This document shows, one piece after another, positions 1 through 64,000 of a stretch of DNA of 64,000 bases (its first letter is position 1; the number at the start of each line of letters is the position of its first letter). The translations under genes were made by a program, and so were the position numbers. Below the pieces are notes generated by a model that was not told the DNA's origin, ran no database searches, and worked only from the letters and a program-made list of their open reading frames with translations. The stretch comes from an archaeon (GTDB taxonomy: Archaea; SpSt-1190; DYHY01): assembly GCA_037442745.1 (NCBI GenBank), contig JBBIPP010000003.1, positions 30,568 through 94,567 of the forward strand. Direction: 5' to 3'.

Positions 1-160
1 TTGCTGAAATTGCTTCGGGGTTTTTCGCCTTTACCCGGCTTGTCAGGCGGTAGAATCTGTTGAATTTCCCTGATTTCACGACCCTCGGCCATTCGACAAT
101 TGCAGTCCCCTGCATTCTTGCGGACACTATTGTGCCTTCGAAGAATTTCCCTCGGGTCAT
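1..160 (-). CDS. rps17: 30S ribosomal protein S17 (partial, N-terminal part; continues beyond window start)
   Basis: Minus-strand reading from ATG at 160..158, which overlaps the Rpp29 stop. It gives MTRGKFFEGTIVSARMQGTAIVEWPRVVKS..KAKNPE, S17-like (GxVVS.KM.KT.vV). Position after Rpp29 matches the archaeal L29-Rnp1-S17 order. Confidence 0.55.
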   Translation of the reverse strand, partial: MTRGKFFEGTIVSARMQGTAIVEWPRVVKSGKFNRFYRLTSRVKAKNPEAISA

Positions 161-609
161 TATTTTCTGGGAGCTTTCGCTCTTAGAAGTTTGAGCAGTC
201 TTTTTGTTCTTTCTTCCGGTTTCGCGTGGATTGTCCATCCTTGTATATCGACCTTTTTGACCTGTTTTCGGCGTTGTCCGCATACAGATTCGCAATTGTC
301 CGGAAGCGTGAACCGGAAAGTCGTCCCTACCTTCTGGACGGATACAGTCTTTCCCGTGCGCGTGTTCTTCTTCTTCTTTTTCTTCTTTTTCTTCGGATTG
401 CTTCCCTGTTCGGACAAGCCCTCTTTTTTGACAACTAAAAGGTTCTCGGTCTCGTCGATTACCTTCCCGGAGATTCCCCTCTGGGTCGGATCGCTCGAGA
501 ATACAACTTCTACTTTCAGGCCTATTAGCTCGTGGCCTGCGAGGTTTTTCTCCGATATTGGCGCGTTTTCTCGCGCTTTTCTCGTTAGGGCCGAATCTGG
601 CACAATCAT
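160..609 (-). CDS. rnp1: RNase P protein component 1 (Rpp29/Pop4 family) with internal poly-Lys tract
   Basis: 149 aa. Motif GLKVEVVFSSDPTQRGISGKVIDETENLLVV matches the Rpp29 core (GLkVkVv.s.n.slvGi.G.VvdETrNtL). It sits between L29/SUI1 and S17 as in archaeal r-protein operons. Confidence 0.6.
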   Translation of the reverse strand: MIVPDSALTRKARENAPISEKNLAGHELIGLKVEVVFSSDPTQRGISGKVIDETENLLVVKKEGLSEQGSNPKKKKKKKKKNTRTGKTVSVQKVGTTFRFTLPDNCESVCGQRRKQVKKVDIQGWTIHAKPEERTKRLLKLLRAKAPRK

Positions 610-644
610 CTGCTGGAAGCTTGTGGAATTCCAGAAGACCCTTT

Positions 645-2315
645 TTAAGCTTTTCTTGAAACTGAAAAAGCCCCTTTTCCGGAAACAATTGCGTTAGTTT
701 TGAACAAGTCAGTCCTTGGGGGGCTGTATTCAGTCTCCTTTCCGGTTCTTCTGTCAACTCGGATTGTTGTTATTCCGCAGGTGGCGCAGCACGAGTTCGA
801 GGCAGAAAAGCCATTCTTTGATATCTGCATTGTTGTCCAGGAATACTCGAAAATCCCGGTTTCTTCGTCAAGATTGGAAGAGCAAAGGAAGGGAATTTCT
901 ATTGTTTCCCGTCCGGCAACTGACTGGGCTTGGAGATCGCTCCCGGAGACTTTGGATGAATTTATCCCAATTATTGCGAGCGCTGTCGGAACAATGTCTG
1001 CCGATGTCCCGAGAACTGGGGTCCTTCCTCCGCTTGCCCTTGGAACATATATGATTAGGGGAATGTTTGAAGCGCTTGCTGAGGGGATCCAGAATCCGAA
1101 TGGGGAATATGTTGGAAGAGCGGTTTCAATTCCTGACTCGCTGTCTTTCAGGTGTAAAGGCTTTCCTGTAAATGGGAGGGGGTATGTTGAGGTAATCACA
1201 ATTACTGTCTTTCCGAGTAGCCCCTTTTTTTTGAGAGCTGAGAGTATTTCTGAAATGGATGAATCGAGCAGGTCAAGACCTCTTTTCCTCTCTGAGAAAA
1301 GGTCGCCTATTTTCGCATCTTCTCCTTTCAATTCCGATAAGCGGGCTCCGTTGCCCAGAGGGATTTCCCTATATGCTTTGCCGGATTCCGAATCAACCCT
1401 TATTGCCCCGGCTCCGAAAGGATATTTCCTGAGGGAATATTTCTGCCAGGCAAGCGCGGATTCGCTTGATCTTGCGAAATAGGCGAACTTTTTGTCGTTG
1501 GGAATCTTTTCAATTGATTCCGCCAGATTGGACAATGCATTTCCTTCAAAGTGCACCTTTTCTACCCTTTCAAGGCTGAAGGGGAGCCCGTAAGCCTCTT
1601 CGAGGGTATTTGCTGGATAGTCCGAAAAATATTCTGAAGAATATCCAAGTTCAGCAGTCTCGGATATTATGAGCATTCTTGAGAGTGAATAGTTGGCTGG
1701 TTTGAGCGTTTCGTCCCCGTAAAACGGTGAGAGAAAAAAACCCCTTTCAGGATCCGGAAGGCTTCCGGATGCAATTGCCTCCTCTTCCGAGAATGCGCCC
1801 CCGTATACTGGCGAATATATTTCCTCGAAAATTAGGGAGTTCGGCTCAAGGGGTCTAAGAGAGCGCAACTTTCCAGTCTCGGAGTTGAATCTGTATTGGG
1901 CAACCTCCCCTATTGAGAGGCCGTCTATTGCGATTACTATCAGGTTGCAGCCAGGGCAGAGCGCCCGCGGAATGGCTTCTCCGGGAACTGTTCGCCCATC
2001 GCTAGATCCTGTGAGGAACCAGACAATGGCAGTCAGGATTATTGCGGAGACAAGTATTGTTATTGCCGGAAGAATCTTCGGATTCTTCCTAATCTCTGAG
2101 ATTACTTCCGAGAGCATGTCGAACCCGAGAAGAATGATTAAAACAACTCCGACGGCAATGAAAGTGCCTTCAGAAAGCCTTAGGAACTTTTCTTTCGCGC
2201 TTAATGCGAAATAGTTGTCGGATCCAAGCCCCCAGTTAGCGCCTGCGAACGCGAGAAATATTAGGGAGAGCAGGAGGCCTGTCAGCATTCCCTTCAGTTC
2301 GGGCATTTTTTGCAC
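645..2315 (-). CDS. membrane-anchored alkaline-phosphatase-superfamily enzyme (type I phosphodiesterase/nucleotide pyrophosphatase- or sulfatase-like)
   Basis: 556 aa with N-terminal TM helices, then LIVIAIDGLSIGE (DG metal-ligand motif of the AP superfamily) and a TVIVITSTYP segment. Family assignment is tentative. Confidence 0.35.
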   Translation of the reverse strand: MQKMPELKGMLTGLLLSLIFLAFAGANWGLGSDNYFALSAKEKFLRLSEGTFIAVGVVLIILLGFDMLSEVISEIRKNPKILPAITILVSAIILTAIVWFLTGSSDGRTVPGEAIPRALCPGCNLIVIAIDGLSIGEVAQYRFNSETGKLRSLRPLEPNSLIFEEIYSPVYGGAFSEEEAIASGSLPDPERGFFLSPFYGDETLKPANYSLSRMLIISETAELGYSSEYFSDYPANTLEEAYGLPFSLERVEKVHFEGNALSNLAESIEKIPNDKKFAYFARSSESALAWQKYSLRKYPFGAGAIRVDSESGKAYREIPLGNGARLSELKGEDAKIGDLFSERKRGLDLLDSSISEILSALKKKGLLGKTVIVITSTYPLPFTGKPLHLKDSESGIETALPTYSPFGFWIPSASASNIPLIIYVPRASGGRTPVLGTSADIVPTALAIIGINSSKVSGSDLQAQSVAGRETIEIPFLCSSNLDEETGIFEYSWTTMQISKNGFSASNSCCATCGITTIRVDRRTGKETEYSPPRTDLFKTNAIVSGKGAFSVSRKA

Positions 2316-2354
2316 CTTTTTTTTCCGGGCAGTCGCGAGACATTTTCCGGGATG

Positions 2355-2636
2355 TTATTTTATCTCAACTGATTCTTCCGGGAATCCGGCCGATACGAGA
2401 GCGGAAAGTATCCTTTTCCGATGGTCTCCTTGGAGCTCGACAACTCCCGAGCGGTCAGTCCCCCCGCAGGCGAGCTTTTCCTTCAGCTTCTTTGTTACAT
2501 CTCCGATATTGACGTCGCGGGGATTCAGGCCCTCTACAAGAGTGACGTTCTTCTTGAACCGCCTCTGCTCGAGCCTCACAATTATTTTCTGGGCTTCCCT
2601 AGAAATGCTCTCGCAAACGCAGAAATCCTTTGGCAA
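2355..2636 (-). CDS. translation initiation factor SUI1/eIF1
   Basis: 93 aa. KIIVRLEQRRFKKNVTLVEGL...ACGGT...ELQGDHR is the typical SUI1 fold signature. Located in the r-protein operon next to L29. Confidence 0.8.
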   Translation of the reverse strand: MPKDFCVCESISREAQKIIVRLEQRRFKKNVTLVEGLNPRDVNIGDVTKKLKEKLACGGTDRSGVVELQGDHRKRILSALVSAGFPEESVEIK

Positions 2637-2662
2637 TCCGCATTTTTTGCAGACATCCGTTC

Positions 2663-2923
2663 CTATTTCTTTTTCACGCTCGCTTGGGTTTTGGGGGCTC
2701 TTGCCTTTTTACCTTTGCCTTTTTTGCCGTTGGTTTTGGCGTTTTGGATTGTCAAAAGCTGGGCAACTGTCCTCCTCAGGTTCTTGATTGTGGAGGGTTT
2801 TGTCGGGGCGCCTCCGGTAGCGCGCTTTGACTGCTCCCGCGAAAGCTGGGAGCGCGTCTCCTTGAGCCGTTTTTCTATTTCCTGCCCGTTTCCGGCAAGC
2901 TTTGAGAGTTCGTTTGATTTCAT
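2663..2923 (-). CDS. rpl29: 50S ribosomal protein L29
   Basis: 86 aa basic protein, L29-like N-terminus (SNELSKLAGNGQEIEKRLKETRSQLSREQSKRATGGAPTKPSTIKNLRRTVAQL), immediately downstream of S3. Confidence 0.7.
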   Translation of the reverse strand: MKSNELSKLAGNGQEIEKRLKETRSQLSREQSKRATGGAPTKPSTIKNLRRTVAQLLTIQNAKTNGKKGKGKKARAPKTQASVKKK

Positions 2924-2926
2924 TCC

Positions 2927-3604
2927 TTATTCAACCTCCAGTTTTGTGTCAACTTTGGCTTCTGCCTTGACCTCGGTCTTGATTTCGGCCTTTGGCTTGG
3001 GCGATGGAGTCTTGGCAGTAATTAGTATTTCGTCCGGGAACGCGACATTCGGGGGCATTATCCTTACCCTCACTCCGACAACTCCCGGTTTCAATTGGGC
3101 GTCGTAATAGCCGACCAACACGTCGTCTTTGACGACCTGCCCGCAGTGCCGGATGTATCCTTTCTTGAATATCCAATCCTTTGCCCTGGAAGAGGGGACT
3201 TTTCCGGAAATCCTGACTTCTGCGCCTCTTGCCCCGGATTCCATTATCCTGTCAAGAACCCTGTGGGCGACTTTCTTGAAATAATATCCGCGTTCAAGGA
3301 GGTTTCCTATTTTCGCCGCTTGGAGCTGGGCGTCAATGTCCGGCTGTTCTATCTGCTTGACTTCGACCTGCGGATTGTCTATCTTATAGTTGTTCTTGAA
3401 AGCGTCTGTGAGATCCTTTATTGCCTCTCCGCCTCTCCCGATTACGAGCCCGGGCCTTGTTGCGTAGATTATTACGCGGGTTCCCATTGGCGTCCGCTTT
3501 ATCTCGGCATGTGAGTATCCAGCCCGCCTGAGCTTTTCGTTGAGATATTTCTTGACTTCTAGCTCCTTTGCCTTTTCCGTTATGAAAAATCTTTCAACTG
3601 TCAT
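2927..3604 (-). CDS. rps3: 30S ribosomal protein S3
   Basis: 225 aa with KH-domain signature RTPMGTRVIIYATRPGLVIGRGGEAIKDL and a Lys/Glu-rich C-tail typical of archaeal S3. Confidence 0.9.
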   Translation of the reverse strand: MTVERFFITEKAKELEVKKYLNEKLRRAGYSHAEIKRTPMGTRVIIYATRPGLVIGRGGEAIKDLTDAFKNNYKIDNPQVEVKQIEQPDIDAQLQAAKIGNLLERGYYFKKVAHRVLDRIMESGARGAEVRISGKVPSSRAKDWIFKKGYIRHCGQVVKDDVLVGYYDAQLKPGVVGVRVRIMPPNVAFPDEILITAKTPSPKPKAEIKTEVKAEAKVDTKLEVE

Positions 3605-3628
3605 TTTTTCTCTTTCCTCGCTCTTTTA

Positions 3629-4087
3629 TCAGGATTTTTTCTCCTCTAAGACCAATTGGATGTTCGCCCTTCTCGACCTTTGGGAAGGCCCCTTTGAGAA
3701 CACTCTCGCGTTCCCGGGCCTCTTGTGAAACGACCTGTTCGCAACTGCGGACGCGACATAGAGCTTTTGGGTATCCATTCCCTTGGCTTTCGCGTTCGCC
3801 TGCGCGTTCTTCAGCAGGAGAAGGAACTCTTTTGCGGCGTTGACCGGATACCTTCCGGGGCCAATCCCGGGCTTGTGGCCGAGTTCTGTGTTGTGCCTCG
3901 TGAACTTGACTGGAGTCTCCTTTGCAATCACCCCTTCGAGGATCGCCTGCGCCCTTTTGGCAGTCAGCCCTTTCAGGTTGTGCGCAAGCTCCCTTGCCTC
4001 TTTGGGCGAGAGGTGCGTTGCGTCGGCCTTTGCCGCTGCGAACTTTGTCTTCTGCGACTTTGGATTGTATGCGTAGTTTCCTGCCAT
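3629..4087 (-). CDS. rpl22: 50S ribosomal protein L22
   Basis: 152 aa, AKADATHLSPKEARELAHNLKGLTAKRAQAILEGVI, L22 family, between S19 and S3. Confidence 0.85.
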   Translation of the reverse strand: MAGNYAYNPKSQKTKFAAAKADATHLSPKEARELAHNLKGLTAKRAQAILEGVIAKETPVKFTRHNTELGHKPGIGPGRYPVNAAKEFLLLLKNAQANAKAKGMDTQKLYVASAVANRSFHKRPGNARVFSKGPSQRSRRANIQLVLEEKKS

Positions 4088-4113
4088 TTTTTCTTATTCT
4101 CCCCTTGTTTTCC

Positions 4114-4512
4114 CTATTTGAGCGGAATGAACATGCTGCTTTTTGTCGCCCCTATTCCCGGAGCTCCGTGGCTGACCCGCTTCCTTGTCGAAACGAACTC
4201 TCCTAGCCTGTGGCCAAGCTGTTCTGGCTGTATTTCGAATGTCACAAACTCCTTTCCGGAATATACCGCAATCAACGCTCCGACCATTTGGGGCGTTATT
4301 ATAATGTCCCTGCAGTGGGTCCGTATCGGCTTTTTGTTCGAGCCAGTCTTTGCGGCTTCCAGGACCTCGAAAACGAACTTCTTCTCAGTCGGCGAGAACC
4401 CCCGGAGAAGCCTTCTCCGTGCGTTTGCGGGAACTAGTTTTGAGAACTCTTGGAGCGTGAGCTTTTGCAGTTCCTCTAGAGTTTTTCCTCGGTATTTGAA
4501 TATTCTTGCCAT
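4114..4512 (-). CDS. rps19: 30S ribosomal protein S19
   Basis: 132 aa. KKFVFEVLEAAKTGSNKKPIRTHCRDIIITPQMVG matches S19 (RTH.RdmiI.PemVG). Confidence 0.9.
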   Translation of the reverse strand: MARIFKYRGKTLEELQKLTLQEFSKLVPANARRRLLRGFSPTEKKFVFEVLEAAKTGSNKKPIRTHCRDIIITPQMVGALIAVYSGKEFVTFEIQPEQLGHRLGEFVSTRKRVSHGAPGIGATKSSMFIPLK

Positions 4513-4518
4513 TCTTTA

Positions 4519-5334
4519 TTATGCGCTCTCCTTGTTCGTGTTCTTTCTGGACTCGGACTGCTGGGACTGGCCGGAGGCTACTTCCTTCGAGCCCCCACCT
4601 ACCTGCGCCCGGAGTTTCTTCTTCGAGCCACCGCGACCCATTGACCTTGCGGCAATGCTCCCCACTTTCCTTCCTGGCGGGGCATTGTGGGTAACAGTCT
4701 GGGATTTGCCAAGATGCTGGTGCCCTCCCCCTCCGAACGGATGGTCGACCGGGTTCCTTGCGGACGCAGATGAGCGCGGCCATCTGAGGTTCCGTGCGTG
4801 CATCTTATAGTGCATTTTGCCCGCTTTTGCGAAAGGCTTGAGCGTCCTTCCTCCGCCCGACGCGACTCCGATCGTTGCCCTTGAAAATGGCGAGAAGGAT
4901 TTGGTCTCGCCCGAGGGAAGCCTGACATTCACTCCCTTTGAATCCTTTGAGACAATGTATCCGTAGCTCCCGGACGAATGGAGGACTTTTCCTCCGTCAC
5001 CTGGCCGAAGCTCAATGTTGAAGAGGGGCGTTCCGTCGGAAATCCTTCCCAGAGGGAGGACGTTTCCCGCCTTTATTTCGGACGCTTCCCCTATTGTTAT
5101 CGAGCTTCCGACAAGGAGGCCGTCGCTTGCCGGGAGAAAGTGTTTCTTCCCTGAGAAATCAACGACTGCGAGCGGAATGTTGTGCCCGATGGAATGTATG
5201 AGATCCTCGACTTTTCCGATGAGGGTCTCCTCGCTGATGTCGGGATATGATATTTTCCCGGCATATCTGTGAGAAGGCGCCCGAAATGTCGGAAGGTTCT
5301 TTCCTCTTCTTTGTTGCGGTAGTCTTTTTCCCAT
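4519..5334 (-). CDS. rpl2: 50S ribosomal protein L2
   Basis: 271 aa starting MGKRLPQQRRGKNLPTFRAPSHRY, with GGGHQHLGKSQTV and SIAARSMGRGGSKK L2 motifs. Confidence 0.9.
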   Translation of the reverse strand: MGKRLPQQRRGKNLPTFRAPSHRYAGKISYPDISEETLIGKVEDLIHSIGHNIPLAVVDFSGKKHFLPASDGLLVGSSITIGEASEIKAGNVLPLGRISDGTPLFNIELRPGDGGKVLHSSGSYGYIVSKDSKGVNVRLPSGETKSFSPFSRATIGVASGGGRTLKPFAKAGKMHYKMHARNLRWPRSSASARNPVDHPFGGGGHQHLGKSQTVTHNAPPGRKVGSIAARSMGRGGSKKKLRAQVGGGSKEVASGQSQQSESRKNTNKESA

Positions 5335-5337
5335 TTT

Positions 5338-5679
5338 TTATAGCATCCCCAGTTTAGAAGCGAGATCTGTCGCGGAATAGTCGGCAGTCAGCCTGACAAA
5401 CGCCTTCTTTTTCCCTGCGGAAAACGAGTTGTTCGTCCTTACTGACGCGACTTTTACGCTGTAGAGAGATTCCACAGCAATCTTTATTGTGCGCTTTGTC
5501 GCATTTCTTGCGACAACGAAAGTCATAACGTTGTCTGCAGAGCCCCTGACTGATTTTTCGGTCGAGCTCGGATAGAGAATCACCGTTTCAGGAACGAAAT
5601 TTTCCGGGAGTTTCTTCCCGGTCGCCTGCTGCCTTTTCGCTGGGGGCTTTTCCTTTGTTTCGGTATTAGCGTTTTCCAT
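5338..5679 (-). CDS. rpl23: 50S ribosomal protein L23
   Basis: ORF 5338..5718. Likely start is the internal Met (MENANTE..., 5679) to avoid a long overlap with L4. TEKSVRGSADNVMTFVVARNATKRTIKIAVESLYSVKVASVRT is L23-like. Confidence 0.75.
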   Translation of the reverse strand: MENANTETKEKPPAKRQQATGKKLPENFVPETVILYPSSTEKSVRGSADNVMTFVVARNATKRTIKIAVESLYSVKVASVRTNNSFSAGKKKAFVRLTADYSATDLASKLGML

Positions 5680-6487
5680 TCGTATAGAGTCCTTCCTCCT
5701 TGAGTTTTTCGATTGCACCCTCGCTCCAGACAGTCACCCTTCCGGGCACGCCTCCGGGAGCGAGAAGCTCGGCCGAGAGCTTTTTGACTGAGGCAGAATC
5801 AATCCCGGGTATTCCAGTCGCGCCCTTGGGTTTTGAATCGGAATAGATGAAGAGGACGGATTTTTTCTTCTTGTAGGGCCTTCCCCTCATCTTTCCCTTG
5901 CCCGCCCTCCTTGTCTTCTCTTTCCCCCTCTCAAGCTCTTCTGCTAGACCGAGCTTTTCAAGGAGCGCTATGAAATCTTTGGTCTTTGATATTTTTTCCG
6001 AATCTGCTTCGACAATGAAAGGGAGGGCGGTCTTCTCAGAGAGCCTGTGTCCCCTTGCAATCACAGCACCAATGTCTGCTGTCGCGGTTATTGCAGACCT
6101 TATTGCGAGCCGTCTTTCCTTTATGTTAATGTCGTTTGAAAAATTCCTGTAAGGTATTGGCGCATGGGCTGCGCGTCCGCCTACTGACTGCGGGACTATT
6201 TTAGTCTGGCCCGCTCGCCTTCCGCCCTTCTTGATTAGGAGCCTTGGGAGCCGGGCGCGGCCATAGCTGTACGAGTGTCCCCATCCTTTCCTTGTTCCTT
6301 TATATTTGGCGGATGTCCGCTGTCCAGATTCCGGGTCCGGTCCATATCCTTGCCTCCGGTTGTTCTGGGCTGCGATGACTGCCCGCTTTATGACATCGGG
6401 CCTCGCGCGTTCCGAGAACTGAACGGGAAGCTCTAAAGTTTTCTGAGTCTTTTCCCCTTTTGCCGAATAAACATGCACGTTTACCAT
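5666..6487 (-). CDS. rpl4: 50S ribosomal protein L4
   Basis: 273 aa, MVNVHVYSAKGEKTQKTLELPVQFSERARPDVIKRAV... L4 family, between L3 and L23. Confidence 0.85.
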   Translation of the reverse strand: MVNVHVYSAKGEKTQKTLELPVQFSERARPDVIKRAVIAAQNNRRQGYGPDPESGQRTSAKYKGTRKGWGHSYSYGRARLPRLLIKKGGRRAGQTKIVPQSVGGRAAHAPIPYRNFSNDINIKERRLAIRSAITATADIGAVIARGHRLSEKTALPFIVEADSEKISKTKDFIALLEKLGLAEELERGKEKTRRAGKGKMRGRPYKKKKSVLFIYSDSKPKGATGIPGIDSASVKKLSAELLAPGGVPGRVTVWSEGAIEKLKEEGLYTNGKR

Positions 6488-6488
6488 T

Positions 6489-7433
6489 CTAGATCTTTAC
6501 CCCCTCTATTGAGACGTTCGCAATTCTCTGCGGATCGAAAACCTTGTCGCGAACCCTTGCCGCGAACCTCATACGGACAAGCCTCTTTGCGGGCCCGGGA
6601 ATTGAGCCGTGGAGGAGTATTACATCCCCCTCAACTTTTCCGTACCTGTTCGCGGAGCCGTTGAAAGTTGTTATTGAGAGGACGCGCTTGTTATAGTCGC
6701 ACCTCTGGTGGTATCCCGTCTTCCCCCCCATTGGAGTCTGCCAAAGGACCCTTTTCGGCCTCCAGCTCCCGATGTTGGCTGGCCTTCTCCTTGACCGCTT
6801 GGTTTTGACTGACATCAGTGGAACGTTCATTCTTTGAATTGGCCCCAAGAACCCTCTTCCCTTGGATACTGCAAATACGTCCAGATAGTCCCCGACTGCC
6901 AGAACATCTGACGCCTTTAGCTCCTTTCCGACAAGCTCAATTGCCTGCTTTTTTTGGGCCTCTGCGTCTCCCGAGAGGGCGACTTCCATTATTTCTGGCT
7001 TTTTCTTTCCGAAACCTGCGAGTCTCGGTTGCATTGACATTATTATGACAACGCGGTCGAATTCCTTGACTTCCTTTGGAGCCTTTTCGGCTTTTGGGAG
7101 GGGCCTTATTGTTCTTCCGAGATCCTTGTGGAGGTTGGGGGCAAACAACTGGCCGACGGCCTTTTCCTTGAGATAGAACCTCGCTCCAATAACCTTCACC
7201 GGGGGGACCTGGATTACTGTCACCGGCTCCTGCCTCGGCTGGTTGACAAGGGCGCTCTTGGGGTTGTTCTCAATGAGTTCGGCGTGCATTGTGGTAACTT
7301 TGTATCCGGCGAACCCGAGAACGGTTTTTCCGTCTCTTTCAACCCATGTGCGGATTCTTGGCACTTCGGATTTCGCCCTGTTTCTCGGGGCAAACTGCCT
7401 TGACCCGCGTCGAGGATGACTGAATTTTCCCAT
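6489..7433 (-). CDS. rpl3: 50S ribosomal protein L3
   Basis: 314 aa, MGKFSHPRRGSRQFAPRNRAKSE...GFAGYKVTTMH, archaeal L3. First gene of the operon. Confidence 0.9.
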   Translation of the reverse strand: MGKFSHPRRGSRQFAPRNRAKSEVPRIRTWVERDGKTVLGFAGYKVTTMHAELIENNPKSALVNQPRQEPVTVIQVPPVKVIGARFYLKEKAVGQLFAPNLHKDLGRTIRPLPKAEKAPKEVKEFDRVVIIMSMQPRLAGFGKKKPEIMEVALSGDAEAQKKQAIELVGKELKASDVLAVGDYLDVFAVSKGRGFLGPIQRMNVPLMSVKTKRSRRRPANIGSWRPKRVLWQTPMGGKTGYHQRCDYNKRVLSITTFNGSANRYGKVEGDVILLHGSIPGPAKRLVRMRFAARVRDKVFDPQRIANVSIEGVKI

Positions 7434-7461
7434 TTTGCTTCAGGGGCAGGTTTCCTGCCAC

Positions 7462-7472
7462 TCTTTATAAGT
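7462..7472 (-). promoter_or_regulatory. TATA-like box (CTTATAAAGAG on minus strand) upstream of the L3 operon, followed by a GGCAGG-TTT-CCTGCC hairpin
   Basis: AT-rich TTATAAAG element about 30-40 nt upstream of the rpl3 ATG. A perfect 6-bp-stem inverted repeat at 7446..7460 lies between it and the start. Confidence 0.3.
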
Positions 7473-7509
7473 ATTCGTGGTTTTTAAAGGGTGGCGGGTT
7501 GCCTCCCTT

Positions 7510-8148
7510 TCACGCTTTTTCCTCAGAGACGCTCTCGTCCGCCTTCAGCCAGAGGTGGTAGAAGAACATGTACACCGCACGGAGGAACATTTCTATCAGG
7601 ATCACTACCATAAGGAAGCTCCAGATTGTCGTTATTCCGGTGACCGCATCAGTTATTCTTGGGAGTGCGTTTGAAAGCAGGTCAAGGTTCGGGTTTGAAA
7701 GGAACGTTGCGAGGAGGACTATTGGCAGGATTTTCGCTATTTCCGTCGAGAGCTCTTCTTTGTAATATGCCGCAATCCGAACTGCCGTTATTATTGCAAT
7801 TGACAGTATGAAAATCTGGGTGGGCGCCTGGTTTGAGAGGACTAGGAGAATTCCCGAAATTGCGGCAAACCAGAGGAAAACAAGGAAGGGGAGGGCAAGC
7901 ATGAACTTGAATATCCAGAAAAGCAGGCGGACGAACGCGCTTTTATGGGCAGTGTCAATCCTTACGAAATCCCGCTTGGACATTCCGCGGTAGAAATTGA
8001 ACGCAATGAAGGAATACAGGAAAATCCCGGCAGAAAGAATGCCAATTTGCCTGAAAACCGGGAGAGTTGTCTCTGAGAATATCTGGGAGATTATTTTGGA
8101 TACTATTGAAATGGATTTCTCAATTGCTATTGCGAATCCTGCGTCCAT
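7510..8148 (-). CDS. hypothetical integral membrane protein (about 5 TM helices)
   Basis: 212 aa, highly hydrophobic, no recognisable catalytic motif. Confidence 0.4.
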   Translation of the reverse strand: MDAGFAIAIEKSISIVSKIISQIFSETTLPVFRQIGILSAGIFLYSFIAFNFYRGMSKRDFVRIDTAHKSAFVRLLFWIFKFMLALPFLVFLWFAAISGILLVLSNQAPTQIFILSIAIITAVRIAAYYKEELSTEIAKILPIVLLATFLSNPNLDLLSNALPRITDAVTGITTIWSFLMVVILIEMFLRAVYMFFYHLWLKADESVSEEKA

Positions 8149-8198
8149 TTTGTTCTCTTATTTCGGGTGCTTCCGGATTTAAGTTTACTCATCGGGGT

Positions 8199-9719
8199 TC
8201 AGCCTTTGAGAACGCCCATTGGCCGGAGCTTTGCGACAACTCCGGCAATTCCCGCCCCTCCGGAGACTCGGGCGACTTCGTCAACATCCTTGTAGCTCTC
8301 CGGCGCCTCTTCGGCTATTGACCTCCGGGAGGCTGATTTGACAATAATCCCCCTGCCTTCAAGGGCTCGGACAATGTCATCCCCTCTGTTCCTCCGGAGA
8401 GACTCGCCCCTGCTCATTATTCTTCCTGCGCCGTGGGCGGTCGAGCTGAAGCTCTTCTCATGAGAAGTAGTTTTCCCCACAAGGACGAAGCTTCCGGTTC
8501 CCATGCTTCCTGGAAGTATTGCCGGCTGGCCGACCGCGCGGTACTCCTCTGGGAGCTCCTTTCTTCCGGGGCCAAGAGCCCTAGTCGCCCCCTTCCTGTG
8601 AAGGTAGCATTTCCGCCCCGAGTGCTCTTCTATTTTCGCAATGTTGTGACAGACGTCGTAGAGGAGGGTCATTCCGAGCTTTTCCGCATCCGCCCTGAAA
8701 ACTTCGGAGAACGCGTCCCTTATTCCTGACGTTATCTCCTGCCTGTTTGCGAAAGCGAAATTGACTGCTCCCGACATTGCCGAGAAATAACTTTCGCATT
8801 CCTTCGAGTGTGCGGGCGCATATGCTAGCTCCCTATCCGGGAGTCTTGAGAGCTCTTCTGGAAATTTCCCCTCAATTGCGCGCAAATAGTCTGAACATGT
8901 CTGGTGCCCCAGTCCCCTTGATCCGCAGTGAACCATTATAACTGCCTGGCCTTCTTCGAAGGAGAATGCTTTCGCGCTCTTGGGGTCGAGAATTTCTGAT
9001 ACCCTTTGGATTTCCAGGAAATGGTTTCCTGCCCCTAGTGTCCCTAGCTGGTCTTTTCCCCGCTTTTTCGCATTGTCAGATACCTTGTCTGCGCGGGCGG
9101 AGGTCATTCTTCCTCTCTCCTCGCAAAATTTGGAATCCCCGCGAAGCAGGGGCTTGGAGAGTGCTTTTGAAAATATTCCCTCTTCCAGCACGCTGTCAAT
9201 TTCCTTATTGGAAAGCTTTCTTTTCGATCCTCTTCCTACGCCGGAAGGCACCCTTTTGTTCAGGGCCTCGAGAAGGGGCTTTATTTTCTGGAAAACGTCC
9301 TCTGCCCGGAGGCAGGTTCTTATCAGACGGACACCGCAATTGATGTCATAGCCGATTCCTCCGGGGGAAATTCCGCCTGTTTCAATGTCAAGGGCAGCAA
9401 CACCCCCTATCGGAAACCCGTATCCCTCGTGGGCATCTGGCAGTGCAACAGGGGGCGCTACTAGGCCCGGTAGGGTTGAGATGTTTGAGAGTTGCCGAAG
9501 GGTCCGGTCGTTTCTCATTTTCTCTAAAAGAAGCTCGCTTGCAATCAGGCGCGAGTGGGAGTTCATCCCGGCAACGGCTCCTTTGGGAATAATCCATTCG
9601 AATTCCGATGCCCGCTCAATTGGAATATCTCTCGAATCGCTTGGAGTTTTCCGGCGGGGTTCCCGGCAGGGTTCCCGGCAGGGTTCTTTTTTGCTTTCGG
9701 TTGGGATGTTTGAATCCAT
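8199..9719 (-). CDS. rtcB: tRNA-splicing/RNA ligase RtcB
   Basis: 506 aa. GYDINCGVRLIRT, HCGSRGLGHQ and NHAGRIMSRG-type motifs. Adjacent to archease. Confidence 0.9.
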   Translation of the reverse strand: MDSNIPTESKKEPCREPCREPRRKTPSDSRDIPIERASEFEWIIPKGAVAGMNSHSRLIASELLLEKMRNDRTLRQLSNISTLPGLVAPPVALPDAHEGYGFPIGGVAALDIETGGISPGGIGYDINCGVRLIRTCLRAEDVFQKIKPLLEALNKRVPSGVGRGSKRKLSNKEIDSVLEEGIFSKALSKPLLRGDSKFCEERGRMTSARADKVSDNAKKRGKDQLGTLGAGNHFLEIQRVSEILDPKSAKAFSFEEGQAVIMVHCGSRGLGHQTCSDYLRAIEGKFPEELSRLPDRELAYAPAHSKECESYFSAMSGAVNFAFANRQEITSGIRDAFSEVFRADAEKLGMTLLYDVCHNIAKIEEHSGRKCYLHRKGATRALGPGRKELPEEYRAVGQPAILPGSMGTGSFVLVGKTTSHEKSFSSTAHGAGRIMSRGESLRRNRGDDIVRALEGRGIIVKSASRRSIAEEAPESYKDVDEVARVSGGAGIAGVVAKLRPMGVLKG

Positions 9720-9791
9720 TTGTGTTTTCGGACAATGAGGAACGTGGCTATAAGGGTTTCTTTATTCCGTAGCGGTGCGCCCGACCATCAG

Positions 9792-10277
9792 TCAGATGTC
9801 AAGTAACGCTCTGCAGACAACTGACCCGTCCTTTTTGCGAACAACTGACATTCCGTGATATGTGACTGCCTTGACAATGTATATTGCTTCGTGCTTTTTC
9901 TCGGAAATCCGCTCGCCGTATGCGATGCAGTCGAACTCGCCAGCTTTTCTTTTCTTGACCGAGAACTTGGAGAAAAACATCCTTTCAGAATCCGCGAGGA
10001 AAATGAGCCTGTCCAAAAAGTCGTAGAGAACGGTTATCTCGTCGCCCCTTGGGGAGATTGTGAATTTCCTCTTTTTATTCGGGGAAACGAGCGAGAGATT
10101 CGTCATTCCCGAGAATGCCGCGAGCCCCGCGTTTTCAAGGGCAGTTTCAAAGTCTTTTCCGTTCGACTCGAACTCGAGATCGGTAGTGTGCCTGAGGAAC
10201 CGGAACCTACTTTCTCTTTTTCCTTTTCGGCTTGAGCTTGGCTTTTTCTTCAATTTTTTCCGCCTCCCCTGCAACAA
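9792..10277 (-). CDS. archease (RtcB activator)
   Basis: FLRHTTDLEF...FETALENAGLAAFSGM matches the archease N-terminal HTAD.. motif and LEEAFE.AALAMF region. Directly upstream of rtcB. First in-frame ATG gives a 25-aa basic extension that overlaps the upstream gene by 70 nt, so the true start is uncertain. Confidence 0.6.
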   Translation of the reverse strand: MLQGRRKKLKKKPSSSRKGKRESRFRFLRHTTDLEFESNGKDFETALENAGLAAFSGMTNLSLVSPNKKRKFTISPRGDEITVLYDFLDRLIFLADSERMFFSKFSVKKRKAGEFDCIAYGERISEKKHEAIYIVKAVTYHGMSVVRKKDGSVVCRALLDI

Positions 10278-10785
10278 CGTCCGCTATTTTTTCAGTATAT
10301 CTTGAGAGGTGCTTGTAGAACACCTTTCCCGAATCCCAAAAGAGCGAAAGCGAGAAAATCAGGAATGCGAAAAATATTATTGTCGCAAGAGTAGGACCGG
10401 CAACTGGTATAAGGGCAATTGTTCCGGGAATTATTGGGGTGAGGACTATCAGGAAAACCGCAATAACAACTTTCTTTATTGCCTTTCTGAAATTCGCTCC
10501 CTCGCCTTCGCGCGCAAGCCCGGTTGAGGTGAGTAAAAGTTCGGAGATCCCTTCCGCAAGTGAAACGAGGTCTTTTGAAACGGATATTGCGAAATATCCA
10601 ATCACAATTATCATTGAGATTATTATCATAAAGCCTGCTGACATGTGGGAACCGGGTATTGCTGCGCCCATGCTCTGGACTGCTGGGGAAATGAGCGTTG
10701 CAATGAACCAGATTGAGAACATTACCGCAAGGTTGAGCATTATTCTCGGGAGCTTTTTGCGAAGTTTTTCGGAAAGTTTCTGCAT
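10207..10785 (-). CDS. hypothetical membrane protein (4 TM helices), Lys-rich C-terminus
   Basis: Internal ATG at 10785 of ORF 10207..11235. MQKLSEKLRKKLPRIMLNLAVMFSIWF... has hydrophobic helices. The upstream 150 codons of the ORF are GC-rich, low-complexity and probably non-coding. Confidence 0.4.
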   Translation of the reverse strand: MQKLSEKLRKKLPRIMLNLAVMFSIWFIATLISPAVQSMGAAIPGSHMSAGFMIIISMIIVIGYFAISVSKDLVSLAEGISELLLTSTGLAREGEGANFRKAIKKVVIAVFLIVLTPIIPGTIALIPVAGPTLATIIFFAFLIFSLSLFWDSGKVFYKHLSRYTEKIADVVAGEAEKIEEKAKLKPKRKKRK

Positions 10786-10794
10786 CGGTTGATT

Positions 10795-11330
10795 GTTGGG
10801 GAGAGGATATTTAGAGTTTTCTAGACTCCGCTGGTCCGGGTCCTTATTAGTGGATTGTATAATCGGAAGCTCGGAAGAGAGGGTACGAGGTTCCCTATTG
10901 GGGCCCCCTCCCCGTCCGGAGACGCCCCCGAGACAAGGGCGCTCCCCGGAACGGGGAAGAAAGCTGACAAGGGGACTTGGGAGCGCTCGGCTGGGTTTAC
11001 AATCGAGACTGTCCCGCAAGAGGAGCACTGGTGCACCCTTGTCTTGTTTCGGCTGATTCGTGTTTCCGAACCGCCTCTGCCACATCCAAAGAGGCTTGTG
11101 GTTGTGGAGGAACCTCCAACTAGCCAATACTTGCCGCATTTCCTGCAAGACTGGAGTTGGGTTGTTTCCATTCCAGACATTGTCCTGTCCGGGCATATAG
11201 GGAATTGGAGGGAGGAGTTTTCCGGTATTCGGCAAGGATTGTTGTTATTTTGCCTGATATTGTGGATCTGTCGTTGAAGTGTGGCAGAGGCGTAGCAGAG
11301 GTCTGAACTCGGACGAAGGAAATCTGGCTC
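10795..11330 (+). ncRNA. candidate structured non-coding RNA (class unresolved; RNase P RNA-like motif fragments)
   Basis: About 540 nt, GC-rich and ORF-poor, with only short overlapping ORFs in several frames on both strands. Contains GUCCGGGCAUAUAGGG (compare RNase P CR-I GUCCGGGCUCCAUAGGG) and GCAAGAGGAGCAC (compare CR-IV GUAAGAGCGCACC), but their order is not canonical. Confidence 0.25.
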
Positions 11331-11385
11331 AAGTCAGGCAGAATTGAGAAATTAATTTATTCGTTGATTTCTGTTTTCCTGCTGA

Positions 11386-11925
11386 ATGGAAATTCCCGAG
11401 CCCGGAGAAATCTACGACCCTTCGGAAGATTCCGCCCTTCTTGTGGGAGAAATCCTCTCCGGAAAATATTCGGGGGAGACTGCGTGCGACATGGGGACTG
11501 GCTCAGGAATTGTCGCAAAGGCTCTCGCAAAATTCTTCGGGAGAGTTGTTGCAGTTGACATAAATCCGAGGGCACGGGAATCGTTCTCTTGGGAGGATGC
11601 GGAAAAAATCTCCTTTGTTGAAAGCGACATGTTCTCAAAAGTCAGGAAGGAAAAGTTCGACCTGATTGCATTCAATTCCCCATACCTTCCGGGGTTCGAA
11701 GACAGGAGGTGGTCTTGCGGGGACGGGGAAGTGCTTGTCCGGTTCCTCTCGGATGCAAAAGAGTTCCTCTCTGAAACAGGCGAAATCCTTTTTCTGGTCT
11801 CATCCCTTACGCCGGAAACCGTTCTTTCTGAGGCGAGAAAACTCTACGCAGTGTCAATTGCGTCCGAAATGCGGCTCCCGGGGTTTGAGACGCTCTTCCT
11901 CCTGAGGCTTTCCCCTATCAAGTGA
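11386..11925 (+). CDS. class I SAM-dependent methyltransferase, HemK/Mtq2-like (N5-glutamine methyltransferase family)
   Basis: 179 aa. Motif I DMGTGSGIVA, motif IV-like NSPYLP (NPPY-type), and size typical of archaeal Mtq2. Confidence 0.55.
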   Translation: MEIPEPGEIYDPSEDSALLVGEILSGKYSGETACDMGTGSGIVAKALAKFFGRVVAVDINPRARESFSWEDAEKISFVESDMFSKVRKEKFDLIAFNSPYLPGFEDRRWSCGDGEVLVRFLSDAKEFLSETGEILFLVSSLTPETVLSEARKLYAVSIASEMRLPGFETLFLLRLSPIK

Positions 11926-13540
11926 CGTTATAGAAAACGAACCCCTCGGGCGACCTTGAAACAACCCGGTCAGAGAATGTTTCCGAAATTCTCCTGCATT
12001 GGCCCTCCTCGAACGGGGGGACTGTGCACCAAAAACCGTAATCGAATACAATGCAGGGATTTCCCTCACGTATTCTGGCCGAGAGCTCGGGATTTTCAAT
12101 ATACCAGGGCTGCGCTGTCGAATAGCCCTCATTCGCATATAGCGAGGTTACGTGGCTCACAATTAGGCACTCATTCGGAAGGTTCCCCCTTGAAATCTCT
12201 AGGAGCGCATAATCCCTGTAATCCCGTGCCATTTTGGCTTCAGCAATTTCCGGGCCCTGTCTTGAAACTTGGGGGAATGCGTAATAGAAGGAGGATACTA
12301 TCAGGAAGACTGCGAGAATTATTGCGCCGTTTCTGGAAAGAAGTCTCCCAAAGGCTCCTGCGAGGAGGGCGAGAGCCGGATAATATGAGAGGGCATATCT
12401 CACGTCCGCCCCGTATTTGACGCTTCCCGCATAGAAAAAGCAATAGAGGAGGAAGAAGGAGAGGAACGCTACTGAAAGGAAAATTGCTTGTTTTGGGAGG
12501 AAGAGCCCCTTTTTCGGGACAAGCATTGTCGCAAGCCCGACAAGGGAGAATATTGTTAGGGAAATCGGGTGGACTGATACTTCCGGATAGCCGAAAAGGA
12601 GGAATTTCGAATTAACGGGGAATATTTGAAGAAAATTGTCTATTGAGAATTTATCGAGATCTCCTGCTCCCCAATCGCTTCCCTTTCCAGCAATTGATAT
12701 GTGGATTAGCGCTATTGAGGACAAGGCAAGGGCGAGCGCAATGGAGAGAGAAAGGTGGAGGATGTTCGCCGGAAGGCTGGCCCGCCTCCATGGGTAGAAC
12801 AGAAGGGCTCCGAGATAGAAAATCGGGAAGAATAGGATTCCTTCCGCCTTTGTCTGGACGAGGAAGGAGAGGGCTGTTGAGAAGAGGAAAAGAGCCCTAA
12901 GGGAGCCGGTCTCCCTGAAAAGCATCAGGGTGGCAAGCGAGAGGAGAAAGAAGAAGAGCATTGTCGGTTCGGCCGCGGCAGTCATTGACCATTCGATGAA
13001 AACTGGAACTGCGGAGAGCGCTCCGGCCGAGACTATTCCCGCTGACTCTTTTCCGAATAGAAGGGTCCCAGAGACGAACGCGAGAAAAATCGAGAGGGCG
13101 GGAAATATTGTCGAGATTATTAGTTGCCCCCTCTCCGCTCCGAACAGGGAGACGGCCCAGCCAAGGACGAACGGATGCGACGATGGCGCCTTGTTCATTA
13201 TGCAGTCGACGCAGTCGCCCTTCTCGGCATAGTTGCACATGCATGCCTGCATTCTCTCGGCAATGTTCTTTCCGGTGTTCAGATACAAGTCCTCGTCAAA
13301 AAATATCCTGCTTGTGAGGGGGACGAATGCCGCCCTGAAGGCAATGAATATCAGGATTATTGCGAATATTGCCGCTGCGCCCTTCCTCGACACTTTTCTC
13401 CTCAGAACCTTGTATGCGAGGCCGGAGGAAAGAGTCAGGAGGATGACAGTTATCGCGAGACCGGCATAGAGGAGAATCGGCTCTCCCCGAATTATCAAGG
13501 TTTTTTCGAATTCCGTTGCCGGAAAAAGCTCCCCAGTCAC
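11918..13540 (-). CDS. polytopic membrane glycosyltransferase, GT39/GT83 ArnT/PMT-like (dolichyl-phosphate-sugar dependent)
   Basis: 540 aa with more than 10 TM helices. First extracytoplasmic loop carries FFDEDLY, the DE motif of the ArnT/PMT family. Confidence 0.5.
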   Translation of the reverse strand: MTGELFPATEFEKTLIIRGEPILLYAGLAITVILLTLSSGLAYKVLRRKVSRKGAAAIFAIILIFIAFRAAFVPLTSRIFFDEDLYLNTGKNIAERMQACMCNYAEKGDCVDCIMNKAPSSHPFVLGWAVSLFGAERGQLIISTIFPALSIFLAFVSGTLLFGKESAGIVSAGALSAVPVFIEWSMTAAAEPTMLFFFLLSLATLMLFRETGSLRALFLFSTALSFLVQTKAEGILFFPIFYLGALLFYPWRRASLPANILHLSLSIALALALSSIALIHISIAGKGSDWGAGDLDKFSIDNFLQIFPVNSKFLLFGYPEVSVHPISLTIFSLVGLATMLVPKKGLFLPKQAIFLSVAFLSFFLLYCFFYAGSVKYGADVRYALSYYPALALLAGAFGRLLSRNGAIILAVFLIVSSFYYAFPQVSRQGPEIAEAKMARDYRDYALLEISRGNLPNECLIVSHVTSLYANEGYSTAQPWYIENPELSARIREGNPCIVFDYGFWCTVPPFEEGQCRRISETFSDRVVSRSPEGFVFYNVT

Positions 13541-15261
13541 CTGCGTTTCCCGGTCCCTTTTAGCTCAATATGTATCCCTTCGGCGAACATATGGCGAGTC
13601 TTTGTGCGCTCCTGCATTTCGAGGGCTTCCCTGATATTTGAGACTATCGGGTCCCCGTGGTAGTTGAAGCTAGTGTTAAGGACGGCTCCCGTTCCGGTGG
13701 ATTTCTTGACTGTTGATATCAGGCGCATGTACTCTGGGTTCTCAGACCCGACCATCTGGGGGCGGGCGGACATATCGACGTGTATTGCGGCCGCAAGCCT
13801 TTTCTCCCCGAGGAGGGAGCAGGAATATCCCATTGTCATGAATTTGTCCTCTATTCCGTCATAGTCCGTGAAAAGCTTCTTCGCTTCGGTCGCGAGTATT
13901 GACGGACAGAAGGGTTGATACCAATTCCTCTCCTTTATCCTCAGGTTGAGCTTGTTTTTCACGTCAATGGAGTCCGCGGGCGCGACAATGCTCCTGTTGC
14001 CAAGCGCCCTTGGGCCGTATTCCATCCTTCCCTGGAAGAGGAAGAAATAATCGTTCTCCTTTGAGAGGATTTCGGAGGCCTCCTTCTGCCACCTTCCCTT
14101 GCGGTTGACGGACCAGGAGAATTTGTTCTTGTTTTTCTCGAGGAAATCAATTATTTCGCCCTGTCCGTTTGGGCCGGGCCCGAAATAGACTGATTTCAGT
14201 TTTTTCTTCTGGGGATTTCCGGCAACGAAAAGCGCGGCACCCAGGGCTAGCCCGCCGTCCCCCATATGAGGGAAAACGAACCAGTCCTTCAAGGACAGTT
14301 CTGAGCGTATTCTCTGGTTGAGCTTGATGTTTGATGCAATCCCTCCCGACCACGAAATTCCCTTCGCGCCAGTCTCCTCCTGCGCATTCGAAAAAAGTCT
14401 CAGTATGTTCTTCTCGAGGGTCTCTTGGACCATTCTTGCGAAATCCTCTGGCGGAGTCCTCCATGCTAGGCGCTCTAGGAAATTGTACTGCGCTATCGGG
14501 TTCAGCTTGGCCTTGATTGAGAGGCCGTCGACTGAGAAGAGCCCTTCCATCCTGTTCCCTGTCTTGTGGGAATAGTCGGCCAAACTCATCAGTTTCCCCT
14601 CGTCTTCGAGTTCCCTCATCCCGAGGACTGTTGTCGCCTGCTCGAAGAAGATTCCTATGGAATTCCCGGCAGAAGTCTCGCCTATTCTGGCGATTTTTCC
14701 GTCCGCGCAATAGTTGACAGTTGATGAGACTCCGTCGCCCAAACCGTCCATTGTTATGCAAACTGACTCGTCCATTCCGGAGGTGTGGTATGCCGCGGCT
14801 GCGTGGGCAACGTGGTGGTCAACGGAATGGAGCCTGAATTTTTTGAATCCCGCTTTCCTGAGAGTCCTTGTAATGTGCGCCCTGTTGACCGCTTTCAGGA
14901 CGCCTCTTGGCTCTGTCGGCTGGCCGAGAGTGAACTTGAGATATCTCTGCAAATTGTGGAAACGTGGGCGGTCGATTTTCCTTCTCCTGAAAAGGTAGTA
15001 TTTGTCGGCAATTATTGGAAAAACCCGGGAGGCTGTCTTTGTCCAGTCAGTTGTCGAGAAAGCAATGTCTGTCACATCCTCTTTTTCCGCGTGCGCGAGT
15101 TCTAGGCACGCCCCTATTGATAGGTGGGGGAACCCCGAGTGGAGCTTTTTCCTTGATAGGCGCTCCTCGTTCACTGCCGAGAGTATTTTCCCGCCATAGT
15201 CTGTCAGCGCAGCGCCAGCGTCATGCCCGTCCCATATTCCGAGAATTTTTCCTTCCGCCAT
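13537..15261 (-). CDS. carbamoyltransferase (NodU/CmcH family)
   Basis: 574 aa. N-terminal Kae1/YgjD-like domain ILGIWDGHDAGAAL...SAVNEERLSRKK and a C-terminal carbamoyltransferase domain. Length typical for the family. Confidence 0.8.
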   Translation of the reverse strand: MAEGKILGIWDGHDAGAALTDYGGKILSAVNEERLSRKKLHSGFPHLSIGACLELAHAEKEDVTDIAFSTTDWTKTASRVFPIIADKYYLFRRRKIDRPRFHNLQRYLKFTLGQPTEPRGVLKAVNRAHITRTLRKAGFKKFRLHSVDHHVAHAAAAYHTSGMDESVCITMDGLGDGVSSTVNYCADGKIARIGETSAGNSIGIFFEQATTVLGMRELEDEGKLMSLADYSHKTGNRMEGLFSVDGLSIKAKLNPIAQYNFLERLAWRTPPEDFARMVQETLEKNILRLFSNAQEETGAKGISWSGGIASNIKLNQRIRSELSLKDWFVFPHMGDGGLALGAALFVAGNPQKKKLKSVYFGPGPNGQGEIIDFLEKNKNKFSWSVNRKGRWQKEASEILSKENDYFFLFQGRMEYGPRALGNRSIVAPADSIDVKNKLNLRIKERNWYQPFCPSILATEAKKLFTDYDGIEDKFMTMGYSCSLLGEKRLAAAIHVDMSARPQMVGSENPEYMRLISTVKKSTGTGAVLNTSFNYHGDPIVSNIREALEMQERTKTRHMFAEGIHIELKGTGKRR

Positions 15262-15972
15262 TTATCTTGAAAACGCCTCCTTTGCAATTGTCCGGAGTAT
15301 TATAAATCCATCCCTGAAAGTCCGGAGATTCCCTTCCCCGTGGAGCCTGAGCTTTTCATAGCTTGGGACCTCGCAGATTTTCATTCTCTCCTTTGCCGCA
15401 AGTATTGATATCTCAGTCTCAATTCCGAACCCCCCGCTAGCGAGCTTTGGAGAAAGGGTTCGGGCCGCTTTGCGGGAGAACGCCCTGTATCCGTAGCAGA
15501 GATCTGTGTATTTCGTCCCCCAAATAAGGTTCACGAGGAAAACGAATAACTTGTTTCCGAGAAAGCGAAGGACTGTAATGTCTCCGCTCCCGCCTCCCTG
15601 AATGAACCGTGAGCCCATCACGACGTCAAACCCCCGTTTTTCTATCCGCTCGACCATCCTGTTTATTTCTTCCGCTGAATGGGAGAAATCTGCATCCATT
15701 ATCACTATTGTCCTCCCGCGAGAGGCTTCAAGGCCCTTCTTTATCGCGGCACCCTTGCCAATTGAGTCGTATATTATTCTCGCTCCTTTTTTCCTTGCAA
15801 AGGAAACTGTCCCGTCCCTAGAATGTCCGTCGACAACAATTATCTCGCAGTCCTTTTCCTTGACCGATTTCGAGATGTCTTCAAAGACTCTCGGGAGGTT
15901 CCTCTCCTCGTTTAGGGTAGGTATTACTATTGAGAGCCGGGGAAGTTTTCGCTTTTTTGCCATATTTTCCAT
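15262..15972 (-). CDS. GT2 glycosyltransferase, dolichyl-phosphate mannose/glucose synthase-like
   Basis: 236 aa. LSIVIPTLNEE...IIVVDGHSRDGT...DADFSH, DPM1-like GT-A fold. Immediately upstream of aglB. Confidence 0.8.
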   Translation of the reverse strand: MENMAKKRKLPRLSIVIPTLNEERNLPRVFEDISKSVKEKDCEIIVVDGHSRDGTVSFARKKGARIIYDSIGKGAAIKKGLEASRGRTIVIMDADFSHSAEEINRMVERIEKRGFDVVMGSRFIQGGGSGDITVLRFLGNKLFVFLVNLIWGTKYTDLCYGYRAFSRKAARTLSPKLASGGFGIETEISILAAKERMKICEVPSYEKLRLHGEGNLRTFRDGFIILRTIAKEAFSR

Positions 15973-15976
15973 TTTT

Positions 15977-18652
15977 CTATATCACGTAGAAGCTTTTCGC
16001 GAACCCGTTCGAAAACACTTCCCTGAACCTCTCCGTTCCCGCGCCGTCGAGAATGTATGTCCGGGTGAAAATGTTCCTGTCACCGCCTTTTGTTGCGTAA
16101 ATTGCCGCGCCCGGAATTAGTATTGCGCTTCCGGAATCCAGCTGGGCGCCGGACGAGTTTGTCTCAAAAACCCCGTCATAAGTAGCAATTGAGGAAAGTA
16201 CTGCTGCGCCCGCCTGTCCGGACACCCCTATTAGCGGGAGGGCAGTCCCGTTCTGGTCAACAATTGCAATGAAATATCCTCCGGAGGAATATATTCTTCC
16301 CTTGCCTAGCAGGGTGTCGGAATCCCTCAGATATGGGAACACTGCGTATTGGACGGGACGAAGGCCTATGCTTGAAGCCGCCGACATTTTTCCTATCATT
16401 GTGGAATCGTGCGTCATTAGCCTCGGGGGCTTTAGCTTGTTCTCAAAAGGGGAGTATCCGAAAATTAGATTTCCTCCTTCGGCCCGGAGATACGGCTCTA
16501 TTCTTGTCTTGTCCCCGACCCTCTCAAGGGAGACTTCCCCTTCGTTGAAAGGCGTTGTCAAGCCTATCTGGACTGTGCTAATTTCGCCAGCCTCGGGAAC
16601 CTGGACTTGCCCTTCCCTGCCGGAATAGACCTCCCTATAATTCACAAGGAGTTTGGCTGAATATTCGCCTTCCGGGAGTTCTGAGAGGTTGACGGAATAT
16701 CCGGAGCAGGTCTTTTGCCTTGGTCCGGGATTGTCCCCGACGCATTCGCCCTTGATTAATGTCTTTTCGGGAAGGAAGCGGGGATAGAAATCCTCCGCAT
16801 AAACCTCGTTGGAATATTCGTATGTCTTGTCCCCTTTTGAAAGGGTGAGAGTGACTATTGGATAGTGCATTGTTGTCATCCAGTCGGCCGCCCTGTTCTC
16901 GTCAGAATCAGTGAACATTAGCCCGAGCTCTTGGTTCATTTTCAATATCCTGTTTCCGCCGTCGGCAACAGATGGCCTCCTAGCGAAATACTGTATCCAG
17001 TAGCCATAGTCCCACCATGCGAGAACCGGGCTCTCTTTTGCGAGGTTCTGGTCGCTCCATTTGAAGTTCTCGAACCATTCGGAATTGACAGATGTCCTTA
17101 TTCCCGAAGCGGAACTGAGAACAGTTGGATAGAGCTGGACGAATATTGCGAGGACAATGAATGCGGCAGCCCATTTGGGAGCGGATTCGGGAAAATTCCT
17201 CGAAATTGCCCCTATTGCAATTGCAACTCCCGCAAGCCCGAGGAAAATATAGACAAGAATAGGCTCTTTCGAGAATCCGGCGAACAGGAATCCTGTTGAG
17301 ACAAGAATCCCCCCGAAAATCAGGGACAGCGACTTGTTCTTCGAGTTGCGGTATAGTGATGTTATTGCCTGGCCTGCGGCGAACGCGACTATTGGCGCAA
17401 GGCTAACGAAAAACCGGACGCCCCTGCTCGCAGAATAGAGGTTGAATGCAAGGAGGCAGGCAGTCAGCAAATCCTCGTCCCTCTTTGAGAAGAAGAGTGC
17501 AGGGAAAATCCCTAGGGAGAGCGCGAAAACAAGCCCAAGCTGGAGCCAATATGTGTTCGCGCCCTGGGCGAATGCTGGCTCCCATGGGAATGCCCATGAG
17601 GTCGGCTGGTTCTCGCCAACCGTCCCTCCGTGGATCGAGTATCTAAGGGGGTTTGAGAATTGGCGGGTTATTGAGGAGACTGTTTCAACAGGGTTGTTTC
17701 CTGTTGCAAGGAGGATTACGAGTCCGGCAAGGAGAGTGGCCACAACCGAAAGCCAGAGGAGGGTGCTGTTGGAAAGCTTTTTTTTCGGGAAAATTCTGTC
17801 AGAATATCTGAAGAAAAGATATGCTATTACCGGAAATGCCGTTGCTCCGTATAATGCGAGGTTCAGGGACGATTTCGCGAAAACGAGTCCTCCTGTGTTC
17901 CCATACCACAGGCGCATTATTACTGGAAAGATGACAAATGGGATTGTTCCAAGAACATTCGCTTTTGCCCTGTACCTAAATGCCTGGACTGCCGTGAAAA
18001 GCAGTACAGGAGCAACATAGAGAACGTATGAGGAAAGGGAGAGGGCGGCGAGCCCCATTGATATTCCGGCAAATGCCCCGAAAATCAGTATTGAGCCGAT
18101 TCTCTCCTCCTGAATATATCTGTAAACGAAATAAATGGAGATTGTCATTAAGAAGAACGCGGCAGTGTCCTTGTCAGTGAATCCGGCAACTGACCGAAAC
18201 ATTGCGCCCGGAACAATTGCGAAAAGGAGCGCTCCTATGAACCAGTCCTTCCCCGCCCTGTATCCTAGATAGGCGAGAACAATTACAGTCAGTATTGTGA
18301 ATATTGGCGCATACCATTTGGACGCCGATTTGACTCCCTCGAAGGTTGAAAGGCAAAATGGGTTTATTCTGCAGAGGAATGCGACGGAATATGTCGGGAC
18401 ATGGTAGTCCCCTCCGTCATATATCAGGGGGTAATACCGGTCAGTCTCGGAAGAGGGCAGTTCCCCTGTTCTGATAATTTCCTCCGCCTTGTTATGGAAA
18501 TACATTGTGTCGAACTCGAGAAGGTGCGGGTCGTCTAGGCTCTGTAGCCTCGTGAATAGTGTGAGAAGTATTGTTGCAAAGACTGCCAGAATCGCGAGTA
18601 TTCTTGCGAAATTTGCTCTTTTTTTGGGAAACTTGTTTTCGCTCTCTTGCAT
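15977..18652 (-). CDS. aglB: oligosaccharyltransferase AglB (STT3 family)
   Basis: 891 aa with a multi-TM N-terminal domain and the WWDYGYWI motif (LAWWDYGYWIQYF). Confidence 0.9.
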   Translation of the reverse strand: MQESENKFPKKRANFARILAILAVFATILLTLFTRLQSLDDPHLLEFDTMYFHNKAEEIIRTGELPSSETDRYYPLIYDGGDYHVPTYSVAFLCRINPFCLSTFEGVKSASKWYAPIFTILTVIVLAYLGYRAGKDWFIGALLFAIVPGAMFRSVAGFTDKDTAAFFLMTISIYFVYRYIQEERIGSILIFGAFAGISMGLAALSLSSYVLYVAPVLLFTAVQAFRYRAKANVLGTIPFVIFPVIMRLWYGNTGGLVFAKSSLNLALYGATAFPVIAYLFFRYSDRIFPKKKLSNSTLLWLSVVATLLAGLVILLATGNNPVETVSSITRQFSNPLRYSIHGGTVGENQPTSWAFPWEPAFAQGANTYWLQLGLVFALSLGIFPALFFSKRDEDLLTACLLAFNLYSASRGVRFFVSLAPIVAFAAGQAITSLYRNSKNKSLSLIFGGILVSTGFLFAGFSKEPILVYIFLGLAGVAIAIGAISRNFPESAPKWAAAFIVLAIFVQLYPTVLSSASGIRTSVNSEWFENFKWSDQNLAKESPVLAWWDYGYWIQYFARRPSVADGGNRILKMNQELGLMFTDSDENRAADWMTTMHYPIVTLTLSKGDKTYEYSNEVYAEDFYPRFLPEKTLIKGECVGDNPGPRQKTCSGYSVNLSELPEGEYSAKLLVNYREVYSGREGQVQVPEAGEISTVQIGLTTPFNEGEVSLERVGDKTRIEPYLRAEGGNLIFGYSPFENKLKPPRLMTHDSTMIGKMSAASSIGLRPVQYAVFPYLRDSDTLLGKGRIYSSGGYFIAIVDQNGTALPLIGVSGQAGAAVLSSIATYDGVFETNSSGAQLDSGSAILIPGAAIYATKGGDRNIFTRTYILDGAGTERFREVFSNGFAKSFYVI

Positions 18653-18740
18653 TTCGTCCGTTTGGCTCTTCTTGGGTGTTTTTTAAAACCTTTTTAGGGG
18701 AATTGTGTTTTAAAGCCGGGAAACCCCCCGTTTTCGGCAG

Positions 18741-19700
18741 ATGGGGCGACCGAGTTTCGTTGTTAGTGGTGGGGCGGGGTTCGTTGGTTCCGCGCTTGTC
18801 CGGGAGATTTTGGAATCCAGAAAAGGAACGCAAGTCATTGTAATTGACAATCTTTCCTCGGGGAAAAAGGAGAACATCCCTCCGGGAGCCTTCTTTTTGC
18901 CGATTGACCTCGCAAAAGAGTCTCCCGGCGAGATTTCCAGAGCAATTTCCGGAGCGGAAACTGTCTTCCATCTTGCCTCAAACGCCTCCGTTCCGAGAGG
19001 CGGAATTAACAGGTTCTTTGATTTGAAGAACAATGTCGAAGGGACTGTTAGGCTCCTTGAGGCGTGCGCGCTTTCGGGAAGCGTGAAAAGAATTGTCCTT
19101 GCATCGAGCTCCGCAGTATATGGTCTTCGGGCGGGGAGACGTCCCTCAGAGACCGCTCCTTGCGAGCCAATATCAATGTACGGGGCGTCGAAGCTCGCCT
19201 GCGAGGGGTATTTGTCCGCGTATTGCAACAATTTCGGGTTCGAAGGAAGCGTTTTCAGGATTGCGAACATTGTAGGAAGGGGGCAGGAGAGAGGCATTCT
19301 CCACGACATTTTCTCAAGGAAAGGCGACTTGGCTCTCTTCGGAAATGGCGCTGAGAAAAAATCCTATTTGCACGTGAATGACTGCGTTTCGGGAATTCTT
19401 GCGGGCGCCTTTTGGGGAGGCGCTGTTCCGGGGAAGGTGGAAACTTTCAACCTTGGCTCGGATTCGGCAATCTCCGTAAAGGCGCTGTCAGCAATTGCCC
19501 TCGGGGAAATCCGCAGGAAGACTGGGCGTTCGCCCGCCCTCTCTTTTTCGGGAAAACCGAGTTGGCCGGGAGACGTCCCTGAAATGCGCCTAAATTGCAG
19601 AAAGCTGAAAAGCATCGGCTGGATCCCTGAACTAAAAAAGAGCGCGGATGCTATTGAGCGTGCGGCAGAGGAACTTTCGGACAGGTGGCTTGGAAAATGA
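18741..19700 (+). CDS. NAD-dependent epimerase/dehydratase (UDP-sugar 4-epimerase-like SDR)
   Basis: 319 aa. GGAGFVGSALV Rossmann motif and a YGASK catalytic YxxxK. Confidence 0.8.
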   Translation: MGRPSFVVSGGAGFVGSALVREILESRKGTQVIVIDNLSSGKKENIPPGAFFLPIDLAKESPGEISRAISGAETVFHLASNASVPRGGINRFFDLKNNVEGTVRLLEACALSGSVKRIVLASSSAVYGLRAGRRPSETAPCEPISMYGASKLACEGYLSAYCNNFGFEGSVFRIANIVGRGQERGILHDIFSRKGDLALFGNGAEKKSYLHVNDCVSGILAGAFWGGAVPGKVETFNLGSDSAISVKALSAIALGEIRRKTGRSPALSFSGKPSWPGDVPEMRLNCRKLKSIGWIPELKKSADAIERAAEELSDRWLGK

Positions 19701-20584
19701 AAAGAAAAATATCTGTTATCTGCACTGTCCGAAACGAGGAGAGTGCGCTGAATGCGCTCGTTGATTCCATTCTTTCCCAGAAAAGGTTGCCTGATGAGAT
19801 AGTGTTCGTTGACGGGGGGTCTGTTGACCGGACGCTTGAAATCCTGAAAAGCTATGGAAAAAAGCTCCGGGTAATCTCGAGCCCCGGGGCGAACATTGCC
19901 GAGGGGAGAAACATTGCAATAAGGAGCGCGAAGGGGGAATGGGTTGCCTCAATTGATGGGGGATGCGTTGCGGACAAAGACTGGCTACTGAATCTTGAGA
20001 GGAAAATGTCGTTTGCTGATGTTGTCTCTGGCGCATATCTTCCTATTGGAAAAACTCGATTCGAAAGGGTTCAGGGAAGAGTTGTCGTGAAGAACCCGGA
20101 GAAGTTGGATTCGAAGAGTTTTCTTCCATCCTCCCGCTCAGTTGCTTTCAAGAAATCCGTCTGGCTTGCTGTCGGGGGCTATCCTGAGAACACATATACT
20201 GCGGAGGACACCCTTTTCGACATGAAACTGAAGCGGGCGGGCTTTAGGTTCGCTCTTGCGAGGGACGCGATTGTTTTCTGGAGAATGAGAGCGACCCTTT
20301 CAAAATTCGCAAAACAATTCTTCCTTTATGGCAAAGGGGACGGAAAAACCGGGCTCGTTTTCCGGATGCCGTTGAACCTCGCAATGGCAACCTGTTTCCT
20401 TCTAGCTTTTGCTCTCTTGTTCCTCGGGAATTTCTGGCTCCTTGGGGCAATTATGGGGGCGCTCGTTCTTGTGGGATTTTCAAAATCCCGGTCAGTTCAA
20501 GAATTCCCGATTGCCCTTCTTTTAGTGTCTGTGAAGAGGATTGCATATTCGGTGGGCGTTTTTTGGGGGCTTGTCCAAAAATGA
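19697..20584 (+). CDS. GT2 family glycosyltransferase
   Basis: ISVICTVRNEE...VFVDGGSVDRT...IDGG. ATGA start/stop overlap with the upstream epimerase indicates translational coupling. Confidence 0.75.
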   Translation: MKRKISVICTVRNEESALNALVDSILSQKRLPDEIVFVDGGSVDRTLEILKSYGKKLRVISSPGANIAEGRNIAIRSAKGEWVASIDGGCVADKDWLLNLERKMSFADVVSGAYLPIGKTRFERVQGRVVVKNPEKLDSKSFLPSSRSVAFKKSVWLAVGGYPENTYTAEDTLFDMKLKRAGFRFALARDAIVFWRMRATLSKFAKQFFLYGKGDGKTGLVFRMPLNLAMATCFLLAFALLFLGNFWLLGAIMGALVLVGFSKSRSVQEFPIALLLVSVKRIAYSVGVFWGLVQK

Positions 20585-21813
20585 AATTTCCCGGACCATC
20601 CTCCTTCGTGGGGAAAAAAAAGGATGCAATATTCCTCTCGGGTGCGAACCTGATGAATTATGCCCTCTCAATGCTTGCGGGGATTGTTGCCGCGGGAATT
20701 CTCGGGCCGGAGCAGTACGCAACAAAGGTTCTTGTTTTCTCAATTGTCGGCCTTGTGGCATCGTTCTCCGACCTCGGAATATCCTTTGCCGTAATGAAGG
20801 ATGGCGGGGGAAAGGGTGGCTCCAGGACGTTCTCATCGGGCTTGTGGCTGTCAATAATTTCCGGCGCAGTGTTTTTCGTACTCTTGTTCCCCGCATTCGT
20901 TCTTGTTGGCAGGGGATATGGAATATCTGAACCCTTTCTCTTTGCAATCTATGCGGGAACCGGGCTACTAAAGCAGATCTCGTCAATAGGATATTCCTAC
21001 CTTGTTTCGAGGGAAAGGGCGGGGGTTGCCGCTAGTCTAAACGCGGTTGCCGGAATTTCCTACTTAATTCTGGTCTTGGCGCTCACGTGGGCTCTTGGGC
21101 TTTTCGGATTCTTCCTTGCGGTCTTCCTCTCAAGCCTTCTAGACGCCTCTCTGAAACTTTTTTGGGCTTTCCGCGAACTGGGAAGGGCGCCCATTGCTTT
21201 TTCGGGATTCGGCCCTATTGAAAAATCGATTGTTACAACAGGGCTTGCCTCGACAGGAATGAGTTTGCTTTCATATGTCGCGCTGAATTCCTCGAAGTTC
21301 GCGCTTGGTCTCCTGTCAGACAGGGCCATTGTCGCATATTTCGCAATAGCGCTCCTTCCAATATATCCCATAATTGTAGTTTCCGGATCAATTGCTTCGA
21401 GCATTGTCCCAAGAGTCAGGAGGGCGCGGGGAAATGAAAGAATGAGGCTTGTCGGAAAATCTCTCCGCTATTCCGCTCTTGCCGGATTTGGGATAGCCTC
21501 CATTGCAGTGCCCGGCTATTGGATTCTGACAAACGCGTTCCTTCCAAAATACTCGCCTTCGCTTGCGCTCCTCGCGTTTCTTGCGGTTCCGATAGCTATT
21601 GAAGGTGGAATTAGCTCTATTTCGGCAACATTCCTATTGGCAATGGGCCGGAACCGGGAGGCGCTTTTTGCAAGGGCTGTCGGAGTTATCCCGATTCTGG
21701 TTCTGGGGCCGATCTTGACTTTGCAGTTCGGGGTCTGGGGGACAATTGCCGCTTTTTGGGCAGGCTCCCTTCTTGGGGGGGTTCTCCTCCTGAGAACAGT
21801 CCTGAAGAATTAA
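20581..21813 (+). CDS. Wzx-like polysaccharide/oligosaccharide flippase (MOP superfamily), copy 1
   Basis: About 410 aa, 12 predicted TM helices. ATGA overlap with the upstream GT2. Paralogous to 24426..25529. Confidence 0.7.
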   Translation: MKFPGPSSFVGKKKDAIFLSGANLMNYALSMLAGIVAAGILGPEQYATKVLVFSIVGLVASFSDLGISFAVMKDGGGKGGSRTFSSGLWLSIISGAVFFVLLFPAFVLVGRGYGISEPFLFAIYAGTGLLKQISSIGYSYLVSRERAGVAASLNAVAGISYLILVLALTWALGLFGFFLAVFLSSLLDASLKLFWAFRELGRAPIAFSGFGPIEKSIVTTGLASTGMSLLSYVALNSSKFALGLLSDRAIVAYFAIALLPIYPIIVVSGSIASSIVPRVRRARGNERMRLVGKSLRYSALAGFGIASIAVPGYWILTNAFLPKYSPSLALLAFLAVPIAIEGGISSISATFLLAMGRNREALFARAVGVIPILVLGPILTLQFGVWGTIAAFWAGSLLGGVLLLRTVLKN

Positions 21814-22931
21814 CGCAGTCTGCCAGAGAGGACTTGCTCGTATATTTTCCGGTATTTCTCAATTACGGTTTTTTCCGAATGGAATTTCTCAATATGCTTT
21901 CTCGCGGAAATCCTGTCCGAGTGCTTTAGGGACCGGACAGCCGAAAAGAACCCGGCTTTGTCCCTGAACTCCTTTATCGGAGCTCCCTTTTCGCATCCGC
22001 AATCTCCTGATACTCCGATAACTGGGACTCCTTCGGCCATTGATTCAAGGCCGTTATATCCAAGCCCCGCGGGCTCAAAAGTCACAATTGCCGACATTTT
22101 TGAGACTGCTCTTCTGACCTCTGCCGGGCTGGGGAGCCTGTAGAAAAATATCTTCTTCTCCGCGCCCTCCTTTTTTGCAAGGGCTTTTAGGGAGTTCTCG
22201 AGGGGCCCATATCCTATAATGTGAAGTTCCGCTGATTTGTCAATTTCGCGGGAATATTGGGCGAACCAAGACACTAGCGTGTCAAGACGTTTCAAGGGTA
22301 TGTATCTTGAAACTGAGCACAATCGCGTCCTATCGGGCGCTTTCCCGGGGCTTTTGGCGATTTTTGAGACCGCGTGCTGTATAACGACTTTTTTGTCCGA
22401 ATATGGATATATTTCTGAGAGCATTTTGGTGTTGAAAACGAGGAGTTCGCTTCGGCAAGCGGCAATTTCCGAGATCTTCCTGGCCAAACTGGATGCAACA
22501 ATTGATTTTGGGAATTTCCTCCCGGAAAACATTTTTGAGGCATAGTTTAGGCTCCCGTGAACGTGGGTTACTGTCGGCTTTTCGCAATACATTGAGTATA
22601 TTTCCCCGTTTGCGTGGCAGAGGTCGAACTTCCCCTTCCGGAAAATTGCCCGGATTTTTGGGCGAAGAATCGGGATGTTCAGGAGATGCTCTAGGGACAC
22701 GGGATCCTTTGACGGATAGAACCGCGTCCTTGTTGCAAAGAGCGCGCGTTTTTCCTTCGCCTGGGCTTCCTGAGCGGGCGAGCAGATGAACGCGTTTTCA
22801 TGAGATATTTTCGCTCGGGAGAGGGCAGAGTTGTGCCAAGAGAAGAATGTCTCTACTCCTGCAGGCTTGAGGGAGCCATCGGGAAGATAGGGATAATGGG
22901 TGAGTGTGAGGAGGTTCATTACAGGTTCCAA
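21810..22931 (-). CDS. GT4 family glycosyltransferase
   Basis: 373 aa. C-terminal E-x7-E motif (EPAGLGYNGLESMAEGVPVI). Confidence 0.7.
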   Translation of the reverse strand: MEPVMNLLTLTHYPYLPDGSLKPAGVETFFSWHNSALSRAKISHENAFICSPAQEAQAKEKRALFATRTRFYPSKDPVSLEHLLNIPILRPKIRAIFRKGKFDLCHANGEIYSMYCEKPTVTHVHGSLNYASKMFSGRKFPKSIVASSLARKISEIAACRSELLVFNTKMLSEIYPYSDKKVVIQHAVSKIAKSPGKAPDRTRLCSVSRYIPLKRLDTLVSWFAQYSREIDKSAELHIIGYGPLENSLKALAKKEGAEKKIFFYRLPSPAEVRRAVSKMSAIVTFEPAGLGYNGLESMAEGVPVIGVSGDCGCEKGAPIKEFRDKAGFFSAVRSLKHSDRISARKHIEKFHSEKTVIEKYRKIYEQVLSGRLR

Positions 22932-22973
22932 CTTTTCGCCTAGTATTTAAAATCTGGAGGTGGATTTCCACGG

Positions 22974-23273
22974 AAATGAGAATACTTCATGTCACGCCCT
23001 TTTTTTCTCCCCATATTGGCGGGGTCGAGAGACACGTCCTTGAGGTTTCCCGGTGCCTTGCTGAAAAGGGGCATTCCGTCTCTGTCTTCACTGTCGCCCA
23101 TGAAAAGGGGCTGTCTGAGAGGGAAACTATCGGACGAGTCAGGATAATCCGCGCCCCTTTCTGGGGAATGGGGTATTTCTCACGTCTCTTTTCGGCTTGG
23201 TGGTTTGTCATCAGGAACTGGAAGGAATTTCGGGAGTTCGACATAACCCATCTCCATGATTTTCCTGCTTTCG
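22974..23273 (+). repeat. direct repeat copy 1 (300 bp), near-identical to 25524..25784 except a 39-bp in-frame indel and about 3 SNPs
   Basis: Direct sequence comparison. Identity begins 2 nt before the ATG and ends after ...HDFPAF. Confidence 0.85.
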
Positions 23274-24028
23274 CCTGGCTCCTCTTTCTTCCGGAAAAAA
23301 AGACAATCACTTTCCATGGGTATGAAAGGGACCCTGTGACTCTCAAGCACAAGGTATTGAGGAAGATTGCCGAAAAATTCACCCGCTCGAACTTTTGCGT
23401 TGGAACGCATCTTGTCGGGCATTATGGCACGGCCTGCCCGAAAGAGAGGATATTGGTTGGCGGGGTTGATTCCGGAAAAATCAAAAGGCGGGCAGTTCCC
23501 TTCCGGAAAAAGGAACGGAAGAAAATATTGTTCCTTACGCGCCTCGCATGGGATACCCAGATAAGGGAATTCGTCCTCGCAATGAGGCACCTTCCCGGGT
23601 TTTCCCTCGAAGTTTATGGGGAAGGCCCTTTGAAAGAAGAGCTGACAAAACTCGCGAAAAGCGAGCGCCTTAAAGTTCGGTTCCTTGGAAAATGGCCGGG
23701 CGACTCTAACGACCTCTTCAGGAAATACAGGTTCGTCTTTGCCGCGCGACAACTGACAATTCTTGAGGCTCTCGGGAACGGGGCAATTGTCTTCTCAGTC
23801 CACACATCGGAAATAATGAAAAATCTCCTTATTGGAATGGGTTCCCCGAGGGAAACCCACATTCTTACGGGCTCGGTCGGGGAGCTGGCAGAGCGCTTTA
23901 GAGAAATTGCAGGGGAGCCGGAAAACTCCCTGCTCCTGCGTTCGGAGAAGGGGAAAAAATACGCCCTCTCGTTCGATTGGGAAAAGATTGCAAATAGCTA
24001 TCTGAGGGAGTATTCCCGGATTCTCTAA
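22976..24028 (+). CDS. GT4 family glycosyltransferase (copy A of a partially duplicated gene)
   Basis: 350 aa. MRILHVTPFFSPHIGGVERHV... typical GT4 N-terminus. First 300 bp are near-identical to the 5' end of 25526..26536. Confidence 0.75.
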   Translation: MRILHVTPFFSPHIGGVERHVLEVSRCLAEKGHSVSVFTVAHEKGLSERETIGRVRIIRAPFWGMGYFSRLFSAWWFVIRNWKEFREFDITHLHDFPAFAWLLFLPEKKTITFHGYERDPVTLKHKVLRKIAEKFTRSNFCVGTHLVGHYGTACPKERILVGGVDSGKIKRRAVPFRKKERKKILFLTRLAWDTQIREFVLAMRHLPGFSLEVYGEGPLKEELTKLAKSERLKVRFLGKWPGDSNDLFRKYRFVFAARQLTILEALGNGAIVFSVHTSEIMKNLLIGMGSPRETHILTGSVGELAERFREIAGEPENSLLLRSEKGKKYALSFDWEKIANSYLREYSRIL

Positions 24029-24037
24029 GGACAACTT

Positions 24038-24565
24038 TCACTTCTTTGCAAGGTTCGCGATTGTCTCCGCAATGAATTCCGCGTCCGCTTCCGAGACTGA
24101 TGCGTGGACAGGAAGAGCCAACACCTCTTTTGCGGCTTTTTCGGCCTGCGGGAGAATCTGGGCGTTCCATTCAGAATAGGATTTCTGCTTGTGAACGGGT
24201 ATCGGATAGTGGATTCCTGAGCCTATTCCCTTCTCTTTTAGTTTTTCAATAAGGGCGTCCCTGTCAAGGCCGTATTCGTCCGGGAGAACGCGTATAACAT
24301 ACTGGTGGAAAACGTGCTTCCTTCCTGGGAGGACTTTTGGGACAATAATTCCCGGGACTTTGGAGAGGCGGGCGGAGAGTATTTTCGCGTTCCGTCCCCT
24401 TGTCCAGTTCCTGTTATCGAGATGAGTGAGCTTCTTTGTCGCGTTCGCGGACCTCGGGATACAGTTCTCCCTTCTAAGAGAGATTGGGAGCAGAAAATCC
24501 GAAAAAGCCAGGCGTTTCCTCCTTTCAAGGGGTCTTGCGATAAACTCTCTGACTGTTTTTGTTTT
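24038..24565 (-). pseudogene. DegT/DnrJ/EryC1/StrS aminotransferase, N-terminally truncated remnant (C-terminal about 150 aa only, no start codon)
   Basis: Stop-to-stop frame with no Met translates to ...RKHVFHQYVIRVLPDEYGLDRDALIEKLKEKGIGSGIHYPIPVHKQ...LALPVHASVSEADAEFIAETI, the classic DegT C-terminus. It overlaps the start of flippase copy 2. Confidence 0.6.
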
Positions 24566-25529
24566 CTACTGGGTCGCCCTCTTGGCGTTCATCCCTATTG
24601 GGCGCGCTTATGGAATAGGAAACCCGTTCTTCCTAGTTTCCCTCTCTGCTGCATTCAGCATAAAGCAGATTGCCGCCCTCCTATTCTCATATTCTGCGGG
24701 AAAGAGGATGTTCAAACAGCTGTCAGAAGCAATTGTCCTCTCGGCAATTGCGTATTCCGTCCTAGCAATATTTCTGACAATGCTCTTCGGAATAAGAGGA
24801 CTTTTCTGGGCGATTCTTGCCGGTTCGATAATAGACGCGTTCCTAAAGGCTGGAATGGTGAACTTGCGCACGGCGGACGTCTGGGCCCTTGGAAAATCCT
24901 TCTTCAGGTTCGGCTCGCCTGAGGACAGGCTTCTCGTCTCCGGAGGTCTTGTTTTCATGGCATCAACCTGGTTCGCAACTGCGCTTCAGAATTATGACGA
25001 CCTCATTCTGGGGGCTTTCCATGAAAAAGGGCTTGTGTCGTATTATGCAGTTGCATACCTCCCGATTTTTCCGATGCTTGTTGCAGCAAACTCAATATTC
25101 GCAGCACCCCTTCCGGGAATCTCTTCCCTCTCTGGGCCCGAAAAAAGGAGGGTTTTTGGCAAGTCCGTGAAATACGCCTGCCTCGTCTCTTCCGCCTTGG
25201 CCATTGCCGGAATTCCCGCATATTTCTTTCTGACTGAATTCTTCCTCGAGAAATACGCGCTCTCAGCGACTCTTCTGACTTTCCTCGCAGTCCCGTTCAT
25301 AATAGAGTCCGGCGTGAATAACACAACAGTCAATTTCCTGATTGCGTTCGGCATGAACCGCGTGTCCTTTGCAATGAGGGGGATTCAGCTAACCATCTCG
25401 GTCATATTCGGCTTCTTCCTGATAAGGGAGTTCTGGATATGGGGAGCGGTCGCCTCCGTCTGGATGAGTTCTCTTTCAGGTCTTGCCCTCTCGGCTTTCT
25501 TCTACTTCAAGGGAGAATTTTTCAAATGA
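24426..25529 (+). CDS. Wzx-like flippase, copy 2 (GTG start directly after an in-frame TGA; lacks about 65 N-terminal residues relative to copy 1)
   Basis: FADLGIQFSLLREIGSRK aligns to residue about 68 of copy 1 (FSDLGISFAVMKDGGGK). ATGA-coupled to the downstream GT4. Confidence 0.55.
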   Translation: MSFFVAFADLGIQFSLLREIGSRKSEKARRFLLSRGLAINSLTVFVFYWVALLAFIPIGRAYGIGNPFFLVSLSAAFSIKQIAALLFSYSAGKRMFKQLSEAIVLSAIAYSVLAIFLTMLFGIRGLFWAILAGSIIDAFLKAGMVNLRTADVWALGKSFFRFGSPEDRLLVSGGLVFMASTWFATALQNYDDLILGAFHEKGLVSYYAVAYLPIFPMLVAANSIFAAPLPGISSLSGPEKRRVFGKSVKYACLVSSALAIAGIPAYFFLTEFFLEKYALSATLLTFLAVPFIIESGVNNTTVNFLIAFGMNRVSFAMRGIQLTISVIFGFFLIREFWIWGAVASVWMSSLSGLALSAFFYFKGEFFK

Positions 25530-25784
25530 GAATACTTCATGTCACGCCCTTTTTTTCTCCCCATATTGGCGGGGTCGAGAGACACGGCCTTGAGGTTTCC
25601 CGGTGCCTTGCTGAAAAGGGGCTGTCTGAAAGGGAAACTATCGGACGAGTCAGGATAATCCGCGCCCCTTTCTGGGGAATGGGGTATTTCTCACGTCTCT
25701 TTTCGGCTTGGTGGTTTGTCATCAGGAACTGGAAGGAATTTCGGGAGTTCGACATAACCCATCTCCATGATTTTCCTGCTTTCG
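25524..25784 (+). repeat. direct repeat copy 2 (261 bp) of 22974..23273
   Basis: Direct sequence comparison. Confidence 0.85.
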
Positions 25785-26536
25785 TATGGGCATTGCCACT
25801 CTTCGGGAAGAGAGCAATTACTTTTCATGGTTTTGAGCACGACCCGCCCAAGTTCTATAACAAATTGCTGAGGAAACTCGCGGAAAAGTCTGTCGGCTCC
25901 GTTTTCTGCGTGGGAAAATATCTTAGGAGAATTTATGGCACGAGATGTCTTGACAAGAACATAATTGTCGGGGGGGTTGAATGGAAGAGATTCTCGGGCA
26001 ATAGGAAAAGGATAAGGAATAAGATTGTTTTTCTGAGACGCCTTGAAGGGGACAACCATCCGTTGGAGTGTATTGAGGCGCTTTCCGGAACGGGAATCGG
26101 AATAGATTTCTACGGGAAAGGCTCTCTCGTCGCAAAGGCAAGGGCGTTTTCTGTTGAACGGGGGGTTTCGGCGAGATTTTTCGGAGAAACAAAACATCCA
26201 GAAAATATCCTTCCCAGATACGAACTGGCTTTTGCGTCAAAACAGCTCGCAATCCTCGAATCCCTTGCTTCCGGATGCGCCGTATTCTCGCTTCACTCTA
26301 GCAACCTCCAAAAAGAGCTTTTGAAAGGAATGGGTCTTCCGAGAAAAGTGGTCGCGGATTTCCTGGTTTCTGACATCAAGAAGGCTGGGAGAGAAATTTC
26401 CGCGAGAATGATATCAGGTGGCGGGACCGGTTCCGGGATATCTTTCCGGAGAAGGCTTGCGAGAAAGTTCGGCTGGGAGAAAGTTGCCGATACGTACGAG
26501 AGGGAATACTTACGTCTGTTCAATGACCTTCCCTGA
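25526..26536 (+). CDS. GT4 family glycosyltransferase (copy B; N-terminal 87 aa almost identical to copy A, remainder diverged)
   Basis: ATG at 25526 overlaps the flippase-2 stop (ATGA). MRILHVTPFFSPHIGGVERHG...; downstream is homologous but diverged from copy A. Confidence 0.7.
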   Translation: MRILHVTPFFSPHIGGVERHGLEVSRCLAEKGLSERETIGRVRIIRAPFWGMGYFSRLFSAWWFVIRNWKEFREFDITHLHDFPAFVWALPLFGKRAITFHGFEHDPPKFYNKLLRKLAEKSVGSVFCVGKYLRRIYGTRCLDKNIIVGGVEWKRFSGNRKRIRNKIVFLRRLEGDNHPLECIEALSGTGIGIDFYGKGSLVAKARAFSVERGVSARFFGETKHPENILPRYELAFASKQLAILESLASGCAVFSLHSSNLQKELLKGMGLPRKVVADFLVSDIKKAGREISARMISGGGTGSGISFRRRLARKFGWEKVADTYEREYLRLFNDLP

Positions 26537-27524
26537 AAACCTCGATCTTGTTCGTCCGCTCGAGCCATTTCTTGTATTTGGATATTTCCCTTAGATAGTC
26601 TGGAAAGATTTCCGAGAGTCTTGAGGGCGCGCGGGAATCTTTTTCTAAGACGAGCGGGTCGAGGAACCTTGCTTTTCTAGAGATTACATAGTCCCATTTT
26701 TTGTCGTTGAATTTTATTCTGGTCCTCTTCGATATGAGGGAGAGTTTTTCTCGTATTTTGAAGTTGGAATTCCTGACAAGCTTCGCCATGAACTCCTTTT
26801 CGGTCAGCTTCGTCAAGTCCTCCCCAGTTATTATCCCTATCCTCAGGCCTTCGGCGATTGCTTCTGCGAGGAATTTCGAGAAAGTGTTTTGGATCGGGCT
26901 CGCCCATTCAGAATAGGAGAGCTGGAGATATTTCTTAGATGCTAATAGGGCATTTCTCATCCCGGAGAACGCGAACATCCACCTTCCCCCGAAATCCAGC
27001 ATCTTGACAGATGCAAGTATCCTCTCCGCTTGGACCCTTGAGAGCTTACCGACAGTCACCCCGTCCCTGAGGAAATAGTCTATCCTGTCTGCCGAAAGAT
27101 CTGGGAGCTCTGCCGTGAGAAGGGGGTTCTCCCCCCTGATAACTTCCTTCAAGCTCAATCCGTGCCTTGAGAGTATCCCGGGGATTTCCGACGATTCGAG
27201 CGTTGCCTCGAAAATCTTGTCATGGTAGCTCTTCTCATCGCTATCGAATATCTTGTCAATCACGTGGGAGAATACTGTATGGGAAATGTCGTGGAGGAGC
27301 CCGGCCAGACACTCTTCCCTCGGGGCTCCGAACAGGACAAGTATGTGATAGACTCCTATCGAATGTTCGAGCCTTGTCGTGTTCTTGTGGGGATCCGAGA
27401 GAACGACAGCGCCGTATTGGTTTATCCCAGAGAGTCTCCTCATCGACTTGGACCTTATTATCGCCTCTGCCAGGGGATCGGATATTGAAATCCTTCCATA
27501 AACCTTGTCGTTCAGGGAAAGCAT
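26520..27524 (-). CDS. HD-domain metal-dependent phosphohydrolase
   Basis: 334 aa. HSIGV...LLHDISH...D motifs of the HD superfamily. Confidence 0.65.
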   Translation of the reverse strand: MLSLNDKVYGRISISDPLAEAIIRSKSMRRLSGINQYGAVVLSDPHKNTTRLEHSIGVYHILVLFGAPREECLAGLLHDISHTVFSHVIDKIFDSDEKSYHDKIFEATLESSEIPGILSRHGLSLKEVIRGENPLLTAELPDLSADRIDYFLRDGVTVGKLSRVQAERILASVKMLDFGGRWMFAFSGMRNALLASKKYLQLSYSEWASPIQNTFSKFLAEAIAEGLRIGIITGEDLTKLTEKEFMAKLVRNSNFKIREKLSLISKRTRIKFNDKKWDYVISRKARFLDPLVLEKDSRAPSRLSEIFPDYLREISKYKKWLERTNKIEVFREGH

Positions 27525-27600
27525 TCTCTTCGGAAAGGTTTTCCTGAAAAGGGTTTAATAAACTGTTCCTAGAAGCGTCCCGGTAAGAAGGCATACATAA

Positions 27601-28455
27601 TTGTTTAAAAGGCTGCTACGGTTCTTCTGGGAACATATGACTATTCGCCAAGGATTTTTCAGGAAAAGGGATTTCGTCGCGGTGATTCTTGCGGGCGGAG
27701 AGGGTTCAAGGATAGGACTCCCATTTTCCAAATGCCTCCTTCCGGTTGAGGAAGGCAGACCCCTCCTCCTAAAGCACATCAACTATCTCCATAAGGCAGG
27801 GATTAAAGAATGGATTTTCGTGATAAATCCTGCGCAGACGGACATATTGAAGTTCATTGCGAAGGAGACTCCGGAGGACACACGCTACCACATCGTCCTT
27901 CAGCCGGCTCCGGTCGGGATATCGGAGGCCCTGATGCGCGCGATCCCCTACATTCAGGAAGCGGACAACGCGATGGTCCTCCTTCCGGACACTTACATGA
28001 ACGGGGAGAACCCCTACGAAAAATTGAAGAAGGCGCATACAGCGGAGAAATCTCCTGGAGGGGTAACGCTCTGCCTCTGGTCGAAGGAGAACAATTTCGG
28101 AAGCCTCGATTTCGTGAAAACATCGGGAAATGTCTGGACTGAAATCGACCCGACCTTGAAGCACGACAGCAAGGGTTGGGGCTGGGGAGCGATCGCGTTC
28201 TCCGTTGATTCCCTCGCATCGAAGGAGAACCCATTTATACAGAAGGTCTATGGAAGAAACGAGAAAGTGATTGACAACATGGGCCTCCTCTTCACCGAAG
28301 TCAGGAAAACTGCGCTCATGCTTCCCTACAAGTATTGCAAGGTGAAAGGGGACCGGATTGACTGCGGGACAATCGAGGGCTTTACAAAGGCAGTCAATTA
28401 TGTCGGGCGAAGGGTCGGAGCCAAAGGGAAAGCACTAATAAAGAAAAGGAATTAG
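27601..28455 (+). CDS. sugar-phosphate nucleotidyltransferase (NTP_transferase family)
   Basis: VAVILAGGEGSRIG (G-x-G-x-R pyrophosphorylase motif). Real start may be the internal Met at about 27643. Confidence 0.65.
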   Translation: MFKRLLRFFWEHMTIRQGFFRKRDFVAVILAGGEGSRIGLPFSKCLLPVEEGRPLLLKHINYLHKAGIKEWIFVINPAQTDILKFIAKETPEDTRYHIVLQPAPVGISEALMRAIPYIQEADNAMVLLPDTYMNGENPYEKLKKAHTAEKSPGGVTLCLWSKENNFGSLDFVKTSGNVWTEIDPTLKHDSKGWGWGAIAFSVDSLASKENPFIQKVYGRNEKVIDNMGLLFTEVRKTALMLPYKYCKVKGDRIDCGTIEGFTKAVNYVGRRVGAKGKALIKKRN

Positions 28456-28462
28456 TTGGAAA

Positions 28463-29578
28463 TCAGTTTTTCCTCTCTGAGACTGCGAGAATTTCCCGCT
28501 CGATCTCTCCTGCTATCTTCTCCCATGAAAATTTTCGGGCGAATCCCCTCGAAATCCCGGGAACTCCCTTATTCTTGAGCGCCCTCTTCGCATTTCCTAT
28601 CTGCTTGAAAAATCCCGCTTTTCCATCGGAGAGGAATCCCGCCGGTAGAGGGGCAGTTACTTCGGGGAGGGACGCGGAATTCAATGTGACTGATATTTTT
28701 CCGCATGCGGAGGCCTCGAGGGGAGGGATGCCGAATCCTTCCCAGGAGGACGGATGGAGATAGATGTCTAGGGCGTTGAAGAATCCGTTCAGGTCCTTCT
28801 CTGGGAGGTTCTTAAGAAGGATCGCCCTTTTTCCTAGGGAATTTTTCTCGATAAAATCGAGATATTCCTTTTCCAGCTCCCCGCCGCCCGCAATCGCAAC
28901 AGTTACCGACTTGTCAAGTAAGGCATATTCCAGGAGATACTTGTGGTTCTTGTAGGGGACAAACCTCCCGATTGTTCCGAGGAAGAAGGCCTTCCTCGGC
29001 ACTCTGTATTTTCTCCGGAAGTTCTCTCCTTCTTTTTTGGATGGCTTCAGCCGTTCGGTGTCAATTCCGCAGTAAATCAAGCCATCCGACTTTCTAAAGT
29101 AGATTGCTTTCAGCTGACGCTCCATGTATTCGGAACAACATATGTTTCTTTTCGCGAGGAAAACCGTCGGGAATCCCGAAAGGTAGTTGTCTATCCAGCG
29201 GAGGGGATTTTTCAGAAACTCTGAGAAAACCGTGACTTGCCCCCAATAGTAGTTTATAGTCGGGATTCCGGAGAGAACTGCCGAGTTCGAAAGGATTGAG
29301 GTGTATGTGAATATGATGTCTGGGGAAATTTCTTTTATTTTATTCGGATAGAGGGAAAATTGCCTTATCCTTCCGAGAAAGGCTCCGCCATAAGGAACTG
29401 TTTCCGTTTTTATCCCCTCCTTCCTGATTAAATCAATCATTTCAGGCCGTGTGTTCTCGGAAAAGGTCAGGATTGTGACATCGTGGCCCTTTCTTCTCAT
29501 TGCCCTCGCTGCCTCAAAAATGAATCTTTGTTGCCCTGTCATAGATTTTGCGCTTGTGAGGGTGAAGAGTATTTTCAT
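28463..29578 (-). CDS. GT4 family glycosyltransferase
   Basis: Start at internal ATG 29578, ATGA-coupled to the upstream GT2. EGFGIPPLEASACG E-x7-E motif. Confidence 0.8.
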   Translation of the reverse strand: MKILFTLTSAKSMTGQQRFIFEAARAMRRKGHDVTILTFSENTRPEMIDLIRKEGIKTETVPYGGAFLGRIRQFSLYPNKIKEISPDIIFTYTSILSNSAVLSGIPTINYYWGQVTVFSEFLKNPLRWIDNYLSGFPTVFLAKRNICCSEYMERQLKAIYFRKSDGLIYCGIDTERLKPSKKEGENFRRKYRVPRKAFFLGTIGRFVPYKNHKYLLEYALLDKSVTVAIAGGGELEKEYLDFIEKNSLGKRAILLKNLPEKDLNGFFNALDIYLHPSSWEGFGIPPLEASACGKISVTLNSASLPEVTAPLPAGFLSDGKAGFFKQIGNAKRALKNKGVPGISRGFARKFSWEKIAGEIEREILAVSERKN

Positions 29579-30579
29579 TTCGAGACCTTCCTTATTATTG
29601 TCGATGCAATTAATTTCGCAGAGTTCGAAACAATGCAAAGAGGCCGTGCGACCGGCGCGAGGAGCCTGCTGGAAAGCGCTGTTTGGAAAAAGGTTCCGCC
29701 GAATTCCTTCGTTGAAAATTCCCTTATCTTCTCGGCAATCTCCCGGTTTCCCAAGGCAACGTTCTTCTCATACAGCCTGTCGGCAAGCTGTCGGGAACGG
29801 GAGATTATTTCTTCCCTTGACGGGATTTGAAGCCTTTTCGCGTGTTTCAGCGCCTCGAGATAGATCCTGTGGGTTTCCTCGAGATACATCGCATCCCGCC
29901 CAAACGAGATATTCGTCTTCCTAATTATGTCGGTTGCCAGAGGCTCTTTTATGTATGCTATTTTCTTCCCTGATAGAACTGTCAAGAGAAAGAAATAGAC
30001 GTCGAACGCCGCAGGGTATTTTCTGGGAAACCCCCCTATCTCCTTGAAGAGGGATTTCCGGAAAACTAGGGTCGTTATTCCTAATTCGAACCTGTTGCTC
30101 CAGCCTTTCACTAGAAGGACTTTGATGAAGTCGTTCTTTCCGAGCCTCTCCGGAATGTCAAAGACCCGCCTCTCTGAATATTTTCCGTCTTCGGTCGCCC
30201 TATAAAACCCCGAACAGACAATCCCGACATCCGGTTCCCGCTCCAGGATATCCAATGCCTTGCCGAGAAGCGTTGGCTCGTAGATGTTATCGTCGTGGAA
30301 AAGGGCGATGTATTTCCCGCGTGCGCCCTTTGCCGCCTCGTTGAAGTTCTCGAGCTGGAGTATTTTCTTCGGATGTATCTTGAACCGGACACGTGGATTT
30401 TTCAGCCCGCGCAGGTATTCCGCAGTGTCGTCATTTGACGCGCTGTCGGAAACAAATATCTCAAAGCTCCGCTCGGGCCTTGCCTCGGAGAGGAAAAATC
30501 TTACGTTCTTTTCGAGGAGCTCCCGACGGTTCATTGTCGGGATGCATATGGAGATTTCCGGATGTTTCCTTTCCGGCAA
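29575..30579 (-). CDS. GT2 family glycosyltransferase
   Basis: ISICIPTMNRRELLE...FVSDSASNDDT...FHDDD, GT-A DxD-type. Confidence 0.75.
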   Translation of the reverse strand: MPERKHPEISICIPTMNRRELLEKNVRFFLSEARPERSFEIFVSDSASNDDTAEYLRGLKNPRVRFKIHPKKILQLENFNEAAKGARGKYIALFHDDNIYEPTLLGKALDILEREPDVGIVCSGFYRATEDGKYSERRVFDIPERLGKNDFIKVLLVKGWSNRFELGITTLVFRKSLFKEIGGFPRKYPAAFDVYFFLLTVLSGKKIAYIKEPLATDIIRKTNISFGRDAMYLEETHRIYLEALKHAKRLQIPSREEIISRSRQLADRLYEKNVALGNREIAEKIREFSTKEFGGTFFQTALSSRLLAPVARPLCIVSNSAKLIASTIIRKVSK

Positions 30580-30585
30580 ACTGCA

Positions 30586-31641
30586 TCAGTTCTCCTCTAG
30601 TGTCCCGCGCTTCACTTTCTCGAAATCGGCAGATACCATTCTTTTCACGAGCTCCTTGAAAGCCACTTTCGGCTTCCAACCGAGCTCTTTTCTCGCCTTT
30701 TCAGGGTTCCCTATAAGATGCTCGACTTCTGCCGGCCTCATGTTGTCAGTTGTCGACACTATTAAAATTTGTCCTGTCTTTTCGTCGAATCCTTCCTCTT
30801 TTCCGCTCTTGTCCTTCCGCCAGGAGAGCTTCCAGCCGAGCTCCTTCGAGGCCTCTTCCGCGAACTCCCTCACGCTGTGGCACTCGCCGGTCGCAAGAAC
30901 ATAGTCGTCCGGGCTCTTCGCCTGGAGAATCCTCCACATCCCCTCCACATAATCGGGTGCATATCCCCAGTCTCTCTTCGCGTCGAGGTTCCCTAGATCT
31001 AGGGGAATCTTCCTCTCGCCCAGTTTTATCCTGGAGAGCTCTATTGTTATTTTCCTTGTAACGAACTGCGGGCCTCTCCTCTCGCTCTCGTGGTTGAATA
31101 ATATTCCGTTGACAGCGAACATTCCGTAGGACTCGCGGTAGTTCTTCACTGCCCAGAAAGCGAAGAGCTTTGAGAACCCGTATGGCGAACGGGGATAGAA
31201 CGGGGTTTTCTCTGTTTGGGGAATTTCGACAGCTTTCCCGAATAGTTCCGAGGTCGATGCCTGATAGATTTTCGTCTTCAGGCAGGACTGCCTGACCGCT
31301 TCCAGTAGCTTTAAGACTCCAAGGCCAGTCGCTTCGGCAGTCTCTATCGGCATGTCGAAGCTCGCTTTCACATGGGATTGCGCGGCGAGATTGTATATCT
31401 CGTCGGGCTTGGTTTTTCTCAGGATTGAGAGTATTGACATTAGGTCCGTCAGGTCCCCGTAATGGAGATGGAAGTCTGGATTGTCCCTTATCGCTCCTAT
31501 GCGCCAGGAAGTCGTCGCGTCAGACCTCCGGACAAGGCCGTGGACAACGTATCCTTTCGAAAGGAGAAGCTCCGCTAGATAAGAGCCGTCCTGGCCAACA
31601 ACGCCGGTTATCAATGCGGACTTTTTCTTCGGATTGAGCAT
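30586..31641 (-). CDS. gmd: GDP-mannose 4,6-dehydratase
   Basis: 351 aa. [32 protein letters not shown], hallmark GMD N-terminus. Confidence 0.85.
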
Positions 31642-31665
31642 GGAAATCCCCCGTCCCCTCTCGTT

Positions 31666-32775
31666 TTATAATTTGTCCCGCTTTCCGGGGAGAATTCTTC
31701 CTATTTCAGCCGCTATCTGGGTGGCAGACCTGCCCTCTCCGAAAGCCAGTCTGGCGTTCCTGGCTATTTTCCATTTCCCGGCTTTTGCCTTCTTCAGGTG
31801 ATGGGCAATTTCCTCCGGGACAATTGAGCGAACGGACGCCCCTGTTCTCTCAGCCTCCGTCCTCTCGGAATGCCTCCTGAACTGGATTGACGGGACTCCG
31901 AGATAGCACGCCTCTTCTGTCTCCCCTCCGGCGTCGGTCAGTATTGCCGTCGCGTTCGAAAGGAGGGAAAGGAACTTTTTCTGTGGGAGGAATCCTTCAG
32001 TCCGGGCAGTTTTTGGAATTCTTATTTTGAACTTCTCGGCCTGCCTTTTCAGGTTCTCGGGAAGTATCAGTATTGTCGGAAGGGGCGAGAGCTCAATTGC
32101 CCTGAAGAAATTCCTGATCCGCTCCTTGCTCGTTATGTTCTCGTGCCGGTGGAGCTTTGCAATTGCGTATTTGCCCTTGGGAATTTTTGCGGATCCCTTG
32201 GATTTCTTCGAGCGCAAGACATCGATATTCGTGTTCCCGGTAACGAATATCCTTGACCTCTGCTTCCCCTCAGAGAGGAGGTTTTGCGCCGAGTGCCGGG
32301 TCGGGCAGAAGAAATAGTCTGAGAGGGAATCTGCAAGGCGCCTTGAGAGCTCTTCGGGGAAAGGCTCTCTTGCGCTCCCGGAGCGGAGTCCTGCCTCAAT
32401 GTGCGCAAGCTTCTTTCCGACAAGTTTCGCACCGATTGCCCCGGCAGTTGTTGTCATTGTGTCTCCGTGGACAAGGACAAGGGAGATTTTCCTGTCTTCC
32501 GAGAGTTTTTTCGAAACCCATCCGATTGCCCGAAGAGCCCAAGTCCCCGCCGAGAGCTTGGATGAAAACCTTCCCCTTCCCCGGGCAGAAGAGTCAAAGA
32601 CGTGCTTTGGCGGGCGCATCTTGTTCTCTTTTAGGGCGTCCTCGATATTGTGCTGGCCTGTGAAGAATATTTCGTATGGAATTCTCCTTTTCTCAAGTTC
32701 GGAGACTATTGGGGAGATTTTTATGAGTTCAGCAATTGTTCCTATTACGAATGCGGCTTTTTTGCCGGGGCTCAT
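31666..32775 (-). CDS. UDP-N-acetylglucosamine 2-epimerase (non-hydrolysing, WecB/MnaA-like)
   Basis: 369 aa. FVIGTIAELIKISPI...FTGQH...LVHGDTMTT motifs. Confidence 0.8.
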   Translation of the reverse strand: MSPGKKAAFVIGTIAELIKISPIVSELEKRRIPYEIFFTGQHNIEDALKENKMRPPKHVFDSSARGRGRFSSKLSAGTWALRAIGWVSKKLSEDRKISLVLVHGDTMTTTAGAIGAKLVGKKLAHIEAGLRSGSAREPFPEELSRRLADSLSDYFFCPTRHSAQNLLSEGKQRSRIFVTGNTNIDVLRSKKSKGSAKIPKGKYAIAKLHRHENITSKERIRNFFRAIELSPLPTILILPENLKRQAEKFKIRIPKTARTEGFLPQKKFLSLLSNATAILTDAGGETEEACYLGVPSIQFRRHSERTEAERTGASVRSIVPEEIAHHLKKAKAGKWKIARNARLAFGEGRSATQIAAEIGRILPGKRDKL

Positions 32776-34241
32776 TCGGAGCCACCTGTGTATCTCAGGA
32801 CAATTGAGCCCGCCCCTTGGGAATTGACGAACTGCTTTTCAATTGCGAAGAGGTCCGGATATTTCGAGGCAAGGGCGAGGGCATACTTGGGCTGGGCCCA
32901 GTCGTAATTGTTCACCTCAAGATATTCCGCCTCCCCTCTCTTGAGTTGCTCGAGAAGAGCCTCTTCTGTTTCCGGAAATGCTCTCACTTGCCCGTTGTGG
33001 AAGAGGGAGACAATCCTATATGCCCCTGCGAAAACCCTCTCCCCTTGCGCGTTCCGGGCGAGCCACTCCCCGGAATATTCTATCTCGACATATCCGCCCT
33101 TCTTTGAGTTGTGCATTCCTTCGCCGACTGAATAGGAAAAAATCGAGAACCCGATTATTGTGATTGCAAAGAGCGCGCGCCCGGCTCCCTTGTTTTTTAG
33201 GAACTTTTCGATCGGAAACATTGCGAGGTTCGCTAGGGAAATTGAGAGAACGGGGAGTATTGACACAAAATATCTCGCATCATAGGGGATTCCCGCAAGG
33301 CGCGAAACGGGTGAGAATATTACAAACGCGAGGAGGGGGAAAAACAGCTCGCTCTTCCTGAACAATGCAAGCCCAGAAAGGGAGGCTAGAAAGACAATAA
33401 TGTGCAGTTGAACAAACCGCATTGACTCCAAGAAATTCCCCAAGTTTGAGAACGCCATTTCAAGATAGTTACTGGAAGCCCCGGAATATACCCCGAGAAG
33501 TCCTGTTCCTGAAACAGCAAGCCAGATGCCGACAGGGACAACTACCGAAACCAAAAACGCTCCGAGGGAAAGGAACTCCTTTCGCGCTCTTTTGGATGAA
33601 AAATGAGACGCCAGGAAAATTAACGCAAGGCTTGGGAGGTTCGGAAGACGTATCAAGTATCCGAGAGCAGCAATTAGGCCGAAAAGCCCCGCCCTCTTCG
33701 GGTTTGGGCTCTCCAAATAATATGACGCAAAGAGAAGCCCTCCTGCGCAAATTGCCGAATCGTAAATGTCTAGTAGCGCTCTCGCGGAATAGAAGAAAAA
33801 AATGTGGTTGAACGCTAGGAGGGCCGATGCTCCGAGGGAGACAGTCTCGCTCTTTGAGAGCTTTTTTGCTAGGAAATATGTGAAAACAATTGAGGAGAGC
33901 GCGGCAAGAATTGTCGCAAGGTAGAAAGGGGTTTTTGAAAACTCACCGCCTGAGAGAAGAATGATTGCTGATGAAAGCAAAGGCAGGCCCGGAAATATCC
34001 CTTTTTCCTCTCCCAATACGAGGCCGTTTCCGGAAAGGAAATTCTTCGTTGCCCCCAGATAGAGCGCTTCATCGGGCCAGAGCCCGTGAGATTCGAGAGC
34101 GTTTGGGAGGATAAGAAAAAGGAAAATCGCAAGAATTGCGAGAAAAATTCGGCCGGAGGGGATTTTTCCGGCTACGTCGGGGGGTTCGCTAGATTTCGCG
34201 CTGTTTTCTGGGATTTTTCCAGGTTTGTTTGAGTAGGACAT
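32772..34241 (-). CDS. polytopic membrane glycosyltransferase, ArnT/PMT (GT39/GT83)-like, second copy
   Basis: 489 aa, many TM helices. GLWPDEALYL DE motif in the first loop. Confidence 0.5.
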   Translation of the reverse strand: MSYSNKPGKIPENSAKSSEPPDVAGKIPSGRIFLAILAIFLFLILPNALESHGLWPDEALYLGATKNFLSGNGLVLGEEKGIFPGLPLLSSAIILLSGGEFSKTPFYLATILAALSSIVFTYFLAKKLSKSETVSLGASALLAFNHIFFFYSARALLDIYDSAICAGGLLFASYYLESPNPKRAGLFGLIAALGYLIRLPNLPSLALIFLASHFSSKRARKEFLSLGAFLVSVVVPVGIWLAVSGTGLLGVYSGASSNYLEMAFSNLGNFLESMRFVQLHIIVFLASLSGLALFRKSELFFPLLAFVIFSPVSRLAGIPYDARYFVSILPVLSISLANLAMFPIEKFLKNKGAGRALFAITIIGFSIFSYSVGEGMHNSKKGGYVEIEYSGEWLARNAQGERVFAGAYRIVSLFHNGQVRAFPETEEALLEQLKRGEAEYLEVNNYDWAQPKYALALASKYPDLFAIEKQFVNSQGAGSIVLRYTGGSE

Positions 34242-34291
34242 TCAGAGCCTTTCCTTTCGGGTGTTTTTTTAAAGTTCCCCATGTTTCGGGC

Positions 34292-35686
34292 GAAATGGAA
34301 CTCTTAAACCCCCCGAATGCGAGGGAACTGCTGCCTGTCGAAATAAACATCCGGGTCCTTGAAAGGGAGTGCGCGAAAGGCGACTTTGTCCCCCTTATCG
34401 TAACCTCGACCAAGCCGGATTTTTACAAACAGGCTCCTCTCTTCTCCTCTTTCGAAAAGCGGGGGCTCCCTTCAGTCGCCCTCCACACGGGCCAGCATTT
34501 TGATTCCCTTCTCGGGCACGGCCTCGACGAGTTCGGGATACGGGAGAGGATTGGAATTGACCTTCGGGTGAGGGGTGGGCTCTCGGAAAAGACCTCTGAG
34601 GTTGTGGCAAAGCTCTCCCAAGTCGCGAACTTCCTTTCTGGGAAATTCCCCGGAAAAACATTCCTGCCAATCGTACACGGGGACACCCATTCTGCAGGAA
34701 TAGTCCCACTTGGCTGGATGTTTGCGACTAACCAGAAATGCGCTCAGAACGAAGCTGGACTTCGCTCAATGCAGCCATCTTTCAGGAACGCCAAAAACAA
34801 CAGCAAGTTCCTCTCCGACCAGTTGAACGAGAAAAACTGGGTCTTGAACAGAACGGAACCCTTCCCGGAGCAGTTCGACACTTTTATCGGGAGCGCGGCG
34901 TGCCACTATCATTTCGCTCCGGTCTCCCTGAACAAGGAAAGCCTTGTAAGGGAAGGGTATCCGGAGAAAAACATTCCGGTTGTCGGGAACTCGGTTGTCG
35001 AAGCTTTCAGGCTTGCCGGAAAAAGGCGTCCCGAAAAATCCGTTTTCGAGGATTATCCTGTTCTTGAAAAAGGGGATTGGATTAGGGTCGATATACATAG
35101 GAGGGAGAATCTTCTCCCCGGGAGGTTCCTCGCAATAATCGGGGCGGTGAAGCGCCTCGTAAAAAGCGGCAGGAACGTAATTTTCATTGAAATGAATGCG
35201 AACAAGTTCGCGATTGACAGGCTCGGACTCTCGGCGGAAATTGGAAAGCTGAAATCTGAGAAGAATTTCCTCTATACCGGACTCTGGCGGGAATATGGCT
35301 CGGTTGTCGAGTTCCTAAAGAGTGGGAACTGCCGGGCTGAACTGACTGACAGCGGAAGCATGCAGGAGGAATTGAACGAACTGAAAAAGCCCCTCTCAAT
35401 AACTTGCAGGTTCTCTACCGACAGGCCCGAGACAATTTTCTCGGCAGGAACGAACATATTGGCCCCGCCAATAAGCGCGGACTATCTCAATTCCTTCGTT
35501 TCCTGGATTCTTTCAGGGGAAAGGGCAGACAAGCTGATTTCAAAAGGAAGGCGCCTTTATGGGAAAGCGCCGTCCAAGAAAATTGCCGATTTCCTCTACC
35601 GGAGAAGAAAGGATCCCGTTTTCGAATGGGCGCATGAGCGGGCAGGGGCGAAATATCGGGAGACTGCCAGTGGCTATTTCCTCTGA
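34292..35686 (+). CDS. UDP-GlcNAc 2-epimerase-like protein (divergent second paralog)
   Basis: HTGQH and PIVHGDT motifs. N- and C-terminal extensions. Start chosen at internal ATG 34292 of ORF 34229..35686. Confidence 0.5.
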   Translation, partial: EMELLNPPNARELLPVEINIRVLERECAKGDFVPLIVTSTKPDFYKQAPLFSSFEKRGLPSVALHTGQHFDSLLGHGLDEFGIRERIGIDLRVRGGLSEKTSEVVAKLSQVANFLSGKFPGKTFLPIVHGDTHSAGIVPLGWMFATNQKCAQNEAGLRSMQPSFRNAKNNSKFLSDQLNEKNWVLNRTEPFPEQFDTFIGSAACHYHFAPVSLNKESLVREGYPEKNIPVVGNSVVEAFRLAGKRRPEKSVFEDYPVLEKGDWIRVDIHRRENLLPGRFLAIIGAVKRLVKSGRNVIFIEMNANKFAIDRLGLSAEIGKLKSEKNFLYTGLWREYGSVVEFLKSGNCRAELTDSGSMQEELNELKKPLSITCRFSTDRPETIFSAGTNILAPPISADYLNSFVSWILSGERADKLISKGRRLYGKAPSKKIADFLYRRRKDPVFEWAHERAGAKYRETASGYFL

Positions 35687-36642
35687 CCAGTTAGAAGGAC
35701 TTTGGGGAAAAAAACAAGGCCAGCAAGAACAACCGGCCAGAAAGCGACAACCCGGTCTATCAGCACTGCTGCGACAGCTTCAGTCCCAGAGATTCCGATT
35801 GCCCCGTAAATTGCCGTGGAGGAGAGTTCTACTGCGCCAATTCCCCCGGGAATTGCGGAAATTACCCCTATTATTATTGAGAGGGAGAATGCCTGAGCAA
35901 TCAAAAAAGGGTTTTGGATTGAGCCGGTTATTAGGGAGAATATCAGGGAAATTCTTGAGAATTCGAGCGCCCAAATCGCCCCCGAATATGCGAGCGCTCC
36001 AGGAACCCCTTTCGGCGAGAAAAGCTTGTCCCCTTCCGTCAGGTCCCCTTCAGTTCGGAAAGTTTTCCTGAACGCCCGTGAGAGTATTGCCCTCCTAGTT
36101 TTCCTTATGAACAGGAGCCCGGTTATCAGGACAATTGCTCCCGCAAGCCCGATTGCCGGGACTGCGAGGGAAAGCCTGCCTTCTCCGAACCTGGAAAGGA
36201 ACGCTAGGGCGAATGTTGTGACGAATAAAAAGTCGAAAACCCGCTCATAGAAAAGGAGAAGCATTGCCTTTGCGGAGGGGATGTTTTCAGTCTTCTTGTA
36301 TATCAGGACTCGGGTGAGCTCCCCTGATTTCGCGGGAGTGACAAGGCCTGCCGCAATTCCGACAAGGAGAGCTTTGGCTTTTCCGAACAAGGTTGTTCTT
36401 GTTTTTCCAGAAATTTCCCTTGAGAAATAGTCCCATCTCTTCACCCTGAGAAGGATTGAGAGAAAAGTCAGGGCAGTTAGCCCGGCAAGATAAATTGGGG
36501 AGATTCTTCCGGCAATATCGAGGGTTTTTTCCGAATCCCCGAAAAAGAAAAAGGCGCCTATTGACGCAACGAATAGGAGCCCGACTCCTGCTGAAAAGAG
36601 GGCTATTTTCCTCCAGGAAACGGGGTTGTTCCTTTCCGCCAT
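35674..36642 (-). CDS. flippase-like membrane protein (UPF0104 / lysyl-PG-synthase-TM-like family)
   Basis: 322 aa, 8 TM helices. Family commonly pairs with GT2 enzymes in archaeal glycan clusters. Assignment rests on topology and context only. Confidence 0.4.
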   Translation of the reverse strand: MAERNNPVSWRKIALFSAGVGLLFVASIGAFFFFGDSEKTLDIAGRISPIYLAGLTALTFLSILLRVKRWDYFSREISGKTRTTLFGKAKALLVGIAAGLVTPAKSGELTRVLIYKKTENIPSAKAMLLLFYERVFDFLFVTTFALAFLSRFGEGRLSLAVPAIGLAGAIVLITGLLFIRKTRRAILSRAFRKTFRTEGDLTEGDKLFSPKGVPGALAYSGAIWALEFSRISLIFSLITGSIQNPFLIAQAFSLSIIIGVISAIPGGIGAVELSSTAIYGAIGISGTEAVAAVLIDRVVAFWPVVLAGLVFFPKVLLTGQRK

Positions 36643-36666
36643 TTTTGAAAAGCCCTGTTTAGCCCT

Positions 36667-37425
36667 TTATTTATAAGTCCATTTTCCGGGAAGAACGCAT
36701 CCGGACAAGAGCCCTTCCCGCGTCAATTCGGGAAAAACATCAAGCTCAAGGCTTTTTGCCGAGTCGGGTATTTTCGAGAAAATCTCCTGCGTGAACGCGA
36801 ATATTCCGACGCTAATGAGGTGGCTCTCTGCTTCCCTCGGCTTTTCGTTGAATGAGGTTACTTTCCTTCCGGAAAGGCCGACAACCCCAAACCTGGTTGG
36901 TTTGTCAACAGTTGTAAGCGCGGCGGTTCCGAGGGAATTCGTGTTAGTGTGGAAATCTATGAATTCCCCGAGGTCGAACTCGAAGAAATTGTCGCCATAT
37001 ATCAGGAGAAAGTCCCCGTCAATCTTGCCTTTGAGTTTCTTCAGGGCAGATGCTGTGCCGTTCCTATCCTTTTGCTCAACATATTTTATATCAATTCCCG
37101 AAACTCCGGAAAGCGCTTCTTTTATCCTAAAACTAAGCTCTGTCAGTGTGCAAATTGTCGCTTTAGTTACCCCCTTTTTCCGGAGGAAAGCCATTATGTT
37201 TGTTATTGTCTGGCGACCGCCAACATCTTCAAGCGGTTTTTCGTCCCCGATAAGTATTACTGCGGGAAAAGTCTCTGAAATTAGGTATTTCTCGAGAAGA
37301 GTCTCGATTGTCCTAGACCTGTTGGACTCCCTTTTCCCTGCCCCTGAGAGGGCGTCAACCCGCTTTATCAGTTCCTCCTTCAGGGTTATTGATATGCGCT
37401 TTCTCATTGGGCGGGGAAATACCAA
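36667..37425 (-). CDS. ribbon-helix-helix (CopG-like) domain fused to a sugar nucleotidyltransferase
   Basis: N-terminal RISITLKEELIKRVDALSGAGKRESNRSRTIETLLEKYL is RHH-like. The remainder, AVILIGDEK...LIYGDNFF..., is an NTP_transferase fold. Confidence 0.5.
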   Translation of the reverse strand: MVFPRPMRKRISITLKEELIKRVDALSGAGKRESNRSRTIETLLEKYLISETFPAVILIGDEKPLEDVGGRQTITNIMAFLRKKGVTKATICTLTELSFRIKEALSGVSGIDIKYVEQKDRNGTASALKKLKGKIDGDFLLIYGDNFFEFDLGEFIDFHTNTNSLGTAALTTVDKPTRFGVVGLSGRKVTSFNEKPREAESHLISVGIFAFTQEIFSKIPDSAKSLELDVFPELTREGLLSGCVLPGKWTYK

Positions 37426-37462
37426 AGTTTTTTATTTATAAAAGCAGTCTAAAAACTTCCAA

Positions 37463-38560
37463 ATGAAGGCTATTGTTCTTGCGGGGGGGAAAGGGGAAGA
37501 TCTCTACCCTCTGACTCTCACGCGACCCAAGGCGCTCGCGACAATACTGAACCAGCCGATAATTGAGAGAATAATTGACAACATGCCCAAGGAAATTGAC
37601 AAGATTTTCATTGCAACCGACCACATGGCAGGGGAGATCAAAGCGCTTTTTTCCTCAAAAGAGATGAAGCGAAAAATGGGCAGGAGAAAAATATGTGTTG
37701 TTGAGGAGGATAGGCCACTTGGGACTGCCGGGTCAATAAAGCGTTTTGAAAAGGAGATAACCGAGACGTTTCTTGTTGTCCAAAGCGATGTTGTCTCTTC
37801 AGTCGACTATTTCAAGATGATTGATTTCCATAGGGAGAGCGGGTCAATTGCGACAATGTCTTCATTCAAGGTGAAAAACCCGATCGATTACGGGATTCTC
37901 GGGGTAAATGAGGAAGGGCGCGTAATGAAATTTCTCGAAAAGCCGAAAATTGACCAGGTCTTCTCGACAGTTATCAATGCGGGGGCGTATGTTTTCGAAA
38001 AATCCATTTTCGAGGAAATCCCGGCGCATGGGGTGTGCGATTTTTCGGGAGACGTCTTTCCCCGGCTTATACGAAAAGGGGGGATTGTCTCCGCATTCGA
38101 ATTCAAGGGTTTGTGGATTGACATAGGCTCGTTCAACAACTATCTTGATGCCCACAAAAACCTTCTTGAGCGGTCAATGACTTTTTCAATTTCGAGCAAA
38201 TCTTCTGCTAGTACAGTTCCCCCTGTTCTCATAGGCTCCGGTGGAAAAATCGGCGCATGCACTCTTGGTCCGGGAGTCTCTATAGGGAACAATGTGAAAA
38301 TTGGCAAAGGTGCGAAAATCTCGAATTCAGTCATCTATGACGGGGTCTCGATTGGGGATGGCTGCCTAGTAAAGGAGAGCGTTCTTGGGAAAGGGGTTGT
38401 CCTTGGGAAGAATGTTGTTGCAGTGAACACCCTGATTGGGGATGGCGCAAAAGTGAAGGACAAAATAAAGATAGGCGCCCAGAGCAAAATTTGGCCGAAA
38501 ACGAAGGTATCAAAGGATGTTCCTGAAAAGGAATGGTTCGGTTTCCTCAAGGAAGATTAG
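37463..38560 (+). CDS. bifunctional-type sugar-1-phosphate nucleotidyltransferase with C-terminal left-handed beta-helix (hexapeptide repeats)
   Basis: MKAIVLAGGKGEDLYPLT (G-x-G motif) plus C-terminal IGSGGKIGACTLGPGVSIGNNVKIGKGAKISNSVI hexapeptide repeats. Confidence 0.7.
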   Translation: MKAIVLAGGKGEDLYPLTLTRPKALATILNQPIIERIIDNMPKEIDKIFIATDHMAGEIKALFSSKEMKRKMGRRKICVVEEDRPLGTAGSIKRFEKEITETFLVVQSDVVSSVDYFKMIDFHRESGSIATMSSFKVKNPIDYGILGVNEEGRVMKFLEKPKIDQVFSTVINAGAYVFEKSIFEEIPAHGVCDFSGDVFPRLIRKGGIVSAFEFKGLWIDIGSFNNYLDAHKNLLERSMTFSISSKSSASTVPPVLIGSGGKIGACTLGPGVSIGNNVKIGKGAKISNSVIYDGVSIGDGCLVKESVLGKGVVLGKNVVAVNTLIGDGAKVKDKIKIGAQSKIWPKTKVSKDVPEKEWFGFLKED

Positions 38561-39959
38561 TTCTGTTCAGTTTGGCTTGAATTTGGCTTGTTATTTCCTC
38601 GTCAACCCTTTTGCAGAAATTCTGTAGAGATACTTTCGGAATTGATGCACCTGCCGCAATGTCGTGGCCCCCTCCAAGGCCCCCGAACTCTCCGGAGACT
38701 TTTCTCATTATTTTCGAGAGCTCCAATCCGTCCTTCACAAGCTTTCTTGTCCCCCTTGCGGAAATTTTGTATTCGTTCTCCCCTTGGGAGCTTGCCACGA
38801 GGAAAACCCGCTCGGAATCAACCAGCCTTGAACTTAGGGCAATTCCCGCGACAATTCCTATTATTGTCGGCTTGATTTCGTCCAACTGCAAGAGCTGGAC
38901 TGTTTTCCCAATTGGCTCAGTTCCCTTTGAAAGCAGAAGTTCCAATGCCTTGCTGAGGTTTTCCCTATGGAGAGCCAACAGTTCCCTTGTTTTGGCAAAT
39001 GCGCTTCCCCTCTCTCCCTGGCAGACTTTGATTCCCAAAAGAGCCTCTTCATTCCGTCCGCATGCGTTTAGGAGAGTTGAGAACTCCGTCGCATCTCGGA
39101 GCTCGGTTCCCTTGGGCTCGTTCGGGAAAACATAGTATTCGGAGATAATTCTTTTCAGCTCCCAGGGAAGGAGCCCTGCCTGTATTCCATATTGGTAGAG
39201 CCCGGTAATTAGGGCAGTTTTTCCTTCGGGAGAAAGCTCTGAGTATGTCAGTTCGTTTGGAATGCCAAGTTTCTCGAGAAATTTTACGGCTCCCTGCGGA
39301 TTTCCGGATAGCCCCTTGAAGAAAGGGTCAGTTGCAGTTGAGAGGAGGTCTGGGAGCTTTCTGGTCTCCCTTCCGAAGAAAGACACTCCTTTCTCCGCTC
39401 TGACAGTTCCCAGTTTCTCCCCGATTTCGAGTATTCTCCGGTTGAGGCCAATCAGGCCTTCTTGTCCTTGGACATCTCCGACTGCTCCGGTAATTGCCAA
39501 AGGGGCATTCTCCGGAATTTCTGAAATTTCCAGGGAAACTAGGAAAGCCAGTCCTGCGCCAGAAACTTCTTTCGACCCGGAAAACCCATGTTCAACTGCG
39601 TTCAAATGGACAATTCTTTCGGGCAAATCCGCTTTCTCCGGCTCGTGGTGGTCTATTATTACCGATTTTCCGGGCAAGTGTTCGGAAATAAGTGATATTT
39701 GTCCGCTTCCGAGATCCGTGAATATTGTTTCCCTGTCTTTCGGAACAAGGAGAATTGTTTCCCTATCCAACTGCCTTATTGGAACTAAAAGGGGGTTTTT
39801 GCCTATTTTTTTCAAAGTTCGGTCAATTATTGCCCCTGCACACAGCCCGTCAGCGTCAATGTGCGTTACAATTGTCGGGGATTCAAAACTAGCTATTGTC
39901 AGAGCAGTTTCCCTGACTTTGTTCCAAAACAGCTCCGGATTTTCTTTGTTTTCAGGCAA
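38547..39959 (-). CDS. DHH/DHHA1 phosphoesterase, archaeal RecJ/Cdc45-like (GAN-type nuclease)
   Basis: 470 aa. HIDADGLCAGAI (DHH motif I), DHH, and GGGHDIAAG (DHHA1). Sits next to the replication origin locus. Confidence 0.6.
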   Translation of the reverse strand: MPENKENPELFWNKVRETALTIASFESPTIVTHIDADGLCAGAIIDRTLKKIGKNPLLVPIRQLDRETILLVPKDRETIFTDLGSGQISLISEHLPGKSVIIDHHEPEKADLPERIVHLNAVEHGFSGSKEVSGAGLAFLVSLEISEIPENAPLAITGAVGDVQGQEGLIGLNRRILEIGEKLGTVRAEKGVSFFGRETRKLPDLLSTATDPFFKGLSGNPQGAVKFLEKLGIPNELTYSELSPEGKTALITGLYQYGIQAGLLPWELKRIISEYYVFPNEPKGTELRDATEFSTLLNACGRNEEALLGIKVCQGERGSAFAKTRELLALHRENLSKALELLLSKGTEPIGKTVQLLQLDEIKPTIIGIVAGIALSSRLVDSERVFLVASSQGENEYKISARGTRKLVKDGLELSKIMRKVSGEFGGLGGGHDIAAGASIPKVSLQNFCKRVDEEITSQIQAKLNRTNLP

Positions 39960-40017
39960 ATTGGAAAATATGTCCAGTTGGTTCTATTTGTGGTTTTCTG
40001 GGAAATTCAGATTGGGT

Positions 40018-40593
40018 TCAGGAAGTTTTCCCGTCTCCGAGAACATAATAGATGCGCTCTGACAAGCCCCCCCAAGAGAACCCGCCATTAATTTTCTTCT
40101 TCTCAGCAATTTTGAAAATTCCTTCAGCAACCCCTTTTCCTAGATGATAATAAGTAAGCCGTAGGGAAAGCCTTCCGTATCTGCGGTTGTATTTTTTGTT
40201 AATTTCATATCCATAAATTGGTGTTTCTTCTCCTAGTAAAATTTCAGCAATATTGTCTCTTATTTTATGTCCAGTTTTAACTAGTTTTTTCATTTCTCTT
40301 GGAACTTTTCCTTCCTTGTCGAGAATTCCTTGCCTTATGTTTGAGCTTGTCAGGGGGAGTTTGTTCTCCCCATAGGTCAAAGGAATTTCAATTCTCATCA
40401 AAGGCATTAATCCTGCTTCCTGCCGGAGAGAGTTCAGCTCGCCAATCTGATCCTTTCCGAACGAGTTTCCTTCTCCAGTTGCAATTAACTGAAGAGATTG
40501 ATAGGATTCTATTGTTTTGTAATAATTGTCGTTGATTGATATTATTTGAAATTCTATATTCCTTCCGGACAAGTAATTCTCGAGCTGGCGCAT
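40018..40593 (-). CDS. hypothetical protein (AT-rich gene, no confident family)
   Basis: 191-aa ORF with lower GC than its neighbours. True start possibly internal. Confidence 0.3.
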   Translation of the reverse strand: MRQLENYLSGRNIEFQIISINDNYYKTIESYQSLQLIATGEGNSFGKDQIGELNSLRQEAGLMPLMRIEIPLTYGENKLPLTSSNIRQGILDKEGKVPREMKKLVKTGHKIRDNIAEILLGEETPIYGYEINKKYNRRYGRLSLRLTYYHLGKGVAEGIFKIAEKKKINGGFSWGGLSERIYYVLGDGKTS

Positions 40594-41043
40594 TCTCGTC
40601 TCAAATGTCTGGATCGCATTCCCTTCGGCAAAGTCAATGCAGACAAGGAGGTTTTTTGATAATGCAGTTAGTTTGTCAAGGAAGTCTCTCTGACCTTTGT
40701 GGAGAAAGTCAAAAGTTCCAAAACAGGCAATTGTTGGATTCTTTTTTTCTCCGGAATTTTCGATTTATCCTCTCCCTCCTTCTCTTCTTTGGGAAAATGA
40801 TTTTTCTGGGAGTCTTGCTATGTATATATAATTTTCCATATGGAAATAATGGAAATAACAACAAAAGAATCCAACTTTCCATCCGAAATGTTGGAGAGAG
40901 TATCAAAAAATTCCAGTGGAAATGAAGGTTGTCCCAAAGAGAATCCAAAATCTTCCACAGGAAACAAAGGTCAAACAACAACAATAATTAAAAACCCTTT
41001 CTTCCAATGGAAAAATCCGAGAACCGGAGTTGAAGAAATAATA
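40594..41043. other. candidate replication origin (oriC): AT-rich unwinding element plus four direct ORB-like repeats TTCCA-N2-3-GGAAA
   Basis: TTCCATATGGAAA 40834..40846, TTCCAGTGGAAA 40911..40922, TTCCACAGGAAA 40953..40964, TTCCAATGGAAA 41002..41013. TGTATATATAATTTT at 40821. Immediately upstream of orc1/cdc6–polD, the classic euryarchaeal oriC arrangement. Confidence 0.5.
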
Positions 41044-42246
41044 ATGCAGAGCTCTTTGAGGGAAATGTTCAATGCATATCTCGACAGGCAATCCATTTTC
41101 CTCAACAAGAATGCATTGTCAGATACCTATCTTCCGGAAAACCTTGTCCACAGGGAAGGGGAGCAAAAACAGATTGCCGGAATTCTTCTCCCCGCTCTAC
41201 GTGGGGAAAAGCCCTCGAACCTCTTCATTTACGGAAAAACCGGGACTGGGAAGACTCTGGGAACCCGGATTGTTTGCTTGGAACTGGAGAAATTCTCCAT
41301 TGCCCGGAACCTGCCATTGAAGGTTGTTTATGTCAATGCCCAGATGAAGAAAGTTGCAGATACAGAATATCGGCTAATTTCGAATTTGGCAGGCCAGTAT
41401 GGGGCAACTCTCCCGCCAACAGGGCTCCCTACTGAGAAAATCTATCGCGAATTCATCAAAGCAGTCGAGAATGAAAAGTCCCTTTCAATAATTGTAATTG
41501 ACGAAATAGACACCGTTGTACAGAAATGCGGGAATGAATTCCTTTACAATTTGACAAGAATTAACAACGAATTGACAAAATCAAGGGTAAGTGTTATTGG
41601 GATAACAAATGACTTGAAGCTCCTCTCGAACATTGAGTCAAGAGTAAAGTCAAGCCTCTCGGAGGAAGAGCTTGTTTTCAAGCCATATAACGCAAACCAA
41701 TTGAACGACATTCTTTCTACTCGGGCGGAAATTGCGTTCGCTCCCGGAGTAATTGACCAGTCAGTAATTCCCAAATGCTCCGCATATGCAGCAAAAGAGC
41801 ACGGAGATGCAAGAAGAGCTCTCAATTTATTGAGACTCGCTGGAGAGATTGCTGAACGGAGCGCTTCCCCAAGAATAGAAGCTGAACACGTTGACCTAGC
41901 GCTGGAAAAGCTTGATATTGACACTGTTGTCGAATTTGTGAAAAGCCAGCCTCTCCAGTCAAAAGCTGTCCTATACAGCATAATTTCATTGGAAAACTCG
42001 AAACCAGACTATACTACCGGGGATATTTACGAGAAATACCGCTCAGTCTGCGAAATATTCAGGCAGAAATGCCTTACCCAAAGAAGAGTATCCGACCTGA
42101 TAAATGAACTGACTAGCGTCGGAATTCTTGCGGCACGCGTTGTTTCCAAGGGAAGATATGGGCGGAGCAAGGCAGTTGACTTGTTGGTAAAGGGCCCTGC
42201 TTTGGACAAAATAACGAAAGCAATTTCCTCCGAAGTTGCCTATTGA
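41044..42246 (+). CDS. cdc6: Orc1/Cdc6 replication initiator
   Basis: Start reassigned to ATG 41044 (MQSSLREMFNAYLD...YLPENLVHRE about 31 aa before the conserved RE). Walker A GKTGTGKT, Walker B IIVIDEID, winged-helix C-terminus. The ORF track's 40840 start would place the ORB repeats inside coding sequence. Confidence 0.9.
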   Translation: MQSSLREMFNAYLDRQSIFLNKNALSDTYLPENLVHREGEQKQIAGILLPALRGEKPSNLFIYGKTGTGKTLGTRIVCLELEKFSIARNLPLKVVYVNAQMKKVADTEYRLISNLAGQYGATLPPTGLPTEKIYREFIKAVENEKSLSIIVIDEIDTVVQKCGNEFLYNLTRINNELTKSRVSVIGITNDLKLLSNIESRVKSSLSEEELVFKPYNANQLNDILSTRAEIAFAPGVIDQSVIPKCSAYAAKEHGDARRALNLLRLAGEIAERSASPRIEAEHVDLALEKLDIDTVVEFVKSQPLQSKAVLYSIISLENSKPDYTTGDIYEKYRSVCEIFRQKCLTQRRVSDLINELTSVGILAARVVSKGRYGRSKAVDLLVKGPALDKITKAISSEVAY

Positions 42247-42334
42247 ATAGGTTAGCCCCCCGGTCTCCCCAACCAGCCATCTCCTCTAACATACCCAAGA
42301 AATAAAAACAAAGGCCCAAGCAGTTCTTCCGGAA

Positions 42335-43825
42335 ATGGCGGAGGGGGGCGACTGGGGAAAAAAACAGGGAATAGAGTCCCTTGTTGTTTCTCTGCTCTCA
42401 AAAGGAATAATGATTGCCCCGGACGCCCTCGATTTCCTGAAAATACATCCGGAAAAACTCGCTTCAATTGACCTTGATTCCCTAAATGGCGTGCTTTCTC
42501 TTGAGAACCTAAAGAACGCCAACTACCCCATCCCGGAAGTGGAAGAGTTACCAACTCCCCGGGAGGACGAAGGAGCCCGGATTCTCTATGACTATGCCGA
42601 GAAATTCGATATGAAAGGGGAATTGTCCGATTTTACCAACCATTTCAACGACAGGTACAGGAACCTGTCCGAAATGCTGAAAACCCGGGCTGAACTGAAA
42701 AACCTCTCCTCAGTCAACCGGCTCTCGTCAATCAAGGAAAGGGAGGAGGTGTCAATAATAGGTATTGTTGATTCCAAAAGGGAGACAAGGTCCGGCCATT
42801 ATATTGTGGAGGTCGAAGATCCGACAGGAGTTGCGAAAATTCTCCTCTCGAAGAACAGCCAGACAATAAAGAAAGCTGACGAGATTGTTGAGGACGAGGT
42901 AATTGGAATAACCGGAACTGCCTCAAAAGAGCTTCTATTTGCGGAGGAGGTTATTTTTCCGGACATCCCCCAAATGGGCGCCTGGCCGGGAAAAGGCAAG
43001 AACGTTGCAGTAATGATTTCGGATGTCCACATAGGTTCAAAGCAGTTCAGGCACGACTATTTCGACAACTTGGTCAACTGGCTGAACTCGAATAACGAGG
43101 TTGCGAGAAGAGTTAAATATCTCCTTGTCGCAGGCGACGTTGTCGACGGGGTTGGGGTTTACAAAGGCCAGCAAAAGGACCTTGCAATAACTGACATTGT
43201 CGGGCAGTATTCTGCGTTCGCCGACCTCCTTGACCGGCTGAATAAAAATATAAGAATATTCGTTTCCCCCGGAAACCACGACGCTTCAAGGGATTCCGAC
43301 CCCCAGCCGGCAATACCAAAGGAATTCTCAGAAGCAATCTATTCCCTGAAAAATGTTTCAATGATATCCTCCCCGGCAGTTGTCCAGCTTGACCGAGTCA
43401 ATTTCCTAATATATCACGGAACTGCCCTAGATAGCGTTATTGCCTCAATTCCTTCCCTCCGGAAAACCGGCTATGACAATCCCCACCAAGCAATGATCCA
43501 GCAGTTGAGGAAAAGGCACCTTATCCCGAGCTATAACGACATGTCAAGAATGTTTCCCGACGCGACTGACGAGATGGTAATAAAGACACTTCCGAACGTT
43601 TTCCACTCAGGCCATGTCCACAAGCTCGGGTTTTCGGCTTACAGGGGAATTAAGGTAATAAATTCCGGGACATTCCAAGACAGGACCTCTTTTCAGGTCA
43701 AAGTCGGCCACCACCCCCAGCCCGGAAAAATCCCATATATTGAGCTCGGGACGGGAGCTGTGAATGTCCTTGATTTGACTAACGAGGGGGAAGGCGGGCC
43801 GACAATCAGGGAGGAGGTTTTCTAG
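42335..43825 (+). CDS. DNA polymerase II (PolD) small subunit DP1
   Basis: 496 aa. Calcineurin-like phosphoesterase motifs (VAVMISDVHIGS, LVAGDVVDG, PGNHD). Directly upstream of DP2. Confidence 0.85.
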   Translation: MAEGGDWGKKQGIESLVVSLLSKGIMIAPDALDFLKIHPEKLASIDLDSLNGVLSLENLKNANYPIPEVEELPTPREDEGARILYDYAEKFDMKGELSDFTNHFNDRYRNLSEMLKTRAELKNLSSVNRLSSIKEREEVSIIGIVDSKRETRSGHYIVEVEDPTGVAKILLSKNSQTIKKADEIVEDEVIGITGTASKELLFAEEVIFPDIPQMGAWPGKGKNVAVMISDVHIGSKQFRHDYFDNLVNWLNSNNEVARRVKYLLVAGDVVDGVGVYKGQQKDLAITDIVGQYSAFADLLDRLNKNIRIFVSPGNHDASRDSDPQPAIPKEFSEAIYSLKNVSMISSPAVVQLDRVNFLIYHGTALDSVIASIPSLRKTGYDNPHQAMIQQLRKRHLIPSYNDMSRMFPDATDEMVIKTLPNVFHSGHVHKLGFSAYRGIKVINSGTFQDRTSFQVKVGHHPQPGKIPYIELGTGAVNVLDLTNEGEGGPTIREEVF

Positions 43826-46800
43826 ATGGCTGATGAGATAAAACTCCCAGCATCCTCCAAAGGAATTAATTCCTATTTCAGGGCAATTGAGGAGGAAGTC
43901 AACAGGGAATATTCAATTGCGAAAAAGGCGAGGGAAGCCTGCCTTGACCCGACGAATAGAGTTGAAATTGCCCTGGCATCGGACGCGGCCGCCCGGGTAG
44001 AGGGGCTCTTGGCAACAATTTATCCGAGTTTCGAGAATTCAGGGCTTGCTGAGAGAATCCGGGAACTGGAGAAAAAATTCGGCAAGGGCTCGGAGAGAAT
44101 ATCTCTCCAGATTTCCCAGGACGTTTTCGAGGAGAGGTTCATAAAATTCCCGACAATTGAGGAAAGGATAGAGGCAGGAGTGAGGGTTGGAATGGGCCAC
44201 TTGACTCTGGGAATAGTCACCGCTCCTTTGGAAGGGATTACCAAAGTGATAACGAAACCCTCCAGGAGCGGGGGGAAATATGTTTCAATATATTTTTCTG
44301 GGCCAATAAGATCGGCTGGAGGGACTGCGGCTGCGTTCGCGGTTCTCATTGCCGACTTTTTGAGGAAAAAAGCTGGGTTCTCGGAATACGACCCTGACGA
44401 GAGCGAGCTTGAAAGATATGTGGCGGAAATCGACGACTATGACACCAGAATTGTCAATCTTCAATACAGAATCAAGGGGGACGAGGTCCGGTTCCTGGTG
44501 AGACATATTCCTGTCGAGATTTCCGGGGACCCGACTGAGGAGGACGAGGTAATTGCCTTCAAAGATTTGCCGAGAATTGAGACGAACAGGATCAGGGGAG
44601 GGATGTGCTTGGTTGTTTCCTCAATTGGGCAGAAATCCACGAAACTTATCAAGAGAATCAAGAGCTATGGGGAGGAATTCAACCTGACAAACTGGCTCTT
44701 CCTCGAGGAATACGAGGTTCTGAAGAAAAAGCTCAACTCAGTCGATTCCGAAAAAGTCCAGGCGGAAAAAAAAGCGGACGGACCAGAACAGAAACTTGTC
44801 CCGAATTTCGCTTTCATGGAGGACGTCCCGGGGGGAAGACCGATTTTTTCCTTTCCATCAACTCCCGGGGGCTTTCGCCTCCGTTATGGCAGGTCTAGGA
44901 ACACAGGATTCTCGACTGATGGCATCCATCCGGCAACAACCGCAGCCCTCTCAGACTTCATTGCAATAGGAACTCAGCTGAAAATAGAAAGACCGGGCAA
45001 GGGCTCTACCGCAGTCCCGGTCGATTCAATAGAACCTCCGACAATTCTATTGACCTCCGGGGAAGTTGTCCGAGTCGAGGACCCGAAAGTTGTAAGAGAA
45101 CTCCTGACATCCAAAAAAATCAAGGAAATCCTCTTTATCGGGGACATTCTTGTTTCCTATGGCGATTTTGTCTCTAACGGCCACAAGCTTGTTCCCGTCG
45201 GCTATACTGAGGAGGAGTGGATTGGAGAGCTCCGCAAGTCAATAGAATTGGGCGGATTCGTTCCTGAAACAGCTTCTCAGTTCATTGAAATCTCCACTTT
45301 GCGGTTCCTAGAAATCCTAGAAAGTCCCCGAAGCATTGCCTTCTCAGAGGCGGTCCAAATCGGAACGAAAATGAAGATCCCCCTCAATCCGAAATATATC
45401 TATTTCTATCACCGGGTTTCACCCGAGAACATCCGCTCCCTTGCCAAGGCAATAGCCGATTCAGGAAACAATCCCACTCTCAAAATAGAGAACAAACCAG
45501 AATTGAAAAGGCCCCTTGAATTGATGTGCTTTCCCCACAAGCTAGGCCCAGACGGGCGGATAACAGCGTCTGAAGAGGATGGCCGGGCGCTAATTTTCAC
45601 ATTCGGCTTGGAATCGGACAGGGACGCTATTTTCCAGGCTCCGGAAGAAGATGAGACTGCGCTTTCCCTGTTGAACAAGGTATCGAAGCTGAAAATCAAG
45701 GACAAGGGCGGGACATACATCGGGGCGCGAATGGGGAGGCCCGAAAAAGCCGAAAGAAGGCTTCTTGACGGACGCCCCCAAGTTCTTTTCCCAGTCGGCC
45801 AGGCAGGCGGAAGGTTGAGATCAGTCAACGAAGCAGCAAAAACAATTTACAATGCGCCCGTTGCATACAGGATCTGTTCAACCTGCGGGAAGAGGAACAT
45901 TTTCCTCAAATGCGCCTGCGGAGGGGAGACAACCCAGAAGAGGGTTTGCGCAATTTGCCAGAAAATAACCGACGAACCCGTTCATTGCAATGTTCCGACC
46001 GGGTTTTCGACAATGGCTGACATTAGCCTTGAAAAGCATATCAAAACAGCCGAAGCCAAGCTAAATGAGAGGGTTCCTTCCCTAATCAAAGGAGTCAGGG
46101 GGCTTTCAAGCAAATACAAGATTCCCGAAAGAATTGAAAAAGGAGTTCTCAGGGCGAAAAACAATCTGTTCGTCAATAAGGACGGGACAATAAGGTTTGA
46201 CTCTACAGACTTGCCACTGACACATTTCAAGCCAAAAGAAATTGGGACAAAGGTAGAAACCCTCCTGAAGCTAGGATATGACAAGGATGTTGACGGAAAA
46301 CCCCTTTCAAGCGATGATCAGATATTGGAACTAAAGCCCCAAGACATAATTCTCTCGGACTTTGAGGACACTAAAAGGCAGATAATGAGCGGGGCGGACT
46401 ATTTCGTCCGGATAGCTAACTATGTTGACGAGCTTTTGGTGAAATTCTACGGCCTTGAACCATATTACAACATATTGACAAAGGAGGATTTGGCCGGCCA
46501 TTTGGTAATAGGCCTTGCCCCCCACACCTCGGCAGGGATTGTCGGGAGATTAATCGGGTTTAACAAGGCAAGGGCTGGCTTTGCCCACCCAATGTTCCAT
46601 GCAGCGAAAAGAAGGGACTGCGATGGGGACGAGGATTCCGTCCTGTTGCTGATGGAAGCGCTCCTCGATTTCTCGCGGGAATTCCTTCCATCAACTAGAG
46701 GCTCCTCGACAATGGATGTTCCTCTGGTCTTGACAACAATCCTAGATCCGGCGGAGGTCGACGACCAAGTCCATGAGTTAGATATTGCGCGGGTTTACCC

Positions 46801-47380
46801 GACTGAACTATATGACAAATCCCGGGACTATCTTCCCCCCTCTTCCCTGGAAAAACCGATTGAGAGAATCAAGCACAGGCTAGGGAAAGAGGGCCAATAT
46901 GAGGGGATGTGGTATACCCACGAGACATCAAGCATATTGAACGGGACGTCAATAACAAGATACCGCTTCCTGGGAGCAATGGTCGAGAAGGTTACCGAGC
47001 AATTGGAACTGGCGGAGAGGGTGCTTGCAGTTAACGAGCACGACGTTGCCAACCTGGTTCTCTCAACGCACTTTATCCGTGACATCAAGGGGAATATGAG
47101 AACCTTCTGCCGGCAGTCCTTCCGGTGCATCAAATGCAACGCGAAATACAGAAGGGTCCCCCTTGCCGGGAAATGCATGAAATGCAAAGGAAAACTAGTC
47201 CTGACAGTCCACCAAGGGACGATTGAGAAATATCTCGAAGCCTCGAAGAAAATCTCCGAGAAATACAACGTTCCTCCGTATATGAAGCAAGAATTATTGA
47301 TTCTTCAGAAAAGGCTGTCCGCGATGTTTGGGAAGGAGAACCAGAAGGGGTTGGACGAGTTTTTTGGGAAGGTTTGTTGA
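43826..47380 (+). CDS. DNA polymerase II (PolD) large catalytic subunit DP2
   Basis: 1184 aa. Zn-binding CSTCGKRN...CACGG and CIKCNAKY...CMKCKG clusters. Canonical length, no intein. Confidence 0.9.
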   Translation: MADEIKLPASSKGINSYFRAIEEEVNREYSIAKKAREACLDPTNRVEIALASDAAARVEGLLATIYPSFENSGLAERIRELEKKFGKGSERISLQISQDVFEERFIKFPTIEERIEAGVRVGMGHLTLGIVTAPLEGITKVITKPSRSGGKYVSIYFSGPIRSAGGTAAAFAVLIADFLRKKAGFSEYDPDESELERYVAEIDDYDTRIVNLQYRIKGDEVRFLVRHIPVEISGDPTEEDEVIAFKDLPRIETNRIRGGMCLVVSSIGQKSTKLIKRIKSYGEEFNLTNWLFLEEYEVLKKKLNSVDSEKVQAEKKADGPEQKLVPNFAFMEDVPGGRPIFSFPSTPGGFRLRYGRSRNTGFSTDGIHPATTAALSDFIAIGTQLKIERPGKGSTAVPVDSIEPPTILLTSGEVVRVEDPKVVRELLTSKKIKEILFIGDILVSYGDFVSNGHKLVPVGYTEEEWIGELRKSIELGGFVPETASQFIEISTLRFLEILESPRSIAFSEAVQIGTKMKIPLNPKYIYFYHRVSPENIRSLAKAIADSGNNPTLKIENKPELKRPLELMCFPHKLGPDGRITASEEDGRALIFTFGLESDRDAIFQAPEEDETALSLLNKVSKLKIKDKGGTYIGARMGRPEKAERRLLDGRPQVLFPVGQAGGRLRSVNEAAKTIYNAPVAYRICSTCGKRNIFLKCACGGETTQKRVCAICQKITDEPVHCNVPTGFSTMADISLEKHIKTAEAKLNERVPSLIKGVRGLSSKYKIPERIEKGVLRAKNNLFVNKDGTIRFDSTDLPLTHFKPKEIGTKVETLLKLGYDKDVDGKPLSSDDQILELKPQDIILSDFEDTKRQIMSGADYFVRIANYVDELLVKFYGLEPYYNILTKEDLAGHLVIGLAPHTSAGIVGRLIGFNKARAGFAHPMFHAAKRRDCDGDEDSVLLLMEALLDFSREFLPSTRGSSTMDVPLVLTTILDPAEVDDQVHELDIARVYPTELYDKSRDYLPPSSLEKPIERIKHRLGKEGQYEGMWYTHETSSILNGTSITRYRFLGAMVEKVTEQLELAERVLAVNEHDVANLVLSTHFIRDIKGNMRTFCRQSFRCIKCNAKYRRVPLAGKCMKCKGKLVLTVHQGTIEKYLEASKKISEKYNVPPYMKQELLILQKRLSAMFGKENQKGLDEFFGKVC

Positions 47381-47819
47381 GAAGAAAGGAGTTTGACGCA
47401 AGCACGGAATTGCCCTGTCCTAAAGGGTCCGCCGAGGCAGAACAAGAAATAAAGGACAGCCAAACTTATTCTCTATGTTGTTTGCGTTTCCCGAAGGATT
47501 ACCCGGAGGAGACTATTTGAAATCAGCTTATCCCGACAAACCTTGTTTAGAGACGAATCCGCGGGGCGGGACAACCAATCTTGTAGAAAACCCGTTTCTT
47601 CAAGTCTCCAAACAGGGCAAAAATCCATTCAAAAGATACAAAAGATAAACCCCTATTTGGCCAGAGTTTTTGATTAGAATAACGGAAAATCACAGAAACG
47701 CGTTTAAAAAACGAATAATTAGGCGTATTGGTGTTGGACGAATATTTCAATAATGCGTTTGCTTCCAAAATAGCGCCGGTTGTCGGGCGCTCAAGCAAGC
47801 CAACTATCCTGAACGCGAT

Positions 47820-48330
47820 TTGTTCCCAATAAAGTATTTAGATAAAACAAGGCTCAAAAGTCTCGTGGATTATTTTTCGAAATCAAAATGTTTGGGCTTC
47901 TCCAAATTGAAAGAAGAAAATATTTACCACGCAAAAAGCCTCCCGGGCTACGACAGGGCGACAGAATTCATTGACAGGCATTTTTCCGATGAGAAAATAA
48001 CGGCACATCCCTTGGGAAATTGAACCAGACAGGAAACACAGCGTCCCACACCGGTCGATTTTCATTCCGGAAACCGGAGAATTTGTCTGCGTTGCGGTCT
48101 TCGGCCTTATGACCTAAAACAAATCTGCAAAATAGGCTTTCGCCACAAACCCAAGTTCTGGGGACAGATCCTCGCATCCGAAGAAGCAAGGCGCATAATT
48201 GAATATGCATTCGCCTCTCCGAAAGCAAAAGAGCAATTTTCAGGAACAGTCCGAAAAACGACAAATCCCGGAACTCGCCGAAAAACCTTGTATTTGAATT
48301 CACCCAAGAAGAATTCCACAAGCAAACTAG
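47820..48330 (+). pseudogene. possible disrupted GNAT (RimI/RimJ-like) N-acetyltransferase remnants across at least 3 frames
   Basis: Fragments KYLDKTRLKSLVDYF..., GEFVCVAVFGLM and WGQILASEEARRIIEYAF (compare GNAT W.GkGyatEA...l.yaF) lie in different frames and are separated by stops. Confidence 0.3.
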
Positions 48331-48413
48331 GCCAACGCATTCTTCACGTATCCAGAAAAACACCGAATTCCAAGAAATTTTATTTTGTCAGTCAAACAGC
48401 TCCTCCAAGAAAC

Positions 48414-49241
48414 TCAAGCAGGATTCTTCTCAAAGAGCCTCGCCCCCTTCGCCAAAGCCAGAGCAGAAAAAATCAGCGCGTTCACAATAACAACCGTTCC
48501 CGATGCCGCGAAATCGAACCTATATGCGACAACAAGCCCACAGATTACCGAGAAAATGGCAATCCCCGCAGAGAAAAAGAGCGTCTTTTTGAAACTGGTC
48601 TTTAGCTGAAGAGCTGAGCTTGCCGGGAGTATTATCAGGGCAGATGCCAGAAGAATGCCGACAACCTTCATTGAAATTACAATCGTCGCGGCAGTGAGAA
48701 GGACAAGAAGGGTGTTCAATGCTCCGACCTTTATCCCGCCAACCTTTGCCGACTCTTCGCTGAACGTCAGGTAGAAAAAGTCCCAATAGAACAGGAGAAG
48801 GATTGCCATTACGGCAGTCGCAAGGGCAACAGAGATTGCCATTTCGGACGCTTTTATCGCAAGAATGCTCCCGAAAAGATAGCTCATTATGTCAACATTC
48901 AGACCGTTCGCTGCGCTGGCAATGAAAATTCCTATCCCAAGGCTTACGTGGCTCACAAGCCCAATTGCATTGTCGCTTTGGAGGCCGGCAGAATCCTTCA
49001 GCTTCAATATCCCAAGAGCCCCCAGAAAGGCGAATAGAAGAGCGGAAACGACCGGATTTATTCCGAACAAAATCCCTGCCGCGACCCCCCCGAAAGATAT
49101 GTGCGCGAGGCCGTCCCCTATCATCGAATACTTGCGAAGGACGAGGAAGGTTCCTAGAAACGAGCAGGCAATTGCAACGAAAATCCCCGTCACAAAAGCC
49201 CTCTGCATGAAAGGATAAGAGAGCATTTCAATAAACATCAT
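48414..49241 (-). CDS. metal (Zn/Mn-type) ABC transporter permease, ABC-3/ZnuB family
   Basis: 275 aa, about 8 TM helices. MMFIEMLSYPFMQRAFVTGIFVA is a typical ZnuB/TroCD start. Confidence 0.8.
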   Translation of the reverse strand: MMFIEMLSYPFMQRAFVTGIFVAIACSFLGTFLVLRKYSMIGDGLAHISFGGVAAGILFGINPVVSALLFAFLGALGILKLKDSAGLQSDNAIGLVSHVSLGIGIFIASAANGLNVDIMSYLFGSILAIKASEMAISVALATAVMAILLLFYWDFFYLTFSEESAKVGGIKVGALNTLLVLLTAATIVISMKVVGILLASALIILPASSALQLKTSFKKTLFFSAGIAIFSVICGLVVAYRFDFAASGTVVIVNALIFSALALAKGARLFEKNPA

Positions 49242-50005
49242 TCCCCCTCCCCCTGAACAGACCTGTCAAGGCACAAGGCGTGCTGGTGCATCTGCTTGTC
49301 GTGCCCCTTGTCGCGGGCGCAAAACTCCGAGTGCGTCCCGTAGAATTCCATCCTCTGGTTGAGATATGCTATTTTGTTGACATGCCCGGTTATCTTTCCC
49401 GTATCGTGCGTGACTAGGACTATTGTGAGTCCCCTTTTATTGAGGGACCCGAGAAGGGAGTAAAAGCTCTTTTGGGTTGCCGGGTCTATTCCAGTTGTCG
49501 GCTCGTCAAGAAAAAGAAGCTCTGGGGAATAGACGAGCGCCTTTGCTATCATTACCCTCTGTTGCTGGCCTCCCGAGAGCTCGCCTATCCTGCTCCCGGC
49601 ACGCTTTTCCATACCAACAAGCTTCAGCGCCCTGATTATCAGCTTCTCATCGCCCTTGGCGAAGGATTTCGGGAACTTTTTTGCGGGAACAAGGCCGGTA
49701 AAGACAATCTCCCTCACAGTTGCAGGAAAGGAAGGGTCTATTGCGGTCGCTTTTTGCGGGACATATCCTATCCGCGACCAATCCGAAAAGGAATCCAGGG
49801 GCTCCCCGAAAAGAAGTATTTTCCCTCTGGAAGGGGGGATTATTCCCAAGAGGAGCTTTAGCAAAGTCGTCTTTCCGGACCCGTTCGGCCCTATTAGCCC
49901 GACGAAATCCCTCTTGAGGATTTCAAAGGAAACATCAGAGATTGCTGAGCTGTTCCCATATCCGAAAGACAGGCCAATTGCCTCAATTATTTTTCTTTTA
50001 GACAT
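49238..50005 (-). CDS. metal ABC transporter ATP-binding protein (ZnuC-like)
   Basis: Walker A GPNGSGKTTLLK, signature LSGGQQQR, Walker B LLFLDEPT. Confidence 0.85.
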   Translation of the reverse strand: MSKRKIIEAIGLSFGYGNSSAISDVSFEILKRDFVGLIGPNGSGKTTLLKLLLGIIPPSRGKILLFGEPLDSFSDWSRIGYVPQKATAIDPSFPATVREIVFTGLVPAKKFPKSFAKGDEKLIIRALKLVGMEKRAGSRIGELSGGQQQRVMIAKALVYSPELLFLDEPTTGIDPATQKSFYSLLGSLNKRGLTIVLVTHDTGKITGHVNKIAYLNQRMEFYGTHSEFCARDKGHDKQMHQHALCLDRSVQGEGE

Positions 50006-50012
50006 TCAATAC

Positions 50013-51425
50013 TCATTCGCAATTCAAGGCAGTCTTAAGGCTTTCCAAATTTCTTTCCATTAGGGAAACAAAAGTAGCCCCGCTCTCGAGTTCCGATTTC
50101 ATCAGGTTGTGTCCCGGGTTGAAAACCAGAATCTTCGCTCCTGTCTCCTCAGCAATTGCCCCGGCAAGCCGTGGGCTAACCAACTCCTCGAAGAGTATAT
50201 GAGAGGCTCCGCTTTCCCTCATCTCGTCAACAAGCTCTTTCATTTTTCCGGGAGTTGGTTCGCTATCAGGCGATATCCCGTAAGCTGAATGAAAAGTCAG
50301 GTTGTATTTGTTCGCAAGATAGGCATATGCGTTGTGCCCTCCGGTAATGAACGTCCTTGTCTTGCATCCGGAAAGGCTCTCTGAATATTTCTCGTCAAGT
50401 GCCCTTAGGGCTTGGGAATATTCCTCTGCCCGCCAAGCGTAGTATGAGGCGCCCTCTTTGTCGACTTTTGAGAGCTCTTCCGCAAAGGCAATTGCAAGGC
50501 TCGCATAGTTTTCAAAGTCGAGCCAGAAATGCGGGTCATATTCCCCGTGATGGTGGCGATGCCTTTCTGCGGTTTCAGGCTCAGTCACTGTCGGCTCGAC
50601 ATCGTTATTACCAGAATCCTTGAAGAAGTGTTCCTTTCCCTCGAACTCTGTCGGCATGTGCTCTGTGAAGAAAGCGTAATTGCCGTCCTTTTCAATTACA
50701 ACGGGGAACTTTGTTTCGTCTTTTGAGCCGTCAAATTGCAGGAGATATGCAGTTTCTTTCGGCGCAAGAGCCTCACCACCCGCCATTTCTAAGGGCTCAG
50801 AAGCAATCAGCTCTTCCGCCCTCGCTTTGGCAGATTTCAGGTCGTCCGATTCCAATATCACCATTTTCATTGCAGGGTCTGCGTAATTTCCATCCACTTT
50901 TGAAAAGGACAATTCATATGTTCCTGCCTTGAGCCCAAAAAGCCCCGCCCATTCAAAGGAATGCCTTTCCACCTCCGCCGCTTTATGCTCGTGTGAATGC
51001 CATTCTTCTCTCTCGGCCGATTTCAAAAGACTCACTTTTGAGCTAGCGTCAACAAGCAAAAGCTTTCGGTTGCCCGCCCCTTCGACAATATCGTGCGCCC
51101 AGGGCTCCATTCCGGCCCCTACATAGAAGAACACATCGGCCTTGTTTATTTCAACTATGTCCGAGGGCTTTGGTTCGAAAGTATGGGGCTCGGCTCCCGG
51201 AGGGAGGAGAAGAGAGACGGAAACCCTCTCGCCGCCAACCTGCCTCCCAAGTTCATAGAGCGGAAAGAGCGTTGCCACAATCCGGGGCTTCTCCTCTTCC
51301 CCCCTTTTCGAGCCTTCAGGAAAGGGAGCCGATGCCTGCCAGGCGAAAATGCCCGCTGAAAGAACAACCAAAACGGCAACTAGAAAGACCAAGGTTCCTT
51401 TTCTCATTCCAACCCGGCGATGCAC
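50013..51425 (-). CDS. metal ABC transporter substrate-binding protein (ZnuA/TroA cluster-9-like) with His/Glu-rich insertions
   Basis: 470 aa. Signal/TM N-terminus, RIVATLFPLYEL start of TroA-like SBPs, and His-rich loops (EWHSHEHK, ERHRHHHGEYDPHFWLD). Confidence 0.75.
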   Translation of the reverse strand: MHRRVGMRKGTLVFLVAVLVVLSAGIFAWQASAPFPEGSKRGEEEKPRIVATLFPLYELGRQVGGERVSVSLLLPPGAEPHTFEPKPSDIVEINKADVFFYVGAGMEPWAHDIVEGAGNRKLLLVDASSKVSLLKSAEREEWHSHEHKAAEVERHSFEWAGLFGLKAGTYELSFSKVDGNYADPAMKMVILESDDLKSAKARAEELIASEPLEMAGGEALAPKETAYLLQFDGSKDETKFPVVIEKDGNYAFFTEHMPTEFEGKEHFFKDSGNNDVEPTVTEPETAERHRHHHGEYDPHFWLDFENYASLAIAFAEELSKVDKEGASYYAWRAEEYSQALRALDEKYSESLSGCKTRTFITGGHNAYAYLANKYNLTFHSAYGISPDSEPTPGKMKELVDEMRESGASHILFEELVSPRLAGAIAEETGAKILVFNPGHNLMKSELESGATFVSLMERNLESLKTALNCE

Positions 51426-51881
51426 GTATTTAAAATGCTATTGATTACCATTATCAACAAAGCGACGAAATCAAGAAAAACTCGCCAAAAGGCATCAACC
51501 TCCCACAATATAGGGAATCTGGAATGGCTCTTCTCCGCCGACCTATTTGAAAAGGCTTCGAGAAAGGACAAGAGCATTGTGATTGCGACAGTCTATCGTT
51601 TCTCAGTGATTCTTCTTCCTTCTTCCTTCTTCCAGCGAAAGCAGTTTCTCACAGGAAACGACCATTATTGCCAAGACAGTGACTATTGCCAAAGCAATTG
51701 GAATTCCGACAGCGGCAATTTCCCCACGGCAACATGTTCCAATGTCAAGGTGAGAGTCCCTCCCAAAGCGCTATTTCGTTGAACTGTCTTGTATGAAGTC
51801 TTTCCCGAAACCTCTTTCGGAAAACCGTTGTTGCAAGGGCGCCCGCAGTCGGTGCGCTATAGCACGCCAGTTTTTCCCCTT

Positions 51882-52862
51882 TCACATTCCCAAAACATAT
51901 GCGAAAATCAACGGAGCGACAATTGTGGCGTCTGATTCTATAATGAACCTTGGGGTTGTCTTCCCAAGCTTCCCCCACGTTATCTTCTCGTTCGGGACAG
52001 CCCCCGAGTAAGAACCATAGCTTGTTGTGGAATCGCTTATCTGGCAGAAATATCCCCAATATGGAACGTCAACCTTCATGTCCTGCTTAAGGAGGGGAAC
52101 GACGCAAATCGGGAAATCCCCGGCAATCCCCCCGCCTATCTGGAAGAACCCGATCTCCGAGCCCTTTGTCTCCTTTGTGTACCAATTGACAAGTTCCTTC
52201 ATGTAGAAGAGCCCGCTTTTCACAATGTTCATGTCCTTTATTTTCCCAATAAGGTTGTTTGCGACGAAAATGTTCCCGTTTGTAGAGTCCTCCCATCCCG
52301 GGACGAAGAGAGGAAGCCCCCTCTCGGCAGCTGCGAGAAGCCAGGAATCTTTCGGGTCTATCTGGTATTCCCCTACCAATTTCCCTGACAGCAAAAGACG
52401 ATAGAAATACTCGTGTGGGAGGAGGGGCTCGCCCTTTTTCTCCTGCTCCTGCCAGAGAGCAAGGAGATGTTTCTCAATCTTCCTGAAAGCGACATCCTCA
52501 GGAATGCAAGTGTCAGTGACCCTGTTATAGCCCTCCTCGTATAGGGCTTCCTCGTCCTCGTCAGAGAGGTTCCTGTAGTTTGGCAACCTTTTGTAATGCT
52601 TGTTCGCTATCAGGTTGTAGACATCCTCTTCAAGGTTCGCGGCAGTGCAGGTTATTGCATGGACCTTGCCTTGCCGTATCATCTCTGCCAAGGTTTTCCC
52701 AAGCTCAGCAGTGCTCATTGCGCCTGCAAGAGTCACCATCATTTTCCCCCCCAGTTCAAGATGTTTTCCGTAAGCCTCCGAAGCGTCAACAACAACCGCA
52801 GAGTTGAAATGCCTGAAATTGGTTTTCATAAAGTTTCCTACAGGTCCTAGCATATTTCGCAA
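51882..52862 (-). CDS. dys: deoxyhypusine synthase
   Basis: 326 aa. TLAGAMSTAELGKTLAEMIRQGKVHAITCTAANLEED and GGGIAGDFP motifs. Confidence 0.85.
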   Translation of the reverse strand: MRNMLGPVGNFMKTNFRHFNSAVVVDASEAYGKHLELGGKMMVTLAGAMSTAELGKTLAEMIRQGKVHAITCTAANLEEDVYNLIANKHYKRLPNYRNLSDEDEEALYEEGYNRVTDTCIPEDVAFRKIEKHLLALWQEQEKKGEPLLPHEYFYRLLLSGKLVGEYQIDPKDSWLLAAAERGLPLFVPGWEDSTNGNIFVANNLIGKIKDMNIVKSGLFYMKELVNWYTKETKGSEIGFFQIGGGIAGDFPICVVPLLKQDMKVDVPYWGYFCQISDSTTSYGSYSGAVPNEKITWGKLGKTTPRFIIESDATIVAPLIFAYVLGM

Positions 52863-52949
52863 GAGTGCCCAACAACTCCTAAATAAATATTACCCGGAAG
52901 AAAATCGTGCTACAATAATTATAAAAGCGGAGGAAAGTGGCACGATGGG

Positions 52950-53342
52950 ATGGCGCGCATTGCCAGGTTCGGCGTGAGCTTCGACAGGAAGCTTCTCAGG
53001 CTGTTCGATTCATTTGTCCGCGCGAAAGGATACAAGAACAGATCGGAGGCTCTCAGGGATCTTGCGAGGGAGAAACTGCGAAAAGAAGGGGGCAAGGAGC
53101 GGCGAGGCATAGTGAATGTTCTCTTCAACCCGTGCCTTGAGAAGGGAAAGGGGTCAGTAGGCTCAATTGAGACAGGATACAACTGCCTGATAGAGGGAAT
53201 AACCCGCAAATATATTGACAGGAACCTCTGTAGCGACATTATCCATTTCTCAGGGGAGGCGAAGATTGTTGAGAAAATGTCTCAAAGAATAAGGGAAGCT
53301 CCCTCGGTAAGGGGATTTAGAATCGAATTTTTCAAGAAATGA
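52950..53342 (+). CDS. ribbon-helix-helix transcriptional regulator with C-terminal ACT-like domain (NikR-like architecture, canonical Ni-site residues not evident)
   Basis: RFGVSFDRKLLRLFDSFVRAKGYKNRSEALRDLAREKL is RHH. 130 aa. Confidence 0.5.
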   Translation: MARIARFGVSFDRKLLRLFDSFVRAKGYKNRSEALRDLAREKLRKEGGKERRGIVNVLFNPCLEKGKGSVGSIETGYNCLIEGITRKYIDRNLCSDIIHFSGEAKIVEKMSQRIREAPSVRGFRIEFFKK

Positions 53343-53804
53343 AAAACGACCTGCATTGACTTTCCTCCTCTTCTCTAGGGCTTTTTCGGTCTTACAAGCA
53401 AAGGCGACCAATGACCAATAATGTCGCGCCTAGAATAGCCCACCAAACAATATCGGCAACAACAATCCGAATATACCCGCCCCGAGCCAAAAGCCGAACC
53501 AATCCAATCACTGAATACAGGCCGACAGGAACATTGAGCGGAACTCCGAGAATTACTTCCTTGCGATAAAGAATTTTTCAGGACAAATCAAAAGCCCTCA
53601 GAAAAGCCGGATTCCCGGGAGAAATCAGCCCCAAATCATTCGAAGCCGACAACCCTTCACGAATCCCGCATCTGAGAAGAAACTGCCCGGACTATCCCCA
53701 AAAAGCGGAAAAAGCGAAATTCCGGAGAGTGAAAAACCTTTCCAGAATTGATGCCGACGGAATGTGGCAGGTCAGGGACAGGATAAAAGCCAGGGTCAGC
53801 TAAA

Positions 53805-54155
53805 TTATTCACTAAGGCTCGTTTCCTCTCCCTTTGGGGAATCTTCTTCCTTTCCCACATTCCTGATTTTCTTCGCTCCGATTCGAAGAGCCCCGCATTT
53901 GGGACAGACATCAACCCCTTCGGTTTCTTCCCAGCCGAATCCGCATTTTTCAGAGGAACAGTAAAAGACGCCTTTACCCTCTCCCGAGGGCATTGAGTTG
54001 CACCGCGGGCATTTCAAGCCTTCCCTCAGTTCCCAGCCCCACCCGCACGACTTGTTCGAACAATAGACCATCCCGAATCTCAAGCGCTCCTTCTGCCTGA
54101 CACGCTTTGCCTGCGCAATTGCGGCAGAAAGAGGCTTTGTTTTCCGTCTTCCCAT
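53805..54155 (-). CDS. small protein with tandem zinc-ribbon-like modules
   Basis: CSNKSCGWGWELREGLKCPRC and CSSEKCGFGWEETEGVDVCPKCG form a duplicated C-x4-C...C-x2-C module. Confidence 0.4.
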   Translation of the reverse strand: MGRRKTKPLSAAIAQAKRVRQKERLRFGMVYCSNKSCGWGWELREGLKCPRCNSMPSGEGKGVFYCSSEKCGFGWEETEGVDVCPKCGALRIGAKKIRNVGKEEDSPKGEETSLSE

Positions 54156-54203
54156 TGGGGAAAAACAACGGAAACCGGGCTTTTTAATTCATTCCAACAA
54201 AGC

Positions 54204-54527
54204 CTATTTCAGGTTCTGCCCATATGCGCCCGAATCAAAGTCATATTCGCTCTTGACAGCCCGCTTCTTGAAGAGAACGGAGGCAATGAAGAGGAGGGCA
54301 ATTCCTATTAGCAAAAGGTCCCTGGACGCCAAAATTATGGCAACAATGGCCGCAAGGAAGAAGAACGAGACCATTTCCGAGAACTCGTTCGTAATAATTT
54401 TCCCGAAGAACATAAAGAAGAAAATCATGCCGACAATCAGGAGGAGCCAAATCCATTCCATCAATTCCCCTTTCCGGGCTTGCTTAAAATTACTTTGCCT
54501 TTTTATGGCAGTTATAGTTAAAAACAC
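54204..54527 (-). CDS. small hypothetical membrane protein (2-3 TM)
   Basis: 107-aa hydrophobic ORF. Confidence 0.3.
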   Translation of the reverse strand: MFLTITAIKRQSNFKQARKGELMEWIWLLLIVGMIFFFMFFGKIITNEFSEMVSFFFLAAIVAIILASRDLLLIGIALLFIASVLFKKRAVKSEYDFDSGAYGQNLK

Positions 54528-55547
54528 TTGATAAACCCTCTTTCAATGGCAAAATCCCTTTCAGGAACAGGCTCCTTAATCGAGAATTTCAAGGGAATTT
54601 ACGAGAGAAACTACAAGAAATTCTTCATAATCCCGGCAATTGCAGTAATCTTCTGCCTCGCAGTTCTCGGAATGAACTATCTGGAGACCGGGGAATTCGT
54701 TTCCAAGGGAATAGACCTCCGGGGCGGGACAATAATAACAATTGACGGCGCGTCCTTTTCCTCAGGATCCTTGGACGAAAAAGCCCTCCGCTCGGAAATT
54801 TCCGCATCCCTTGCAATCAGGGAAAGCGAGCTATCAGTCGGGAAAACAACCACCTTTTCCGAAGGAGGAATGAAAATCGCGTCAGTCCATGTCGAAGCCC
54901 CGCCAAAAGTGGATTCCACCCTCCTGATAGCGTCCCTTGAAAGCGCCCTTTTGACCCAAGGGTTCCGGACGAACTCTTCCGAATATAACTTGAAAATTGT
55001 GGGGCCAGCAGTCGGAAAAGCTTTCCTGACAAACACATATATCGCGCTCCTGCTCGGCTTCATTTTCATCGGGGCCGTCATTTTCACGCTTTTCCGCAAC
55101 ACAGGGGGGCTGAAGGAATATGCGAACAAAAGCCACTTTGTTATGCTGACTGTTATTTCCTGCATTTTCTTCGATTTCCTAGGTGGCCTTGCGGTAATGA
55201 ACCTCTTCGGGATAAAGTTCGCGCCCCTTACCTTGGCATCCCTCCTAATGCTTATTGGCTTTTCAATAGACAGCGACATTCTGATAACAACATCCGTCCT
55301 GAAAAAGCACGAGGGTCGGCCGGTAGACCGGGCGTTCTCCGCAATGAGGACCGGAATAACAATGGTTGTCGCGGCTTCCGCAAGCCTTCTCGCTCTCCTA
55401 TTTCTCTCGGGTTCGACCGCAATTAGGGACATGACAATAATCCTTCTCGGAGGCCTGATGTTTGACCTCATTCACACATGGTTCACTAACCTTGGAATAC
55501 TATTCTTCCTTGCCGAGAAATCTTCCAAGGAGGCAGTCTCCCAATGA
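54528..55547 (+). CDS. secF: protein-export membrane protein SecF
   Basis: 339 aa. GIDLRGGT periplasmic motif and a C-terminal 6-TM bundle. Overlaps the downstream secD start. Confidence 0.8.
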   Translation: MINPLSMAKSLSGTGSLIENFKGIYERNYKKFFIIPAIAVIFCLAVLGMNYLETGEFVSKGIDLRGGTIITIDGASFSSGSLDEKALRSEISASLAIRESELSVGKTTTFSEGGMKIASVHVEAPPKVDSTLLIASLESALLTQGFRTNSSEYNLKIVGPAVGKAFLTNTYIALLLGFIFIGAVIFTLFRNTGGLKEYANKSHFVMLTVISCIFFDFLGGLAVMNLFGIKFAPLTLASLLMLIGFSIDSDILITTSVLKKHEGRPVDRAFSAMRTGITMVVAASASLLALLFLSGSTAIRDMTIILLGGLMFDLIHTWFTNLGILFFLAEKSSKEAVSQ

Positions 55548-56857
55548 ACTGGAAAAGGCTTTTGACAAACTGGAAAGTAGTGTTCGCCCTTGCAATAATT
55601 GCCCTTTCAATTTTTGTGGTTTCGCCGAGAATTGGCCCGAACGGCTGGGAAACCAACATCAAAAAGGGGTTTGATCTCGAAGGCGGAGTGCGGGCAATCC
55701 TTTCCCCAGAAACCGAGGACAGGCAGATAATCGGGGACACAATCGAGATTCTACGCCAGAGGCTCAATATCTACGGGCTCCGGGATATCAAGATCAGCAC
55801 TGCAAGCGACCTCACAGGAGAAACCTACATAATTGTCGAGGCGGCAGGCCTCGACGAGGACGACATCAGGAACGTTGTCGCAAAGCAGGGAAAATTCGAG
55901 GCAAGGATTGGGAATTCGACAATTTTCTCGGGTGACGACATTGTCGTTGACGCATACAGGAACGCAATATCCAACGTCAAAGACTATTACGAATACTATA
56001 TTGCGCTCCGCGTGATAACCCCTGATGCGTCCGAGCGCTTTGCAGTCGAGACGAACAGGCTCTCGGTTGCTTTCTCGGACTTTGCCACGGAAAGCGGATA
56101 CCTGAATGAAACCCTTGACCTCTATATTGACGGGACGAAAACGAGCTCCCTTCAGATTTCAGCAGACCTGAAAGGACGGGTTTTTGACAGCCCGGTCGTT
56201 CAAGGGGCAGCCCAGACAAAGGAAGAGGCCCAGACAAGAATGGAGCAGATGAAAGCGCTTCTCCAGTCTGGCTCCCTTCCGATAAAACTCGAGCTCTCGG
56301 CAGTCGAGAAAGTCTCCCCAATTCTCGGAGGCACTCTCCTGAAGAACGTGATGTTCGCGGGAATTCTCGCAATTCTTGCTGTCGGAATTGTAATTTTCAT
56401 CAGATACCGCTCCCCTGAGATAACCGCAATAATGATGGCAACGGTCTTTGCGGAGGCTCTGATTGTCCTTGGAATTTCGGTAATAATAGGCTGGCAGCTG
56501 GATCTCTCAGCAATTGCCGGAATAATAGTCTCCTTAGGTACGGGGATAAACCAGGAAATAATAATGGTTGACGAGTATTTCCTCTACGGCGCAGACAAGA
56601 AGAAGCTCTCATTCAAGGAAAAAATAAAGCAGGCGCTCTTCATAATATACGCGGCTTTCGGAACTGGCATTGCGGCAATGCTTCCGTTGGTGTTCATAGG
56701 TCTTGGCGCTGTCCGGGGTTTCGCAATAACAACTCTAATCGGGATGGCGGGAGGGGTTTTCATAACAAGGCCAGCGTTCCTCGCTGCCTTGGACGAGTAT
56801 GTCTCCAATTCCCCGGATAAGAAAGGGGAAACTGAAGCGGACAAGCCAGCTGCCTGA
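55544..56857 (+). CDS. secD: protein-export membrane protein SecD
   Basis: 437 aa. GFDLEGG motif, large periplasmic domain, C-terminal TM bundle (FIRYRSPEITAIMMATVF). Confidence 0.8.
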   Translation: MNWKRLLTNWKVVFALAIIALSIFVVSPRIGPNGWETNIKKGFDLEGGVRAILSPETEDRQIIGDTIEILRQRLNIYGLRDIKISTASDLTGETYIIVEAAGLDEDDIRNVVAKQGKFEARIGNSTIFSGDDIVVDAYRNAISNVKDYYEYYIALRVITPDASERFAVETNRLSVAFSDFATESGYLNETLDLYIDGTKTSSLQISADLKGRVFDSPVVQGAAQTKEEAQTRMEQMKALLQSGSLPIKLELSAVEKVSPILGGTLLKNVMFAGILAILAVGIVIFIRYRSPEITAIMMATVFAEALIVLGISVIIGWQLDLSAIAGIIVSLGTGINQEIIMVDEYFLYGADKKKLSFKEKIKQALFIIYAAFGTGIAAMLPLVFIGLGAVRGFAITTLIGMAGGVFITRPAFLAALDEYVSNSPDKKGETEADKPAA

Positions 56858-57205
56858 TTACTCTGAAAGGGAGAGAATTGCTTTTGCAATATCCCCGTTA
56901 GCCCCTTCAAGAGCTCTTTTAGCTTCCTCGAGTGATTTTCCCGTTTTCTCTGCGACAATCGCAGAATCCTCTTCCGAGAACTTGTCAACTCCCTCTCCTC
57001 CGGATAAGGAAGCGCCAACCTCGACAACGTTCCCCGAAATCTGAAAAGTTGTCTGGCCCATTACCTGCATTTTCATTGCGGACGGGCTCTCAATAACCAG
57101 TTTTTTCCCGCCGGAAAGGAATATTTCTGCCCGCTCCGCCCGGAGCTCTTCGGTGCTCATCTGCTTCATTATTTTCTGGAGATTTCGTACATCCATTATT
57201 TCCAA
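56858..57205 (-). CDS. nascent polypeptide-associated complex protein (alpha-NAC) with C-terminal UBA-like domain
   Basis: 115 aa. MKQMS...VIESPSAMKMQVMGQTTFQISG NAC domain and an EEAKRALEGANGDIAKAILSL UBA-like tail. Confidence 0.75.
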   Translation of the reverse strand: MEIMDVRNLQKIMKQMSTEELRAERAEIFLSGGKKLVIESPSAMKMQVMGQTTFQISGNVVEVGASLSGGEGVDKFSEEDSAIVAEKTGKSLEEAKRALEGANGDIAKAILSLSE

Positions 57206-57594
57206 TCCGCCTGTTTCACGTATTTAGCAATTATCACAGGAATCGGCGAATTGTCGAAAACATAGCTCCCGGTCTTTCCCAAAGGGGAGCTCCCGTCCTC
57301 TACAGTTGCCCCGATTACAAGATAATCATACCCTTTCTTCGCCTCGGCAAGTATTGAATCCCCCGGATTCTCTGTTTCAATCCGGATGAACTTGACATCA
57401 ATTGCGAAGGTTTCCTCAAGCCGGCTCTTTATTTTCGCAATTATCCGGAGCTGTTCCTCTGTTTGTGGAACGCCCCGCCTCCTTGCGGAGAAAACGACTG
57501 TCTGGGCGTTCAATTCCCTTGAAAGGAGCCCGGCAACGTCCCCTGCCTCGAAATCATTGAGCGTTCCCTTTAGCGGAAGGAGGACTTTTCTCAT
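57196..57594 (-). CDS. universal stress protein (UspA family)
   Basis: 132 aa. DYLVIGATVEDGSSPLGKTGSYVFDNSPIPVIIAK matches the Usp C-terminal ATP-binding motif. Confidence 0.6.
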   Translation of the reverse strand: MRKVLLPLKGTLNDFEAGDVAGLLSRELNAQTVVFSARRRGVPQTEEQLRIIAKIKSRLEETFAIDVKFIRIETENPGDSILAEAKKGYDYLVIGATVEDGSSPLGKTGSYVFDNSPIPVIIAKYVKQADWK

Positions 57595-58926
57595 GTGCCA
57601 AAGGGGGCAACCGCCAGCTTTTTATTCTTTTCCGAAAGGATGCGCTTCCTTGTGGATGATGACTCTGCGCTGACGATCGGGCCCAATGAAACGTGCCCGG
57701 AAATGAATGAGATTTTGAGTTCTGACACTTGCAAGCCGTTCATGACAGGGAGCCTTCCGGGAACTGGCGGGGTTTTCAAGGCAACTCCCGAGGATTTCGT
57801 TGTTGAGGAAATCCCCGCGTTCCAGTTCTCTGGAACCGGCGAGCACCTAATTCTCCTTGCCGAAAAAAAGGGAATAACAACCCAGAAAGCGAAGGAGATT
57901 TTGGCCCGGGCTTTCGGAGTGTTCGACGAAGCGGTCGGTTTTTCCGGAATCAAGGATTCCTATGCGCTGACCCGCCAGAATTTCTCAGTCCACACGAGGG
58001 AAAACGCCCCCCACCTAACCCTTCCCCCGAACCTGAGGATAATTTCGACAACCCGCCACATCCACAAGCTCCGTGCGGGAATGCTCTCCGGGAACAGGTT
58101 CGATATAATTGTCCGCGGAGCAAAGTCTCCGGAAAACGCGGGGCCAATATTGGAGGAAATTTTCAAAAGAGGGCTCCCCAACTATTATGGCGCCCAGAGG
58201 TTCGGAAGCCTTAGGAACGTCTCCGGAATTGTCGGCTCCTTCCTTGCAAAGGGGGATTTTGAAAACGCCCTCCGAGCATATGTTTCGGAGACCGGAGAAT
58301 CCGAAAGCGAGCAGGTGAAGAACGCCCGGAAGCTTTTCTTGGAGAGCGACTTGAAAGGCGCCCTCAGAGAGTTTCCCCGCACAAATGAATACGAAATCCG
58401 CCTGATATTGAACCTTCTCTCCGGGGATTCTCCCGAGAAAGCTTTCAGGAAGGCAATTCCAAGAAACCTCATCCGCCTATTCGTTTCGGCAGCCCAGTCC
58501 CAAGTGTTCAACGAAATTCTTGCGAAAAGAATCGAAACAATTGACAAATTCATTGAAGGGGATATCGGAATGTTCTCAAAGGGCGTGACATTCTTCAAAA
58601 AAACCTCCCCGGACGACCCCCGGCTGAAGGAGAAGAAAGTCTCTCCTTCCGGACTCTTGTTCGGAGCAAAAGTCCCCCTTGCAGAAGGGCTCGCAGGGGA
58701 AATAGAGAGGGTTGCCCTCGAAAAATTCTCAATAAAGGAATGGGACTTGCCAGGATTCAGAAATCTCCCGTTCTCGTTCGACCTGGACGGCTCAAGAAGG
58801 CGCCTGCGGGAAATTCTCCCAGAGCCACCCAAAGCAGAACTGCTCGGGGAAGGAACGCTCCGGCTAAGGTTCACCCTTCCGAAAGGCACATATGCGACGG
58901 AACTGCTGAGGGAAGTGATGAAATAA
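57595..58926 (+). CDS. truD: tRNA pseudouridine synthase TruD/Pus7-type
   Basis: FVVEEIPAFQFSGTGEHLILLAEKKGITTQKAKEILARAFGV...GIKDSYALTRQNFS matches the TruD N-terminal catalytic region. True start possibly an internal Met. Confidence 0.7.
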   Translation: MPKGATASFLFFSERMRFLVDDDSALTIGPNETCPEMNEILSSDTCKPFMTGSLPGTGGVFKATPEDFVVEEIPAFQFSGTGEHLILLAEKKGITTQKAKEILARAFGVFDEAVGFSGIKDSYALTRQNFSVHTRENAPHLTLPPNLRIISTTRHIHKLRAGMLSGNRFDIIVRGAKSPENAGPILEEIFKRGLPNYYGAQRFGSLRNVSGIVGSFLAKGDFENALRAYVSETGESESEQVKNARKLFLESDLKGALREFPRTNEYEIRLILNLLSGDSPEKAFRKAIPRNLIRLFVSAAQSQVFNEILAKRIETIDKFIEGDIGMFSKGVTFFKKTSPDDPRLKEKKVSPSGLLFGAKVPLAEGLAGEIERVALEKFSIKEWDLPGFRNLPFSFDLDGSRRRLREILPEPPKAELLGEGTLRLRFTLPKGTYATELLREVMK

Positions 58927-58930
58927 GGGA

Positions 58931-60295
58931 ATGGCTAATGTGAAGAAGACTCTTTCCGAATGGGGGCTCCTGCTACCAATTCTCGCATTCGGCATTTTCC
59001 TCAGAGTCTGGACGAACCCGACCCCATTGACAGGGATAATAGGCGCTGACGGGCTTTTCCATTCCTGGCTTGTGTCGGAAACGGTTTCATCCGGCGCATT
59101 CCCGTCAGTCGACCCCTTCTCATGGGGGGGCCGGCAGGTATCGTATTTCCCAGGATTCCATTTTCTCTTCTCGGCAATTCTCCTTTCATCGGGAATCTCA
59201 AATTTCCTTTCCCAAGGGTTCGTCTTCTCCCTTGCCGGGCCAGCCCTTTTCTCGCTTGCGTTCTTCGCCCTAGCGGTTTTCTCGAAAAAGTCCGCAATAC
59301 GCCCGGAAATAACCTGCGCAATATTCTCAGCAATCCCTATACTCTTCTGGAAGACTTCAATGAATTTCCTCCCGGACGCCCTGACAATCTCTCTTGCGGT
59401 TTTCCTCCTGTTCATTGAGAAGAATTCCCCCGGGCCCCTCACGTATTTCCTCCTCCTGGCAGGAGTCCTTTCCCACCCAATATTCGCGCTCGTGTCAATT
59501 GCCAGTCTTGCATACGGATTGAGAAAGGGTTTTTTCGCCCGCGCCCTCCTGACATTCTCTCTCGCAATCCTGACAGCAGTTGCGATAATATTTTTCATTG
59601 GGAAGACGATGCCACTGCCGTCCCCGGATTCAGTATTGGCCCAAGGAATTCCCGAACGCATGAAAGCCGAGATTTTCGAGGGGTTTGATGTCGGAAAAAT
59701 AGCATACAGAATTGGCCCATCGCTTCTCCCATTTCTTCTGGCTTTCCCAGCAAGCTTCTTTGGGTTCCTCTCTTTCCTTGTCCCGGCAGGGCTTCGGATA
59801 ATTGAGCTTGACAGAGTCCTCATTTTCTCGGCAATCCTCCTCATCCCTGTAGCTGCAACATTCATATCGAAAAGGAAGAGGTTCGCCCAGACCCTGTTCG
59901 TTTTGGTAATTCTTGCATGGGCGCTATTCTCAATGAAAGCGCTCTCGTGGGCTCCTCTCTCAAGGGAGGATTTCAATTCCCTTGGATGGATTTCCGAAAA
60001 TTCCGAAATTTCCCGCCCAATCCTCTCCCTTCCCGGAGACGGATATTCTGTAGCGTATCTTTCGAAAAGGAAAAACTCGATTGACGGGAGGTTTTCCGGG
60101 TCAAGCGGAGGAGACGCCCGCCTTGACGCTGTTTTAAGGTCAATAGAGGATCCTTTGGCCAATCCGCCCCCTTCTGGCGAAAGGCACCTTCTGATATCCT
60201 CAAGAACCTCCCAAATCTCGCCGGCTGGGGAATGGTCCCTAATCTGCGAGAGCAAGGGGAATGAAGGGGTTTATTCCTCCCCTTATAGAATGTAA
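58931..60295 (+). CDS. polytopic membrane protein, possibly STT3/ArnT-like glycosyltransferase membrane domain without the WWDYG C-terminal domain
   Basis: 454 aa, more than 10 TM helices. First-loop GADGLFHSW resembles the D..(Y/F)FH loop motif of the window's AglB (FDTMYFH). Confidence 0.35.
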   Translation: MANVKKTLSEWGLLLPILAFGIFLRVWTNPTPLTGIIGADGLFHSWLVSETVSSGAFPSVDPFSWGGRQVSYFPGFHFLFSAILLSSGISNFLSQGFVFSLAGPALFSLAFFALAVFSKKSAIRPEITCAIFSAIPILFWKTSMNFLPDALTISLAVFLLFIEKNSPGPLTYFLLLAGVLSHPIFALVSIASLAYGLRKGFFARALLTFSLAILTAVAIIFFIGKTMPLPSPDSVLAQGIPERMKAEIFEGFDVGKIAYRIGPSLLPFLLAFPASFFGFLSFLVPAGLRIIELDRVLIFSAILLIPVAATFISKRKRFAQTLFVLVILAWALFSMKALSWAPLSREDFNSLGWISENSEISRPILSLPGDGYSVAYLSKRKNSIDGRFSGSSGGDARLDAVLRSIEDPLANPPPSGERHLLISSRTSQISPAGEWSLICESKGNEGVYSSPYRM

Positions 60296-60337
60296 GAAAA
60301 GAGTTAAAACCCGTTTTTACTGGGTTTCCCGAAGAAA

Positions 60338-61645
60338 ATGCTCTCGTCCGGAACTGCCCTGTCCTATGGGGTGCTCGCCTCTTTCTTCATTTTCCTCTAT
60401 TGCGCGTTCTACTGGATATTCGTTTTTTTCGAGGAAACCTCGAAGAAAGCCTCCGCCGAAAAGAAGGCGCGCGATTCGGCATTTTCACGGGCACCCTTCC
60501 CGAAGGTCACAGTCCTCATCCCGGCATACAATTGCAAGAGGACAATTGAAAAGGCAATTGATTCCTGCTTTGCCCTCGATTACCCGAGGGACTGCATTGA
60601 CCTGATTGTAATTGACGACGGCTCCACTGACGGAACCGGGAAATTGCTCGAGGCCCTCAGGAAGAAGCGCAAATTCTCCCTAATAAGGAAGAGGAACTCG
60701 GGAAAAGCGGACGCTCTCAATTTTGCCCTCCCCCGAGTAAAGACCACTTTCGTATCCTGCCTCGATGCGGACAGCTTCTTTCGCCCCGGGGCAATGAAAG
60801 CCCTCTTCTCGGAAATTTCCGGCCGGCCGGAGATCGCTGCAGTCGCATCTTCAATAAAGGTCCATTCCCCGAAAACGGAGCTTGAGAAAATACAGCGCCT
60901 CGAGTATTTCTTCTCAATATATCTCCGCCGTCTGATGGGACGGATAAACGCAATCTATGTTGTCCCGGGCCCAGGGAGCCTCTTTAGGACAAAAATTCTC
61001 CGGAAGCTTGGTGGGTTTGATACAGAGAACCTGACCGAAGACATGGAAATAGCTTTCAGGATAAAGCGGGCGGGATATTCGATTGGGAACGCCCCGGACG
61101 CCGAAGTCGACACAATTGCTCCGAAGAGCCTAATGTCCCTTGCCCGCCAGAGGACCCGCTGGTATGCCGGATATTTCCAGAACGTCGAGAAATACCGAGA
61201 CGCAATCCTGAACCCGAAGTTCGCTGAGCTGGGCCTCTTCATAATCCCGATAAATTTCGCGCTAATAGTCTCAATGACAATAATTTTCACTAGCTTCGTA
61301 TACGAGAACCTTTCCTCAATTGCCGATTTCTCAAGGAGGGTTTATCTTGCGGGCCTCGACGCATTCATTTTCAAGCTCCCGGATCTGCTGAATCTGTTCT
61401 ACTCAATGAACGTGCTAAATGTTTTCGGCACAATGTTTTTCGTCCTCGGATTCTTCGTAATATACGCGAGCTTCAAGATGTCAAAGGAGACCTTTTTCGG
61501 CAGTAGGGAGAACATCCTAGATTACGTACTATACACAATATTTTACTTTCCAATGGTTTCCGTATTCTATTTAATGTCGGTGTTCTACTACATTGCAAAG
61601 AGGAACAGGGGACTGAAATGGCGGGCTCAGAATTTTCACTATTGA
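60338..61645 (+). CDS. membrane-embedded processive GT2 beta-glycosyltransferase (cellulose/chitin/NodC synthase-like)
   Basis: 435 aa, TM helices at both ends. VLIPAYNC, IVIDDGSTDGT, CLDADS (DxD), QRTRWYAG (QxxRW processivity motif). Confidence 0.7.
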   Translation: MLSSGTALSYGVLASFFIFLYCAFYWIFVFFEETSKKASAEKKARDSAFSRAPFPKVTVLIPAYNCKRTIEKAIDSCFALDYPRDCIDLIVIDDGSTDGTGKLLEALRKKRKFSLIRKRNSGKADALNFALPRVKTTFVSCLDADSFFRPGAMKALFSEISGRPEIAAVASSIKVHSPKTELEKIQRLEYFFSIYLRRLMGRINAIYVVPGPGSLFRTKILRKLGGFDTENLTEDMEIAFRIKRAGYSIGNAPDAEVDTIAPKSLMSLARQRTRWYAGYFQNVEKYRDAILNPKFAELGLFIIPINFALIVSMTIIFTSFVYENLSSIADFSRRVYLAGLDAFIFKLPDLLNLFYSMNVLNVFGTMFFVLGFFVIYASFKMSKETFFGSRENILDYVLYTIFYFPMVSVFYLMSVFYYIAKRNRGLKWRAQNFHY

Positions 61646-62301
61646 GGCATTTTTTGGTGCTCGCGCTCACCGTGTTCGTGTTCTTTGCCGGAATCTCCCT
61701 AGGAGCCCTCCTCAACAAGGGACAGGTGTCCGCTCTCGAGGAGGAGATTTCATTCTTCCGGGAGACTGGGGAGGCTGTCCAGTCCTCGAGCATGATGGCC
61801 GACGAGTTCGAAGGCGAGCTCGGATGCGAGATACTGACGCGGGAGATTTACCGCCAAGGGGAAACCCTCGACAGCATCTCGGCTCATCTTTCAGAATACG
61901 AGAAATCCAGGAAATTCGGAGAATCCTTCATTGTTCTCAAGGAAAAATACGTCTCCCTTCTCGCGCGCGACTGGCTTTTTGCGAGGAAGGCTCTCCGGCA
62001 GTGCCCTGGCGAGGAAAAGCCGTTCGAGACAATACTCTACTTTTACACCAACGACAATTGCCATTCCTGCACTGACCAGGGAGTTGTCCTCGATGTCATG
62101 AAGAAGAAATTCGGCGACCGCCTCCTGATATTCTCACTGGATACTGACATCAAATCAATCGAAGCAGCTGCCCTGAAAAGGGCATTCAACATAACGGAAT
62201 ATCCCTCAATTGTAATAGGAAAGACGGTTTTTCCGGGATTCTCCTCGAAAGACTCGATTGAGAAGGCGCTCCTCGAAGGCCAAGCCCTCCCGCCCGCCTA
62301 G
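61618..62301 (+). CDS. membrane-anchored thioredoxin-fold protein (CxxC)
   Basis: N-terminal TM helix. FYTNDNCHSCTDQ (CHSC) in a thioredoxin-like context. Confidence 0.4.
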   Translation: MAGSEFSLLRHFLVLALTVFVFFAGISLGALLNKGQVSALEEEISFFRETGEAVQSSSMMADEFEGELGCEILTREIYRQGETLDSISAHLSEYEKSRKFGESFIVLKEKYVSLLARDWLFARKALRQCPGEEKPFETILYFYTNDNCHSCTDQGVVLDVMKKKFGDRLLIFSLDTDIKSIEAAALKRAFNITEYPSIVIGKTVFPGFSSKDSIEKALLEGQALPPA

Positions 62302-62334
62302 AAAAAGTTATATTCAGTCCGGGGATCCGGTCTA

Positions 62335-62922
62335 TTGATGCAGGAGGTCCGAAGGCAGGCAATACATCTGATTGCGTTTAGCCTCTGCGCTTTAATGGTG
62401 TTCTACCTCCCCCTCCAATTGGTTATTTTCGCAGTCTCCTTCTGCCTGGCGTGCGCGATAATCGGGGGGCTTGCTGTGAAATTCGGGCTCGAAGAGAGGA
62501 TTTTTCCGAAAGGCTTTCGGCCAATCTCCTCGATTTACTACCGCTCAGACAAGGGGCGGGCCTCGGCGAAGAAATTCCCATTCTATGGAGCGATAATCGG
62601 TCTTGCGGGAATCCTAGCATCCCTCCTAATTGTCGGCTCCCGCGCATACATTCCGATACTGATACTTGCCTGGGGGGATTCCGCATCAACGCTTGTGGGG
62701 ATTTATTTCGGAAGAACGAAGCTGATTGCCGGCCGAAGCCTTGAAGGGGCAATAGGATTCTTCCTAGTTTCCCTAATACCCCTCTTCATTGCAACCCCTC
62801 TCTCAGAAGGGAAAATATTTTTCCTTGCTCTTGCGGCAACCCTGACCGAGATATTATCCCCAATCGACGACAACCTGACAATTCCGATTGTCTCAAGCTT
62901 TCTGATAAAGCTTCTTGCCTGA
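62335..62922 (+). CDS. dolichol kinase / CTP-dependent polyprenol kinase (Sec59/DUF92, CdsA-like)
   Basis: 195 aa, 6 TM helices. WGDSASTLVGIYFGRTK is the signature GD..A..(V/I)G..(F/Y)G+.K of this family. Confidence 0.6.
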   Translation: MMQEVRRQAIHLIAFSLCALMVFYLPLQLVIFAVSFCLACAIIGGLAVKFGLEERIFPKGFRPISSIYYRSDKGRASAKKFPFYGAIIGLAGILASLLIVGSRAYIPILILAWGDSASTLVGIYFGRTKLIAGRSLEGAIGFFLVSLIPLFIATPLSEGKIFFLALAATLTEILSPIDDNLTIPIVSSFLIKLLA

Positions 62923-63317
62923 TATTTCCCAAAAAATGTTCAAAAAATAGAAATTCGGACCGGAAAAAAGAGCAAGCCCCCAATTTAGAGGCCTACTCTC
63001 TGTTTTTTCATCCTTTTCATCCGTCTTCTTCTTTTTTTTCTCCATTTCCAACGGCTCTTCTGGCCCTGCCGTTTTTTCCATGGATGTGAAGTCTTTGTCA
63101 TCTTGTTGTTTTCGGGGCTGTTTTTGTGGTATAAAAGCCTTTCCAACAACCCTTTGCGAAAGGCCTGACCAAAAGCAAGAGGTCGTTGCGACCGCTTTTG
63201 CGAAAGAAAAACCCCTCCTAAATTCCCAAGAGAGCCCCTTTCAAATAAGCTGTTCTGTCAACCTTGCCGCAAATTCCCGGGAAAAAATAATCCAAGAGCT
63301 TTTTGCACGCCGAAAAG

Positions 63318-63560
63318 CTAACCTGCTCTTTTGAAACGCCGATTTCCTTTAATAATTCCCGCTGCAACAACCTCCTTGTTTTCGTCCGGAGAATCCCGAA
63401 GGAACCTCAATTCATCGAGAAGATAGGAATCGAGAAGATAAATTGTGCGAAAAGCTCGCCACCTGCTTTTTAGCAATTCGCCATCTTTAGTGAAATAGCC
63501 CTCGGCCAATCCGTACATCAGCACAGGCTTTCGTAAAGTTTCAGGCGGACTCCCCTGCAA
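63318..63560 (-). CDS. hypothetical small protein
   Basis: 80-aa ORF with no recognisable domains. Confidence 0.2.
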   Translation of the reverse strand: MQGSPPETLRKPVLMYGLAEGYFTKDGELLKSRWRAFRTIYLLDSYLLDELRFLRDSPDENKEVVAAGIIKGNRRFKRAG

Positions 63561-63699
63561 GGGACTTGCGCTTTTCGCTCCAGCCGCTGGGTTTCGATTC
63601 GTTCAACCCAAGGAGCCTCGCCAATGCTCGGGAACCCAATGCGAAAATCAAGTCCGTCCTCTGGACGGGCCGGTTTTCTTTTTCCCCGAAGGCTTTTTC

Positions 63700-63720
63700 C
63701 TTTTCAAAAGAAAAAGGGAT
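63700..63720 (-). terminator. oligo-T tract (CCCUUUUUCUUUUG on minus strand) just downstream of the tRNA 3' end
   Basis: Archaeal intrinsic terminators are U-tracts. This one follows the tRNA CCA at 63722. Confidence 0.4.
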
Positions 63721-63721
63721 C

Positions 63722-63798
63722 TGGTGGACCCGCTGGGATTTGAACCCAGGTCAAAGGCTCCGCAAGCCCCCATGCTATCCAAGCTATACCACGGGTCC
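63722..63798 (-). tRNA. tRNA, probable tRNA-Arg (anticodon GCG), with genomically encoded 3' CCA
   Basis: Acceptor stem GGACCCG/CGGGUCC. T-arm CUGGG-UUCAAAU-CCCAG. Anticodon arm GGGGC-UUGCGGA-GCCUU. Discriminator A then CCA. D-stem is weak (one mismatch). Confidence 0.7.
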
Positions 63799-63824
63799 GG
63801 TGCTTTGAATAATGAAAAACGCCC

Positions 63825-63840
63825 ATTTATAAGTTTCAGG
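63825..63840 (-). promoter_or_regulatory. archaeal BRE/TATA promoter (GAAAC-TTATAAAT) about 27 nt upstream of the tRNA 5' end
   Basis: Minus-strand CCCCTGAAACTTATAAATGGG, with spacing to the mature 5' end at 63798 typical of archaeal promoters. Confidence 0.55.
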
Positions 63841-63857
63841 GGAACGAGGAATTTTCA

Positions 63858-64000
63858 ATGGTTTCTCCCCAAATTCTCTTCGGAATCGGAGCAATGCTCC
63901 TCTGGGCATTGGCAGACATTTTAGCAATATTCGCAATCAAGAGTGCCGGAAACAGAAAAGCCTTGATATATTCCCAAGCAGTGTCAGCATCCCTTTCAAT
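63858..64000 (+). CDS. membrane protein, N-terminal fragment (continues beyond window end)
   Basis: ATG at 63858, MVSPQILFGIGAMLLWALADILAIFAIKSAG... (EamA/DMT-like start). Truncated by the window end. Confidence 0.3.
   Translation, partial: MVSPQILFGIGAMLLWALADILAIFAIKSAGNRKALIYSQAVSASLS

Follow-up and report, generated by a model that had tools for sequence, protein, structure and literature searches.

The 64-kb stretch of archaeal DNA analysed here (called the window below; all coordinates refer to it) carries orc1/cdc6 followed by the genes for the PolD small subunit DP1 and the PolD large subunit DP2, and Pfam matches confirm this order as it was given in the initial annotation, which had placed a group of repeats directly upstream of the three genes. 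The Cdc6/Orc1 product has Cdc6_lid, Cdc6_C and AAA domains (Pfam). A RecJ/GAN nuclease was also said to lie just upstream; such a gene is present, but one further minus-strand gene, whose product resembles phosphopantetheine adenylyltransferase (PPAT-like), lies in between. The true intergenic region is thus 40765–41043, between the divergent PPAT-like gene and orc1/cdc6-polD, and the left part (40594–40764) of the originally proposed interval 40594–41043 is coding sequence of the PPAT-like gene. The neighbourhood had been called euryarchaeal; the nearest named relatives of the host are instead DPANN lineages (Aenigmatarchaeota, Nanoarchaeota and Woesearchaeota), not Euryarchaeota, and by these sequence affinities the host, which is known from metagenomes only, is an uncultivated DPANN-like archaeon. 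Searched against Rfam, the locus and the whole window gave one tRNA at 63.7 kb as the sole RNA family. The features of the region that are discussed below are as follows:

38547–39959, minus strand: RecJ/GAN-like gene with DHH, DHH_CID and DHHA1 domains (Pfam)
40018–40764, minus strand: divergent PPAT-like gene, with a PPAT-like N-terminal domain and a C-terminal domain of ~90 aa
40775–40795, minus strand: possible degenerate distal inverted ORB (ORB-L), TTCCCAAAGAAGAGAAGGAGG, 8.4 bits, which is noise level in the window
40796–40876, no strand: candidate duplex-unwinding element (DUE), 81 bp, 73% AT, with a T-rich left and an A-rich right arm
40823–40831, minus strand: TATA-like tract TATATATAA, whose TATAT is invariant in seven loci
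40833–40846, no strand: perfect 14-bp palindrome TTTCCATATGGAAA, family consensus TTTCYATATRGAAA
40877–40897, plus strand: ORB-a, TTCCATCCGAAATGTTGGAGA, with the variant core TCCA-N3-GAAA, 14.9–17.8 bits
40911–40931, plus strand: ORB-b, TTCCAGTGGAAATGAAGGTTG, 23.6 bits, within the top 3 of the 64 kb
40953–40973, plus strand: ORB-c, TTCCACAGGAAACAAAGGTCA, 29.6 bits, the best match in the window, conserved in 7/7 loci
40983–40994, plus strand: A-rich spacer ending in a TATA-like box, AATAATTAAAAA, probable cdc6 promoter
40992–41012, minus strand: ORB-d, TTCCATTGGAAGAAAGGGTTT (minus-strand reading, G-string on the left), 23.7 bits, the copy originally listed at 41002
41026–41033, plus strand: Shine-Dalgarno-like GGAGTTGA, 10 nt ahead of the ATG at 41044
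41044–42246, plus strand: orc1/cdc6, 400 aa, start MQSSLREMF
42335–43825: PolD small subunit DP1 (Pfam)
43826–47380: PolD large subunit DP2 (Pfam)

Two sets of loci were used for comparison. Six orthologous loci (L001–L006), in which Cdc6 is 70–95% identical to that of the window and the synteny is alike, were found among contigs that encode homologues, and their intergenic regions and that of the window make up the seven-locus alignment referred to throughout. The distant set consists of 80 diverse DPANN cdc6 loci (Cdc6 ~50% identical). A contig scan of genomes found no close relative of the window, the best having 54% identity.

The left border of the intergenic region depends on where the divergent gene begins. 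The cytidylyltransferase domain CTP_transf_like (Pfam) covers residues 14–145 of its product, which also matches PPAT subfamilies of NCBIfam below cut-off and the PPAT structure PDB 3do8. The catalytic motif GTFDFLHKGQ is encoded at ~40710–40740, which is upstream of an internal Met (40593), so that the gene must extend to the right of this Met. No ATG, GTG or TTG is present between the stop at 40767–40765 and this motif, and comparison with the start codons of the orthologues leaves ATC at 40764–40762 as the only candidate start; a Shine-Dalgarno sequence AAGGAGGG stands ahead of it at 40781–40774. The C-terminal domain of the protein is highly conserved in alignments and has no Pfam match, and its AlphaFold model is of low confidence (pLDDT 47–66). 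On the minus strand, TATATATAA with GGAAAA upstream of it agrees with the archaeal BRE/TATA consensus, so that the two fit a candidate promoter of the divergent gene.

The right border depends on the start of cdc6, whose frame can be extended leftward to an ATG at 40840 to give a 468-aa ORF. Placement of the start at 41044, as the initial annotation had it, holds: many homologues begin with MQSSL as the window does there, and orthologues have in-frame stops upstream. (The distance to the conserved HRE had been given as 31 aa; its His, H36, has 35 residues before it.) Homologues are ~400 aa long, and the 120 best of ~8000 align to the last 80–93% of the 468-aa ORF, none of them to its residues 1–68. 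An in-frame stop is found 3–18 codons upstream of the conserved cdc6 ATG in all six orthologous loci, four of which have no alternative start codon, and it is only in the window that the frame upstream of this ATG stays open for 81 codons. The closest locus (L001, Cdc6 95% identical) has ATA in place of the ATG at 40840 and differs from the window upstream of cdc6 by frame-shifting indels of 1, 1 and 2 nt. At the position of GGAGTTGA the aligned orthologues carry GGTGA-type motifs. By these comparisons the 468-aa ORF is an artefact and 40840–41043 is non-coding, as had been proposed for the repeats, since the orthologues have stops and the closest of them has indels there, and conservation follows the DNA motifs.

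The initial annotation listed four copies of TTCCA-N2-3-GGAAA in the same orientation at 40834, 40911, 40953 and 41002. All four matches exist, with N2 spacing at the last three positions and with N3 spacing (TTCCATATGGAAA, 40834–40846) at the first, but they are not equivalent ORBs, the element at 40834 being a separate one (below). The pattern TTCCANNGGAAA has exactly three exact matches in the 64 kb, at 40911, 40953 and 41002, all on the plus strand and inside 102 bp; in dinucleotide-preserving shuffles the mean number is 0.56 per window, and the chance of three inside 102 bp, estimated from this shuffle density, is of the order of 1e-6. We then scanned the window with an ORB weight matrix built from the orthologous sites only, the window's own sites being excluded. 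Its three best matches in the 64 kb are 40953(+) with 29.6 bits, 40992–41012(−) with 23.7 bits and 40911(+) with 23.6 bits, and the maxima in 20 shuffled windows were 9.8–18.8 bits. The plus-strand ORB-a at 40877–40897 had been overlooked; its position is kept in all loci, and 8/12 of its core positions are invariant in the seven-locus alignment (9/12 in ORB-b). An ORB-like site at 37168–37188(−) scores 20.2 bits, lies within a coding gene, falls to 12.6 bits in the closest locus and is probably due to chance or to coding constraint. Inside dp1, where Thermococcales have a second ORB cluster, the window has matrix matches of noise level only (9–12 bits).

Since TTCC-N3-GGAA, the core, reads nearly alike on both strands, only the tail shows which way an ORB points; core and tail together have the consensus TTCCAC(T/C)GGAAAC(A/G)AAGGT. 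Read in this way the repeats are not all direct, as had been stated: the copy at 41002 is inverted, the ORB-d region scoring 23.7 bits on the minus strand and 12.9 bits on the plus strand, and in L002–L006 the sole good ORB reading at this position is on the minus strand (TTCCAGTGGAAAAAGGGGTTT and similar). The order is therefore a>, b>, c> and then <d. The core-to-core distance from ORB-c to ORB-d is fixed at 49–50 bp in all loci, and that from ORB-b to ORB-c is 31 bp in most loci and 41–42 bp in the window and its closest relative, an addition of one helical turn. The ORB blocks are conserved across the seven loci, with identities to the window of 0.79–0.89 in the cores and 0.25–0.46 in the spacers between them, and such block-wise rather than codon-wise conservation supports DNA elements over coding sequence.

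The same layout is general in the group. In the 80 distant DPANN loci TCCAnnGGAA occurs 2.08 times per kb upstream of cdc6 and 0.045 times per kb elsewhere (~46-fold), and a relaxed ORB pattern occurs 4.30 and 0.054 times per kb, respectively (~80-fold). Plus-strand ORBs peak there at −150 to −50 and minus-strand ORBs at −50 to 0 and again distally, which is the layout of the window. A distal minus-strand ORB at the position that corresponds to ORB-L is found in distant DPANN loci, and a minus-strand ORB-like site of 10.7–19.5 bits is found there in five of the six close relatives (L005 has none). In the window this site overlaps AAGGAGGG, and since it contains the neighbour's Shine-Dalgarno sequence, the ORB-L signal is inseparable from conservation of the latter.

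The AT-rich stretch at 40796–40876 contains the least stable 30-mer of the whole window (40819–40848) and its second-weakest 50-mer (40818–40867), and the AT skew changes across the stretch from −0.30 to +0.38. The alternating AT tract reported in the initial annotation is present in it as TGTATATATAATTTT at 40821–40835. ORB-a(+) borders the stretch on the right; on the left the layout of inverted ORBs flanking a DUE is matched only weakly, by the 8.4-bit minus-strand site with its Shine-Dalgarno overlap. ORB-c and ORB-d are clearly inverted with respect to each other, but they enclose a spacer of only 18 bp, too short for a DUE given that the Sulfolobus ORB3-DUE-ORB2 unit is 130 bp. At the junction of ORB-c and ORB-d lies TAAAAACC (40988–40997), which is invariant in the seven loci; its counterpart in distant DPANN loci is TTTATATACC or TTTAAATACC, placed between a plus-strand ORB and the proximal minus-strand ORB. 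We read TAAAAACC as the probable cdc6 TATA box, its promoter function being suggested by position and conservation; ORB-d lies just downstream of it, 32–52 nt ahead of the cdc6 ATG.

The most conserved element of the region is the 14-bp palindrome at 40833–40846, with 12/14 positions invariant in the seven loci. It had been taken for an ORB copy, but relatives keep the consensus TTTCYATATRGAAA (they read TTTCCATATAGAAA or TTTCTATATAGAAA), and variants such as TTTCTATATAGAAA break the ORB core; because its spacing also differs, we treat it as separate from the ORBs. It occurs once in the 64 kb, with a T-rich arm on its left and an A-rich arm on its right. Exact copies are present in 8/80 distant DPANN cdc6 loci, seven of the copies lying 126–408 bp upstream of cdc6, and with ≤1 mismatch the 35 kb upstream of cdc6 contain 23 matches, spread over 22 loci, versus 10 in 458 kb elsewhere, so that about a quarter of the distant loci have the palindrome upstream of cdc6. 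There its surroundings are AT-rich, with a distal minus-strand ORB on one side and a plus-strand ORB on the other, an order that relatives show as well; locus L011, for example, has ORB(−) at −189, the palindrome at −126, ORB(+) at −73 and ORB(−) at −18.

Two explanations of the palindrome through the neighbouring gene were set aside. In distant loci 41–528 bp separate it from the left gene, a spread that rules out a promoter of that gene as the general explanation, and in the window its left arm may double as BRE. The C-terminal domain of the PPAT-like protein as its binder was rejected since only 5/80 distant loci have this domain and its occurrence does not follow that of the palindrome. 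A divergent gene for a TrmB-family regulator is the left neighbour in 13/21 loci with the palindrome and in 6/59 loci without it, an association that either phylogeny or a role as cognate binder could explain; the 64-kb window has no TrmB homologue. A full-text literature search with four variants of the palindrome returned nothing relevant.

Strand composition switches at the same place. Codon-third-position skews were used because raw GC skew is dominated by coding-strand effects: in 2-kb windows the raw skew gives no signal at the site, and its cumulative curve is uninformative. Cumulative AT3 and amino/keto (MK3) skews have their minima at 40555, and GC3 peaks at 40363. For all three the best breakpoint falls between one gene that ends at 40593 and the next, which starts at 40840; here z = 12.9 (AT3), −6.7 (GC3) and 13.5 (MK3), values reached in 0/2000 permutations of gene order. 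The shift is present in genes of both strands. Two relatives with ~72% Cdc6 identity, L087 (AT3 z = 5.9) and L088 (GC3 z = −8.6), show it at this intergenic region too, and the right-minus-left difference in AT3 is positive in 42/55 diverse DPANN cdc6 loci. To the right of the site the plus strand has C>G and A>T, so the presumed leading strand is C- and A-rich. For this lineage the cumulative GC-skew minimum that had been proposed as a test is the wrong way round, the locus being a cumulative GC3 maximum and AT3 minimum, and origin finders that assume such a minimum would mis-call this lineage.

Clustering and conservation of the ORBs, the adjacent cdc6-DP1-DP2 genes and GAN-like RecJ, the weak duplex and the skew switch lead us to conclude that 40765–41043 is very probably a functional chromosomal replication origin of the oriC1 type; the proposal of an origin in the initial annotation is thus borne out, at the level of sequence comparison, by ORB conservation, the weakest duplex and the skew switch. 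Could the ORB cluster instead be merely a promoter/operator through which cdc6 is autoregulated, or a dormant origin, with replication starting elsewhere or by recombination? The placement of ORB-c just before and ORB-d directly after the TATA-like box would suit an operator, and the ORB-bearing oriC and cdc6 of T. kodakarensis are dispensable (PMC5663688). However, a skew switch at this place in the window and two relatives requires a long-term boundary of replication polarity, neither the weakest duplex nor the distal ORBs are part of the promoter, and autoregulation is compatible with origin function, so we consider this alternative unlikely.

Two further explanations seem to us more improbable still, and by a similar degree. 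Were 40840–41043 to encode a lineage-specific lysine/asparagine-rich N-terminal extension of Cdc6, the 81 open codons upstream of 41044, the ATGs at 40840, 40849 and 40888 and the 468-aa product in the public annotation of GCA_964492285.1 would be accounted for; yet the open frame is peculiar to the window, the six orthologues being stopped 3–18 codons upstream and the closest of them lacking the first ATG and shifting frame, the best homologues leave residues 1–68 unaligned, conservation tracks DNA motifs rather than codons, and a Shine-Dalgarno sequence precedes 41044. The few long database homologues (P0054, P0079, P0035 and P0051) align through 'TGNGGV'-type peptides that are translated ORBs, and the presence of such peptides in other public Cdc6 calls indicates that annotation of ORBs as an N-terminus is a recurrent error. 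The skew switch might also mark a replication terminus or a recombination/inversion breakpoint, with the ORB-like repeats present by coincidence. The rule in bacteria is the opposite skew polarity, and under it C>G on the plus strand to the right of the site would read as a terminus. Against this, inverted polarity is documented at mapped, proven haloarchaeal origins (PMC1868953), the AT3 difference has the same sign at most of the diverse DPANN cdc6 loci, and in three genomes a terminus would have had to fall where cdc6, conserved ORBs and the weakest duplex meet, which is very unlikely.

From left to right the region consists of a weak distal inverted ORB; the 81-bp AT-rich stretch, made up of a T-rich arm, the TATA tract, the palindrome and an A-rich arm; three plus-strand ORBs, each with a dyad of the type TTCCA-N-TGGAA and a GG(T/A) tail behind it; the TATA-like box; an inverted ORB; the Shine-Dalgarno sequence; and the ATG. 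If the region is an origin, as we think, each of ORB-a to ORB-d would be bound by an Orc1/Cdc6 monomer, the G-rich tail fixing the polarity of binding, and the opposed sites flanking the AT-rich stretch would direct MCM loading and melting at 40796–40876; this unwinding zone would have ORB-a as its right border, the weak site at 40775–40795 as its left one, and the palindrome in its centre. The convergent ORB-c and ORB-d may clamp the cdc6 TATA box, in which case occupancy by the initiator would repress cdc6.

For the palindrome we put forward a more tentative interpretation, to which we give distinctly less than even weight: that TTTCYATATRGAAA is a DPANN-wide, origin-specific cis element, with opposed ORBs on either side, that lies in the middle of the unwinding region. 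By analogy, such an element would serve as a functional counterpart of the Sulfolobus ucm motif while differing from it completely in sequence. A dimeric factor distinct from Orc1/Cdc6 (or Orc1/Cdc6 itself in a different mode) would bind it, and it would be needed for origin firing or for control of firing. A candidate for the factor is the TrmB-family regulator encoded divergently from cdc6 in 13/21 palindrome loci. If this is true, the palindrome and the inverted skew polarity would together constitute a DPANN-specific origin architecture. In any case, in a group whose replication machinery is minimal, the palindrome is a concrete candidate site at which a second origin factor might act.

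To our knowledge there has been no experimental study of DPANN replication origins. The locus offers a precise and conserved origin map with ORB orientations, a candidate DUE and a cdc6 promoter; the map corrects the recurrent error of translating ORBs into a false Cdc6 N-terminus, and the origin position can anchor peak-to-trough growth-rate estimates on these MAGs. ORBs, an adjacent cdc6, cdc6-dp1-dp2 synteny and AT-rich DNA are textbook features of archaeal origins. The origin itself is of the ordinary oriC1 kind, and what is unusual is the deeply conserved central palindrome and the AT-dominated inverted skew in a DPANN-like group.

The oriC of Pyrococcus and other Thermococcales (Matsunaga et al., PMC1904270), with its ORB and mini-ORB repeats, shares with the window the order oriC-cdc6-DP1-DP2, the ORB core, the presence of several ORBs of which one is inverted, and AT-rich stretches. 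In its first 17 bases ORB-b (TTCCAGTGGAAATGAAGG) agrees base for base with the reverse complement of the ORB1 oligo of P. furiosus, TTCCAGTGGAAATGAAAC, which binds Cdc6 in gel shifts (PMC1904270); the window sequence concerned is TTCCAGTGGAAATGAA. The 34-bp Pyrococcus ORB has a long CTCTGGGGGG tail, whereas that of the window is a short GG(T/A) 4–5 nt after the core, and the window origin is compact (~280 bp), has a central 14-bp palindrome and shows only noise-level matrix matches in dp1. In Methanothermobacter thermautotrophicus oriC has many direct 13-bp mini-ORBs (cited in PMC1904270). That tandem array of same-orientation ORB-type repeats by cdc6 resembles the one seen here, so direct arrays are not unprecedented, but the window has only three direct copies plus inverted ones, and its copies have a conserved tail.

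Sulfolobus oriC1 has the arrangement ORB3-DUE-ORB2 with a central ucm motif that is bound by UBP (PMC12141716). It has opposed ORBs around an AT-rich stretch beside orc1-1, an arrangement that the window resembles with a much weaker left side, and, as in the window, a short conserved non-ORB motif roughly midway. The ucm sequence, which we deduced from the oligos in PMC12141716, is the non-palindromic ATTATACAAAC, the central element of the window is the palindromic TTTCYATATRGAAA, and ATTATACAAAC is absent from 40765–41043. The window differs further in its weak left ORB and in having three tandem ORBs on the cdc6 side, and UBP is a crenarchaeal protein. Haloarchaeal oriC1, finally, has inverted ORBs with a G-string and inverted GC-skew polarity (PMC1868953, PMC4010727), and the window is like it in its cumulative G/C-disparity peak (that is, a C-rich leading strand), its position next to cdc6, its inverted ORBs and their G-rich tail; it differs in lineage, in GC content, in the much shorter tail and in an AT skew that is larger than the GC skew.

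The distance between ORB-b and ORB-c, two of the predicted Orc1/Cdc6-binding repeats upstream of cdc6, is 41–42 bp in the window and in the orthologous locus L001 of its clade vs 31 bp in most relatives (L002–L006 compared), and the added sequence amounts to roughly one helical turn (window 40932–40952). The core-to-core spacing of ORB-c and a further repeat, ORB-d, is constant at 49–50 bp in all seven loci. These spacings suggest that helical phase constrains the repeats. One isolated ORB-like site lies 3.7 kb to the left of the origin, within an NTP_transferase gene; its weight-matrix score exceeds every score from the shuffled windows, and its counterpart in L001 is weaker (12.6 bits):

37168–37188, minus strand, isolated ORB-like site TTCCTCCGGAAAAAGGGGGTA, 20.2 bits

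The public Cdc6 calls P0054, P0079, P0035 and P0051 (428–470 aa) have false N-terminal extensions that contain "TGNGGV" or "SIGNGGV", peptides that are translated classical ORB sequence (...CCACAGGAAACGGAGGGGT). Mis-annotation of the kind seen at the N-terminus of the window's Cdc6 is therefore recurrent.

A conserved 14-bp palindrome, TTTCYATATRGAAA, is located upstream of cdc6 in the middle of an AT-rich stretch. It occurs once in the 64-kb window and is present in the window's clade and in about one quarter of the 80 distant DPANN cdc6 loci; no description of it turned up in the searchable literature. A TrmB-family regulator of ~260 aa is encoded divergently from cdc6 in many loci of Woesearchaeota-like type, and its presence is correlated with that of the palindrome (13 of 21 palindrome-bearing loci vs 6 of 59 palindrome-free loci).

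Positions of the palindrome and of the TrmB-family regulator gene
Window 40833–40846, palindrome
L011 2875–2888, palindrome
L011 1680–2465, minus strand, TrmB-family regulator
L014 2774–2787, palindrome
L045 2869–2882, palindrome
L045 1946–2713, minus strand, TrmB-family regulator
L056 2842–2855, palindrome
L056 1776–2573, minus strand, TrmB-family regulator
L061 2776–2789, palindrome
L081 2674–2687, palindrome
L081 1554–2339, minus strand, TrmB-family regulator
L085 2593–2606, palindrome

In the window the divergent gene is PPAT-like (phosphopantetheine adenylyltransferase-like):

40018–40764, minus strand, PPAT-like gene
40018–40300, minus strand, C-terminal domain of its product (~90 aa, residues ~160–248)

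The segment from the stop at 40767–40765 to the catalytic motif contains none of the codons ATG, GTG and TTG, and ATC at 40764 is the sole start codon candidate. The L005 gene likewise lacks a canonical start, and the equivalent position is ATG in L002 and L004 and GTG in L003 and L006; the public annotation is a shortened 191-aa product that starts at an internal Met. The C-terminal domain (conserved pattern YGYxINKKY...LSLRLTYYHL...GGFSWGG...ERxYY) is conserved far above the enzyme domain, has no matches in Pfam and is modeled by AlphaFold with low confidence.

Across the whole window, and in the relatives L087 and L088, the strand asymmetry measured at third codon positions is of inverted polarity, with C and A enriched on the presumed leading strand; its AT component exceeds its GC component in the window. 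Origin finders built on the GC-skew minimum would put this origin in the wrong place.
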